A stretch of 40,732 bases of DNA, taken from assembly GCA_021158195.1 (NCBI GenBank), contig JAGGVA010000023.1:1-40732 (forward strand). The letters run 5' to 3'. The notes under the pieces are model-generated. The model worked only from the letters and a program-made list of their open reading frames with translations, was not told the origin of the DNA and did no database searches. Below, piece after piece: positions 1 through 40,732 of this stretch (position 1 is its first letter; every line of letters starts with the position of its first letter). Source of the stretch: a bacterium. GTDB lineage: Bacteria; Patescibacteriota; Minisyncoccia; Minisyncoccales; PEYH01. The translations under genes and the position numbers were made by a program.

Positions 1-63
1 AAGAGAAAAAGGCGACCACAGGATTTATTGGAGAGAAGATTTAAAAAGACCAATAGTTATTCC

Positions 64-88
64 CCGGCAAAGAGATTTGCCGGTTTTT
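64..88 (+). terminator. Rho-independent terminator of a + strand transcript that starts upstream of the window
   Basis: 8-bp stem ccggcaaa/tttgccgg (64-71 / 76-83), 4-nt loop gaga, followed by TTTTT (84-88). Confidence 0.6.
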
Positions 89-172
89 GTTATTAAAAAT
101 AATCTCAGAATTTTAGGAATTAGCGTAAAACAATATTTAGAAATTTTGGAGAATCTGTAGAGAGAAGTCATA

Positions 173-330
173 ATGGTCATTAGGAGATAGGACCAGCAGC
201 CAGTATAGTCATTAGTTGTTGGGCATGAGGGAAAATTATTCAAATAAAAAAATTACAAGAGAGAAAATAATACCTATTGCCTAATGCCTTATAACCAGAC
301 CGGCAGCCGGTCCTTTCACCTTATGACCAT
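173..330. repeat. Imperfect inverted repeat pair (arms 173-226 and 277-330) around an AT-rich spacer of about 50 nt
   Basis: Hand alignment of 173-226 with the reverse complement of 277-330 gives 38/54 identities (31/40 in the outer part: ATGGTCAT.AGG.GA.AGGACC.GC.GCC.GT). Confidence 0.6.
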
Positions 331-332
331 AT

Positions 333-367
333 CCTGTTGCAGCGTCAACCTCGCAACAGGTTTTTTC
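333..367 (+). terminator. Rho-independent terminator
   Basis: Stem cctgttgc/gcaacagg (333-340 / 353-360), 12-nt loop, then TTTTTT (361-366). Confidence 0.6.
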
Positions 368-433
368 TTTAAGGGGCGATATAAAGAAAACAGTTTTCAA
401 AAAAATTTTTTTATAGTAAAATAGAGAAATCTT

Positions 434-2170
434 ATGCTAAAAGTAAGGGGGAAAACATTTTTTATAGGATTGTTTTTTCTGGCAGTGATTGCTCTGCCAA
501 ACTTTGTCTTTGCTGATAGTTATAATCAGAAAACTACTTTTTTTGTTGATCCTTCATATGATTTGTCAGGCAGAGAAAAAATAGAAGGGGTTTTAAAGCA
601 TATCTCTGTTAAGGCCTATTTTTATCTTGAAGAAGAATGGTGGGAGTCGCTTAGTGACAAAGAAAAACAGGAAATACTTAATGAATTGTCGCTTTTGGGA
701 AAGGAGTTTGATCAAAAAATTTATCCAACAGTTACTTCTGTTTATGGCTATGAATGGAGCCCCGGTATAGACAATGATAGACATATTACGGTTTTTTTAC
801 ATCAGATGAAAGAAAATATTGGAGGATATCATCGCACAGTAGATGAGTATTATAAGGTTCAAATTCCCTCTTCCAACCAAAGAGAAATGGTTTATTTAAA
901 TGCAGAGTATTTGGGCAACTCGCGGCTTAAAAGTTTTCTTGCCCATGAATTTGTACATTTAATAGTTTTTAACCAAAAGGTGAAGGTATTTAAAACAGGA
1001 GAAGAAGAAGTGTGGTTGAACGAAGCATACGCTGATTATGCCCCAACGCTTCTGGGCTATGATGATCAGTTTAATCAGGATAGTAATCTTTACAATAGAG
1101 TAAGAGAGTTTCTTAGAGCACCCTCTGATTCTCTTACAGAATGGTGCAATATGGCTCAGGATTATGGAATAGTTAATTTATTTACTCAATATTTAGTTGA
1201 TCATTACGGGATAGAAGTTTTAAAAGACGCCCTTCATTCAAAAAAAACAGGAATAGATTCTTTAAATTATGCTCTTGAGAAAAACGGATATGAAAAAACC
1301 ATTCAAGATATTTTTACCGATTGGACAATTGCGCTGGTAATAAATGACTGCTCCATAAACCCTCTTTATTGTTATGAAAATGAAAATTTGAAAAATATAA
1401 AAATTACGCCGGCATTAATATTTCTGCCTACTACCCAACAGTCAGAAATTTCTTTAGTGTATTCTCTAAAGGATTGGTCGGCGCGCTGGTTAAAGATTAT
1501 AGGGGGAAATAAAGGTTTAGAGGTTGAGGTAGAAAATAATACTGCGCCTAAAATAACCCTTCCTTATGTTGTTCGTAAAAATGGCACAGAATTAGAGATT
1601 AAAGAAGCAACAATCTCAAAGGGCAGGGTGGCGAAAATAGAACTGCCAGAATTTGCCAAAGAGAATGTTTCTTTAATTTTAATACCCAGCGTTACTTATA
1701 AAACCAAGAATTTTACTGATAAAGAGGCAAGTTTTAGTTTTTCGATTAAGATTAAAACCGTTGAAGAGAACAATCATCAAGAGAAGCCAATTACCGAGAT
1801 GACGATTGAAGAATTGCAAGCAAAGATTTTGGAGATTCAGCAACAAATAGCCCAACTTCAGGCAATGCTTGCAGAACTAATCGCCCAAAACCAATCAGAG
1901 ATTAGTTGTAAAGAGATTACCAAAAACCTTTATTATGGGATAATGAATGATTCTCAAGTAAGATGTTTGCAGGAATTTTTGAAGAGTCAAGGCCCAGAAA
2001 TTTATCCCCAAGGGCTTGTTACAGGCAACTTCTTAGAACTCACTCGCCAAGCAGTAATTAGGTTTCAAGAAAAATATCGGGAGGAGATCTTAGAACCTTT
2101 GGGGCTGGAAAAGGGAACTGGGTTTGTTGGCCCCCTCACACGAAAAAAGATTAATGAGATGTTATTCTGA
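434..2170 (+). CDS. Secreted gluzincin-type zinc metallopeptidase-like protein with coiled-coil and C-terminal peptidoglycan-binding domain
   Basis: N-terminal signal peptide (FFIGLFFLAVIALPNFVFA). HExxH (LAHEFVHL) followed 22 aa later by WLNEAYADY, which resembles the M1-type WLNEGFA third zinc ligand. Coiled coil IEELQAKILEIQQQIAQLQAMLAELIAQ. C-terminal PG_binding_1-like repeat (VRCLQEFLKSQG...GNFLELTRQAVIRFQEKY). Confidence 0.65.
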   Translation: MLKVRGKTFFIGLFFLAVIALPNFVFADSYNQKTTFFVDPSYDLSGREKIEGVLKHISVKAYFYLEEEWWESLSDKEKQEILNELSLLGKEFDQKIYPTVTSVYGYEWSPGIDNDRHITVFLHQMKENIGGYHRTVDEYYKVQIPSSNQREMVYLNAEYLGNSRLKSFLAHEFVHLIVFNQKVKVFKTGEEEVWLNEAYADYAPTLLGYDDQFNQDSNLYNRVREFLRAPSDSLTEWCNMAQDYGIVNLFTQYLVDHYGIEVLKDALHSKKTGIDSLNYALEKNGYEKTIQDIFTDWTIALVINDCSINPLYCYENENLKNIKITPALIFLPTTQQSEISLVYSLKDWSARWLKIIGGNKGLEVEVENNTAPKITLPYVVRKNGTELEIKEATISKGRVAKIELPEFAKENVSLILIPSVTYKTKNFTDKEASFSFSIKIKTVEENNHQEKPITEMTIEELQAKILEIQQQIAQLQAMLAELIAQNQSEISCKEITKNLYYGIMNDSQVRCLQEFLKSQGPEIYPQGLVTGNFLELTRQAVIRFQEKYREEILEPLGLEKGTGFVGPLTRKKINEMLF

Positions 2171-3430
2171 AGAATTCCGAAAAATAGATCTATTGGTTTT
2201 GAAAAAGAAAAAAGCAACAAGAAAACTTTCGATAAAACGAGCAATTAGAATGCTTATTACTCCGCCCCATATTTTGTAAATCGGAACCAAAGCAAAAAAT
2301 AATAAAATTTTCGACAAGTTCTTTGCCAGTGAAATATAAAAAAGAGATTTAGAATCCATTTTTGCGAAAAGGGCTGTGTGAAAGAGAGAAAAAGGAACAA
2401 AGAGAAGGCCCAGGCTCAGTATCTGGAAGTAGGGAAGCGCCGAATTATATTTAGGGAAGAAAACCTTATAGAAAAAGGGAGCCAGTTTTATAACTAAAAC
2501 AGTTATAGGAATGATAAGTAACATTAATAGCAAAAAAACTTTTAAAAGTTTCTTTTTGTTGTTTTGTAGAGAGATCTTACTCAAACGAGGAAGAAGCAGG
2601 GGAGCAATAGGGATTAATTCCTGAATTTTTTGAGCGGGCATTTGGGCAAAAGAATAAACGGCAGTTGTAAGAGAACCACCAAAATGCCACATCATTATTT
2701 TATCAATCTGATTAGCAATTGAGTCCAAAAGGTTTAAAAAGGTTAGATGTTTTCCGAAAGAAAGAGGTTTTTTAAAGATTTTTTTAAATTGTGATGTCAG
2801 CGTTGAAACGTGTCGAAGAGTATAGAAATAAAAAATGCCTCTAAAAAGATTTCTCGATAAAAAATAAGCAAGCAAAATAACTAACAAATTATTTGTAAGA
2901 AATAAAACAGGGATGAAAATAACCGCCTCACCTAGATTTATAAGGACATAATTTTTTCGCTCAAAGTGAAACAGTTCTTTCCCTTGCCAAAAATCAAAGG
3001 CGAGGTTGAAAATGCGAATAGGCCAGAAAAAAAGAGCAGCGATAAAAAATGAAACAGCCAAGATATAGTTTTGGTGAAAAAAATACCAAGAAGAAATTAA
3101 TAAAAGTGCCGAGATTCCCAATAGAGACCATTTCCCCACTTCTTTGCTAGCAGGAAAGATAAAGGACTCTTGCTTTTTTGCTACCATACTTACCACGGCT
3201 TTACGCATACCAGGAAGACATGATATTGCTACAAGAGACACAATAGAAATGACATATTGGTATGTACCATAAGTTTTTTGGGGTATGGTGTATCCGAAAA
3301 TTACGAGGGTTAAGAAAGAAAGAAGAGAAACTAAAAATTCTCCTACTGTCCACCAGATGCTATTTTTAATAAAGTAATTTAAATCTAGTTTGAGGGGTAG
3401 AGTAAGAAAATTTGCTAATTTTTGCCGCAT
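2162..3430 (-). CDS. Polytopic membrane protein, probable polysaccharide/oligosaccharide flippase (MOP/Wzx-like)
   Basis: 422 aa, hydrophobic helices throughout, located in a glycan cluster. No catalytic motif recognised, so the call rests on topology and context. Confidence 0.5.
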   Translation of the reverse strand: MRQKLANFLTLPLKLDLNYFIKNSIWWTVGEFLVSLLSFLTLVIFGYTIPQKTYGTYQYVISIVSLVAISCLPGMRKAVVSMVAKKQESFIFPASKEVGKWSLLGISALLLISSWYFFHQNYILAVSFFIAALFFWPIRIFNLAFDFWQGKELFHFERKNYVLINLGEAVIFIPVLFLTNNLLVILLAYFLSRNLFRGIFYFYTLRHVSTLTSQFKKIFKKPLSFGKHLTFLNLLDSIANQIDKIMMWHFGGSLTTAVYSFAQMPAQKIQELIPIAPLLLPRLSKISLQNNKKKLLKVFLLLMLLIIPITVLVIKLAPFFYKVFFPKYNSALPYFQILSLGLLFVPFSLFHTALFAKMDSKSLFYISLAKNLSKILLFFALVPIYKIWGGVISILIARFIESFLVAFFFFKTNRSIFRNSSE

Positions 3431-3512
3431 ATAATTTTTACTTTTTATATAAGATTTGACTCTTACTGTTAATAAATATTACTACAATTAGTTAATTATA
3501 TAAATACTGCTA

Positions 3513-4256
3513 ATGAGAAAATATACTAATGTCACTGCTATTGTTCTTATGGCAGGACAGGGGAAAAGGTTGGGGATGAAAATACCTAAGGCATGTGTAG
3601 AGATTCAAGGTGTGTCTCTTTTGGCGCATAATTTGTGTTGGCTTTATGCTGCTGGGATTAGAAAGGCTATTTTTGTAACTGGATTTAAAAAATTTCTTGT
3701 AGAGAGTTATTTAAAATCGCTTCCGATATACATCAAAAATAATTTTGATATTAAACTTGTACATAATCGCTGGTGGCTCCAAAAAGAAAACGGCTATAGC
3801 GCTTATTTAGGACTTCGAAAATGTAATACAAAAAAATTTATGCTTTTAATGGGAGACCATTTTTTTTCTGGTTCTATAGGAGAAATGTTAGAAAATCTAC
3901 CCTCTTTTTGGTTGGTAGAAATGGTTGACAAAAAAATGCAATATGTTTCGCCAAAGGGGGCAACAAAACTTTTAGTTAAGGGAAATATAGTTTTGAAAAG
4001 TTCAAAGTATCTTCGTAGGTTTAATGCTCTGGATACAGGATTGTTTTTTGGAGATGTAAAACAAGTTTTACATATTAGTGAGAGAATGATACGGCAGAAC
4101 AAAACAAAATGGAATGATGTGGTAAATGATCTCATAAAAAAGCATCAAGTAGGCGGAATGACAACTTCAGATTTTTTTTGGTTTGGCATTAATACAAAAC
4201 AACAACTCCGAACACTTATTAATATCATTAAGAAAGGAAAATATGAATACCTTTAA
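3513..4256 (+). CDS. Nucleotidyltransferase (NTP_transferase / MobA-like fold), probable CDP- or NDP-alcohol/sugar-phosphate activating enzyme
   Basis: N-terminal AIVLMAGQGKRLG motif (the LxAGxGxRL signature of sugar-phosphate and alcohol-phosphate nucleotidyltransferases). Overlaps the start of the next gene. Confidence 0.65.
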   Translation: MRKYTNVTAIVLMAGQGKRLGMKIPKACVEIQGVSLLAHNLCWLYAAGIRKAIFVTGFKKFLVESYLKSLPIYIKNNFDIKLVHNRWWLQKENGYSAYLGLRKCNTKKFMLLMGDHFFSGSIGEMLENLPSFWLVEMVDKKMQYVSPKGATKLLVKGNIVLKSSKYLRRFNALDTGLFFGDVKQVLHISERMIRQNKTKWNDVVNDLIKKHQVGGMTTSDFFWFGINTKQQLRTLINIIKKGKYEYL

Positions 4257-4992
4257 AAAAATAAATCTTTCCTTAAAAGAACTATCTGATAGAGTTTTGC
4301 CCGATAGAAACGAATATTTTTTATCCCGCCATTTTCACCGAAAAATTTCAGTTTTAATAACATTCTTTTTGTTAAAGACAAAGATATCTGCCAATACAGT
4401 TACTAAGATTAACTTCATTATTAGTTTAATAGGGTGTGGGTTCTTTTTGAGCCCCTCCTATGCTTTTTGGTTTGTTGGGGCTATTATTTATCAATTTACC
4501 CATATTTTAGACGGAGTGGATGGCGAAATAGCACGATTTAGAAAGACGGTAAGCAGAAAAGGAGCATTATTAGACGACTTAAGGCACAATGTAACTAATG
4601 CATTTCTATTTTTATCTTTAGGAAGGGGGTTAAGCCTTATCTATAATCAAGAAATTCTTTTTGTAATTGGAAGCATAGGAGCAATTATAGTGTTGCTAAA
4701 CGATATTCTTAATAAAATACTTCCCCCCAAAAACATCTTCAAGAATAAATTGTTAAGAATGAAATTTCAAAAGAAATCAAATAAAACTTTAGAATTTATA
4801 AGAGGTCTATTCACGTTCGGCGTATTAGGATATCTTATTATTTTAACTACTATTTTAGATATGTTTTTTGGGTCTTATTTCTCTGCAAGGGTTATTTTGT
4901 TGTTTTTAATAACAGGGTGGGAGATATTATTATTTTTTAATAAGATTGATATTTTTCTTGGCTCACAAGAGGAAGATTTTATTGAGAGATAG
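4243..4992 (+). CDS. CDP-alcohol phosphatidyltransferase family membrane protein
   Basis: DGVDGEIARFRKTVSRKGALLDDLRH matches D-x2-DG-x2-AR-x8-G-x3-D, the CDP-OH_P_transf signature. Multi-pass membrane protein. Start moved to the ATG at 4243 (aaggaaaatATG), a 14-nt overlap with the upstream stop. Confidence 0.7.
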   Translation: MNTFKKINLSLKELSDRVLPDRNEYFLSRHFHRKISVLITFFLLKTKISANTVTKINFIISLIGCGFFLSPSYAFWFVGAIIYQFTHILDGVDGEIARFRKTVSRKGALLDDLRHNVTNAFLFLSLGRGLSLIYNQEILFVIGSIGAIIVLLNDILNKILPPKNIFKNKLLRMKFQKKSNKTLEFIRGLFTFGVLGYLIILTTILDMFFGSYFSARVILLFLITGWEILLFFNKIDIFLGSQEEDFIER

Positions 4993-4997
4993 TTTCT

Positions 4998-6158
4998 ATG
5001 AGAAAAACAATAGCCATTTTAACTGTGGAAGAATTCGATTTTAATAAATATGGCGGTTTTGGGATGGTAGCCAAAACAATTGCCAAAATGCTTAAGGAAG
5101 AAAAAATAAACACTGTTATAATCGATGTATCTCAAGAAGAATCTCTGAACCCAAAATTTTCAGATGGAGTTCCGGTTTATTTTATCAGAAAGAAACAAGA
5201 TGGTATTTTTAAACAAATAGCGGAGGAGATCATCTCTTTTTTTCGATTAGTGCAAACTGTTAAGAAATTAAACATATCCACGCTGATATGTATTTCTGAA
5301 TGGGTGGCGGAATATTGTATTCTGCTAAAGTATTTTTGCCCAAACACAAAAAGAATTTTGTGGTTTCAGGATATTCGTACAGAAGAAGATTGGAGAAAAA
5401 TATTTACTGTTGAGGAAGAAAAAAGAATCGTATGCGGGGATCACCCCAAAAGGTTTTGGTGGATTTTGAGAATAAAAAAGTTTTTGAGGAAATATTCAAT
5501 TAGAAGAATGAATCTTTGCTTAGCGCAGAGCCATTATTTACAAGAAAAGGCTATACAAGTTTATAGTTTAAAAAAAGGAGCGGTAAAGACACTTCCTAAT
5601 CCTGTAAGGGTTCCGGATATTTCCAAGATAAAAAAGTCCAACTACCCAATTGTTATATTTTTGGGAAGACTTGATCCCATCAAAAGGCCCTGGTTATTCT
5701 GCGAATTAGCAAGAAGATTTCCAGAAGTTCAATTTTTGGTTATGGGAATTTCCCACTTCCCAAAATTAGTAAATCCAAAATTACAATCTTTTCGTAAGTT
5801 AAAGAATTTACAATTTTTGGGATTAATAACAGGAATGAAAAAAGAAGAAATTTTGAGAAGATCATGGATACTAGTTAATACAAGCATTTATGAGTCATTG
5901 CCGGTTTCTTTTTTGGAAGCCCTTGCGAATAGGATGGCAATTTTAAGTTGTCAAAATCCTGATAATATAGTATCTCGATTTGGATATTATACCGGACCTC
6001 CAACAGGAGAAGATGAAGAAGTGGAGAAATTTCAAAAAGGACTCTCTTTTTTGTTAGAAAAAAATCATTGGGTAACTCTAGGTAGTAAAGGTTATCAATA
6101 TATAAAGGAAGTTGCAGATTACGAGACCATAAAGACACAAATAATTTCAATTCTATAA
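4998..6158 (+). CDS. Glycosyltransferase, GT4-like (GT-B fold)
   Basis: N-terminal GGFGMVAKTIAKML. C-terminal FLGRLDPIKRP and the E-x7-E region YESLPVSFLEA. Confidence 0.7.
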   Translation: MRKTIAILTVEEFDFNKYGGFGMVAKTIAKMLKEEKINTVIIDVSQEESLNPKFSDGVPVYFIRKKQDGIFKQIAEEIISFFRLVQTVKKLNISTLICISEWVAEYCILLKYFCPNTKRILWFQDIRTEEDWRKIFTVEEEKRIVCGDHPKRFWWILRIKKFLRKYSIRRMNLCLAQSHYLQEKAIQVYSLKKGAVKTLPNPVRVPDISKIKKSNYPIVIFLGRLDPIKRPWLFCELARRFPEVQFLVMGISHFPKLVNPKLQSFRKLKNLQFLGLITGMKKEEILRRSWILVNTSIYESLPVSFLEALANRMAILSCQNPDNIVSRFGYYTGPPTGEDEEVEKFQKGLSFLLEKNHWVTLGSKGYQYIKEVADYETIKTQIISIL

Positions 6159-6161
6159 AAG

Positions 6162-7271
6162 ATGAAAAAAATTTTTTATATAGATTCGGCTGTTAATTTT
6201 GGGGGAGGCCAAAAAGTTATTCTGGGGCTTATAAATGGTTTTCAAGAACTTGTTGATATAACGCTTCTTGCTCCCAAAGGAAAGTTAACAGAAATATGTA
6301 GAGAAAGATTTCCAAAGATAAAGATCATTAATTTGCCCCGCACTTTTTTCTTCAAGAAAATATTGGAAATTAGAAAAGCGATATTAAGAGAAAAACCTGA
6401 TATTATCCATTTACATGGAACAAGATCGGCTTTTTTAGGAAGAATTGCTGTTATTGGTATAAAGAGAAACAAAAAAGTTATATATACTCTGCATGGTTTT
6501 CACCTTCCAAGAAAGAGAATTCTGTTTAAGCCCGTGCTATTGTTAGGTGAAAGAATTTTAAATAGATGGACTGATGTATTAGTTTGTGTTAGTAAGGCAG
6601 ACGAATTATTAGTAAGAAAATATAACCTGATAGATTCGAAGAAAATTGTAGTTATTCCAAACGGTATCAAGAGTTTTTCGAAAGATTTAAGAAAGATTAA
6701 CCAAAAAGTTACCAAAATTAGAAGAAAGTTAGGAATTAATGATCAAGATACAGTTTTATTATATTTAGGAAGGATTGATCCCCCAAAAGACGTAGTTACT
6801 ATAATCGAGGCTTTACAGATTCTAAATCGAGAAGGATATAATAATATCAAACTTGTCATAGTGGGAGAAGGTTCTCAGAAAAGATTTCTTGAGAGAAAAT
6901 ACAATTTTCTTCGAAATTTATTATTTTGGGAAGGATTTCAAAAAGAAACAATGCCTTATTTATTCCTTGCAGATATAGTAGTTTTGTCTAGCCAATGGGA
7001 AGGTTGCCCTTTATCTCTATTAGAGGCGGGGCTAGCAAGAAAACCGGTTATTGGCGCAGATGTAGATGGAATAAAAGAGGTTATCATAGATGGAAAAAAC
7101 GGCTTTTTGTTTAAAATGGGTTCTGCACAAGATCTAGCCGAGAAAATAAAGATATTAGCAAAAACTCCCTCTCTTAGAAAAAATATGGGAGCAATGAATT
7201 TCAAATTAGTTTCTTCTCGATTTAGTTACCCAAAAATGATAGAAAATTATCGAAGATTATATTTAAACTAA
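6162..7271 (+). CDS. Glycosyltransferase, GT4 family
   Basis: GGGQKVILGL near the N-terminus, YLGRIDPPKD, and E-x7-E (WEGCPLSLLEAGLARKPVIGADVDGIKEVI). Confidence 0.75.
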   Translation: MKKIFYIDSAVNFGGGQKVILGLINGFQELVDITLLAPKGKLTEICRERFPKIKIINLPRTFFFKKILEIRKAILREKPDIIHLHGTRSAFLGRIAVIGIKRNKKVIYTLHGFHLPRKRILFKPVLLLGERILNRWTDVLVCVSKADELLVRKYNLIDSKKIVVIPNGIKSFSKDLRKINQKVTKIRRKLGINDQDTVLLYLGRIDPPKDVVTIIEALQILNREGYNNIKLVIVGEGSQKRFLERKYNFLRNLLFWEGFQKETMPYLFLADIVVLSSQWEGCPLSLLEAGLARKPVIGADVDGIKEVIIDGKNGFLFKMGSAQDLAEKIKILAKTPSLRKNMGAMNFKLVSSRFSYPKMIENYRRLYLN

Positions 7272-7272
7272 G

Positions 7273-8373
7273 ATGAAAAAAATTCTCCAAATAAGTAAGT
7301 TCTATTACCCGAAAATTGGAGGGGTTGAGAGAATTGTTTATCAGATAGGGGAGGAGTTAAACAAAGATTCAGATTTTTTAGTAGATGTTCTTTGTTGTGG
7401 AAAGAGGGGTGGAATAGAAAAGGTAAATCAGACAAAAGTTTGGAGGGCAAAAACTTTGTGGAATTTTCTTGGAATGCCCCTCTCGTTTGATTTTTTAAAA
7501 ACCTTTAGAAGGATAAGAAACAACTATCAAATTCTTGATTTTCACCAGCCGTTTCCTTTGGCAGATCTTGCTTTGTTTTTGTTTCCTGCGCGCGCAAAAA
7601 TTGTTGTTCACTATCATTCTGACATTGTAAGGCAGAGATTTTTTAAAATTTTTGTTGAGCCGTTTATTCTTAATACTCTCAAGAAAGCAGAAAAGATAAT
7701 TGTTTCTAATCCAAATCTTGTCAAAACTTCACCTACTTTAAGAAAATTTCAAGAAAAGTGCGTTGTAATCCCTTTTGGGGTGGAGATTTCGAAATTCCAA
7801 AATGTTGATATAAAAGCGGTAGAGAAGATTCGAAAAAAATATGGTAAGTTTGTATTGTTTGTTGGCAGATTGAGTTATTATAAGGGGATAGAGTATTTGA
7901 TAAGGACAATGAAAGATATACCAGCCAATTTATTAATCATTGGAGAGGGGCAGGAGGGCAACAAACTGAAGAACCTTGTAAAAAAACTAAAAGTTGCCGA
8001 GAGGGTGTTTTTCCTGCCCTTCCAGCCAGAAGAGAAGTTAATTCAGTTTTACCATGCTTGTTCAGTATTCGTCTTACCCTCTATTTATCGTTCTGAAGCA
8101 TTCGGTATTGTTCTAATTGAGGCAATGGCTTGTGGCAAACCTGTTATATCTACCGAGATTGGCACAGGAACCAGTTGGGTAAATCAGCACAAAAAAACAG
8201 GATTGGTAGTTAAACCAAAAGATGTTACTGGCTTAAAGAGAGCAATTAAAGAAATTTTAGGTAACCAAAAAATAAGGCAGGAATATGGTAGAAATGCTTT
8301 AGAGAGAGCAAAAGAGTTTTTTTCTTTAAGAGGAATGATAGCAAAGACAAAAGAAATCTATAGGGTTTTATAA
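7273..8373 (+). CDS. Glycosyltransferase, GT4 family
   Basis: GGVERIVYQIGEEL, FVGRLSYYKGIEYL, SEAFGIVLIEAMACGKPVISTEIGTG. Starts 2 nt after the previous stop. Confidence 0.75.
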   Translation: MKKILQISKFYYPKIGGVERIVYQIGEELNKDSDFLVDVLCCGKRGGIEKVNQTKVWRAKTLWNFLGMPLSFDFLKTFRRIRNNYQILDFHQPFPLADLALFLFPARAKIVVHYHSDIVRQRFFKIFVEPFILNTLKKAEKIIVSNPNLVKTSPTLRKFQEKCVVIPFGVEISKFQNVDIKAVEKIRKKYGKFVLFVGRLSYYKGIEYLIRTMKDIPANLLIIGEGQEGNKLKNLVKKLKVAERVFFLPFQPEEKLIQFYHACSVFVLPSIYRSEAFGIVLIEAMACGKPVISTEIGTGTSWVNQHKKTGLVVKPKDVTGLKRAIKEILGNQKIRQEYGRNALERAKEFFSLRGMIAKTKEIYRVL

Positions 8374-8397
8374 GAGCGATATTTTAGAGTTTTGAGA

Positions 8398-9714
8398 TTA
8401 TTCTCGGAAGAGGAGGTTAATTGTCTTTATTAAAATATACAGGTCCAAAATTAAGGATCTGTTTTTAATGTAATAAAGATCATATTCTAATTTTTGAAAG
8501 GTGTCTTCGATTGAGCGGGCATATCGAAATTTAATTTGTGCCCAGCCGGTAAAGCCGGGCTTGATAATGTGGCGTAGGTTGTAAAAAGGAATCTTTTTCT
8601 CTAGTTCTTTCACAAATTCAGGGCGTTCAGGTCTTGGTCCTACAAAAGAAATGTCTCCCTTTAAAATGTTTATCATTTGAGGCAGTTCGTCCAGATGGGT
8701 TTTTCTTAAAAATCTTCCTACTTTTGTAATACGAGGGTCGTTTTCTTGAGCCCATACCACAACAGATTTCTCAGCATCGGGAATCATTGATCGGAATTTA
8801 TAAATATAGAATTCTTTTAGGTTTTTGCCGACACGTTTTTGTTTATAAAAAATAGGGCCTCTATCTTCTAACTTAATCGAAAGTGATATCAGCAAACTCA
8901 AAGGGAGGGAGATAATAATAAAAATTATTGCCAAAAGTATATCGATTAATCTCTTTATTTTGTCAACAAACAGTTTTTCACCCTCTTTTAGATTATTCAT
9001 AAACCAACCATAATCTATATGATTAATTGGGATTTTTTGAAATATGCTCTCATAGGCAAAATAAAAATCCCAGATATCTATACCCCTTGAAAGCAAGAAG
9101 TAAAGCATTCTTTGCGAGCCCAACGAAAAATTTCTTTTGTCTAATACAATAATATGAATTTTATTTTTAGAAATGAGGTTTTTGACAGTTTCCGCATCCC
9201 AAGATTTGAGAGTGGCAACAATAGAGTACCCAAACTGAGGAGAACTTTTGAGTGTTTTTATAAAATTTTCTATTTCTTCTCCTGCCCCCACAACAAGGAT
9301 ATTTTTCTTAAAATAAGATTTCCATATTTGAGCCAAAAAAAATCGCCAAAGAAGGACAAATAGTAAAAAGATTGTTCCAAATATCAATAGATTTGTTTTT
9401 GGAGCAATACCGAAGAATGGAGTCAAATAGAAAAAAACCACAGAAAGGATGCCTGCTACCAAAAAAGCAACAAGTGTTTGTTTTATAATGAGATATCGAG
9501 TTTTTAATTTTTCCAGTTGATAAAAACCAAAAAGAAAAAAGATAAGAAGCCAAACGGGCAGAATAAAGGTGAAAGGGAGTATATGTTGAGATAAAGCCGA
9601 CGGAATCTCCTGTTTTTGAAAATTTAAGATTATTGTTATAATTAAAGCGGAGTAGTATAAAATTATATCTCCTAAAAAAAGAAGAGTTTGCCTTAAATGG
9701 ATAGTTTTTTTCAT
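8398..9714 (-). CDS. Polyprenyl-phosphate glycosylphosphotransferase (WbaP/EpsB-type priming sugar transferase)
   Basis: N-terminal TM bundle, Rossmann-like ILVVGAGEE, and a C-terminal bacterial sugar-transferase domain (PIFYKQKRVGKN..FYIYKFRSM...DELPQMINILKGDISFVGPRPERPEF). Confidence 0.85.
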   Translation of the reverse strand: MKKTIHLRQTLLFLGDIILYYSALIITIILNFQKQEIPSALSQHILPFTFILPVWLLIFFLFGFYQLEKLKTRYLIIKQTLVAFLVAGILSVVFFYLTPFFGIAPKTNLLIFGTIFLLFVLLWRFFLAQIWKSYFKKNILVVGAGEEIENFIKTLKSSPQFGYSIVATLKSWDAETVKNLISKNKIHIIVLDKRNFSLGSQRMLYFLLSRGIDIWDFYFAYESIFQKIPINHIDYGWFMNNLKEGEKLFVDKIKRLIDILLAIIFIIISLPLSLLISLSIKLEDRGPIFYKQKRVGKNLKEFYIYKFRSMIPDAEKSVVVWAQENDPRITKVGRFLRKTHLDELPQMINILKGDISFVGPRPERPEFVKELEKKIPFYNLRHIIKPGFTGWAQIKFRYARSIEDTFQKLEYDLYYIKNRSLILDLYILIKTINLLFRE

Positions 9715-9752
9715 TATTGTGATTTTATTCTAAAAATCTTAATAATTCAACT

Positions 9753-11801
9753 ATGAATCTTTTCAAATTCAGACCGAGAGACATTTTTTATTTTTTTAAG
9801 AAAATAGGCGTGGAGAAAATTCTTTCTTCGATTATCTTCTGGGGCATTGCTCTTATTCTTTTGGTCCCTTTTATTTTTGACGGAGGTCTTTATTTTCCCT
9901 TTATCACAGGAAAGGCCTTTTATGTAATGGCTTTATCAGAGATTATTTTCTGTCTCTGGGCAATTCTGGCAATTTTTTATCCAAAATACAGGCCTAAAAA
10001 AAATTGTTTAACAATTGCAGTTGCGCTTTACTTTTTGGCTTATTTTTTGGCTACGATCTTTGGGGTAAATTTTCATCATAGTTTCTGGGGAAAATTTGAA
10101 AGGATGGGCGGTTTTGTTTTTTTAGTGCACCTATTTCTTTTCTTTTTGGTGATTGTATCTTTTCTCAAAACTCGCAGACAGTGGATGCAACTTGTTTTTA
10201 TAACCTCTTTTTTGGGAGCGACTATTGGTCTGTTAAATTTTGTTGAGAAATTTTTTGGTGTAACAGTTATTGCTGGAGATAAGAGCGGTCTTTCTTTTGG
10301 CAACGACTCTTTTTTGGCAACATATTTATTAATGGCTCTTTTTTTCTCCCTTATTATTTTTCTGGAAAAACCAAAAGAAAGGTTGTTCTTTTTAATGAAT
10401 AGAAATGATTATCGGTTTGTAGGAGGGCTTTTTACTCTTGCCACAGGATTAGGGCTCTTTTTTACTGGCGGAAGGGCGGCAAAGATTTCGGCTCTTTTTG
10501 GAGTTTTTTTAATATATCTTTTTTACCTCGCATTTTATGAGCAAGAAAAAAATTTAAATAGAGTAGGAAGGGTGATTTTGGTTCTGGTATTAATTACGAC
10601 GGTGATTTTGGTAATAGACCTGTTAATTCCAAACAGTTTTGCTCAGAACATTTTAAGCATTTACACCACTAGGGCTCGTTCGGCCGTTTGGACTACTTCT
10701 TGGGAAATGTTTAAAGAGAAACCCTTGTTTGGTTGGGGCCCGGAAAATTTTGAGTATGGCTTTGTAAAACATTTCAATCCGAAGATGTTTTTGCCCGAAT
10801 ACGGTGGGGAAACACGTTTTGATAAAGCCCATAATGTTTTCTTTGATACTTTAATAGATGCCGGCATTTTCGGCTTAATAGCATTCATCTTAATCTATTT
10901 TTTAGTTTTTCACACTCTTTGGACAGGTTACAAAAGGGAGAAAATAACTTTTAATTTGGCGGCGGGTTTAGGTGCGTTGTTTATAAGTCATTTTTTACAA
11001 AATTTAACTGTTTTTGATACGCCGGGCACTTATGTGCTTTGGATTTTTGCTTTAGGCCTTGTGGCTTTTCTAGCAGATAAACAAGAAGATCTAATCTCTC
11101 AAAAGAAATTTCCAAAATTTTCTTTTTTAAAATTGACAATCATTATTTCTATATTGGCAGCAATGATTACTTCTTTTTACTTTTTTGTAATAAACCCTTA
11201 TCGTGCCTGTGCAACTGTACCGCTGGCCTTAAAGGAGGAAGATTCTCAAAAAAGATTAGAATTATACAAAAAAACACTAACTCTTTCGCCAATATCAAGG
11301 TATTCTATAAGGGAACATTTTGCTTTATCTAGTGCTAATCTTTACGGGGATAATTTAGTTCCGCGTTCAGAAATTGAATTTACTCTTGGGGAGTTAGAAA
11401 AGACAATCAATGAAAATCCCTATGAGGTGTTTTCCGCTTATTTTTATGGAAAGATTGTTCACGAGACAGATCTCAAAAACGATTTTCAAAAACTTGTCAA
11501 AGCAGAGAAATATTTAGAGGGGGCAATAGAAGAATGTCCCAAACTTCAATATTTATACTGGGCTCTTGCCTATATTGAAGCGGATATGAAAAAGTTTGAT
11601 GCAGCGGTAAACTTTGCCGAAAAAGCCATAGCGCTTGAGCCAAGAGTTGAACAATCGCATATAGTTGCTTTGGATATTGCTAAAGAAAAACAGGATGAAA
11701 AGTTGTTTAGGAATGTGATGGAACGTTATTTATATTATTTTCCTGAAAGAGAAAAAGAGGTTTTAAAATTGCTAAAGGATATACTTGACAAAGAAGAATA
11801 A
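9753..11801 (+). CDS. O-antigen ligase/polymerase-like (Wzy_C) membrane protein with C-terminal TPR-like repeats
   Basis: More than 10 TM helices. RSAVWTTSWEMFKEKPLFGWGPENF and KAHNVFFDTLIDAGIFGL are typical of the O-antigen ligase family. The C-terminal soluble alpha-repeat region contains AAVNFAEKAIALEPR. Confidence 0.75.
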   Translation: MNLFKFRPRDIFYFFKKIGVEKILSSIIFWGIALILLVPFIFDGGLYFPFITGKAFYVMALSEIIFCLWAILAIFYPKYRPKKNCLTIAVALYFLAYFLATIFGVNFHHSFWGKFERMGGFVFLVHLFLFFLVIVSFLKTRRQWMQLVFITSFLGATIGLLNFVEKFFGVTVIAGDKSGLSFGNDSFLATYLLMALFFSLIIFLEKPKERLFFLMNRNDYRFVGGLFTLATGLGLFFTGGRAAKISALFGVFLIYLFYLAFYEQEKNLNRVGRVILVLVLITTVILVIDLLIPNSFAQNILSIYTTRARSAVWTTSWEMFKEKPLFGWGPENFEYGFVKHFNPKMFLPEYGGETRFDKAHNVFFDTLIDAGIFGLIAFILIYFLVFHTLWTGYKREKITFNLAAGLGALFISHFLQNLTVFDTPGTYVLWIFALGLVAFLADKQEDLISQKKFPKFSFLKLTIIISILAAMITSFYFFVINPYRACATVPLALKEEDSQKRLELYKKTLTLSPISRYSIREHFALSSANLYGDNLVPRSEIEFTLGELEKTINENPYEVFSAYFYGKIVHETDLKNDFQKLVKAEKYLEGAIEECPKLQYLYWALAYIEADMKKFDAAVNFAEKAIALEPRVEQSHIVALDIAKEKQDEKLFRNVMERYLYYFPEREKEVLKLLKDILDKEE

Positions 11802-11855
11802 AAGAGGCAAGAATATAATTGTTCCTTAAAAAATCTCAAAAGGGGTGATTGGTGA

Positions 11856-12230
11856 ATGGGTAGGAAAGTAGTGGTACTTGGGGAATGCGATCACTGCGGT
11901 ACGGAATTGATATTTGAGAAAATGCCCGATTCTAAAAGTTTTATTGCAAGAGATTCTGTTAAGATTAAGCGTTGTATAAGGTGTGGGGCGCCAGCAGTTT
12001 ATATTAAAGGTTCCGGAGTAGTAAAATGCAGTGCGGGTTGCTTCCCGTTTTTTGTAAAAGATCCAGTTATTTCTCAAGATGGAGAAGGGAAGGTGCTGAT
12101 AGGTAGGCTAGAACTTTATCAGAACCCAAAGAGTTTAAAGAAATTCTATTGTCCCAGTTGTGGTGAGCCGCTTTTACAACGTTTTCGGGTGAAAAGAGTA
12201 AGAGTTTGTGTGAAAAGAGAAAGAGCTTAG
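11856..12230 (+). CDS. Small cysteine-rich (multi CxxC zinc-ribbon) hypothetical protein
   Basis: CDHCG..., CIRCG..., CPSCG pairs. GGGG-type SD (aaaaggggtgattggtgaATG). Followed by a strong terminator. Confidence 0.45.
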   Translation: MGRKVVVLGECDHCGTELIFEKMPDSKSFIARDSVKIKRCIRCGAPAVYIKGSGVVKCSAGCFPFFVKDPVISQDGEGKVLIGRLELYQNPKSLKKFYCPSCGEPLLQRFRVKRVRVCVKRERA

Positions 12231-12239
12231 TACACATAA

Positions 12240-12270
12240 GGGCTCCCCTTTGGGGAGCCCTAACTTTTTA
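12240..12270 (+). terminator. Rho-independent terminator of the zinc-ribbon ORF
   Basis: gggctcccc-ttt-ggggagccc (12240-12260), then taacttttta. Confidence 0.65.
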
Positions 12271-12297
12271 AGTTACTGCTCAAACTAAAGCAAAAAC

Positions 12298-12325
12298 TTG
12301 ACAAAAATTTTAATTTGAGTAAAAT
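12298..12325 (+). promoter_or_regulatory. Sigma-70-type promoter (TTGACA-16-TAAAAT)
   Basis: TTGACA at 12298-12303, TAAAAT at 12320-12325. Confidence 0.5.
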
Positions 12326-12331
12326 AAGGAT

Positions 12332-12400
12332 AGTGGGTGCAGAATCCCGATCTGTGGTCGGCAAAAAGCCTCCTGGTATTTCCGGAGGCTTTTTGCTTTT
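12332..12400 (+). ncRNA. Candidate small RNA of about 65 nt (own promoter, internal hairpin, intrinsic terminator)
   Basis: Predicted start about 7 nt after the -10 box. 6-bp hairpin ccgatc/ggtcgg (12347-12352 / 12356-12361). Terminator gcctcctgg-tattt-ccggaggc (12368-12389) plus TTTTGCTTTTT. No ORF. Confidence 0.4.
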
Positions 12401-12404
12401 TAAA

Positions 12405-12444
12405 CCGCTGTAATAACATTGCCATGGCATTCTTATTACAGCGG
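12405..12444. repeat. 40-nt palindromic repeat, copy 1
   Basis: CCGCTGTAATAACATTGCCATGGCATTCTTATTACAGCGG. Confidence 0.9.
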
Positions 12445-12496
12445 ATTTAAGGTATAATAAAATTGATAAAAGAAAAAATTAAAAGAACTTCAAACT

Positions 12497-13072
12497 ATGA
12501 GCAAATATAAATATTATTTTAGAAAACCCAAATCAGCGATTACAAAAGACATTTTAAATTTCCTTTTTATTGCGGGAGCAGTTTATGTGGCGGCATCGTC
12601 TCCCTATTTTGTTGTGAATCTTTGGAAAAATTACAGGAAATTTAAGAGATATCCTCAGAGAAAGTTTAGTGACTCTTTTCAAAATCTTCGAAGGCAAGGT
12701 TTAATAAAAATAGAAAAGAAAAATCATCAAATTTATATTTCTCTGACAGAAAAAGGGAAGGCAAAAGCAGGGTGGATGCAAATAGACGCCCTTAAAATCA
12801 AAAGACCTAAAAGATGGGATAGAAAATGGCGAATTGTTATTTTTGATATTGCCCAGCTGAAGAAAATATATCGGGAAGCCCTAAGAGGAAAACTGAAGGA
12901 GTTAGGGTTCATTCCTCTTCAGAAAAGTGTTTGGATTTATCCCTTTGATTGCAGAGACGAAATTAACCTTTTGAAAAACTTCTTTGGGCTAAGCGACAAA
13001 GAATTGAGATTAATAATTGCCCAAGAAATAGGAGATAACAAACCCTTTTTAAAACACTTTAATCTTAAATAG
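12497..13072 (+). CDS. PaaX-like (wHTH plus Cas2/VapD-fold middle domain) putative regulator with N-terminal TM helix
   Basis: RWDRKWRIVIFDIAQLKKIYREALRGKLKELGFIPLQKSVWIYPFDC matches the PaaX-family W.G.W..v.f.iPe..R..R..L...GF..l..gvWi.P signature. wHTH-like FQNLRRQGLIKIEKKNHQIYISLTEKGK. Hydrophobic ILNFLFIAGAVYVAASSPYFVV. Confidence 0.6.
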   Translation: MSKYKYYFRKPKSAITKDILNFLFIAGAVYVAASSPYFVVNLWKNYRKFKRYPQRKFSDSFQNLRRQGLIKIEKKNHQIYISLTEKGKAKAGWMQIDALKIKRPKRWDRKWRIVIFDIAQLKKIYREALRGKLKELGFIPLQKSVWIYPFDCRDEINLLKNFFGLSDKELRLIIAQEIGDNKPFLKHFNLK

Positions 13073-13111
13073 CGCTGTAATAACATTGCCATGGCATTCT
13101 TATTACAGCGG
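13073..13111. repeat. 40-nt palindromic repeat, copy 2 (abuts the stop codon of the PaaX-like gene)
   Basis: CGCTGTAATAACATTGCCATGGCATTCTTATTACAGCGG, identical to 12406-12444. Confidence 0.9.
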
Positions 13112-13241
13112 TTTGGTTCTTTATATTTTGTTAGTTTTGTAAAATTATTAGAGCAAATTAACAATGAGTTTTTTAAATTTTTTTAAAAAAATAAAAAATG
13201 ATATTATGAATAAAAAGAATTAAATTATCCTTATATCTTAT

Positions 13242-16200
13242 ATGGATCAAATATTTCCTCCTAAAAAAAGAATCATTGATACCTCCCCCAAGAAGTTAGT
13301 TAAGATTATAGGAATCATTTTAATTGTTTGCCTTTTACTTGGTTTTGGTTATTACTTCTTTCAACAGAGGCAGAAGAGTCAAATTATCGAAGGGCGATTT
13401 GAGATTGTTCCTACTCTTTCAGACGATGCAGGCATTGATCCAGAAACTTCTTTTATTCTTTTAAGTTCGGAAGATATAGCAATAAAAAGGCTAAAGAGAA
13501 TGATCAAGTTTCAACCCTCAATAGATTTTGAGATTAGAAAAGTAAGCAAGGCAGCAAAAGGAGATTTTTTAAATCAAGTTTTGGCTGCCGGAAGCAAAGA
13601 AGATTCAAAAGTTTTTAAATTTGAGATCAAGCCCAAAAAACCATTGGAGATAAACACAATATACAAAATAGTTCTTAGTAAAGATTATGTAGAAAGGGAG
13701 TACAGTTGGGCCTATCAAGTTAAAGCTCCGTTTCAGGTTATTGCTACCCATCCGGGTGATAAAAAAACAAATGTTCCGTTAAATTCAGGAATAGAAATTA
13801 CTTTAAATAGAGAGGGTTTTGTAGATATAGAGAAATATTTCTCTATTTTGCCAAAAACAGAAGGAATAATTAAATCGGTAGGAAATAAAATAATTTTTAT
13901 CCCCCAAAAACTTTTACCAGAGACAGTTTATACAGTGACTCTTAAAAAAGGGCTAAAGGTTAAGGGCAGCAAAGATACTCTAAACAAGGATTACACTTTT
14001 CAATTTGAAACAGGAAAAGAATACTATTCGTCACAATTTCCCTATTTAAGTTTTAATAATGATTTTTTGATTTTTCCCTCACAGACATTTCCAAGGATTA
14101 CCGTTTATTGTAATGAAATAAATTCTCAAGAAATTGAAGCAGAAGTATATAAATTTTCTAGTCCAGAAGAATTTTTAGAGTCATATCAAAATAGCAGAGA
14201 TTGGTCTTTAGGGTGGACTTATTATTATCGTCGGAAAGGAGCCTTTTATAATCCAAAAGAGGAAGAAAAGATATTTACCTTTAAACCTTTTACGGGAAAA
14301 GGGTGTGATTATTCTGCTACCATAATTATTCCAAAAAAATTGGAAAAAGGATATTATCTTTTAAATTTGCCCATTAAGTCCGACTACGGAGAAGAAAGAA
14401 AGTATCAGATATGGTTTCAGATAACGAAACCAATTGTTCATTATTCAGCCGTTACTAAAGATAATGGAATTTTTTGGCTTGCTGATTTGTCAAAAAAAGA
14501 TTTTGTAAATGGAGCCACGATTACTTATATATGTGAAGGAAAAAATTTTACTCTTGGTGTTACTAACCCGCAGGGTTTTTTTCAATTTAATGTTCCCGAA
14601 CCTTGTCGAACCCAGAAAGATAAATTTTCATCAAATTTTTTCAAGATAGAAACAAAAACCTCACTGCCTCTTTTTGTGAAAGAAGAAGATAGAGGGTCTT
14701 ATTTTCCGCATTATTATTGGCAGTCCGATTCTGAGAAGAGTAAATATTGGGGCTATATTTCATCAGACCGCCATGTTTATCGCACAAACGATGTTTTGAA
14801 ATATTGGGGAGTTGTTAAAGAAAAAAACAGCGACATAAGAAATTTTAAGGTATCGGTGGGAATTTATAAGGACTGGTGGTATTCAAGAGGTGAAGCATTA
14901 ACATCGCAAGAAGTGATTGTTTCTTCTCTTAATACCATTCGGGGCGAATTGAAGATTAAGGGAATTCAACCGGGGTATTATACATTGGCTGTTGTTGCAA
15001 ACGATGAATTAGTTGATAGTGTTCCAATTCAAATCCTAAATTACACAAAGCCCACATATCAGATAGAAGTTAATGCTTCTAAAAAAGCGGTAGTCGTTGA
15101 CGAGGTTGTTAATTTTAAAGTTAAGGCGTCATTTTTTGATGGAACCCCAGTTTCTAATTTAAGGGTCAAATATCAAGTATATAATGAGGGACATTCTGAT
15201 ACAGGTTATTTAACTCTGAATGAGTTTGGAGAGGGAGTTTTTTCATACAAATTTTCTAGAAAGAGCGAATATTCGTGGGGTTGTTATTCTTTTGCTGAAA
15301 TTACTGTTTCTCCGGCTGGATCAGAAGAGGGTGAAATTTATGGTGAGGAATCGGTCTTAGTTTTTCCCTCAACTATTTATTTGCAGGCCTTTAAAGAAAA
15401 ATTAAGTAGAGGAGTTTATAAGTTAACGGCGAAAGCAAACAAGATAAATTTTGAAGGTGTTAAGGGAGAGGATTTGGGTTTTGTTTACGAAGAATACTTG
15501 GGCGAGCCGTCAGTTAATACTCTTATAAAAGCGAATATAAATAAAATAACTTACAAAAAAGTAGAGATAGGAACATACTATGATTATATTACTAAAACCT
15601 TTCGCAAAAGATACAGATTAGAGAGGGAAGAAGAACTAGTAGATTCTATACAAGGAGAAACAGATCAAAAAGGAGAATGGTCTTTCAATTTTGATACAAG
15701 TCTCTTTCCGCTGAATGAAGAAAGTTTTTACAGAATAGATTTTATAGTTTATGACAGCAAAGGAAGATATTCTAAAGAGTCAATTTATATTTGGTCTACT
15801 TACTATGATGAATTAGAGATAATAGAAGACAAACCAAGAGGGTCTCTTACTATTAACAATGAACCGTTTAGAAAGGAGTTTGGTCAAGGAGAAGACATTG
15901 TTTTAAAGCTTAAAATTTCTGGAGAGGGAGAACCTTCCAATTCTTATATTTTGTTTTACCGCTATCAAAAGAACATTACTAAAGCAGAGATTGTTCCTTC
16001 TTTAAGTTATCAAGAAAAGTTTGCCGAGGCGTTTATTCCTACAATGGCTTATAGGGCTGTTTTCTTAAGCGCCTATGGGTTTGTAGATAGCAATGAAGTA
16101 ATAGCCTCTTTTGATGAAGAAACTCGCAGGCTATCAATAAGATTAGATAAGGATAAGGAGAATTATAGGCCGGGAGAGAATGTCGATCTAAATATTGAAG

Positions 16201-18686
16201 TTAAAGACAAAAATCAAAAAGGCGTTCCCTCCGAGGTTAATGTTTCAGTAGTAGATGAAGCATTATTTCACCTACCTTTGTCTTCATATGGACTTGAAAG
16301 AGATATTTTAAAAGTGCTTTATGAAGATTTTTGGATTTCTCCTATAATCTCGTATACTTCTTACGATTCTTTTAGAGGAGGAGCAGAGATGGGAGCATGT
16401 TTCTTAAGGGGTTCCAAGGTCTTAATGGCAGACGGCACATTAAAAAATATTGAAAAAATAAAGCCAGGAGACGAGATATTAACTTGGGCAAATGGAAAGA
16501 CAAAAAGATGGGTAAAGGCAGTAGTACAGAGCGTTTCCAACCACTGGGCTAGAGAATATATAATTATTAACGATTTTCTAAAAGTAACTCCCGAGCATAA
16601 AATTTTTGTTAACGGAAGGTGGACTTATGCTGGAGATGTTAAAGTAGGAGATAAACTCTTGGGGAAGAATGGAGAAACAATTATTGTAAAGACGGTTACA
16701 AAAAAGATAGAAGATGCGCCGATGTATAACATATATGTGAGCAAATATCACACTTATTTTGTAGACGGTATTTATGTTCACAATGAAGAAAAAGGAGGTC
16801 AGGTAAGAATGAATTTTGTAGATGTGGCTTTTTATAATACTTTAAAAACCGATCAACGGGGCAAAGTTTATACTTCTTTCAAACTTCCCGATAATATTAC
16901 TTCCTGGAGAATAATTGCTCAAGCGTTTTCTCCTCAAAAATTAATGGCTGGAAGAGAAGTATCGTCGATTAATGTATCTCTTCCATTTTTTGTTGAGGCA
17001 ACAATAAATGATAGTTATTTGGTAGGAGATGTTCCGATAATAAGAATAAGGGCTTTTGGCACAGAGTTAGACCAAAATAAAGAAGTGGAGTTTAAAATAG
17101 AAAGCAAAACCCTCAACTTGAATAAAAAAATTACTGCTCCTCATAATTTCGTCTATGTCTCACTTGGACCTCTTTCAGAAGGAGAGCATCAAATTTTAAT
17201 TTCTGCCAAGCAGGGAAAATATAGCGATACAATTATAAGAAAGTTTAAAGTGGAGAAATCATATTTTAAGGTGGACAAATCTAGTTTTTACAAAGTTTCA
17301 GAAGGTCTCTCTGGCATAAAGGGCAACCAATATGGATTTACTAAACTTAAATTTATAGATTTAGGCAGGGGAAGATTTTTCTCTTCTTTACTGAACAAAA
17401 CCCACAATCAAGGAATAAGAATAGATCAAGTGTTAGGAAAGTATTTGGCACAGAAATATCTTTTTAAATACTACAACGAAGGGAAAGGCAAAGTAGAGCT
17501 TCCTAGTATAGATAATTATTACGGAGAAAACGGCGGGCTTCAACTTTTTCCATATGGCGACGAAGACCTCGAAATAACAAGCAAGGTGGTAAATCTTGTG
17601 CCAGATACAATTTACAAAGAGCAGGTGGTAGGATATCTTTATAACTCGTTAGATGACGAAAAAGCGGATATTCATAGAATTTCAAAAGCCCTTTATGGCC
17701 TTTCCGCTTTAAATGAATTGGTTTTGAATAAGATTCAAAAGATTATAAAAGACCCCCATCTTAGTTTAGAAGACAAAACATATTTGGCTCTCGGGCTGGT
17801 TAATTTTGGCGACAAAGAAACAGCAAGAAAGATTTATTATAGCGACATTAGGAATAATCTTCGGTTTCAGGGACCGGAAGCCTGGGTAGAAGAAAGAGAT
17901 TTGACAAAGAGGGTAAAATTGACAGGAATGATTGCAGTTCTTGCGGCGCAATTAGAAGAGCAGGACGCGGACAAATTAGGGGAGTATATATTAACCCATA
18001 ATCCGGAGAGAGATTTAGATATTTTAGAAGAACTTCTTTATATTAAGTCAGAGTTGCCGAAAATTTCGGCTGAAAAAGCAGAGTTTGAATATTATACCAA
18101 TAATCGCTCAGGGAAGGTTTTGTTAGAAAAAGGCAAAACTTATGAACTGAACTTATCTTATGAAGAATTAAAAACTTTGAGATTTAAAAATGTAAAGGGC
18201 GACATTGCTCTTATAAGTTTTTATCAAGAGGCTCAAGATCCCCAAAACATTAAAAAAGATCAAGAACTTGGAATTAAGAGAGAATATTTAGTTAATGGGA
18301 TACAGAAAAACACCTTTAATGAAGGAGATTTAGTTTTGGTGCGACTACATCCCTATATTTCAGACAGAGCTTTAGATGGCAACTATCAAATTGTTGATTA
18401 TCTACCAAGTGGATTGAGGCCGGTTAGTCAAATTTACAATAGAGGTCGATATCTCGGAAAATGCGATATTTTGTATTATCCGACAATGATGGAGGGAAAC
18501 ACTGTTTACTTCAAGGTTTGGAAAGGGTTTAGGTCAGATCTAATTTTTTGTAAAAACAAGACAGTTAATTATTATGCAAGGGTTGTTTCAAAGGGTAAAT
18601 TTAAGGCTAATCCGGCTGTAATTCAATCATTGAAGGATTTGGAAAGCCTTAATGTCTCTTCAGAGGATTGGATAGAGATTAAATAA
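13242..18686 (+). CDS. Membrane-anchored alpha-2-macroglobulin-family giant surface protein (no thioester motif, YfaS-like), interrupted by a Hint domain
   Basis: N-terminal TM anchor (LVKIIGIILIVCLLLGFGYYFF). SbsA-Ig-like VIATHPGDKKTNVPLNSGIEITLN. VSVVDEALFHL (bait-region-domain-like). VRMNFVDVAFYN..TDQRGKVYTSFKLPDNITSWRIIAQAF (A2M domain signature). C-terminal IVDYLPSGLRPV (receptor-domain/MG8-like). None of the 9 Cys residues is followed by xEQ. Confidence 0.8.
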   Translation: MDQIFPPKKRIIDTSPKKLVKIIGIILIVCLLLGFGYYFFQQRQKSQIIEGRFEIVPTLSDDAGIDPETSFILLSSEDIAIKRLKRMIKFQPSIDFEIRKVSKAAKGDFLNQVLAAGSKEDSKVFKFEIKPKKPLEINTIYKIVLSKDYVEREYSWAYQVKAPFQVIATHPGDKKTNVPLNSGIEITLNREGFVDIEKYFSILPKTEGIIKSVGNKIIFIPQKLLPETVYTVTLKKGLKVKGSKDTLNKDYTFQFETGKEYYSSQFPYLSFNNDFLIFPSQTFPRITVYCNEINSQEIEAEVYKFSSPEEFLESYQNSRDWSLGWTYYYRRKGAFYNPKEEEKIFTFKPFTGKGCDYSATIIIPKKLEKGYYLLNLPIKSDYGEERKYQIWFQITKPIVHYSAVTKDNGIFWLADLSKKDFVNGATITYICEGKNFTLGVTNPQGFFQFNVPEPCRTQKDKFSSNFFKIETKTSLPLFVKEEDRGSYFPHYYWQSDSEKSKYWGYISSDRHVYRTNDVLKYWGVVKEKNSDIRNFKVSVGIYKDWWYSRGEALTSQEVIVSSLNTIRGELKIKGIQPGYYTLAVVANDELVDSVPIQILNYTKPTYQIEVNASKKAVVVDEVVNFKVKASFFDGTPVSNLRVKYQVYNEGHSDTGYLTLNEFGEGVFSYKFSRKSEYSWGCYSFAEITVSPAGSEEGEIYGEESVLVFPSTIYLQAFKEKLSRGVYKLTAKANKINFEGVKGEDLGFVYEEYLGEPSVNTLIKANINKITYKKVEIGTYYDYITKTFRKRYRLEREEELVDSIQGETDQKGEWSFNFDTSLFPLNEESFYRIDFIVYDSKGRYSKESIYIWSTYYDELEIIEDKPRGSLTINNEPFRKEFGQGEDIVLKLKISGEGEPSNSYILFYRYQKNITKAEIVPSLSYQEKFAEAFIPTMAYRAVFLSAYGFVDSNEVIASFDEETRRLSIRLDKDKENYRPGENVDLNIEVKDKNQKGVPSEVNVSVVDEALFHLPLSSYGLERDILKVLYEDFWISPIISYTSYDSFRGGAEMGACFLRGSKVLMADGTLKNIEKIKPGDEILTWANGKTKRWVKAVVQSVSNHWAREYIIINDFLKVTPEHKIFVNGRWTYAGDVKVGDKLLGKNGETIIVKTVTKKIEDAPMYNIYVSKYHTYFVDGIYVHNEEKGGQVRMNFVDVAFYNTLKTDQRGKVYTSFKLPDNITSWRIIAQAFSPQKLMAGREVSSINVSLPFFVEATINDSYLVGDVPIIRIRAFGTELDQNKEVEFKIESKTLNLNKKITAPHNFVYVSLGPLSEGEHQILISAKQGKYSDTIIRKFKVEKSYFKVDKSSFYKVSEGLSGIKGNQYGFTKLKFIDLGRGRFFSSLLNKTHNQGIRIDQVLGKYLAQKYLFKYYNEGKGKVELPSIDNYYGENGGLQLFPYGDEDLEITSKVVNLVPDTIYKEQVVGYLYNSLDDEKADIHRISKALYGLSALNELVLNKIQKIIKDPHLSLEDKTYLALGLVNFGDKETARKIYYSDIRNNLRFQGPEAWVEERDLTKRVKLTGMIAVLAAQLEEQDADKLGEYILTHNPERDLDILEELLYIKSELPKISAEKAEFEYYTNNRSGKVLLEKGKTYELNLSYEELKTLRFKNVKGDIALISFYQEAQDPQNIKKDQELGIKREYLVNGIQKNTFNEGDLVLVRLHPYISDRALDGNYQIVDYLPSGLRPVSQIYNRGRYLGKCDILYYPTMMEGNTVYFKVWKGFRSDLIFCKNKTVNYYARVVSKGKFKANPAVIQSLKDLESLNVSSEDWIEIK
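16398..16784 (+). other. Hint / mini-intein-like domain (129 aa, residues 1053-1181 of the A2M-like protein) without an endonuclease
   Basis: Cys1 plus block A CFLRGSKVLMADGTLKNI, block B VTPEHKIF (TxxH), blocks F/G MYNIYVSKYHTYFVDGIYVHN. The next residue is Glu (gaa, 16785-16787). Confidence 0.8.
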
Positions 18687-18693
18687 AGAATTG

Positions 18694-20457
18694 ATGCCAA
18701 AAACTTATAAAATAATTCTCGTTATTATTATTTTGAGCATCTTTGGGTTAGTTGTTTTTTCGGTTTATGATTATTTAGATTTCTCTTTCACAAAAAGTTA
18801 TTTTTTGGATGGCCACAATAAAAAGTTTATTAGGACAAAGTTTGAAGAAATGGGAGATTATATTGAGGAATTAGCAGAGGAAAGGGAGGGAAATTTCCTA
18901 AATTCTTCGCAAGAAGATTATATTCAGGCGGGTATAGTTTCTCATCATCTTCCCACAGCAGCCCCTCTTATAACAGATTTTTATCTTCGTTTAAAATATT
19001 CTCAGGGACCCAGAGAGATTTTTTTTGTTATAGGTCCTGATCATTTTGAGAGAGGGAAAGCCGTTGTTTCTACGGCTAATTTACCGTTTTTAACACCATT
19101 TGGAAAACTTGATATAGATGAGGCAGTGATTAATGATTTATTGAAGGTAGGAGTTGCAATAGATAATGAAGCAATTCAAGATCATTCTATTGGGGTGCAG
19201 GCAATTTTTATAAAAAAATTTTTTCCTAAGGCGCGAATTGTTCCTCTTATTCTTAAGGCGAATACAAACGATGAAATTATAAAAAAGATCGCAGAAGTTA
19301 TTGCGCGTTATAGAGATAGAGCCACAGTAGTCATTAGCGTAGATTTTTCTCATTATCAACCATATGATTACGCGGAGATACTAGATGGAATAAGCGAAGA
19401 GATGATAAAAGATCTTAATTTTAATAATTTTACCCTTAGGTATGTGGATTCGCCGGCATCAATGAAACTGCTGGGATTAGTTGTTAATGATTTTGATTTA
19501 GGCCTTAGAAACATTATTAGAAGTAATTCTTACAAGTTTACGGGAGATTCTCAGAATACAACAGGTTATATTATTGCTACTTTTGGCAAAAGCAACAGCG
19601 AAGAATCATTACTTATGTTTGTGGGAGATATTATGCTTTCCCGAAGTGTAGGCTTAAAAATGAAAAGAGAAAACAATTGGAAATGGCCCTTTCTTAAAAT
19701 TGCTGATTATCTAAAACGGGCAGATATTCTTTTTGGTAATTTAGAAAACCCTATTTCTATCAGAGGAAAAAATATTGGGAGTATTTATTCTTTTCGGGCA
19801 GATCCACGGGTGGTTGAAGGTTTAAAATATGCTGGTTTTGATGTGCTCTCCTTGGCAAATAATCATATAACTGATTGGAGTATGGAGGCGATGAAAGATA
19901 CTTTTCAAATTTTGAAGGACAATGATATTAGTTATATAGGCGCAGGATACAACAGGGCAGAAGTTCATACTCCGGTAGTTAAGGTATTGAAAGATGGAAC
20001 AAAGATAGGTTTTTTAGGTTATACAAATTTAATTTCAAAATATTGGGAAGCCCAGGAAGACAGGCCAGGAGTTGCTTATCTGAGAATATCTGACATCAAA
20101 AAAGATATCGCGGAAGCAAAAAAGACAGTAGATTTGTTGGTAGTTTCTATGCATTTTGGAACAGAATATAAACCACATTCAAACGAAACCCAACAAGAAT
20201 TTGCAAGAGCAGCGATTGATGCCGGGGCAGATATTGTGGTGGGTCATCATCCTCATGTGCTTCAAGAAATAGAGAAGTACAAAGATGGTTATATTGTCTA
20301 TAGTTTGGGTAATTTTGTTTTTGATCAATTATTCTCAGACGATGTTAGGACAGGTGGAATATTGGAGGTTATTGTTAAAAATAAAAAAATCAAAAAAATA
20401 GAACTAAAGAAAACTTGGATTACCGAGAATTTTCAGGTTGAATTGATGGAGAAATGA
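18694..20457 (+). CDS. Membrane-anchored fusion protein: MEMO1/AmmeMemoRadiSam-B-like domain plus CapA (PGA_cap) metallophosphoesterase-like domain
   Basis: TM ILVIIILSIFGLVVFSVY. MEMO-like GIVSHHLPTAAPLI, VIGPDHFERG, DHSIGVQAIFIKKFFP, VISVDFSHY. CapA-like FVGDIMLSR, GNLENPIS, SLANNHITDW, VVSMHFGTEY, VVGHHPHVLQEIE, YSLGNFVFDQ. The ORF track start is a TTG at 18691; the ATG is at 18694. Confidence 0.75.
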   Translation: MPKTYKIILVIIILSIFGLVVFSVYDYLDFSFTKSYFLDGHNKKFIRTKFEEMGDYIEELAEEREGNFLNSSQEDYIQAGIVSHHLPTAAPLITDFYLRLKYSQGPREIFFVIGPDHFERGKAVVSTANLPFLTPFGKLDIDEAVINDLLKVGVAIDNEAIQDHSIGVQAIFIKKFFPKARIVPLILKANTNDEIIKKIAEVIARYRDRATVVISVDFSHYQPYDYAEILDGISEEMIKDLNFNNFTLRYVDSPASMKLLGLVVNDFDLGLRNIIRSNSYKFTGDSQNTTGYIIATFGKSNSEESLLMFVGDIMLSRSVGLKMKRENNWKWPFLKIADYLKRADILFGNLENPISIRGKNIGSIYSFRADPRVVEGLKYAGFDVLSLANNHITDWSMEAMKDTFQILKDNDISYIGAGYNRAEVHTPVVKVLKDGTKIGFLGYTNLISKYWEAQEDRPGVAYLRISDIKKDIAEAKKTVDLLVVSMHFGTEYKPHSNETQQEFARAAIDAGADIVVGHHPHVLQEIEKYKDGYIVYSLGNFVFDQLFSDDVRTGGILEVIVKNKKIKKIELKKTWITENFQVELMEK

Positions 20458-20483
20458 TAAAAATTAAAAAATCCTCACTTATA

Positions 20484-20523
20484 TCCGCTGTAATAACATT
20501 GCCATGGCAATGTTATTACAGCG
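20484..20523. repeat. 40-nt palindromic repeat, copy 3 (perfect palindrome)
   Basis: CCGCTGTAATAACATTGCCATGGCAATGTTATTACAGCGG, followed by tttggttttt. Confidence 0.9.
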
Positions 20524-20579
20524 GTTTGGTTTTTCCTCTATGAATTTTTCTAAAGAGCGGGAGATATGTATCCAATATG

Positions 20580-20607
20580 TTGCATTCAAGAGAAGATAAT
20601 GTATAAT
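20580..20607 (+). promoter_or_regulatory. Sigma-70-type promoter of the murB-hpf unit (TTGCAT-16-TATAAT)
   Basis: TTGCAT at 20580-20585, TATAAT at 20602-20607. Confidence 0.5.
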
Positions 20608-20613
20608 AAAATC

Positions 20614-20669
20614 GAGCCTGGGTGTATGCACCCACAGAAGACCTAGATCGGGGTCAACTGCCCAGGCTC
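20614..20669 (+). promoter_or_regulatory. GC-rich structured 5' leader element upstream of murB (class unknown)
   Basis: Closing stem gagcctggg/cccaggctc (20614-20622 / 20661-20669). Internal hairpins gggtg-tatg-caccc and gacc..ggtc. The GGG at 20620-20622 can pair with either of two CCC runs. The strong SD aggagg is 25 nt downstream. Confidence 0.4.
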
Positions 20670-20699
20670 TTTAAATAAAAATAAAAACGCAGAGGAGGA

Positions 20700-21881
20700 A
20701 TGAAACTACCTCACTTAAAAAAAATTCTTCCCGAGATTAAAACAGGTGTTTCTTTAAAGAAATATAATACTTTCAGGATTGGAGGAAAAGCAAAATATTT
20801 TTTTGAAGCAAAAACAGAGAAAGATTTGCTTAAAGTATTGACGGCAGTAAGAGATCTAAAACTGCCTCTTTTTATTTTAGGTGGTGGAAGTAATGTATTG
20901 TTTAATGATGAAGAGTTTGATGGAGTTGTTATTAAGGTAAGCACAAAGGGACTTGAGGTAAAAGATTATAAACCTGGAGAAAAGATTGTTTATGTAGAGG
21001 CGGGAACTCCATTGTCATTTTTAGTTAATAAGGCAAAAGAACTTTCACTATCTGGGCTTGAATGGGCGACAGGAATTCCGGGCACAATAGGAGGCGCGGT
21101 TTTTGGTAATGCGGCTGCTTTTGGGTTTTCTATCGGAGAAATAGTTAAAACAGTAGAAGTGTTTGATTTAGAAACTTTGAAGAAAAGAAAATTTAATCAA
21201 AAAGAATGTTGTTTTGAATACAAGGAAAGTATTTTTAAAAAAGAAAAGAAATATGTGATTTTAAGGGTGGGGTTGGTTTTAAGGCAGGGAAATAAAAAAG
21301 AGATAGAAAAGAGGATAAAAGAATATTTAGAGAAAAGAAAGAAAAGCCAGCCATTTTGTTGGTCGGCTGGGTGTGTTTTTAAGAATATTAAAATTGAAAA
21401 ACCCGAAATAAAATTAAAGATTAAAAAAGCGCTTCCGGAAGCAGCAAAATTTTTAAAAAGCGGTTTTTTGCCAGCCGGCTATCTTATTGATAAATGTGGG
21501 CTAAAAGGGAAAAAAATTGGTAAGGCAGAAGTTTCTCAGAAACACGCAAACTTTATTGTGAACAAGGGAGGTGCAAAGGCAAAAGATATAATTAAACTGA
21601 TAAGATTAGTTAAAGAAAGCGTAAGAAAAAAGTTGGGGATAGAGTTGGAACGAGAAGTGGTTTTTGTAGAAGATTTTACTATTGACAGCAAATTTTTGAT
21701 TTCTGATAATGAAATAAGGGAGGCCGAATATAAAAATAAGAAAAATCAAAATATGCCAAAGAAAAAGTCCTCTCGCAGAAAGAGCGCCAAGAGAAAGAAG
21801 ACAAGAAAAACCGCGAAAAAGAAAACTACGAAAAAGAAAACGAGCAGGAAGAAGGCATCTAAAAAGAGAAAGAAAAAATAA
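20700..21881 (+). CDS. murB: UDP-N-acetylenolpyruvoylglucosamine reductase with a C-terminal extension of about 70 aa ending in a polybasic tail
   Basis: KKYNTFRIGGKAKYFFEA, LPLFILGGGSNVLF, GLEWATGIPGTIGGAVFGNAAAFG, VSQKHANFIVN. The tail is PKKKSSRRKSAKRKKTRKTAKKKTTKKKTSRKKASKKRKKK. Confidence 0.9.
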   Translation: MKLPHLKKILPEIKTGVSLKKYNTFRIGGKAKYFFEAKTEKDLLKVLTAVRDLKLPLFILGGGSNVLFNDEEFDGVVIKVSTKGLEVKDYKPGEKIVYVEAGTPLSFLVNKAKELSLSGLEWATGIPGTIGGAVFGNAAAFGFSIGEIVKTVEVFDLETLKKRKFNQKECCFEYKESIFKKEKKYVILRVGLVLRQGNKKEIEKRIKEYLEKRKKSQPFCWSAGCVFKNIKIEKPEIKLKIKKALPEAAKFLKSGFLPAGYLIDKCGLKGKKIGKAEVSQKHANFIVNKGGAKAKDIIKLIRLVKESVRKKLGIELEREVVFVEDFTIDSKFLISDNEIREAEYKNKKNQNMPKKKSSRRKSAKRKKTRKTAKKKTTKKKTSRKKASKKRKKK

Positions 21882-21884
21882 GTT

Positions 21885-22331
21885 ATGAGGATTAATATCA
21901 AACCAGTTAATGTGGGGCTCGATCAAGCCCTCATTGATTGGATTTACGAAAAGTTAGGAGAGATAGAAAAATATCTTTCGGATTTTGAAAGTGGAGAAAT
22001 CCCAGGAGGAAAGGAAACTATAGAACTAAACGTCGAAATAGGTAAAACAACACGACATCACCGCAAGGGAGATGTTTTTCGGGCAGAAGCCCAATTGTAT
22101 CTTCCAAAAGAATTAATAAGGGTGGAGGCAACAGACAATGATTTAAGAGCCGCAATCGATCAAATAAAAGAACAGTTATATCGCAAGATTAAAAAATATA
22201 AAAGAAAAAGAATAATTAGGGCTCGGAAATGGGCAAGAGTAGTAAAAGAAGTAGGAAGAATCCATCGAGTATTGTTGAAAGAAAACAATAAGGTAAAAAA
22301 GTTATTGCGGGCATTTAAAAAGAAGAAATAA
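21885..22331 (+). CDS. hpf: Ribosome hibernation/translation-inhibition factor (RaiA/HPF family) with a basic C-terminal tail
   Basis: MRINIKPVNVGLDQALIDWIYEKLGEIEKYL ... VFRAEAQLYLPKELIRVEATDNDLRAAIDQIKEQLYRKIKKYK matches the S30EA/sigma-54-modulation fold pattern. Confidence 0.75.
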   Translation: MRINIKPVNVGLDQALIDWIYEKLGEIEKYLSDFESGEIPGGKETIELNVEIGKTTRHHRKGDVFRAEAQLYLPKELIRVEATDNDLRAAIDQIKEQLYRKIKKYKRKRIIRARKWARVVKEVGRIHRVLLKENNKVKKLLRAFKKKK

Positions 22332-22357
22332 ATTGGAGATAATCTATATTCATAAAA

Positions 22358-22390
22358 GGAGCAAGGTTGAACCTTGCTCCGCTTTAATTT
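22358..22390 (+). terminator. Hairpin terminator after hpf
   Basis: ggagcaagg-ttgaa-ccttgctcc (22358-22380), then gctttaattt (weak U tract). Confidence 0.5.
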
Positions 22391-22442
22391 ATTGGCTTTT
22401 TGTGATAGATTAGTGGTAGATTAAAAAAATAAAACCTTATCT

Positions 22443-24875
22443 ATGTCAATTCTTGAAAAAATCTTTGGTGACGCAAACAAAAAATATCTTAAAAAAGTAC
22501 AACCCTTAGTTGACAAGATAAACTCATTAGAGAAGGATTTTGAAAATCTTAAAGACGATCAATTGCCTCAGAAGACATTAGAGTTAAGGGAGAAAATTAA
22601 AAATGGGGCTTCTTTAGACGAACTTCTTCCAGAAGCATTTGCTTTGGTGAGAGAGGCGGCAAAAAGAACCCTAAAGCAAAGACATTTTGATGTTCAGTTA
22701 ATCGGAGGAATAGTGCTTCATCAGGGAAAAATTGCTGAAATGAAGACAGGCGAGGGAAAAACTTTGGCAGCAACTCTTCCTGCGTATTTAAATGCTTTAT
22801 CAGGCGAAGGTGTACATATAGTAACGGTGAATGATTATCTTGCCAAAAGAGACACGGTTTGGATGGGTCAAATTTATTATGCTCTTGGAATGTCGGTTGG
22901 ATGTATTACTCATGAGGCGGCTTTTTTATATGATCCGACCTATCAACCAAACGAAGAGGAAAGAGACAAAGAAAGAGACGAAGTTGGAGGATTTAAAGTG
23001 GTAGAGAGTTTTTTAAGACCTGTTTCTCGAAAGGAAGCATATCTTGCTGACATTACTTATGGAACAAACAATGAATTCGGCTTTGATTATCTCAGAGATA
23101 ATATGGCTTATAGCCCCGACCAACGTGTCCAGAGAGAATTAAATTACGCTATTATTGACGAGGTAGATTCTATTTTAATTGATGAAGCCCGCACCCCTTT
23201 AATAATTTCTGCGCCGGATACAGAAAGTTCTCAGATGTATCAGGAATTTGCCAGGATTGTTCCCCACCTCGACCCGGAGAAAGATTATGAAGTTCATGAG
23301 AAAGAAAAAGCGGTAACTCTTACCGAGGCGGGGATTGAAAAGATAGAAAAAATACTAGGCATCGATAATATTTATGAGGAAAAAGGAACAAGATATCTTC
23401 ATCACTTAGAGCAGGCATTAAGAGCAGAGGTTTTATTTAAAAAAGATAGGGATTATGTGGTTAGAGATGGCGAAGTTATTATCGTTGATGAATTTACGGG
23501 AAGATTAATGCCCGGGAGAAGGTGGTCGGGAGGATTGCATCAAGCAATAGAAGCAAAAGAAGGATTAAGAGTAAAACCCGAATCAATTACTCTTGCTTCA
23601 ATTTCTTTCCAGAATTATTTCCGAATGTATAAAAAACTTGCCGGTATGACAGGAACGGCTGCAACTTCCGCTGAAGAGTTTGATAAAGTTTATGGTTTAG
23701 AAGTAGTGGTTGTTCCCACCAATAAACCAATGATAAGGGTGGATCTACCAGATGTTATTTATAAAACAGAGAAAGAGAAATACAAAGCGGTAGTGGAAAA
23801 GATAAAAGAATGCTATCAAAAAGGCCAGCCCATATTGGTGGGTACAAGATCAATTGAAAAAAACGAATATTTGGGAAAACTTTTAGAAATAGAAGGTATT
23901 CCTCATCAGATTCTAAACGCTAAAAATCATGAAAGAGAAGGAGAAATTATTGCTCAGGCAGGAAGGTTAAAATCAGTAACTATTGCCACTAATATGGCAG
24001 GAAGAGGTGTTGATATTATTTTGGGTGGAAACCCCCCAGATCCAGAAGAAGCCGAGCAAGTGAAAAAATTAGGAGGATTGTTTGTTTTGGGAACAGAAAG
24101 ACATGAAGCAAGAAGGATAGATGATCAGTTAAGAGGTAGGGCAGGCAGGCAGGGAGATCCAGGTGTAAGCCAATTTTTCCTCTCTTTAGAAGATGATCTT
24201 CTACGCATTTTTGGCGGGGAGAAAATTAAATCAATAATGGAAAGGTTAAATATTCCCGAGGGTCAACCCATAGAGTCGCGTCTAGTAACTCAGGCAGTAG
24301 AAACAGCGCAGCGGAGAATTGAAGGTTATAATTTTGATATCAGAAAGCATCTTTTGGAATACGACGATGTGATGAATATCCACAGAGAGACTTTTTACAG
24401 AAAAAGAAGGGAAATTTTAGATGCCTCAAAGGAGCAGTTAAGAGAAAAAATAAGAGAGATTTTTCAACAAGAAAACATTGCTTTAGAAGAGTTAGAAAAA
24501 AAAGAAAAAGAGATAGGTGAGCGTTTTTGGGAGATAGTTAAGTTTGTGGCTTTGAAAATAATGGATAATCTTTGGATTGGTCATTTAGAGGAAATGGAGT
24601 ATTTAAGAGACAAGGTAAGATTAAGGGCTTATGGTCAAATGGATCCTCTGGTTGAATATAAAAATGAGGGTTATAGACTTTTCAAAGAGTTGCTGAGAAT
24701 GATAAATACTTCTATAGCACAGGCAATTTTAAACTTATCTGTGAAAAAAGAGAAAGGAGATTTTGAAGAAAAAAAACCTGTTCGCTATACTGGCAAGAAG
24801 CCGGGCAGAAATGACCCCTGCCCTTGTGGATCAGGCAAAAAATATAAGAAATGCTGCTGGCCCAAATACGGATAA
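22443..24875 (+). CDS. secA: Preprotein translocase ATPase SecA
   Basis: [48 protein letters not shown], and the C-terminal zinc SEC-C motif [13 protein letters not shown]. Confidence 0.97.
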
Positions 24876-24950
24876 TAAATAATTCAAAATTCAAAATTAA
24901 AAATGCAAAATTACAATGCAAAATTCAAAATTTAAAAACAGTTTTTGATT

Positions 24951-25598
24951 ATGTTTTTTCTTCCTGTTAGTTTAACAGTTTTTATATTATTCCTTCTGTT
25001 GTTGCCGACGATTTTTTTTATTTGGTTTTTTCAAATCGTTAATTTTAGTTTTCAAAAACTGGGCTTAACACCGAATCTTACATTTTTGCTTCTGTTTTTG
25101 ACAATAATCGGTTCTCAAATTAATATTCCTCTGGGTAAATATAAGGTGAGAAATGTTAGAAGAACGGATTTCTTTGGGTTTTCCTTTACCCAAAAAGAGA
25201 TTCAAGGCGTTGCCATTAATTTAGGCGGAGGGGTTATTCCTGTGATAATTTCTCTATATCTTTTTAAACAAGTGCAAGATTTTATTCCGGTCTTGATTAC
25301 TCTTTTTCTAATGATTTTAATAACTCATTTTTTCGCTCGGGTTATTCCGGGAGTAGGAGTAGTATTGCCAGCACTCATTCCTCCTGCCTTTGCCGCTCTC
25401 TTTTCTTTAATTTTTTATCCACAAAACCCGGCAATTTGTGCTTATATTTCAGGAACACTTGGCACCCTTATAGGAGCCGACCTTCTGAATTTACATAAAC
25501 TAAAACAATCTCAGGGTTTAATATCTATTGGCGGAGCAGGAGTTTTTGATGGCATATTTTTAACCGGAATAATTGCTGTTTTCTTGACCGCCCTCTAG
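24951..25598 (+). CDS. Integral membrane protein, DUF1614-like
   Basis: About 6 TM helices and INLGGGVIPVIISLYL. Family assignment is from memory of DUF1614-type sequences. The ORF track start is a TTG at 24945; the ATG is at 24951. Confidence 0.45.
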   Translation: MFFLPVSLTVFILFLLLLPTIFFIWFFQIVNFSFQKLGLTPNLTFLLLFLTIIGSQINIPLGKYKVRNVRRTDFFGFSFTQKEIQGVAINLGGGVIPVIISLYLFKQVQDFIPVLITLFLMILITHFFARVIPGVGVVLPALIPPAFAALFSLIFYPQNPAICAYISGTLGTLIGADLLNLHKLKQSQGLISIGGAGVFDGIFLTGIIAVFLTAL

Positions 25599-25610
25599 CT
25601 TCCCCGAAAA

Positions 25611-25687
25611 TTGGGACTAGGTAATTGGGGCTAGGTTCAAACTGGGGCTAGGTTCAAACTGGGGCTAGGTTCAACCTGGCCCAAATT
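25611..25687. repeat. Tandem 17-nt repeat array (TGGGGCTAGGTTCAAAC x3 plus degenerate flanking units) ending in a near-palindrome
   Basis: Units at 25626-25642, 25643-25659 and 25660-25676. Degenerate unit at 25612-25625. The terminal sequence tggggctaggttcaacctggcccaaatt is 25660-25687. Confidence 0.85.
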
Positions 25688-25732
25688 AGTTAAATTTGAT
25701 TTTTTGCAAACTCTTTGTTATTATAGAAATAT

Positions 25733-25951
25733 ATGTCAAAAGTAATTTCAATTCCAAAAGAGTTATCCAAAAAAGGAGACCTAGTTATTATTCCTCGAGC
25801 AGAATACGAGGAGCTTTTGGATTTGAAAAAAATCGTTCGCTTAATGAAATTGACTCCTTCCGAAAAAAAAGCGCTTAGACTCGGAAGAAAAGAAATAAAA
25901 GAGGGTAAATATATAACCTTAAAACAACTCAAAAGTGAACTGGGAAGTTAG
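25733..25951 (+). CDS. Type II antitoxin (Phd/RelB-like by architecture)
   Basis: 72 aa, DLVIIPRAEYEELLDLKK. Overlaps the downstream RelE/ParE-like ORF by 17 nt. Confidence 0.65.
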   Translation: MSKVISIPKELSKKGDLVIIPRAEYEELLDLKKIVRLMKLTPSEKKALRLGRKEIKEGKYITLKQLKSELGS

Positions 25952-26204
25952 AATTCCCAAAAGGGTTTTAAAAGATATAAAACGAATTCCTAAAAAAGAC
26001 GCGAAGCGTCTTTTAGCTATTTTGGAAGAGATTTCAAGGAACCCTTATTGGGGAGATATTAAAAAAATAAAAGGCGAAGAGAATGTTTGGCGAAGAAGAG
26101 AGGGCGGTTATAGAATTCTATATGAAATTCACTCCTCGAGAAAGATAATTGATATCTTTAGAATTACTAGAAGATCTACAACCACTTATCGCAAAAGAAA
26201 GTAA
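25935..26204 (+). CDS. Type II toxin, RelE/ParE superfamily
   Basis: 89 aa, GTG start. IPKKDAKRLLAILEEISRNPYWGDIKKIKGEENVWRRREGGYRILYEI..IIDIFRITRR matches the RelE/ParE plasmid-stabilisation pattern (W.R.G.YRI.Y.I). Confidence 0.75.
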   Translation: MNWEVRIPKRVLKDIKRIPKKDAKRLLAILEEISRNPYWGDIKKIKGEENVWRRREGGYRILYEIHSSRKIIDIFRITRRSTTTYRKRK

Positions 26205-26255
26205 TCTAATTAGAGAAGAGTAGAACTGGATCTAAAAATTCTATGGGCGTGATCG

Positions 26256-26285
26256 TTGGGCTAGGTTGAACCTAGCCCAAATTTA
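26256..26285. repeat. 23-nt palindrome plus AAATT tail, a direct copy of the motif at 25660-25687
   Basis: ttgggctaggttgaacctagcccaaattta. The arms are tgggctaggtt / aacctagccca. Confidence 0.8.
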
Positions 26286-26286
26286 T

Positions 26287-26314
26287 TTGACAAATGAGAT
26301 AATCTTTATATAAT
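26287..26314 (+). promoter_or_regulatory. Sigma-70-type promoter of secDF (TTGACA-16-TATAAT), ATG 6 nt after the -10 box (leaderless candidate)
   Basis: TTGACA at 26287-26292, TATAAT at 26309-26314, ATG at 26321, no SD. Confidence 0.55.
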
Positions 26315-26320
26315 AAAGCA

Positions 26321-27676
26321 ATGTCTCAAAAAGGTTACAAAATACTTGCTGTATTCTTTATTCTACTGGGAATTTTTCTTGGTTTTTTTGTTTATCCTGC
26401 TCCCTATAATAAAGCAGTAGATTGGATTAACAATAAAACAGGGTGGCACCTTCATCATTTTTGGCAGGTGCCTTTTAAATTGGGATTAGATTTACAAGGA
26501 GGGGTTGAGCTTTTATATGAGGCAGATTTTTCTCAAGTTGAAGCCAAAGATCGTCTCTCTATTATGGAAGGATTGCGGGATGTGATTGAGCGAAGGATTA
26601 ATATTTTCGGCGTAAGAGAGCCACAAATTGAGGTTGTTGTTGCGAATAATCATTATAGATTAAGCGTTAAACTGCCCGGCGTAACAGATCCACAAGAGGC
26701 AATTAAGGAAATAGGAAGGACGCCATTTTTGGAGTTTAGAGAACCAAAACCAAACTATTTAGAGATTCAAAAAAGAAACGAGGAAGTTTTTAAAACAGGG
26801 CAAGGTAGTTATGAAGATCCTTTTCAGCCCACACCTTTAACAGGTAAATATTTAGCCGGAGCAGATTTAAGTTTTGACCAAAGAACAATGGAGCCGATAG
26901 TACTTTTGCGATTTAACAATGAGGGAGCAAAACTTTTCGAAGAAATAACTGCAAGGAATGTCGGGAAACCAGTGGCTATATACATAGATAATGTTTTGAT
27001 ATCAGCGCCGGTAGTTCGGGAAAAAATTACCGGAGGAAGAGCACAGATTACAGGTAAATTTACTGTTCAGGAGGCAAAAGAATTGGTACGGAACCTTAAT
27101 GCTGGGGCTTTGCCCGTACCTATTAAATTGATATCTCAAAGAACAGTAGGGCCTACTTTGGGGAGTATTTCTCTGACAAAGAGTTTGAAAGCCGGGCTTT
27201 GGGGCTTTTTGGCAATTGTTGTCTTTTTAATCTTGTACTACAGATTGCCGGGCATATTTGCGGTAATGGCACTTTTTGTTTACACAATGATAAGTTTGAG
27301 TTTATTTAAGTCAATTCCGGTGGTTTTGACTCTTTCAGGTATTGGAGGTTTTATACTTTCGATAGGTATGGCTGTAGATGCAAATATTCTTATCTTCGAG
27401 CGTCTCAAAGAAGAATTAAGAGAGGGCAAAGATTTAAAACAGGCAACAGAAGAGGCATTTTCAAGGGCTTGGCCCTCTATTAGAGACGCTAATTTAACCA
27501 CCCTTCTTGTTGCTCTTATTCTTTTTGGCATTGGCACCAGTTTTGTTAAGGGTTTTGCCACCACACTTATAATTGGTATTTTGGTGAGCATATTTTCAGC
27601 AATGGTAATTACAAGGTCATTTTTTGCTCTCTTTAGTTGCCGTCGTCTTGAAAAAATTAAGAAACTGTGGGGATAA
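26321..27676 (+). CDS. secD: Protein-export membrane protein SecD
   Basis: LGLDLQGGVELLYEAD, ISQRTVGPTLG, SIGMAVDANILIFERLKEE. Confidence 0.92.
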   Translation: MSQKGYKILAVFFILLGIFLGFFVYPAPYNKAVDWINNKTGWHLHHFWQVPFKLGLDLQGGVELLYEADFSQVEAKDRLSIMEGLRDVIERRINIFGVREPQIEVVVANNHYRLSVKLPGVTDPQEAIKEIGRTPFLEFREPKPNYLEIQKRNEEVFKTGQGSYEDPFQPTPLTGKYLAGADLSFDQRTMEPIVLLRFNNEGAKLFEEITARNVGKPVAIYIDNVLISAPVVREKITGGRAQITGKFTVQEAKELVRNLNAGALPVPIKLISQRTVGPTLGSISLTKSLKAGLWGFLAIVVFLILYYRLPGIFAVMALFVYTMISLSLFKSIPVVLTLSGIGGFILSIGMAVDANILIFERLKEELREGKDLKQATEEAFSRAWPSIRDANLTTLLVALILFGIGTSFVKGFATTLIIGILVSIFSAMVITRSFFALFSCRRLEKIKKLWG

Positions 27677-28575
27677 TGTTTCCATTTGTAAAATACAGAA
27701 AAATTTATTTCTTGTTTTCTTTGATTTTGGTAATTGCAAGTATTGTATCTCTAGCGCTCTGGGGACTGAATTTTAGTATAGAATTTACTGGCGGAAGCGA
27801 GTTAAGGTTTGAGTATAAAAATGAGGTGCCGGATATTTCATCAATCAAAGAATATTTCGAGAAATTAAATCTTGAAAACATTTCTATTAGAAGATTTGGA
27901 GAAAAAGGAGTAATTGTTCGCGCAAAAGAAATTGACGCTAAAACCCAAGAGCAACTTTTTTCTGAACTAAAGAAAAACGAAGAAATAAACCCCGAAAGCA
28001 TTACATTTGAAGAGATCGGCTCTATTATTGGAAAAGAAACAACCAAAAAAGCCCTCAAGGCAATTATCCTTTCTATTGTTGCTATTATTCTTTATGTGGC
28101 GTTTGCTTTCAGAAAAATGGGTAGGGGAACAAAGCCATGGGAATATGGTATTGCTACGGTTATTGCTTTGATACACGATGTTCTTCTTCCGGTTGGAATT
28201 TTTGCCTTTCTTGGACACATTAAAGGGGTGGAATTTTCTTTACCTGTCTTAACGGCTCTTCTTACTATCTTTGGATATTCAGTTAACGATACCGTTGTAG
28301 TATTTGACAGGATAAGAGAAAATCAGTTTAGGTTTGGTCGTTTAGATTTTGAAGAGGTTGTAGATAGAAGTTTGAACCAGACACTTCGCAGATCTATAAA
28401 CACTTCTCTTACCACCCTTTTTGTGCTTCTGGCTTTGTTTTTCTTAGGGGGCGAGAGTTTGAAATATTTTTCTCTGGCTTTAATTTTGGGAACAGTGTTT
28501 GGTACTTATTCTTCAATATTTTTAGCCAGCCCCCTCCTTGTAAGTTGGTACAGAATGAAGTTGAGAAGAAAATAG
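27676..28575 (+). CDS. secF: Protein-export membrane protein SecF
   Basis: FSIEFTGGSELRFEY, GYSVNDTVVVFDRIREN. The ATG at 27676 forms a TAATG overlap with the secD stop. The ORF track lists a GTG at 27667. Confidence 0.9.
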   Translation: MFPFVKYRKIYFLFSLILVIASIVSLALWGLNFSIEFTGGSELRFEYKNEVPDISSIKEYFEKLNLENISIRRFGEKGVIVRAKEIDAKTQEQLFSELKKNEEINPESITFEEIGSIIGKETTKKALKAIILSIVAIILYVAFAFRKMGRGTKPWEYGIATVIALIHDVLLPVGIFAFLGHIKGVEFSLPVLTALLTIFGYSVNDTVVVFDRIRENQFRFGRLDFEEVVDRSLNQTLRRSINTSLTTLFVLLALFFLGGESLKYFSLALILGTVFGTYSSIFLASPLLVSWYRMKLRRK

Positions 28576-28601
28576 AGGAATGAATAATTAAACCTTAAAG
28601 T

Positions 28602-29615
28602 ATGGAAGTAAAATATCAACAATTTTTAAATCAAGCCCTAGATGTTTTACCTTCCCGAAAAAGAGAGATAGTGGAAAGGCGTTTTGGAATTTCCACAGGA
28701 AAAATGGAAACCCTTCAATCTATTGGGAACGATTTTGGTATAACCAGAGAAAGGGTGCGTCAAATAATTAATGATAGTTTAAATCATATAAGGGAGAGAA
28801 AAATGAATGAATTAGTTGTTCCTTTGCGGTATTTATCTGAATATTTAAAACAGAGAGGTTACTTAAAAAGAGAAGATATTTTATTACAAGAAACTGGCGG
28901 CGATAAATTTCAAAATTATGTATATTTCTTTCTAAACTTGGGAGAAGATTTTCAAAGATATAAAGAAGATGAAGATTTATATACGGTTTGGACAATTAAA
29001 GAAGAGGCCGTTTTTCAGGCAAAGACAATCATTAAGACCATTGTTAGACATTTAGACAAAACAAGGCAGACACTTCCTTTAGAGGAAGTGAAAAAAACTA
29101 TTGATACAAAAATTCGTACCCAAGCCCTATATTCGTACATCGAGGCCTCAAAGCACATAGAACAATCGCCCGAAGGACTTTTTGGCTTGGTTCATTGGCC
29201 AGAGATTAATCCTAGAAGCATAAGGGATAAGGCATATGTTGTTTTAAAGAAAAAGGGAGAGCCAATGCATTTTCGAGAAATAGCACTGGAAATTAATAAA
29301 GTTTTTGATTCTGGAAAATCAGTGGCTCCGGAAAGCGTTCATAATGAACTTATCAGAAGCCCTCATTTTGTTTTAATCGGTAGAGGCATCTATGCTCTTA
29401 CAGAGTGGGGATATCAACCCGGCACAGTTAAAGATATTATTGTGAAAATTTTAGAGCAAGATCAACCTCTTAGCAGGGAAGAAATTGTTCAAAAGGTTCT
29501 TCAACAACGCAAAGTAAAAGAAAATACTATATTGTTGAATCTTCAAGACAAAGATTTGTTTGTCAGAGATGAACTGGGGAGATATCTTCTGAGAGAAAAA
29601 AGTTATTCTCAATGA
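28602..29615 (+). CDS. DNA-binding protein: sigma-70 region-4-like HTH (N-terminal) plus HARE-HTH-like domain (C-terminal)
   Basis: RKREIVERRFGISTGKMETLQSIGNDFGITRERVRQIINDSLNHIR is a region-4 HTH. AYVVLKKKGEPMHFREIALEINKVF...VHNELIRSPHFVLIGRGIYALTEWGY resembles HARE-HTH (RpoE-delta N-terminal type). Confidence 0.6.
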   Translation: MEVKYQQFLNQALDVLPSRKREIVERRFGISTGKMETLQSIGNDFGITRERVRQIINDSLNHIRERKMNELVVPLRYLSEYLKQRGYLKREDILLQETGGDKFQNYVYFFLNLGEDFQRYKEDEDLYTVWTIKEEAVFQAKTIIKTIVRHLDKTRQTLPLEEVKKTIDTKIRTQALYSYIEASKHIEQSPEGLFGLVHWPEINPRSIRDKAYVVLKKKGEPMHFREIALEINKVFDSGKSVAPESVHNELIRSPHFVLIGRGIYALTEWGYQPGTVKDIIVKILEQDQPLSREEIVQKVLQQRKVKENTILLNLQDKDLFVRDELGRYLLREKSYSQ

Positions 29616-29655
29616 AAAAGAATGCTACAATAACAAGAGGGATTAATTTGGAGAA

Positions 29656-30972
29656 ATGATCCCAGAGGAGATTTTAATTTTTGTCTCAAAAATCTTAAAG
29701 GTAGTTTGGGTTTTCATTAAAACCTGGTGGTGGGTTTTGCCGCCTTTTCTTTTATGGCGGCCCTTTTTATTTTTCTATTTGCAATGGAGGCAGAAAATTT
29801 GGACTAAAAAGCAAGAATATCAGATGCTGGAGATTAAAATGCCCCGCGAGGTGACAAGACCTTTCAAGGCAATGGAGCAAGTTTTTGCCAGTTGGTGGAT
29901 GCTTTATGATCCTCCCGATTGGTGGGAAAAATGGATAGAGGGAAAATATCAGTTATCTATGTTTATTGAGATTGTAAGTTTAGGAGGAGAAATTCATTTC
30001 TATCTTTATGCTCCAAAGGCCATGAAAAATCTCTTGGAATCGAGTTTGTATGCTCAATATCCTGATGCCGAGATGATAGAAGCCCAAGATTATACAGAAC
30101 TTGTACCTCCAGACATTCCCAATGAGGAATGGGATCTTTGGGGCTGCGATTACGAAATGACTAAACCCGATGTTTACCCTATAAAAACTTATCCTAAATT
30201 CTTTGAAGAGTCGGCCGGCTTAAAAGAAGAAAAAAGAATAGATCCTTTAGCAAGTTTGCTTGAAGGAATGTCAAAGTTAAAACCAGGAGAAAATGCATGG
30301 GTTCAGATAAAACTTACGCCGGTAACCAACGGAGACAATAATTTTAAAGATAGGGCCCAAAAAATAGTGAATAAACTTCTCAAGAGACCATCGCCTCCTG
30401 TAGTTAAGTTTCCTCCTATTCTCAAAGAGGCCTTCGAACTTTTGGCTTACGGAAAAATGCCTGAAGGTCCAAAAATAGAGAAGGAAGAACATTTGATTCC
30501 TCCAGAGATGCAACTTTCTCCCGGGGAGAGAGAAATTGTCGCTGCAATAGAACACAAAGTTTCAAAGCCGATGTTTCAATGCTGGATAAGATTTGTTATT
30601 ATGGGTAAAAAGGGAATATTTTATAAACCTAATCTTAAAAACATTTTAGGATTTTTTGCCAATTTTAATACAGAAAATCTTAATGGGTTAAAACCTTGGG
30701 GTAAAAGCATCACAAAAGTGAAAAAATATGAGCGTGGATTTTTAAATATATTTTTTTATGACTCTCTTCTTTATCTGAAAAAACGCCGCATTTTTAAAAG
30801 GTATAAACAAAGAATGCCTTTGTTCTACCCCAGACCCAGCAAAGAATTTATTTTTAATACAGAGGAGTTGGCAACAATTTTTCATTGTATTGGAAGGGAG
30901 GCAGTGCCTGCTCCAGAAGTTCAGAGAATTGAAAGTAAAAAATCTGAGCCACCCCCAAATTTACCCACATAA
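29656..30972 (+). CDS. Membrane-anchored protein of unknown function, partner of the downstream ATPase
   Basis: Trp-rich N-terminal hydrophobic segment (ILKVVWVFIKTWWWVLPPFLLWRPFLFFYLQW), then about 390 aa soluble. Stop codon is 9 nt before the ATPase start. Confidence 0.6.
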   Translation: MIPEEILIFVSKILKVVWVFIKTWWWVLPPFLLWRPFLFFYLQWRQKIWTKKQEYQMLEIKMPREVTRPFKAMEQVFASWWMLYDPPDWWEKWIEGKYQLSMFIEIVSLGGEIHFYLYAPKAMKNLLESSLYAQYPDAEMIEAQDYTELVPPDIPNEEWDLWGCDYEMTKPDVYPIKTYPKFFEESAGLKEEKRIDPLASLLEGMSKLKPGENAWVQIKLTPVTNGDNNFKDRAQKIVNKLLKRPSPPVVKFPPILKEAFELLAYGKMPEGPKIEKEEHLIPPEMQLSPGEREIVAAIEHKVSKPMFQCWIRFVIMGKKGIFYKPNLKNILGFFANFNTENLNGLKPWGKSITKVKKYERGFLNIFFYDSLLYLKKRRIFKRYKQRMPLFYPRPSKEFIFNTEELATIFHCIGREAVPAPEVQRIESKKSEPPPNLPT

Positions 30973-30981
30973 TTATATTTT

Positions 30982-32547
30982 ATGGAAATAGAGTTCTCAA
31001 AAGAGATAACTTATATAGGCGAAACTAACTTTAGGAATATAAGAAAGAAGTTTGGTATTAAACTTGATGATAGACGCAGGCATATTTATGTAATTGGTAA
31101 AACAGGTATGGGTAAGACCGCTCTTTTAACCAATATGGCGGTTCAAGATATCAATACAGATAGAGGCATTGCCTTTATAGATCCTCATGGAGAGGCAGCC
31201 GAAGAACTTTTGGATTATATTCCAAAAGAAAGAATAAAAGATGTCATCTATTTTAATCCTGCTGATCTGGAATTTCCTATAGGATTTAACATTATGGAGA
31301 TTCACAATCCCGAGGAAAGGCACTTAATAGCAGCAGGCCTGATGGGAGTTTTTAAAAAAATATGGCCAGATGTTTGGTCTGCCCGAATGGAATATATTTT
31401 GAACAACTGCATTCTTGCCTTATTGGAATATCCCGGCTCAACTCTTTTGGGTATAAACCGAATGCTTGCTGATCCTGACTACAGAAAAAAAGTTGTGAAT
31501 AAGGTGAAAGATCCGGTAGTAAAGGCGTTTTGGCTTCAGGAGTTCGCAAGATATACCCAAAGGTATGAAGTAGAAGCAACAGCAGCAATTCAGAATAAAG
31601 TTGGTCAGTTTGTTTCAAACCCTTTGATAAGAAATATTATTGGTCAGGAGAAATCCACTATTGATATAAGAAAGATAATGGATCAAGGTAAGATATTTAT
31701 TGTTAATCTTTCCAAAGGAAAAATAGGAGAGGCAAACTCAACACTTTTGGGGGCTTTAATTATTACCAAACTTTACCTTGAGGCAATGTCAAGAGTTGAT
31801 ATACCGGAAGAGAAAAGAAAAGATTTCTTTTTGTATGTTGATGAATTTCAGAATTTTGCCACAGAATCTTTTGCTAATATATTATCTGAGGCACGTAAAT
31901 ATCGGCTCTCTCTGGTTTTAGCCCATCAGTATATTGCCCAGATGGAGGAGAAAGTAAGAGATGCTGTTTTTGGCAATGTGGGAACTCTCATTTCTTTTCG
32001 CGTTGGAGCAGAGGACGCCAAGTTTTTAGAGAAAGAATTTTCTCCTTATTTTACCCAAGAAGATTTTGTCAATTTACCAAAGTATAATATTTATATAAAA
32101 TTAATGATAGATGGAGTGGCGGCAAAACCATTTTCTGCCCAAACGCTTCCTCCTTTTCCAAAGCCAGAAACTAATTTCCGTCAAGAAATTATTCAAACTT
32201 CTCAGAGGAACTATGGAGTTGCTAGGAATTTGGTAGAGGAAAGAATAGCAGAGTGGTCTTTGCCGGTCAAAGAAGAAATTAAAAGGAAGCCAAAGGATCG
32301 AGCAAAGAGAGAATCCGTTAAACCCATTTCTTTAAAAGAAGCGCTCAAGAACCCACCCATTTCCTTTTTTTCAAAAAGAAAAAATATACCCCCAGAGAAA
32401 AAGAAGAAAGCAGAGCCAAAAATTGATGAATTAAGAGAAATATTAGATAAGGCAATTCAGGAGAAAGAGAATAAGCAAAAAAAGAAAGAGGAAGATATAA
32501 AAGAGGACGGAATAATAAAACCTGGAGATAAAATTTCTTTTAAGTAA
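30982..32547 (+). CDS. FtsK/HerA-superfamily ATPase, TraD/VirD4 (type IV coupling protein)-like, no TM segment, Lys/Glu-rich C-terminal tail
   Basis: Walker A VIGKTGMGKTALL, IDPHGE, Walker B FFLYVDEFQNFAT, LVLAHQYIAQM (T4CP-like HQ motif). The tail contains KRKPKDRAKRE...KKKKAEPK...KQKKKEE. Confidence 0.7.
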   Translation: MEIEFSKEITYIGETNFRNIRKKFGIKLDDRRRHIYVIGKTGMGKTALLTNMAVQDINTDRGIAFIDPHGEAAEELLDYIPKERIKDVIYFNPADLEFPIGFNIMEIHNPEERHLIAAGLMGVFKKIWPDVWSARMEYILNNCILALLEYPGSTLLGINRMLADPDYRKKVVNKVKDPVVKAFWLQEFARYTQRYEVEATAAIQNKVGQFVSNPLIRNIIGQEKSTIDIRKIMDQGKIFIVNLSKGKIGEANSTLLGALIITKLYLEAMSRVDIPEEKRKDFFLYVDEFQNFATESFANILSEARKYRLSLVLAHQYIAQMEEKVRDAVFGNVGTLISFRVGAEDAKFLEKEFSPYFTQEDFVNLPKYNIYIKLMIDGVAAKPFSAQTLPPFPKPETNFRQEIIQTSQRNYGVARNLVEERIAEWSLPVKEEIKRKPKDRAKRESVKPISLKEALKNPPISFFSKRKNIPPEKKKKAEPKIDELREILDKAIQEKENKQKKKEEDIKEDGIIKPGDKISFK

Positions 32548-32560
32548 AATTAATAAATTT

Positions 32561-33736
32561 ATGAAAACAATAAAACAAGCAGATATTAAAAATAAAAGAA
32601 TACTTTTAAGATGCGATTTTAATGTAGAGATTAAAAATGGAAAGATTGTTGACGATTTTAGAATTAGAAAAGCCCTTCCTACTATTAAATATCTTTTAGA
32701 AAACAACAATCAAATAGTAATTATTAGTCATTTAGATAGGCCCAAACCAAAAAGATCTTTTCTTTTTGGAGATCGAAAACACAGTTTAAAACCAGTTGCT
32801 AAAAGATTGTCAGAACTTTTGCAGACAAGAGTAGAATTTATTAATGATTTTAATGGTTTTTTTGCAAAAAGAAAATTAAAAAAATTTGTTCCCAAGCGAA
32901 TATTCTTTCTTGAAAATATCAGATTTTATCAGGGAGAGGAGAAAAATGATGAGAAATTTGCTCAAATGCTTGCAGAACTTGGAGATGTTTATGTAAATGA
33001 TGCCTTTGGGGCTTCGCATAGAGAACATGCCTCAATTGTCTCTTTGCCGAAACTCAAACCATCTTTTGCCGGACTTTTATTTGAAGAGGAAATAGTTAAT
33101 TTGTCTCCCCTTATCAAAAATCCTCAAAGACCTCTTGTGTTAGTGCTGGGCGGAGCAAAAGCCAAGACAAAAATTCCCTTGATTGGAGAATTACTTAAAC
33201 TGGTCGATCATATTTTAATCGGAGGTAAAATTGCCAATATAATTCTGGCGGGTAAAGGATATTCTGTTGGAAAATTTATTATGGATCCCCAAATCAAAGA
33301 GGCAATTTCAGAGATTAATCTTACAAGCCCAAAAGTGCATTTGCCGGTTGATGGAGTGGTAAGCCTTAAGGAAATAGATAAAGAATATATTCATATTGCG
33401 GCTATGGGCAAGATAAGAAGAGAAGAAGAATGTTTTGATATTGGTCCGGAAACAGTGGGAATTTTTTCCGAAATTTTGAAAGAAGCAAAAACAGTAGTAT
33501 GGAATGGGCCCCTGGGACTTGTTGAAGAAAAAGAATTTCAAGAAGGATCCAAAAGAATTGCTCAAGCAATTATAAGAGATGGCTCCAAATCAATTATCGG
33601 TGGGGGAGACACAATTAAATTTTTAGATGAACAGAAGTGGTTAGACTATTTTGACTTTGTTTCAACGGGGGGCGGGGCAATGCTGGAATATCTTGCTTAT
33701 AAAACCCTTCCGGGAATAGAAGCCCTTAATAAATAA
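32561..33736 (+). CDS. pgk: Phosphoglycerate kinase
   Basis: RCDFNVEIKNGKIVDDFRIRKALPTIKYLL, ISHLDRPK, AFGASHREHAS, STGGGAMLEYL. Confidence 0.95.
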   Translation: MKTIKQADIKNKRILLRCDFNVEIKNGKIVDDFRIRKALPTIKYLLENNNQIVIISHLDRPKPKRSFLFGDRKHSLKPVAKRLSELLQTRVEFINDFNGFFAKRKLKKFVPKRIFFLENIRFYQGEEKNDEKFAQMLAELGDVYVNDAFGASHREHASIVSLPKLKPSFAGLLFEEEIVNLSPLIKNPQRPLVLVLGGAKAKTKIPLIGELLKLVDHILIGGKIANIILAGKGYSVGKFIMDPQIKEAISEINLTSPKVHLPVDGVVSLKEIDKEYIHIAAMGKIRREEECFDIGPETVGIFSEILKEAKTVVWNGPLGLVEEKEFQEGSKRIAQAIIRDGSKSIIGGGDTIKFLDEQKWLDYFDFVSTGGGAMLEYLAYKTLPGIEALNK

Positions 33737-33748
33737 TTTAGATATTTT

Positions 33749-34921
33749 GTGGAAAAGTTGTTGAAGGGAACAAAAAAATTATCTCAAATTATTACTAATG
33801 CCTCTCAAAATGATGAGAGATTTATTCTTTATGGAGATGCGGATTTAGATGGAATTGCTTCTGTAATTATTTTTAAGGAAATGCTGGAGATATTGAATCA
33901 AGATTACAAGACAAAAAATGAACCAATAGTTTATTTTCCTGACAGAGAAAAGGATGGTTATGGTATTACCTCTACTGCTATTAAAAAATTAAAAAAGTTT
34001 TCTCCGGCAGTTTTTGTAGCCCTTGATTGTGGGATAACGAATTTTGATGAGGTAAAAGAACTAAAAAAACAAGGTTTTCTGGTCGTTATCATAGATCATC
34101 ACAAAATAATAGGAAAATTACCTAAAGCAGAGGTGATTGTTGATCCAAAACAAAAAGGAGAAAAGTATCCTTTCAAAAAATTTAGCGCCGCAGGTGTTAC
34201 GTATAAAATCTCAAAATATATTTTGGAGAGTAACTATTTAGAGTGGTCTCCGGACTCATTTTTAGAACTTGTCGCTTTAGCCACTTTGGCAGACCAAATG
34301 CCCCAAGAAGAAGAAAATAAAGAACTTATTCAGCAGGGATTAATGGCGTTTAAATACACCAAGCGGACTGGACTTTTGGCTTTAAAAGAAGTTACCGGTT
34401 ACAAGGAAGATTTGATGTCAGATTTATATCAGAAAATTATTGCCCCACTTAACAGTTCTGACAGAATAAACGATTTAACAGAAAGTTATATTTTACTTAC
34501 TACTAAGTCAAAGAAACAAGCACAAGCAATTGCTAAAGATCTGTATCGCAAAAGTATCGAAAAGAAAGAAAAAATTCAAAAAATGTTTGAGGAGGTGGAG
34601 CGAAGAATCAGCGGGAACGAAGTTATTATATATGAGGGCGACAAGAATTGGTTAACAGTAATGATGGGAATAGTTGCTTCAAAAATATGCCAGAAATATA
34701 AAAAACCTACTTTTCTTTTTAAATATACAAAAGATGAAGCAATATGTTCGGCAAGATTGCCAAAAGGATTTGACGGAGTAAAAGCAATGCAGCACTGCCA
34801 AGATCTATTAATTTCTTTTGGAGGCCATGCTCCTGCCTGTGGATGCAGATTAAAAAAGGAAAATTTAGAAAAATTTAAAAGTTGTCTTGTAAATTATTTT
34901 TTAAAAAAACAAAATGAATAA
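33749..34921 (+). CDS. DHH/DHHA1 phosphoesterase (RecJ-like or NrnA-like nuclease)
   Basis: YGDADLDGIAS, ALDCG, VIIDHHK, FGGHAPACG (DHHA1). GTG start. At 390 aa it is shorter than canonical RecJ. Confidence 0.7.
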   Translation: MEKLLKGTKKLSQIITNASQNDERFILYGDADLDGIASVIIFKEMLEILNQDYKTKNEPIVYFPDREKDGYGITSTAIKKLKKFSPAVFVALDCGITNFDEVKELKKQGFLVVIIDHHKIIGKLPKAEVIVDPKQKGEKYPFKKFSAAGVTYKISKYILESNYLEWSPDSFLELVALATLADQMPQEEENKELIQQGLMAFKYTKRTGLLALKEVTGYKEDLMSDLYQKIIAPLNSSDRINDLTESYILLTTKSKKQAQAIAKDLYRKSIEKKEKIQKMFEEVERRISGNEVIIYEGDKNWLTVMMGIVASKICQKYKKPTFLFKYTKDEAICSARLPKGFDGVKAMQHCQDLLISFGGHAPACGCRLKKENLEKFKSCLVNYFLKKQNE

Positions 34922-35324
34922 ATTTATTATTTACACAGATGGAGCCTCAAAAGGAAACCCCGGACCTGCAGCAGTGGGAGTGATAATTTGCGATAAAAAT
35001 GGCAAAGTTTTGAAAGAATATAGCAAGGAGATAGGGGAAGCGACGAACAATGAAGCAGAATATCAGGCAGTTATCCTCGCGCTCAAAAAGATAAAACTTC
35101 TTTATGGAAAGAAAAGGGCAAAAGAGAGCGAACTTGAGGTAAGATCAGATTCTCAACTTCTAGTATCTCAACTCAATGGAAAATATAAAATTTTAGATGA
35201 GAAGATTCAAAAATTATTTATTGAAGTTTGGAATCTTCAGACAGAATTTAAAAAAGTTGTCTTTAAACTAATTCCCAGAGGCGAAAACAAACTTGCAGAT
35301 AGGGCCGCTAATAGAGCTTTTTAA
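34914..35324 (+). CDS. rnhA: Ribonuclease HI
   Basis: IYTDGASKGNPGPAAVGVII, TNNEAEYQAVILAL, RSDSQLLVSQLNGKYK, NKLADRAAN. 8-nt overlap with the upstream gene. Confidence 0.85.
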   Translation: MNKFIIYTDGASKGNPGPAAVGVIICDKNGKVLKEYSKEIGEATNNEAEYQAVILALKKIKLLYGKKRAKESELEVRSDSQLLVSQLNGKYKILDEKIQKLFIEVWNLQTEFKKVVFKLIPRGENKLADRAANRAF

Positions 35325-35373
35325 TTGGATGATACCCTTGGATTAAATTCACTCTAAAATTTACTCCACCAAA

Positions 35374-35413
35374 CCGCTGTAATAACATTGCCATGGCAAT
35401 CTTATTACAGCGG
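35374..35413. repeat. 40-nt palindromic repeat, copy 4
   Basis: CCGCTGTAATAACATTGCCATGGCAATCTTATTACAGCGG, preceded by ccaccaaa (roughly the reverse complement of the tttggtt flank of copies 2 and 3). Confidence 0.9.
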
Positions 35414-35485
35414 GGATGTTTGATTTTTTGAAATTTTGTGTTAAATTTATGGGAGCAAATTGAACCTTTAAAATAAAAAGGAGGG

Positions 35486-36103
35486 ATGGAAATGGAGGAG
35501 TATGATTTAGAGAAATTTCAGAGACAGGTATTGGCTAAATGGACAGAGGGATTAGAACAGGAAGAAATTATTATAGTGAAAAATCATGATCTTGAAATAG
35601 CACAAGAAATAGTAGGTAATCAGAGATGGGACGATATTTTAAACAAGATAGAAGAGGGATCACCCACATTTTTTGATGTTATGGTTAGCGAAGTTACCGA
35701 GGCGGCACGAATTATCAGTACCGGAGCGCCGAACAATTGCTGTGCCAATATTATTAGCCAAAGAGCAACGGATGATGTAGGTGTTATTCTTGCTTTACTG
35801 TTTCTTCCGGTTTATCTTGCTAATAATTATAAATGGCCTACAATCGGAACTGGTTCTCAACCATTGGATTATTACAAGACAAGGATAGAGAAAGCATACA
35901 AGTGGAGATTCGGAGTTCTTATGAAACACTTTGAAGAAGAAACAGTTGAGGCTTTGGGTAAGAAATATTTTCGGATGATAAAAGATCTTATATATAATTT
36001 GAAGTTGCACCCTATTCTAATAGAAGTTGTTGCTAAGATGGCGCTTCTTTTCTTTCATTTTGTAAAAGTTAGAGCCGATACAGAACTTTTTATGTCAAGA
36101 TAA
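35486..36103 (+). CDS. Hypothetical protein (no recognisable family)
   Basis: 205-aa ORF with a strong SD (aaaaggagggATGG) and a strong downstream terminator. Confidence 0.55.
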   Translation: MEMEEYDLEKFQRQVLAKWTEGLEQEEIIIVKNHDLEIAQEIVGNQRWDDILNKIEEGSPTFFDVMVSEVTEAARIISTGAPNNCCANIISQRATDDVGVILALLFLPVYLANNYKWPTIGTGSQPLDYYKTRIEKAYKWRFGVLMKHFEEETVEALGKKYFRMIKDLIYNLKLHPILIEVVAKMALLFFHFVKVRADTELFMSR

Positions 36104-36110
36104 AATTCAA

Positions 36111-36145
36111 GGGCAGTCCTTTACAAAGGACTGCCCTTTCTTATT
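36111..36145. terminator. Hairpin terminator between the convergent 205-aa ORF and rnpB (potentially bidirectional)
   Basis: gggcagtcctt..aaggactgccc (36111-36136), followed by tttcttatt on the + strand. Confidence 0.7.
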
Positions 36146-36152
36146 AAAAACT

Positions 36153-36560
36153 AAAAGCCCAAGCAGACAATAGGCCGAATTCTGTACTCTTCATTTGAGA
36201 ATTTCTCAAATGAAGAGTGGCAATCATTTATCTGAGCCCTCGATTACTCTCGGGCTTATGCGGGCTACCTTTCCCCGCAGAAAACAAGTTTTCTGTGGGG
36301 TTTGCCCTTGCACCCGGGCAGGGATTTAGCCGTTTCACTCCCGGAATTTCTCCCGGGACTCACCCAATTTGGGTGTTCCTCGCCTCTCGGCTTGGAACGT
36401 CTCTGTTCGCACCCCTACGGTTACCCGCGACGGGTGTTACCCGCTGCCCTTTTACCCCGCACAAAACAAAGTTTCTGCGAGGTGAGTGTTCGGACCTTCC
36501 TCTGCCAATTTTGCCTAACGGCAAAATTGGCAGCGATTGCCTTGCCTACTTGGGCTTTTC
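36153..36560 (-). ncRNA. rnpB: RNase P RNA, bacterial type A
   Basis: The reverse complement reads AAGCCCAAGUAGGCAAGG...GCUGCCAAUUUUGCC-GUUA-GGCAAAAUUGGCAG-AGGAAGGUCCGAACAC (CR-I GAGGAAAGUCCG-like) ... ACAGAAUUCGGCCUAU (CR-V ACAGAA.CCGGCUUA-like) ... UGUCUGCUUGGGCUU (closing P1). A GC-rich island in AT-rich DNA. Confidence 0.9.
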
Positions 36561-36606
36561 CTTAAAGTTTATAACAAAAATTGGTGTTTGTCAAATTTAG
36601 ATTATC

Positions 36607-36635
36607 TTGTCTCTTATAAGGTTTTATCTTACAAT
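36607..36635 (+). promoter_or_regulatory. Promoter of murJ (TTGTCT-17-TACAAT), ATG 7 nt after the -10 box (leaderless candidate)
   Basis: TTGTCT at 36607-36612, TACAAT at 36630-36635, ATG at 36643, no SD. Confidence 0.45.
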
Positions 36636-36642
36636 AAAATCG

Positions 36643-38271
36643 ATGATAAAACGAATTTTTCATTTTGAATCTAAAACAATTGATTCTGCCGCCCTGATTC
36701 TTTTTTTATCTGCTCTAAGTAGCAGAATTCTTGGTCTTGTTAGAGATGGACTTTTAGCAGGATATTTTGGCGGAGGCAGAGAATTAGATATTTACTTTGC
36801 TGCTTTCAGAATACCTGATTTTCTTTATAACATTTTTATTGGCGGAGGCGTTGCCTTGGTTTTTTTGCCTCTCTTTGCTCAGTATTATGTTAAAGACAGA
36901 GAGAAGGCTTGGGAGATATCAAATTTAATTCTTAATATTTTTCTTAGTTTTCTTTTCCTTTGCGCTATTGTTGCTTTTATTCTGGCTCCATATTTGTCAA
37001 AACTAGTTGCGCCAGGGTTCAATCAAGCAGAGAGATCGTTGCTAGTTTGTCTTATGAGAATTCTTCTTTTAAGCCCTATTTTTTTTGGAGCAGCAAGTTT
37101 ATTTGGTAGTATTGTTCAATATTTTAATAGGTTTTTAGTTTATTCTATTGCTCCCTTAATTTATAATTTATCCATTATTTTATCAATTGTCTTTTTCTCA
37201 GAACGGTTTGGGGTAATTGGGGTGAGTTGGGGGGTAATAATCGGTGCCTTCTTATATTTTCTTTTGCAATTTGTTGCCGCCAAGATGTGTGGTTTTCGAT
37301 GGAGAGGAATATTTAATTTTCGTTCAAAGGTAATTAAAAAAACAATTCTTCTAATTATCCCAAGGATGGTTGCTTCTGCTGCCCAACAAATTAATCTTAT
37401 TGTTGTAACAGCAATTGCTTCAACTCTTTCTAAGGGTAGCATTGCTGTTTTTACTTTTGCTAATAATCTTCAGTATATTCCCGTAGGATTAATTGGTACC
37501 CCGTTTGCTTTAGCAGCATTCCCTCAGTTTTCTAAATTAATTAGTTCGAATAATTATCACGATTTTAAAGAAAAACTTTGCAATACAATTTCAAAAATCC
37601 TCTTTTTTGTGGTGCCATTCTCGGTAATGTTATTTGTATTGAGGGCGCAACTAGTGCGCCTAGTTTTAGGAACACTCGGCGCTCAGAGGTTTGACTGGGT
37701 AGCAACTCGACTTACAGCAGCCTCTTTAGGGGCTTTTTGTTTTGGAATTTTTGCCGTCTCGCTAATTCCTTTATTGGCAAGAGCATTTTTCTCTTTACAA
37801 GACACAAAAACCCCGGCAATTGTTTCGGTTGTGACCGTTATCATTAACATATTATTGGCATTTCTTTTTATTTACTTTATTCAAAATATATCAGCGGTTA
37901 GAGAAATATTTGTGAAGGTTTTTGATCTAGAAGGAATAAAAAATATTGACGTTGTAGGATTGCCTATGGCTTTTTCCTTGGCTTCTATTTTTCAAGCATT
38001 TTCTTTGATTTTTCTTTTAGTAAAAAAGATAGGAGATTTTGGCTTGAAAAAAATAATCGGTTCAACAAAAAGAATTGCTTTTGCTTCATTTTTAATGGGG
38101 TTTAACACTTATTTTTTTCTTAGAGTATTTGAATTTTTTAATAATAAAACAGTGGAGGGATTGTTGGCTCAAACGGTTTTGGCAGCAGCAATTGGGGTAT
38201 CAATTTATCTTTTTCTGGCTTGGTTTATGAAGTTTCCAGAGTTGAGAGATTTTATTCCTCATAAAAGATGA
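36643..38271 (+). CDS. murJ: Lipid II flippase MurJ (MviN)
   Basis: SRILGLVRDGLLAGYFGGGRELDIYFAAFRIPDFLYNIF, 14-TM-like profile. The ORF track start TTG at 36607 is more likely the -35 box, so the ATG at 36643 is preferred. Confidence 0.88.
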   Translation: MIKRIFHFESKTIDSAALILFLSALSSRILGLVRDGLLAGYFGGGRELDIYFAAFRIPDFLYNIFIGGGVALVFLPLFAQYYVKDREKAWEISNLILNIFLSFLFLCAIVAFILAPYLSKLVAPGFNQAERSLLVCLMRILLLSPIFFGAASLFGSIVQYFNRFLVYSIAPLIYNLSIILSIVFFSERFGVIGVSWGVIIGAFLYFLLQFVAAKMCGFRWRGIFNFRSKVIKKTILLIIPRMVASAAQQINLIVVTAIASTLSKGSIAVFTFANNLQYIPVGLIGTPFALAAFPQFSKLISSNNYHDFKEKLCNTISKILFFVVPFSVMLFVLRAQLVRLVLGTLGAQRFDWVATRLTAASLGAFCFGIFAVSLIPLLARAFFSLQDTKTPAIVSVVTVIINILLAFLFIYFIQNISAVREIFVKVFDLEGIKNIDVVGLPMAFSLASIFQAFSLIFLLVKKIGDFGLKKIIGSTKRIAFASFLMGFNTYFFLRVFEFFNNKTVEGLLAQTVLAAAIGVSIYLFLAWFMKFPELRDFIPHKR

Positions 38272-40079
38272 AAGAAACAATTAGAAATTTCGCCATTATT
38301 GCTCATATTGATCATGGAAAGTCGACTTTAGCCGACCGCTTTTTAGAATTAACAGGCACGGTGAAAAAAGAAAAAATGCAGCCACAGTTCTTGGATAGAA
38401 TGGATTTGGAAAGGGAAAGAGGAATAACTATTAAAATGCAACCTGTAAGGATGGTTTGGAGAATACCCCAACATTTGAAATCCGAACTCTCGTTAGATTC
38501 GTATATTCTAAATTTGATTGATACCCCAGGGCATGTAGATTTTAATTATGAGGTTTCAAGAAGTTTGGCGGCTATTGAAGGAGTTATTTTGTTAGTAGAT
38601 GCCACAAAGGGAATACAAGCACAAACAATCGCGAACTTAGAGTTAGCAAAAGAGCAGAATTTGGTCATTGTTCCTGCGGTTAATAAGATAGATCTTCCTC
38701 AGGCAAGAGTAGAGGAAGTAATATTAGAGACATCAGAATTGATAGATACTCCTTTTAAAGAAGTTATACCTATTTCTGCAAAAACAGGGGAGAATGTAGA
38801 AAAGTTGTTAGTTGAGGTTGTAAAAAGAATTCCTTCTCCTCAAGGCGAGGAAGAAAAACAACTAAAATGCTTGATTTTTGACTCAAATTACAATAGTTAT
38901 TTAGGGGCAGTTGCTTTTGTTAGAGTTTTCGACGGAAAGATTACCCCTGGTCAGGAAGTTTATCTTTATCAGGCAAAAAAACTGACAAAGGTAAAAGAGG
39001 TTGGATATTTCAACCCCGAGTTTTTTCCTGTAAAAGAACTTAAGGCAGGAGAGATAGGATATATTGCTTTGGGCATTAAAGACCCAGCATTGATAAGGAT
39101 AGGCGATACTATTACGGTTTTAGAAAAGGGCAAGTTAAACATCAAACCCTTTAAAGGGTATCGTGAGCCAAAACCAGTTGTTTTTACTAGTATTTACCCG
39201 AAAGATCCTAACGAGTGGAATCTTCTAAAAGAGGCGCTTTTAAAATTAAAACTTAACGACTCATCTTTGTATTTTGAGCCGGAAACAAAGTCTTTTTTAG
39301 GAAAAGGGTTTAAGTGCGGTTTTCTGGGGCTTTTACACGCAGAGATTGTTACCGAAAGATTAAAAAGAGAATATGGAATTAATTTATTGGTTTCCTCGCC
39401 TTCAGTATCTTATAAAATAATCCTTACCGATGGCAAAGAGATAATAATTCATTCCCCTAAAGATTGGCCTGATCCGGTTAAAATCAAAGAAACACAAGAA
39501 CAGTATGCCGAGATTAAAATTATTACTCCTACCAGATATCTAAACCCTGTGTTAAAAATTTTACCCACGAAAGATTATAAGTTAGAAAATATAGGTACAG
39601 AGAAACTTATAATTTCTGTGAATTTGCCCCTAAGAATAATTATTGAAGGTTTTTACGATAAATTAAAAAGTGTAACCCAAGGGTTTGCTTCAATGGATTA
39701 TAGAATTATTGGCTGGAAAAAAGCCGATTTGGTAAAGTTAGAAATTTTGATTGCTAAGAAAAACCAAGAAGCGCTTTCGAAAATTGTTCCCAAAGATAAA
39801 GCCCAAGAAGAAGGAAAGAAAATTTTGGAAAAATTATACAAAGTTTTACCTCCTCAAATGTTTGATTTGGCGCTTCAGGCAAAAGTAGGAGGTCGGATTA
39901 TAGCCAGAAAGACAATAAGAGCAAGAAGAAAAGATGTAATAGCGCCTTTGTATGGGGGTGATGTTACCCGAAAAATGAAGTTATTAGAAAAGCAAAAAAG
40001 AGGAAAAAAGAAGTTGCAAGAAAAAGGGCAATTTTCTATCCCTGCAGAGGTTTTCTGGAAAGTATTTAGGCAAGATTGA
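38268..40079 (+). CDS. lepA: Elongation factor 4 (LepA)
   Basis: IRNFAIIAHIDHGKSTLADRFLELTG, LIDTPGHVDF, NKIDLP, and the LepA C-terminal domain (GGDVTRKMKLLEKQKRGKKK). ATGA overlap with the murJ stop. Confidence 0.96.
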   Translation: MKETIRNFAIIAHIDHGKSTLADRFLELTGTVKKEKMQPQFLDRMDLERERGITIKMQPVRMVWRIPQHLKSELSLDSYILNLIDTPGHVDFNYEVSRSLAAIEGVILLVDATKGIQAQTIANLELAKEQNLVIVPAVNKIDLPQARVEEVILETSELIDTPFKEVIPISAKTGENVEKLLVEVVKRIPSPQGEEEKQLKCLIFDSNYNSYLGAVAFVRVFDGKITPGQEVYLYQAKKLTKVKEVGYFNPEFFPVKELKAGEIGYIALGIKDPALIRIGDTITVLEKGKLNIKPFKGYREPKPVVFTSIYPKDPNEWNLLKEALLKLKLNDSSLYFEPETKSFLGKGFKCGFLGLLHAEIVTERLKREYGINLLVSSPSVSYKIILTDGKEIIIHSPKDWPDPVKIKETQEQYAEIKIITPTRYLNPVLKILPTKDYKLENIGTEKLIISVNLPLRIIIEGFYDKLKSVTQGFASMDYRIIGWKKADLVKLEILIAKKNQEALSKIVPKDKAQEEGKKILEKLYKVLPPQMFDLALQAKVGGRIIARKTIRARRKDVIAPLYGGDVTRKMKLLEKQKRGKKKLQEKGQFSIPAEVFWKVFRQD

Positions 40080-40109
40080 GATTCTTGAAAAGTAATATAA
40101 AAAACTTTA

Positions 40110-40214
40110 TCATCTAAATAGAGGGGCTAAGAGGAAACCTATCATTGAGAGTGCAACTATAGAGACGAGGAAAATCCAGAGAAATTTAATTATTTTGTCA
40201 CTCTTTTTACTCAT
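40110..40214 (-). CDS. Possible 34-aa single-TM small protein
   Basis: Hand translation of the minus strand gives MSKKSDKIIKFLWIFLVSIVALSMIGFLLAPLFR*. No SD seen. Below the ORF-track length cutoff. Confidence 0.3.
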   Translation of the reverse strand: MSKKSDKIIKFLWIFLVSIVALSMIGFLLAPLFR

Positions 40215-40220
40215 ATATTT

Positions 40221-40535
40221 ATGTTAAGAAAGAAGAAAAATAAAAAACCTGGAAAGTTTTTTGAGCAATTTTTAAAATTGTCTTTAACGCTTGTTTTATT
40301 AATTATAATCTATTTTTTGGTTGAAGGGAATATAAAACTTTATCATAAGAACCAGGAGGTAAATAATCGTTACAAAGAATTTAAGGCAGAATTGGAAGAG
40401 GTAGAAAAAAAGAACGAAGAACTTAATAAATTATTTTATCAAGCATCGCAACAGGAATATATAGAGAAGGTGATAAGAGAAAAAGGACTTTACAAAAAAC
40501 CCGGAGAAGAAGTGGTGGTAATAGAAGAAGAATAA
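40221..40535 (+). CDS. Septum-formation-initiator-like (FtsB/DivIC-type) bitopic coiled-coil protein
   Basis: Basic N-terminus, one TM (LSLTLVLLIIIYFLV), coiled coil (NNRYKEFKAELEEVEKKNEELNKL), then YIEKVIREKGLYKKPGE, typical of the family. Confidence 0.55.
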   Translation: MLRKKKNKKPGKFFEQFLKLSLTLVLLIIIYFLVEGNIKLYHKNQEVNNRYKEFKAELEEVEKKNEELNKLFYQASQQEYIEKVIREKGLYKKPGEEVVVIEEE

Positions 40536-40541
40536 ATTTGT

Positions 40542-40612
40542 GCGGGATTAGTTGAGTGGCCCAACGCGACCTTCCCAAGGTCGAAACGCGGGTTCGATTC
40601 CCGTATCCCGCT
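40542..40612 (+). tRNA. tRNA-Gly (anticodon CCC), CCA not encoded
   Basis: Hand-folded cloverleaf. Acceptor GCGGGAT/ATCCCGC, D stem GTTG/CAAC, anticodon stem CGACC/GGTCG with loop TTCCCAA, T arm GCGGG-TTCGATT-CCCGT, discriminator T. Confidence 0.85.
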
Positions 40613-40638
40613 CAAAATTGTATAGGAAACCCTTATAG

Positions 40639-40675
40639 AATGTAACGAGAACTGTTCTCGTTACATTGATTTTAT
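40639..40675 (+). terminator. Long hairpin downstream of tRNA-Gly
   Basis: aatgtaacgagaa-ctg-ttctcgttacatt (40639-40667), followed by gatttta. Confidence 0.5.
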
Positions 40676-40732
40676 GAAATTAATCAAAAATGTGCCATTT
40701 TTGAAATTTAGGTCCAGAAAGATAGATTTATC

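What the first reader, a model, noticed from the sequence alone, without database searches (positions are those of the whole stretch)
12405..13111. PaaX-like regulator gene bracketed by two identical copies of a 40-nt palindrome (cassette-like unit)
Seen: copy 1 (12405-12444) and copy 2 (13073-13111) share the same sequence variant (...GCCATGGCATTCTTATTACAGCGG). Copies 3 and 4 elsewhere carry different variants. The two copies enclose a single 191-aa gene. Copy 2 begins at the base after the stop codon. Copy 1 sits 8 nt upstream of a TATAAT box (12453-12458), so any -35 element falls inside the palindrome. The protein has a wHTH, a PaaX-type Cas2/VapD-fold domain and an N-terminal TM helix, which is odd for a transcription factor. 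Hypothesis (a): the palindrome is the operator of this regulator, giving autoregulation and control of the other loci that carry it. Hypothesis (b): the gene is a cassette mobilised or duplicated together with a hairpin element.
Basis: partly seen in the sequence, partly recalled or inferred. Interest (0 to 1): 0.65.

Follow-up and report, generated by a model that had tools for sequence, protein, structure and literature searches.

The report
Mini-PaaX regulator flanked by its operators
A small, highly conserved DNA-binding protein of ultra-small (CPR) bacteria has its gene enclosed by two copies of a 40-bp palindrome that is most likely its own binding site, which gives a testable handle on gene regulation in organisms that cannot be grown alone.

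Summary
Four copies of a 40-nt palindrome lie at 12405-12444, 13072-13111, 20485-20524 and 35374-35413, where none is expected by chance. Copies 1 and 2 enclose a 191-aa gene with a PaaX-type Cas2-like domain.

Hypothesis (a), operator and autoregulation, is well supported by comparison:
- The gene is bracketed by two palindromes in all 15 lineages examined (proteins 62-96% identical).
- The centre GCCATGGC is nearly invariant. The arms are lineage-specific and change symmetrically.
- The arm sequence tracks residues 62-63 of the predicted recognition helix. One blind prediction was met.
- The upstream copy overlaps the core promoter.
- E. coli PaaX represses its own promoter through a 39-bp inverted-repeat operator.

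Hypothesis (b), a mobile cassette, is rejected for this gene. The gene is vertically inherited, with conserved order paaX-like, murB, hpf, secA. The window has no integrase or transposase.

The exact identity of copies 1 and 2 is strain-specific. The neighbouring 7.4-kb A2M/PGA_cap segment between copies 2 and 3 is absent in a relative, which keeps a single palindrome there.

Binding itself, the role of the conserved downstream copy and the N-terminal "TM helix" are untested. I rate this a new variant of a known kind, of moderate interest.

The parts
12405..12444 (.). Palindrome copy 1, the proposed upstream operator. It has two internal mismatches (ATTC variant). Its right arm supplies the -35 region of the regulator's promoter.
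   Evidence: DNA hairpin -12.9 kcal/mol, z -5.8. An orthologous copy is present in L002, L005, L009, L017 and L040.
12435..12463 (+). Promoter-like site of the regulator gene: ATTACA, 17 nt, TAAAAT. An overlapping TATAAT lies at 12453-12458. The -35 hexamer is inside the palindrome.
   Evidence: Consensus scan, (9 of 12 matches); sequence read. No transcript data are available.
12497..13072 (+). Gene for a 191-aa mini-PaaX protein. It has a basic N-terminus with a hydrophobic segment (residues 19-43), a recognition helix plus wing (about 58-95) and a Cas2-like PaaX_M domain (about 105-187). It has no PaaX C-terminal domain.
   Evidence: The family has 1880 representatives of 50%-identity clusters at E<=1e-10.
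13072..13111 (.). Palindrome copy 2, the proposed downstream operator. It starts at the last base of the stop codon and is identical to copy 1 over 39 nt in this strain.
   Evidence: A downstream copy within -4 to +47 nt of the stop occurs in 14 of 15 lineages (130 nt in L037).
13112..20484 (+). Variable 7.4-kb segment between copies 2 and 3. It holds an alpha-2-macroglobulin-like gene with a HINT domain (13242-18686) and a Memo + PGA_cap gene (18691-20457). Together with one palindrome it forms a 7413-bp unit that is absent in relative L005.
   Evidence: Pfam. L005 has paaX-like, one palindrome, then murB. paaX-like and murB are adjacent in L035, L041, L043 and L046.
20485..20524 (.). Palindrome copy 3, a perfect 40-mer followed by TTTGGTTTTT. 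It lies 55 nt upstream of the murB promoter-like site and leader. It is the only copy that also fits an intrinsic-terminator rule.
   Evidence: DNA hairpin -20.5 kcal/mol, z -9.5. Orthologous copies occur in L011 and L023.
35374..35413 (.). Palindrome copy 4 (one mismatch), between an RNase H gene (34914-35324) and a 205-aa gene with no family match (35486-36103).
   Evidence: Orthologous copies occur in L007, L019, L027 and L031.

Best explanation
The 191-aa protein is a minimal PaaX-type regulator. It has a recognition helix plus wing and a Cas2-like domain that in PaaX is the dimerisation module. It lacks the ligand-binding C-terminal domain.

Inferred mechanism:
1. A dimer binds the 36-46-bp palindrome.
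2. The recognition helix (residues about 60-66) reads the lineage-specific arms, which in this lineage are CTGTAATAA and TTATTACAG, 22 bp apart.
3. The nearly invariant centre, TTGCCATGGCAA, is either contacted by invariant parts of the protein or serves as a -35 element.
4. The upstream copy overlaps the -35 and spacer region of the regulator's own promoter, so binding there would repress it by excluding RNA polymerase. E. coli PaaX does this at its own promoter Px.
5. The second copy at the stop codon is a second operator. It most likely forms a loop with the first, or acts as a roadblock that separates the regulator's transcription unit from the murB operon downstream.

In the window's lineage the same site has spread to a small regulon: upstream of the A2M-like gene, upstream of murB, between RNase H and the 205-aa gene, after topA, between glmM and rpsF, and before a GH1 gene. 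Because the copies are 40-bp repeats they also act as substrates for recombination. That accounts for the homogenised copies 1 and 2 and for the 7.4-kb palindrome-to-palindrome indel.

Shown here: the sequence anatomy, its conservation, the co-variation and the fold similarity. Inferred: binding, repression, looping or roadblock, and regulon membership.
For: 1. Association. All 15 lineages examined have two palindromes bracketing the gene: window, L040, L037, L024, L025, L035, L038 and L041-L048, with proteins 62-96% identical. In L035 and L041-L043, the two flanking copies are the only such GCCATGGC-centred palindromes within 10 kb on either side.
2. Symmetry under selection. 84% of cells are paired against 66% in shuffles and 29-54% in slid controls. 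17 of 20 pairs show changes on both sides, and 0 of 500 shuffles reach this. G.U pairs are not enriched: 14 of 74 non-Watson-Crick cells, against about 17% expected. This points to a DNA-level rather than an RNA-level constraint.
3. Specificity co-variation between residues 62-63 and the arms:
   - N63: arms C[TC]GTAA[TA]A in 7 lineages.
   - R63: arms CG[TC]ATTAAT in L041, L042 and L044.
   - C62-R63: arms ACCTTAYTT.
   - K63: arms ATACGCCATAA.
   - Y63: arms TCTAGTTAT.
   Outside the helix, the window protein is closer to the R-type proteins (72-74% identical) than to other N-type proteins (62-69%). A blind prediction for P0119 (R-type) was met.
4. Promoter overlap. The centre hexamer, TTGCCA or similar, lies 16-18 nt upstream of a -10 hexamer with at least 5 of 6 matches in 8 lineages. 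In the window the -35 ATTACA lies in the right arm.
5. Protein. Foldseek finds PaaX 8a39 (E=9.5e-4), Rv0674, then Cas2 structures. PaaX_M scores 5e-19. The protein is very basic, 43 K+R against 16 D+E.
6. Precedent. E. coli PaaX binds TGATTC-N27-GAATCA, a 39-bp span, and represses its own promoter by steric hindrance (PMC9493321).
7. Extra copies sit at orthologous intergenic sites in several related MAGs while their flanks diverge.
Against: - No binding or expression data exist, and no RNA-seq run holds this sequence.
- The co-variation rests on 15 lineages and roughly 4-5 independent changes on a poorly resolved tree.
- The invariant centre does not fit simple arm-only recognition.
- Symmetric co-variation is also what a hairpin or cruciform would show.
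- The downstream copy has no obvious promoter to regulate in most lineages. The extra copies sit at varied distances from promoters.
- The N-terminal half of the winged-helix domain is not confidently modelled, and Pfam's PaaX N-terminal model does not match.
- If residues 19-43 form a membrane helix, the topology of a DNA-binding domain that follows it needs explaining.
Confidence: 0.7

Rival explanations
1. The palindromes are structural hairpins that act as RNA or as extruded DNA. They would be terminators, 3'-end stabilisers or insulators of the transcription unit, and the regulator would not recognise them. Their link with the gene would reflect the needs of a tightly packed, co-directional genome.
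For: - The hairpins are strongly stable (z -4.5 to -9.5).
- Dyad symmetry is kept through changes on both sides.
- Copy 3 fits a hairpin plus T-run rule.
- The downstream copy always sits just after the stop codon.
Against: - Only 1 of 4 window copies passes the terminator rule, and most downstream copies in other lineages lack a T-run.
- The upstream copy lies upstream of the -10 box, so the gene's own promoter does not transcribe it.
- Ordinary terminators are not conserved in sequence between sites or between species, yet here the centre is invariant and the arms are shared by all copies in a genome.
- G.U pairs are not enriched.
- The arms track a protein residue.
Confidence: 0.12
2. The protein acts on the hairpin form of the element through its Cas2/VapD-like domain, for example by binding or cutting the 3' hairpin of its own mRNA or a DNA hairpin. 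Autoregulation would then be post-transcriptional or structure-specific, not classical operator binding.
For: - The Cas2-like fold is confirmed.
- F116-D117 at the end of strand 1 is invariant in 54 homologues. From my own knowledge, unverified here, this is the position of the catalytic Asp in Cas2.
- The protein is very basic.
- The whole element, not only two half-sites, is palindromic.
Against: - In PaaX this domain is the dimerisation module (PMC9493321).
- The upstream copy sits at the promoter and is probably not in the mRNA.
- There is no G.U signal.
- Co-variation with the winged-helix residue points to duplex DNA read-out.
Confidence: 0.1
3. The palindrome is a mobile or recombination element (REP/MITE-like or attC-like), and the regulator gene is a cassette moved with it.
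For: - The 7413-bp unit between copies 2 and 3 is absent in L005, where a single hybrid palindrome remains.
- One Logan contig in run X2 joins 12405 to 13073 and skips the gene.
- Copies 1 and 2 are homogenised in this strain.
Against: - The gene family is vertically inherited, and the order paaX-like, murB, hpf, secA is conserved across lineages that are 65-72% identical.
- The palindromes diverge in place along with the protein.
- The window has no integrase, transposase or RAYT gene.
- Copy number is low: 4 in 40 kb, and 1-4 exact-pattern hits per related MAG.
- No relatives were found in viral contigs.
- The X2 joint runs through a 39-nt exact repeat in a k=31 assembly, and in X1 and X3 contigs simply break at the repeats.
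- The indel is explained by ordinary homologous recombination between 40-bp repeats.
Confidence: 0.05

Closest known systems
E. coli / Pseudomonas PaaX, repressor of phenylacetate catabolism (PDB 8a39; TIGR02277)
   Same: - Winged-helix recognition helix and wing followed by a Cas2-like central domain. PaaX is the best structural match, with PaaX_M at 5e-19.
- The operator is a long inverted repeat of about 39-40 bp, and PaaX represses its own promoter by blocking RNA polymerase (PMC9493321).
   Different: - It lacks the C-terminal domain that PaaX uses to bind its ligand, being 191 aa against about 305-316 aa.
- It scores only 33.5 bits against a TIGR02277 cut-off of 264.55.
- The window has no paa genes.
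- The N-terminus is different: an invariant KYKYYF.KP motif and a hydrophobic segment.
- The operator sequence is unrelated and has an added invariant centre, GCCATGGC.
- Two operators bracket the gene.
Two-operator looping repressors (LacI O1/O2, GalR OE/OI, DeoR); own knowledge
   Same: A palindromic operator at the promoter plus a second identical operator several hundred bp downstream. Here the centres are 627-802 bp apart.
   Different: - Here the second operator lies beyond the end of the regulator's own gene, so the pair encloses the whole gene.
- Oligomerisation beyond a dimer is unknown.
- Looping is only inferred.
Cas2 / VapD
   Same: The ferredoxin-like fold of residues about 105-187 (Foldseek probabilities 0.7-0.99), a faint TIGR01573 match, and an Asp at the end of strand 1.
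   Different: No cas1, no CRISPR array and no toxin-antitoxin partner lie next to the gene. The domain is fused to a DNA-binding module, as in PaaX.
Integron gene cassettes (attC) and REP/RAYT elements
   Same: A gene bounded by imperfect palindromes, and intergenic palindromic repeats.
   Different: There is no integrase or RAYT gene and no attC core sites. The gene position and the palindromes are conserved and co-diverge over deep phylogenetic distances. Copy number is low.

Membership tests
PaaX family regulator (TIGR02277 / Pfam PaaX + PaaX_M + PaaX_C) | Central Cas2-like domain (PaaX_M) | tested here: met
   PF20803 E=5e-19, 68.6 bits against a cut-off of 24. The top Foldseek hit is 8a39.
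PaaX family regulator (TIGR02277 / Pfam PaaX + PaaX_M + PaaX_C) | [quoted passage not shown] | tested here: inconclusive
   - The recognition helix and wing are modelled at pLDDT about 80 (residues 58-95).
- There is a weak DUF6293_C winged-helix match and weak AspA matches.
- Helices 1-2 are not modelled confidently, and the Pfam PaaX N-terminal model does not match.
PaaX family regulator (TIGR02277 / Pfam PaaX + PaaX_M + PaaX_C) | C-terminal helical (ligand-responsive) domain and a full-length match to the equivalog model | tested here: not met
   The protein ends at residue 191. TIGR02277 scores 33.5 bits against a cut-off of 264.55 and covers model positions 42-139 of 279.
PaaX family regulator (TIGR02277 / Pfam PaaX + PaaX_M + PaaX_C) | Genomic link with phenylacetate (paa) catabolic genes | tested here: not met
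   The neighbours are polysaccharide synthesis, A2M-like, PGA_cap, murB, hpf, secA and secDF genes.
PaaX family regulator (TIGR02277 / Pfam PaaX + PaaX_M + PaaX_C) | Binds a long inverted-repeat operator at its own promoter and represses it | not testable with these tools
   The anatomy fits: a 40-bp palindrome overlaps the -35 region. Binding and repression need experiments.
Cas2 (CRISPR adaptation) | Encoded next to cas1 and a CRISPR array | tested here: not met
   None of the window ORFs scanned has a Cas family match. The repeat search of the window shows no CRISPR-like array.
Integron gene cassette | attC site with RYYYAAC / GTTRRRY core sites, a nearby intI integrase, and variable cassette content at a fixed platform | tested here: not met
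   - The window has no integrase.
- Reading the sequence shows no RYYYAAC core in the arms.
- The gene is fixed in conserved synteny.
REP / MITE-type repeated palindromes | High copy number, presence or absence unrelated to gene orthology, and an associated RAYT or transposase | tested here: not met
   There are 4 copies in 40 kb and few per related MAG. The copies sit at orthologous sites across MAGs. The window has no transposase.
Intrinsic (Rho-independent) terminator | G+C-rich hairpin followed directly by a T-run, downstream of a gene | tested here: not met
   Only copy 3 passes. Copies 1, 2 and 4 do not.

The most novel reading that the evidence does not exclude
A mini-PaaX family found across much of the Parcubacteria and related CPR bacteria forms a self-contained regulatory module in which two operators enclose the regulator's own gene. 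The module sits next to the cell-wall gene murB. It has a readable recognition code, in which residue 62/63 of the helix matches the arm sequence, so regulons in uncultivated bacteria could be predicted from sequence alone. The protein may also be tethered to the membrane by its N-terminal hydrophobic segment, which would couple the state of the envelope to transcription.
Probability: 0.3. Interest if true: 0.7.

Novelty: new variant of a known kind. Interest (0 to 1): 0.55.

Why it matters
- CPR/Patescibacteria make up a large share of bacterial diversity, and I know of almost no characterised transcription factors in them.
- This family is large: 1880 representatives of 50%-identity clusters at E<=1e-10. 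Within the close set it is 62-72% identical, and it sits at a conserved position beside murB, hpf and secA.
- A predicted operator with a residue-to-base correspondence can be tested directly with a 191-aa protein and a 40-mer.
- If binding is confirmed, regulons could be read from metagenomes.
- An arrangement in which two operators enclose the regulator gene, conserved across deep divergence, has not to my knowledge been described for PaaX-type or other regulators. It may show how transcription units are insulated in very compact genomes.
- I found no paper on this family in the searchable library.

Tried and rejected
- **Rfam.** At gathering thresholds the window yields only RNase P RNA and a tRNA. 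Permissive searches around copies 1 and 3 gave only sub-threshold generic hairpin hits. The palindrome is not a known RNA family.
- **RNA-seq.** No run holds the gene, so transcript ends could not be mapped.
- **Viral contigs.** No relatives of the protein were found.
- **PDB sequence search with the Cas2-like domain alone.** Nothing useful came back, so the equivalence of D117 to the Cas2 catalytic Asp is not verified.
- **Cassette relocation.** I tested whether the A2M and PGA_cap genes correspond to the large genes upstream of the regulator in other lineages, which would imply the regulator unit had moved. There was no similarity.
- **Assembly contigs for an empty site or inversion.** One ambiguous gene-less contig appeared in run X2, no strand-switch joints were seen, and contigs mostly break at the repeats.
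- **RNAduplex on the sRNA/leader pair.** The result was not clean enough to use.
- **Terminator reading.** Rejected as the general explanation.
- **An earlier idea dropped.** I first thought only the outer arms were conserved and the centre was free. That came from the L037 comparison and was overturned once more lineages showed the centre to be the most conserved part.

Full report
**1. Observation**

The window holds four copies of a 40-nt palindrome with consensus CCGCTGTAATAACATTGCCATGGCAATGTTATTACAGCGG. They lie at 12405-12444, 13072-13111, 20485-20524 and 35374-35413. A half-site pattern matches 8 times (4 sites, both strands) against 0.00 in shuffles. The 9-mer CTGTAATAA occurs only inside these four sites, 8 matches against 0.48 expected.

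Copy 3 is a perfect palindrome and copy 4 has one mismatch. Copies 1 and 2 share the two-mismatch ATTC variant and are identical over 39 nt. They enclose a single ORF, 12497-13072. Copy 2 starts at the stop codon. Copy 1 ends 8 nt before TATAAT (12453-12458).

**2. The protein**

- Pfam gives PaaX_M, the Cas2-like central domain of PaaX, at E=5e-19, plus a weak winged-helix match.
- NCBIfam gives a partial, far sub-threshold PaaX match (33.5 bits against 264.55) and a faint Cas2 match.
- An AlphaFold model built on 54 homologues is confident (pLDDT 70-89) for residues 58-191. It shows a helix at 60-66, a beta-hairpin wing at 70-83, a helix at 85-94, and then a beta-alpha-beta-beta-alpha-beta type domain. 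Residues 1-57 fall below pLDDT 50.
- Foldseek puts E. coli PaaX (8a39) first and Rv0674 second, followed by many Cas2 and VapD structures.

The protein therefore has a PaaX-type recognition helix and wing plus the Cas2-like module, without the PaaX C-terminal domain. I call it a mini-PaaX.

The reported TM helix is a nearly uncharged segment at residues 19-43. The best 19-aa Kyte-Doolittle mean is 1.0-1.9 across the family, and both flanks are strongly basic at +5 and +8. It could be a membrane anchor or the buried helices 1-2 of the winged-helix domain. I could not decide between these.

**3. The gene is not a cassette**

The family is large. There are more than 1800 hits in the 90% clusters, of which the 120 listed are about 190 aa and 63-99% identical. 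There are 1880 representatives of 50%-identity clusters at E<=1e-10. Source names place the homologues in Parcubacteria, Paceibacterales, Kaiserbacteria and Nealsonbacteria.

In L035, L041, L043 and L046 the gene order is mini-PaaX, murB, hpf, (polyamine genes), secA, secDF. The window has the same order apart from two extra genes after the regulator. The window is ordinary chromosome: polysaccharide synthesis genes, secA, secDF, pgk, murJ, lepA and RNase P RNA. It has no integrase or transposase. No relatives occur in viral contigs.

**4. The bracket is conserved and the palindrome evolves in place**

I examined 15 lineages: the window, L040, L037, L024, L025, L035, L038 and L041-L048. In every one the gene is flanked by two copies of a palindrome.

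- The upstream copy lies 2-125 nt before the start codon. In L047 the annotated start lies inside the palindrome and is probably wrong.
- The downstream copy lies -4 to +47 nt from the stop codon. In L037 it is 130 nt away, behind a tandem repeat.
- The centres are 627-802 bp apart.

The element has three parts:
- an almost invariant centre, GCCATGGC (GCGATCGC or ACGATCGT in L037);
- 3-4 poorly symmetric positions;
- 8-12-bp arms that differ between lineages but are the same in all copies within one genome.

Across 19 distinct copies, 84% of cells are paired against 66% in shuffles and 29-54% with slid partners. 17 of 20 pairs show changes on both sides, and 0 of 500 shuffles reach the observed values. 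G.U-type cells make up 14 of 74 non-Watson-Crick cells, about the 17% expected by chance. The symmetry therefore looks like a DNA-level constraint, not an RNA-folding one.

**5. The arms track the recognition helix**

Residues 62-63 lie on the modelled helix that precedes the wing. The correspondence is:

| Residues 62-63 | Lineages | Arms |
|---|---|---|
| N63 | window, L040, L037, L024, L025, L035, L045 | C[TC]GTAA[TA]A |
| A63 | L038 | CCGTAAGA |
| R63 | L041, L042, L044 | CG[TC]ATTAAT |
| C62-R63 | L046 | ACCTTAYTT |
| K63 | L047 | ATACGCCATAA |
| Y63 | L043 | TCTAGTTAT |

Outside the helix and wing, the window protein is 72-74% identical to the R-type proteins of L041 and L042 but only 62-69% identical to other N-type proteins. 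N-type proteins do not form one group in a neighbour-joining tree. I then predicted that P0119, which is R-type, would carry CG[TC]ATTAAT-like arms. Its three palindromes read CGTATTAA[CT]...GTTAA[TC][GA]CG.

Two caveats apply. The sample is 15 lineages with perhaps 4-5 independent changes, and the tree is star-like.

**6. Promoter overlap and precedent**

In 8 lineages the centre hexamer, TTGCCA or similar (5 of 6 matches to TTGACA), lies 16-18 nt upstream of a -10 hexamer with at least 5 of 6 matches. In the window lineage the palindrome sits further upstream, and the consensus scan places the -35 (ATTACA, 12435-12440) in its right arm, 17 nt before TAAAAT. In both cases a protein bound to the palindrome would cover the -35 region.

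E. coli PaaX binds TGATTC-N27-GAATCA, which spans 39 bp, and represses its own promoter by excluding RNA polymerase (PMC9493321). The parallel in operator size and in regulatory logic is close.

**7. The other copies**

In the more distant lineages with 10-kb flanks (L035, L041, L042, L043), only the two flanking copies occur within 10 kb on either side. L024 and L047 carry a third copy nearby, and L038 and L048 carry a second upstream copy.

In the window's lineage the same palindrome also occurs at these sites:
- upstream of murB (copy 3; also L011 and L023);
- between RNase H and a 205-aa gene (copy 4; also L007, L019, L027 and L031);
- after topA, near tRNA-Leu (L001, L003, L004, L006, L008, L016, L018, L028, L030);
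- between a glmM-like gene and rpsF-ssb (L015, L020, L022);
- before a GH1 gene (L026).

These sites were found. They are shared by several MAGs although their flanks have diverged. Loose ends of assembly contigs reveal at least three more flanks. This looks like a small regulon rather than a proliferating repeat. Only copy 3 fits a hairpin plus T-run terminator rule.

**8. Recombination at the repeats**

In L002, L009, L040 and L005, copy 2 carries AATG and the left arm of copy 1 is degenerate. Only in the window (and in L017, which covers copy 1 only) do the two copies have the same sequence.

L005 (MAG AUK220) has the mini-PaaX gene, a single palindrome, and then the murB leader. Its left flank matches the left flank of copy 2 and its right flank matches the right flank of copy 3. 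The 7413-bp unit holding the A2M-like and Memo/PGA_cap genes is thus a palindrome-to-palindrome indel. The outgroup gene order shows that adjacency of the regulator and murB is ancestral. Either insertion followed by loss, or recombination between the repeats, would explain it. A mis-join in the MAG assembly cannot be ruled out.

One Logan contig in run X2 joins 12405 to 13073 and so lacks the gene. Because it runs through a 39-nt exact repeat in a k=31 assembly, I treat it as unresolved.

**9. Verdict**

The most likely reading (about 0.7) is an autoregulated mini-PaaX whose operators bracket its own gene and mark a few other promoters or intergenic sites. Still open are the function of the conserved downstream operator (looping, or a roadblock that insulates the murB operon), the role of the invariant centre, and the nature of the N-terminus.

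The rivals are less likely for the reasons given under each: pure structural hairpins (0.12), hairpin-directed action through the Cas2-like domain (0.10), and a mobile cassette (0.05).

The system works like PaaX at its own promoter Px, but it is not a member of the PaaX equivalog family. It has no C-terminal domain, no paa gene context and a sub-threshold score. I found no literature on this CPR family. I rate it a new variant of a known kind, with interest 0.55.

Noticed in passing
window 12298-12396 (+) and 20580-20670 (+): - A small transcription unit lies just upstream of copy 1. It has the promoter-like site TTGACA, 16 nt, TAAAAT (11 of 12 matches), then about 65 nt ending in a hairpin plus T-run.
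- A structured leader lies after a TTGCAT-17-TATAAT site upstream of murB.
- Both are conserved in L035, L041 and L046, and partly in L043.
- Two segments of the small RNA are complementary to two segments of the murB leader, and they co-vary between lineages. Window: GTGGGTGCA / TGCACCCAC and CCGATCT / AGATCGG. L035: TAGTGAGTG / CACTCACTA and CTAAGTC / GACTTAG. L041 and L046: GTGAGTGC / GCACTCAC.
- Neither element is in Rfam.
- This may be a trans-acting sRNA and its target leader, flanking the regulator module.
   Followed up: partly
window 25599-26320: - A toxin-antitoxin-like pair of small ORFs (25733-25951 and 25935-26204) lies between the DUF1614 gene and secD.
- It is flanked by GGGCTAGGTT-type hairpin repeats: three tandem 17-nt units at 25628-25687 and an inverted copy at 26258-26283.
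- The whole ~720-bp stretch is missing in relative L023, where DUF1614 and secD are 42 nt apart.
- The ORFs were not scanned against any family library.
   Followed up: partly
window 13242-18686: The alpha-2-macroglobulin-like protein (1814 aa) carries a HINT / intein-like domain at residues about 1052-1181, between its A2M bait region and the A2M domain. Compared with L002 and L011, the window copy has about 210 extra residues (350-560).
   Followed up: no
window 12405 -> 13073 (run X2); contigs of X1 and X3 at 12406-13102: One Logan contig (927 nt, depth 6.3) joins the upstream flank of copy 1 to the downstream flank of copy 2 and skips the regulator gene. In other runs the contigs break exactly at the palindromes, giving 697-nt palindrome-to-palindrome contigs. 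It could be a real deletion or a path error through the 39-nt repeat.
   Followed up: partly
L037 9700-9910 and 10577-10700: In this relative the regulator gene is also flanked by tandem repeats. A 16-nt unit (TAGCAGTATATAGTAA) upstream runs into an assembly gap. About eight copies of a 16-nt unit (TAATGTTAGTGAGTCT) lie between the stop codon and the downstream palindrome.
   Followed up: no
window 36156-36552 (-): RNase P RNA (class A, 115 bits) lies on the minus strand. The listed ORFs 36217-36600 and 36302-36565 overlap it and are probably not genes.
   Followed up: no
window 30982-32547 (+): A protein resembling a type IV secretion coupling protein (TrwB / TraG-D) sits among housekeeping genes, between a 438-aa gene with no family match and pgk.
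   Followed up: no

Follow-up and report, generated by a model that had tools for sequence, protein, structure and literature searches.

The locus analyzed here raises the question of what an intein-like Hint domain does in the bait loop of a protein resembling alpha-2-macroglobulin (A2M). To our knowledge, the A2M-family proteins studied to date all await a foreign protease for the bait cut, with capture via a buried Cys-Gln thioester. In a large, uncultured bacterial radiation, the Patescibacteria (candidate phyla radiation, CPR), we find the A2M scaffold kept, the thioester lost, and a predicted thioester-forming, self-cutting domain placed in the bait loop. All coordinates refer to the window, i.e., the whole stretch of DNA that was analyzed (40,732 nucleotides).

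Host protein

The following features define the host of the Hint domain.

13242-18686, + strand: A2M-like open reading frame (ORF) of 1814 aa (ORF list and translation)
13296-13361, + strand: N-terminal run of hydrophobic residues (aa 19-40, LVKIIGIILIVCLLLGFGYYFF), read by eye in the translation and predicted to be a signal anchor
15873-16274, + strand: match to the A2M bait-region domain (aa 878-1011; Pfam PF07703, 34.8 bits against a cut-off of 22.7), with VSVVDEALF at its C-terminal end
16830-17051, + strand: match to the A2M domain (aa 1197-1270; Pfam PF00207, 38.2 bits)
17412-17429, + strand: degenerate thioester site G-I-R-I-D-Q (aa 1391-1396; family alignment)

The ORF matches the Pfam families Big_5, A2M_BRD, PT-HINT, A2M, and bMG10. 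An AlphaFold model of aa 615-1814 (pLDDT 87.6) has ECAM (5a42, E 9e-46) and SaA2M (4u48) as its top Foldseek matches, and a profile search matches ECAM, SaA2M, TEP1, CD109, human A2M, C3, and C5. Pfam, profile, and Foldseek results together recover the layout of the A2M superfamily, with a ring of MG domains, a bait-region domain, a helical TED and a C-terminal MG domain. The A2M domain match is preceded by R-x-x-F-x-D and contains LPDNITSWR. The 633 aa that follow the Hint domain comprise the A2M, TED-like, and bMG10 domains, corresponding to the MG/CUB/TED/MG10 half of the A2M fold.

The host had been described in the earlier note as devoid of a CxEQ thioester motif. This holds for the 1814-aa ORF, in which exactly nine Cys residues were found and checked and no CxEQ is present, and it extends to the whole family, Hint-less members included. 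In the family alignment, G-I-R-I-D-Q shares its column with S-V-E-Q of a YfaS-like relative; ECAM has C-L-E-Q at this site. The column reads G-x-R-x-D-Q family-wide, with Arg replacing the thioester Cys, and the site belongs to the TED-like helical region that the model shows at aa 1376-1607. The host ORF is a thioester-less A2M-fold protein with a predicted membrane anchor.

Hint domain

16398-16784, + strand: Hint domain of the type-A bacterial intein-like (BIL)/PT-HINT kind (aa 1053-1181, 129 aa; Pfam, phmmer, Foldseek)

A Hint domain with Cys1, TxxH, and a terminal His-Asn had been read into these residues from the sequence, and both the profile searches and the structure prediction bear it out, as they do the A2M family of the host. 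Cys1053 (nt 16398-16400) is followed by Phe; the other key residues are Thr1116 and His1119, His1170-Thr1171 (block F), and His1180-Asn1181, with Asn1181 ending at nt 16784. The strings CFLRGSKVLMADGT, VTPEHKIF, and YHTYFVDGIYVHN are present in the ORF, the last being followed by EEKGG. The Hint assignment is well beyond chance. Three Pfam Hint families exceed their cut-offs on the domain, namely Hom_end_hint, Vint, and PT-HINT (PF07591, cut-off 27.7), which reaches 63.1 bits with the whole ORF and 68 bits when the domain is scored by itself. When the full ORF is the phmmer query, the BIL domain of C. thermocellum (2lwy) is matched end to end (E 2.6e-9), and it is the best PDB sequence match when the domain is queried with 10-residue flanks (E 6.6e-11). 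The Hint part of the AlphaFold model has block-mean pLDDT values of 81-97 and superposes on 2lwy with a TM of 0.84 and an rmsd of 1.9 Å. Foldseek returns BIL2 of Tetrahymena (6y75, E 5e-12) as top structural match and a probability of 1.0 against BIL domains, inteins, Vint, and Hedgehog.

With its borders confirmed, the length of 129 aa leaves no room for a homing endonuclease, as had been supposed. The +1 residue, Glu1182, is non-nucleophilic, as it is in nearly all relatives. Type-A BILs are defined by a His-Asn end and a non-nucleophilic C'-flanking residue (PMC4031507). The domain has the Hint fold, the N-terminal Cys/Ser nucleophile and the block-B Thr-x-x-His of the Hint superfamily, together with intein-like blocks and a His-Asn end that lacks a nucleophilic C'-flank, and its closest similarity is to established BIL domains. 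Judged by its best matches in sequence and predicted structure, it is a BIL-type (type A) domain and not a canonical intein, in agreement with the earlier note.

Position in the bait loop

16347-16397, + strand: disordered N-side linker (aa 1036-1052, pLDDT <50) with a conserved GAE-x-GG end, here GAEMGA
16785-16802, + strand: disordered C-side linker EEKGGQ (aa 1182-1187, pLDDT <50) with the +1 residue Glu1182 and the invariant Lys1184

The claim that the domain occupies the bait-region position agrees with the Pfam matches on either side, since A2M_BRD ends at aa 1011 and A2M begins at aa 1197. In the profile alignment, which passes through Gly-rich, low-complexity sequence in this loop, the GAE-x-GG end of the N-side linker aligns to ECAM 943-951 and the insertion point to ECAM ~948-950, within the ECAM bait segment (numbering offset verified via R956/G958/N963). 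The insertion point falls between the disordered, elastase-cleaved stretch R923-L942 of ECAM and R956/G958/N963, the residues that bind to the C-terminal MG domain once the bait is cleaved (PMC4498604). Profile matches to human A2M begin at chain residue 728, beside region IV (Glu729-Arg732), and the alignment puts the insertion a few residues N-terminal to the human A2M “trigger” segment; a segment near region IV “must be cleaved” as trigger (PMC9181621). These alignments support an insertion in the A2M bait segment. The GAE-x-GG motif is retained in Hint-bearing and Hint-less homologues, and Gly or Ala at -1 is the predicted acyl donor.

Distribution and conservation

A survey of related genomes, as proposed in the earlier note, showed that the insertion recurs at the same point. 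Of 92 aligned homologues, 51 carry it, as do about 78 of the best 80 loci from species-representative genomes and at least 112 additional clusters at 50% identity; the layout is common to many lineages of the Patescibacteria. No publication combining a Hint/BIL domain with an A2M bait loop was found in the literature, consistent with the view that this arrangement had not been described.

All 51 Hint-bearing homologues, with host identities as low as 28%, have Cys1, Thr-x-x-His, His-Thr (block F), and His-Asn without exception. Among 113 distinct junctions, the +1 residue is Glu (48), Asp (36), Ala (14), Gln (10), Ser (3), or Asn (2); among 112 further cluster representatives, four have Ser and two have Thr, the others being non-nucleophilic. 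Lys stands at +2 or +3 in all 113 junctions and in 109/112 of the further representatives. Gly occupies -1 in 109/113 and -2 in 100/113 junctions, and a K-G-G flank on the C-side is conserved alongside this GG flank on the N-side.

Mean pairwise identity is 46% for the Hint domain versus 36% for the host. Divergence of the Hint domain follows that of the host (Pearson r 0.755), and its dN/dS relative to the closest relative is 0.27. By these sequence comparisons, the domain is inherited vertically and co-diverges with its host. Several nested lineages have no Hint domain (4-10 parsimony changes on 100 bootstrap NJ trees), and Hint-less relatives carry a GAEKGG loop (GGAEKGGGD) at the corresponding site. 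The nearest non-A2M relative of the domain is the PT-HINT of an RHS-type protein (41% identity).

Gene neighborhood

18691-20457, + strand: membrane-anchored Memo-like/PGA_cap fusion gene, starting 4 nt past the A2M stop codon (Pfam Memo 80 bits, PGA_cap 253 bits)
20485-20524, + strand: terminator-like hairpin with an 18-bp stem (consensus scan only)

The neighbors of the A2M ORF within the window are a PaaX-like gene and the Memo/PGA_cap gene, whose N-terminal hydrophobic segment was read in the translation. The hairpin closes a putative PaaX-like/A2M/Memo-PGA_cap transcription unit. A Memo-like gene lies downstream of the Hint domain in 56/83 loci, at ~2.5-2.7 kb, where the A2M stop is expected; with one further locus that has it upstream (L082), it is found near the A2M gene in 57/83 loci and is a conserved partner of the Hint-bearing A2M gene. 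No transglycosylase/PBP gene adjoins the A2M ORF in the window, and the six-gene mag/yfa-type operon is absent around the ORF in the window and from the gene tables of three other loci. With its Memo-like partner, the gene may represent a third type of A2M system in bacteria, in addition to those linked to PBP1c or to the mag operon.

Proposed self-processing of the bait loop

The reading we prefer, with a probability of roughly 0.45, is that the Hint domain is a domesticated autoprocessing domain of type-A BIL/PT-HINT kind, fixed in the flexible bait loop of an A2M-like surface protein that is membrane-anchored and has no thioester. That processing occurs, with a nick as its main product, is what we infer from established Hint chemistry. 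After export and folding, Cys1053 would attack the carbonyl of Ala1052 (Gly in most relatives), and an N-S acyl shift would yield a backbone thioester, while cyclization of Asn1181 would cut the C-junction. Without Cys/Ser/Thr at +1, the canonical branched intermediate would be unable to form. The main outcome would be excision of the 14.8-kDa Hint domain and a nicked bait loop, giving a membrane-anchored N-terminal chain of 122 kDa and a C-terminal chain of 73 kDa. As with MG6 in A2M and C3, the MG domain that is built from the two sides of the loop would presumably hold both chains together. The new N-terminus (EEKGGQVR...) would lie just upstream of the stretch aligned with the compaction-triggering segment of human A2M. 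Such a self-cut would mimic the cut of an attacking protease on classical A2M, serving as a built-in maturation or trigger step, and may be conditional on the environment. Endogenous cleavage has a precedent in the thioester-less bacterial A2M MagD, which in vivo yields a 100-kDa form when, and only when, MagB is present (PMC5764988). A disordered loop should tolerate imprecise deletion, yet the Hint domain has been kept with its chemistry intact, which argues for a function in the host.

Two observations on the loop itself count against self-nicking. Lys at +2/+3 and Gly-Gly at -2/-1 are superfluous for simple cleavage and better fit ligation or conjugation chemistry (cf. Tetrahymena BIL2). 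Hint-less homologues with a similar GAEKGG loop apparently function without self-cleavage.

Alternative explanations

In a second explanation, the domain excises itself and the thioester at residue 1052 is resolved intramolecularly. The Hint domain would then act transiently, in folding, export, or timing, and the protein would in its mature form be similar to Hint-less homologues. The attacker would be the alpha-amine of Glu1182 that Asn cyclization sets free, as when type-A BILs splice, or else the epsilon-amine of Lys1184, which would leave a continuous, isopeptide-bridged bait loop as for Tetrahymena BIL2 between its ubiquitin-like domains. The near-universal Lys at +2/+3 and Gly at -2/-1 fit this explanation, as does the isopeptide that the top structural match, BIL2 of the BUBL1 locus, makes between Lys (epsilon-NH2) and a C-terminus (PMC8616854). 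Type-A BILs are capable of splicing by aminolysis (PMC4031507), and a spliced GAExGG-EEKGG would look like the GGAEKGGGD loop of Hint-less relatives. We nevertheless hold religation to be unlikely, since the type-A BILs assayed so far yield mostly cleavage products, the Lys is possibly just inherited from an ancestral AEKGG loop, and mere self-removal has no evident benefit and matches poorly with a Hint conservation that exceeds that of the host.

A speculative extension, which we rate as distinctly unlikely, allows for either intramolecular or intermolecular capture. The Hint domain would be an ATP-independent conjugation engine of the CPR surface that turns the Gly-Gly end of the membrane-anchored N-terminal half into a backbone thioester, to be caught by Lys at +2/+3 or by an amine of a host cell or protease. 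Capture by Lys would give an isopeptide-stapled bait loop like that of the ciliate BUBL proteins, and capture by a target amine would shift covalent capture from the TED to the bait loop, a functional substitute for the lost thioester.

In its purely outward form, conjugation seems to us quite improbable. Here the backbone thioester of the Hint domain would replace the lost side-chain thioester of the TED and be resolved by an outside nucleophile, for instance a lipid (the Hedgehog case) or an amine of peptidoglycan, of a protease, or of a surface protein of the host cell, leaving the membrane-anchored N-terminal half covalently bound to its target. The family-wide change of the thioester Cys to Arg, with a thioester-generating domain in an exposed loop, speaks for such an exchange. 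BIL2 needs no ATP to couple the domain upstream of it to other proteins (PMC8616854), the Hedgehog Hint moves its N-terminal domain onto cholesterol with the N-S shift alone (PMC7664689), and CPR bacteria live attached to host cells (PMC8080830). However, Hint-less family members also have no thioester, so the Hint domain is not a necessary replacement; the invariant His-Asn indicates selection on C-terminal cleavage as well, which is superfluous for a Hedgehog-type transfer; and a candidate acceptor is still lacking.

It is very improbable that the domain is a passenger resembling a mini-intein, either selfish or neutral, that a permissive loop tolerates and vertical inheritance passes on without gain for the host. 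Its Hint fold and splicing-type residues are intact, the nested Hint-less lineages suggest repeated loss, and its nearest non-A2M relative is an RHS-type PT-HINT, all of which would suit a passenger. Against this, both a homing endonuclease and a +1 nucleophile for efficient splicing are missing, and decay or deletion in a disordered loop would be free of cost, yet across deep divergences within the CPR the domain has changed less than its host, and the GG and K-G-G flanks are conserved as well. Finally, Hint-fold domains without processing activity are known and the domain is well folded in the model, but a catalytically dead structural or binding module shown on the bait loop is extremely improbable, since loss of catalytic residues is the normal fate of dead domains and here those for the N-S acyl shift and Asn cyclization are invariant (51/51), with Gly retained at -1.

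Significance

If the Hint domain is active, the protein would be the first self-triggering or self-conjugating macroglobulin, and the domain the first BIL with a fixed, family-wide structural role instead of a place in variable toxins or adhesins. The Hint-A2M protein also offers a simple, testable entry to the function of a surface protein that ranks among the few large, conserved ones in Patescibacteria, a group whose attachment to hosts is poorly understood. A compact, naturally extracellular ligation or cleavage module is of possible use in protein engineering.

Comparison with known systems

Canonical class-1 mini-inteins are like the domain described here in fold, and they too have blocks A, B, F, and G. 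They differ in having Cys/Ser/Thr at +1 (Glu1182 here) and in their sporadic, horizontal distribution at conserved host sites of critical function, as opposed to a disordered loop (linker pLDDT <50), vertical inheritance with co-varying Hint and host identities (r 0.755), and a conservation above that of the host. We therefore rejected a class-1 intein.

Among solved structures, those of type I bacterial A2Ms (E. coli ECAM/YfhM, Salmonella SaA2M) come closest to the host (Foldseek E 9e-46 to 1e-42, profile E ~1e-42), and their MG, BRD, TED, and C-terminal MG domains follow one another as in the host. They are thioester-containing lipoproteins of Gram-negatives, with PBP1c as partner and a bait that only an external protease cuts (PMC4498604, PMC5764988). 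Assignment to this type fails, as the ORF has no CLEQ thioester and no PBP1c neighbor in the window. Type II A2Ms (MagD/YfaS) resemble the host in their A2M fold with bait region, lack of CxEQ, and inner-membrane association, and MagD is endogenously cleaved under some conditions (PMC5764988). Two YfaS-annotated proteins (P0095, P0096) are distant homologues of the host ORF. The host nevertheless falls outside the mag/yfa system, with a Memo-like (+/- PGA_cap) partner gene in place of the six-gene operon, a TM anchor and Big_5 N-terminus, Arg at the former Cys, and a Hint domain in the bait loop.

PT-HINT domains typically lie just upstream of a C-terminal toxin module, which they release. PT-HINT (PF07591) is the best-scoring Pfam family, and the RHS PT-HINT at 41% identity likewise has a non-nucleophilic +1 residue (Lys). 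The functional class of pretoxin HINT does not apply, since no toxin but the second half of an A2M fold comes after the domain here. BIL4 of C. thermocellum (PDB 2LWY; 31% identity) has the same ~130-140 aa, Cys1, TxxH, His-Asn, non-nucleophilic +1 residue, and lack of an endonuclease, and type-A BILs, too, occur in extracytoplasmic proteins. Known BILs are scattered over hypervariable secreted proteins, whereas the domain described here occupies one site in one protein family across many Patescibacteria lineages, with conserved GG and K-G-G flanks. The top structural match, BIL2 of Tetrahymena thermophila BUBL1 (PDB 6Y75/6TMM), shares the layout of Gly-Gly before Cys1 and a downstream Lys. 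BIL2 uses a Lys epsilon-amine for ligation and is able to form conjugates with other proteins (PMC8616854). It comes from a eukaryotic, polyubiquitin-like locus, where ubiquitin-like domains flank it, and is 23% identical to the domain in the A2M bait loop, where the downstream Lys would be a candidate acceptor.

Identity and fold of the Hint domain

The host open reading frame (ORF) encodes an A2M-like protein of 1814 aa and is located at:

13242..18686, forward strand, host ORF

An earlier note, based on the sequence alone, had assigned residues 1053-1181 of this protein to a Hint domain with recognizable sequence blocks. Coordinates and strings are exact: the segment corresponds to nt 16398-16784 and reads, in translation, CFLRGSKVLMADGT...VTPEHKIF...YHTYFVDGIYVHN, followed by EEKGG. 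In Pfam, PT-HINT matches with 63.1 bits (cut-off 27.7) and Hom_end_hint and Vint also score above their cut-offs; NCBIfam returns weak matches to the intein N- and C-terminal blocks only. [quoted passage not shown] Searched against the PDB with phmmer, the ORF by itself gave Hint matches only, A2M structures being reached with the family profile. The Hint profile also matched P0098, P0100, P0102, and P0180, proteins in which 2-13 Hint stretches occur in tandem; P0098 combines five PT-HINT stretches with a Tim44-like domain and P0180 two such stretches with a PKD domain.

The AlphaFold model of the Hint segment and its flanks has block-mean pLDDT values of 81-97 across the domain. Foldseek places it closest to Tetrahymena BIL2 (6y75, E 5e-12) and 2lwy (TM 0.84, rmsd 1.9 Å, 31% identity), followed by mini-inteins, a Vint domain and Hedgehog. 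The structure prediction called for earlier gives a confidently folded domain that superposes on BIL domains.

The host is an A2M-fold protein with a degenerate thioester site

Profile HMMs recover the A2M families expected in the host in addition to PT-HINT:

aa 162-257, Big_5 (Pfam)
aa 878-1011, A2M_BRD (Pfam)
aa 1197-1270, A2M (Pfam)
aa 1687-1796, bMG10 (Pfam)

The N-terminus, read from the translation, carries a 22-residue hydrophobic stretch resembling a signal anchor. The database copy of the same protein (P0001) is 1612 aa long with a later start called (region 13242-13850); the 1814-aa reading takes in the hydrophobic anchor, and its length fits that of the homologues (about 1780-1870 aa).

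A 66-member family profile matches ECAM/YfhM of Escherichia coli at an E-value of about 1e-42, and also SaA2M of Salmonella, TEP1, CD109, human A2M, C5, and C3. The AlphaFold model of aa 615-1814 (mean pLDDT 87.6, pTM 0.72) is built of MG domains with a beta-sandwich fold, a TED-like helical domain at aa 1376-1607 and, at the C-terminus, another MG domain. Foldseek ranks ECAM (5a42, E 9e-46), 4rtd, and SaA2M (4u48, 4ziq) highest for this model, with further matches to eukaryotic A2Ms, C4, CD109, C5, and TEP1. The same model (window 15084-18683) has TM values of 0.39 (4ziq), 0.38 (4rtd), and 0.42 (9fx3) against A2M-family structures activated by protease or methylamine, and lower values against native ones (5a42 0.25, 4u48 0.20). 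This difference may be meaningless, since the conformational state that AlphaFold predicts is unreliable and the first 614 aa were not part of the model.

None of the nine Cys residues lies in a CxEQ motif, in agreement with the earlier count, and all other observations of the earlier note are confirmed as well. The family alignment places a degenerate site in the thioester column:

aa 1391-1396 (window 17412-17429), degenerate thioester site G-I-R-I-D-Q

The column reads G-x-R-x-D-Q across the family, in Hint-bearing and Hint-less members alike, with Arg for Cys and Asp for Glu; a YfaS-like relative has PY-DSVEQT, and ECAM has YPYGCLEQT. The host is thus an A2M-fold protein in which the thioester Cys is replaced by Arg.

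Position of the Hint domain in the bait region

Only three segments of the model fall below a pLDDT of 50, namely aa 854-862, aa 1036-1052 (adjoining Cys1053) and aa 1181-1187 (adjoining Asn1181); the Hint domain is thereby predicted to be a folded bead with a disordered linker on either side. The profile alignment pairs ECAM chain residues 904-912 (AALRFGGDG) with the family motif gAek.GG.G. With a chain-to-protein offset of +39, fixed by R956, G958, and N963 (PMC4498604) and also placing Leu942 correctly, the insertion point corresponds to ECAM residues ~948-950. It falls between the disordered bait stretch cleaved by elastase (R923-L942) and the R956-N963 stretch, which upon cleavage docks onto the C-terminal MG domain (PMC4498604). 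Human A2M matches begin at profile position 1014, just past the insertion point, equivalent to chain residue 728. Region IV of the human bait-region domain (BRD) is Glu729-Arg732, and compaction is triggered when the segment connecting BRD and MG6, which “must be cleaved,” is cut (PMC9181621). The earlier proposal that the Hint domain lies within the bait region is supported, with the caveat that the loop alignment passes through Gly-rich sequence.

Distribution and conserved junctions

The Hint domain is present in 51 of 92 aligned homologues, and comparison with the insert-free proteins gives a single common insertion point. Hint-bearing proteins follow the pattern ...G-A-E-x-G-G ↓ C-F...H-N ↓ (E/D/A/Q)-(E)-K-G-G...R..F.D (arrows, domain junctions), and Hint-less ones align as GGAEKGG-GD-xPR. 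The flanks GAEMGA (16380-16397) and EEKGG (16785-16799) look as if the GAEKGG loop seen in Hint-less homologues had been partly duplicated; a short flanking direct repeat was not seen in the DNA, the codons of GAEMGA and EEKGGQ being dissimilar by eye.

Using a Hint-plus-flank profile on one genome per GTDB species, we confirmed at least 533 relatives, not all of which need carry the Hint domain since one of the two search patterns was A2M-only. In the best 80 loci, the match mostly spans the Hint domain and both A2M flanks and otherwise runs from just before the Hint domain onward; the junction is intact in about 78 of them, so that the proposed survey of related genomes finds the same insertion in many lineages. 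Record titles name Portnoy-, Specht-, Doudna-, Kerfeld-, Nomura-, Magasanik-, Falkow-, Uhr-, Morani-, Gracili-, Peregrini-, Dojka-, and Levyi-bacteria, Parcubacteria, and others. The records of some loci with the Hint-A2M gene (L012, L013, L023, L029, and others) bear the titles “uncultured Gammaproteobacteria,” “Pseudomonadales” or “Nanoarchaeia,” and that of the closest relative bears “Saccharibacteria”; these labels, mostly on binchicken MAGs, may be placeholders or result from mis-binning. Of 1.84 billion cluster representatives (50% identity), 937 score E <= 1e-30, and 112 of the 140 new representatives among the best 150 of these have a Hint domain followed by PDNxTxW. Since the junction recurs in about 78 of these 80 loci and 112 additional cluster representatives share it, a one-off insertion or assembly artefact is ruled out.

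Invariant in the 51 Hint-bearing proteins are Cys1, Phe2, Asp25, Thr64-x-x-His67, Gly84-Asp85, Asn111, His118-Thr119, and His128-Asn129. The residues around the junctions are as follows.

Residues flanking the Hint domain in 113 distinct junctions (-1 and -2, before Cys1; +1 to +3, after the terminal Asn)
Position -2: Gly 100
Position -1: Gly 109, Ala 4
Position +1: E48, D36, A14, Q10, S3, N2
Position +2 or +3: Lys 113/113

The independent 112 representatives give the same picture, with Lys at +2/+3 in 109 and Ser/Thr at +1 in only six. The non-nucleophilic +1 residue pointed out in the query (Glu) is thus a family trait, Ser/Thr being rare across about 225 junctions.

Evolution of the Hint domain

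For 50 Hint-bearing proteins (the 51 minus P0001, the window's own duplicate), pairwise identities of the Hint domain and of the rest of the protein correlate (Pearson 0.755), and the Hint domain is the better conserved part (mean identity 46% versus 36%). In comparison with L004, the closest relative, the Hint domain has a dN/dS of 0.27 and its flanks 0.13-0.15; both evolve under purifying selection. When the Hint columns are left out of a neighbor-joining (NJ) tree, proteins lacking the domain take basal positions, and several Hint-less lineages are nested within Hint-bearing ones. Parsimony requires 4-10 gain/loss changes on 100 of 100 bootstrap trees, a crude estimate from NJ only with some saturated distances NaN; there has been more than one such event. 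The simplest history is a single old gain, then mainly vertical descent with several losses. Among the search matches, the nearest Hint domain outside the family belongs to an RHS-type protein (PT-HINT, 41% identity, Lys at +1).

The domain differs from a selfish intein, as it has neither endonuclease nor +1 nucleophile and occupies a disordered loop, yet keeps its catalytic residues and is conserved above its host. Such conservation in a loop where loss should be harmless argues for a function for the host.

Gene neighbourhood

The A2M gene is surrounded by the following features:

12239-12261, strong terminator-like hairpin (consensus scan)
12298-12325, near-consensus (11/12) promoter-like site upstream of the PaaX-like ORF (consensus scan)
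12497-13072, small PaaX-like ORF
18691-20457, forward strand, Memo-like and PGA_cap fusion, predicted membrane-anchored, 4 nt after the A2M gene (Pfam)
20485-20524, strong terminator-like hairpin 3' of the Memo/PGA_cap gene (consensus scan)

Together, the promoter-like site and hairpins delimit a putative unit of three genes (PaaX-like, A2M, Memo/PGA_cap). Among the related loci, the PaaX-like ORF was found only in L004. A Memo-like gene is found in 57 of 83 loci (L001 13389-15152 and L003 12823-13707, for example) and PGA_cap in 17. In 56 loci, including the Hint-less L003, the Memo-like gene is downstream of the Hint position, starting about 2.5-2.7 kb from the Hint domain at the expected A2M stop; in L082 the match is upstream. 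A2M plus Memo-like thus appears to be a third kind of gene pairing for bacterial A2Ms, as yet undescribed, besides PBP1c and the mag operon. Elsewhere in the window (GC 34.5%), envelope and secretion genes are encoded (GT4, Bac_transf, Wzy_C, MurB, SecA, SecD).

Proposed mechanism and alternatives

Type-A BIL domains form the N-terminal thioester and cut their C-terminus through Asn cyclisation, but the branched intermediate cannot form. Given this chemistry, the likeliest course is that the Hint domain excises itself, leaving the bait loop nicked. This would yield a membrane-anchored chain of 122 kDa, the Hint domain of 14.8 kDa and a C-terminal chain of 73 kDa (computed masses), and the new N-terminus would lie just upstream of the stretch that corresponds to the A2M trigger. 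The idea of a self-triggering bait, put forward in the earlier note, would then apply; we give it a probability of about 0.45.

Cleavage alone does not account for the invariant Lys or for GG↓C at the N-terminal junction. Both match the layout of Tetrahymena BIL2, a domain that uses a Lys epsilon-amine for ligation and is able to attach its upstream domain to other proteins (PMC8616854). Two alternatives are therefore considered. Self-excision with religation, through a peptide or isopeptide bond, is a tentative second choice; conjugation of the Hint-made thioester to an outside nucleophile appears unlikely. The conservation data disfavour a neutral passenger, which we consider improbable, and make a catalytically dead domain very improbable.

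Comparison with known systems

In full-text searches with incomplete coverage, no paper linked macroglobulins, including those of Patescibacteria/CPR, with Hint, BIL or intein, and a 2026 A2M review mentions none of these three terms. A paper on the CPR genome of Vampirococcus mentions A2M-domain membrane proteins merely as putative defence. Automatic Pfam annotations of the A2M plus Hint architecture are already in databases. This architecture is surprising for A2M and intein research alike, is widespread and lends itself to direct testing; what activity it has and its biological role are what we infer.

A canonical intein is excluded by the near-complete lack of the defining +1 nucleophile across about 225 junctions, the absence of an endonuclease, the loop site and vertical inheritance. 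A toxin-releasing PT-HINT is likewise excluded, as pretoxin HINT domains are defined by a position upstream of a toxin and neither Pfam nor the model shows a downstream toxin domain. Type I bacterial A2Ms are found with PBP1c and type II A2Ms (MagD/YfaS) in a six-gene mag operon (PMC5764988); neither context surrounds the A2M gene of the window, which excludes type II on gene context and type I on both gene context and the missing thioester. The host has the fold of the A2M superfamily but not its thioester. By sequence and structure, the Hint domain is a type-A BIL domain, and it would probably work like one.
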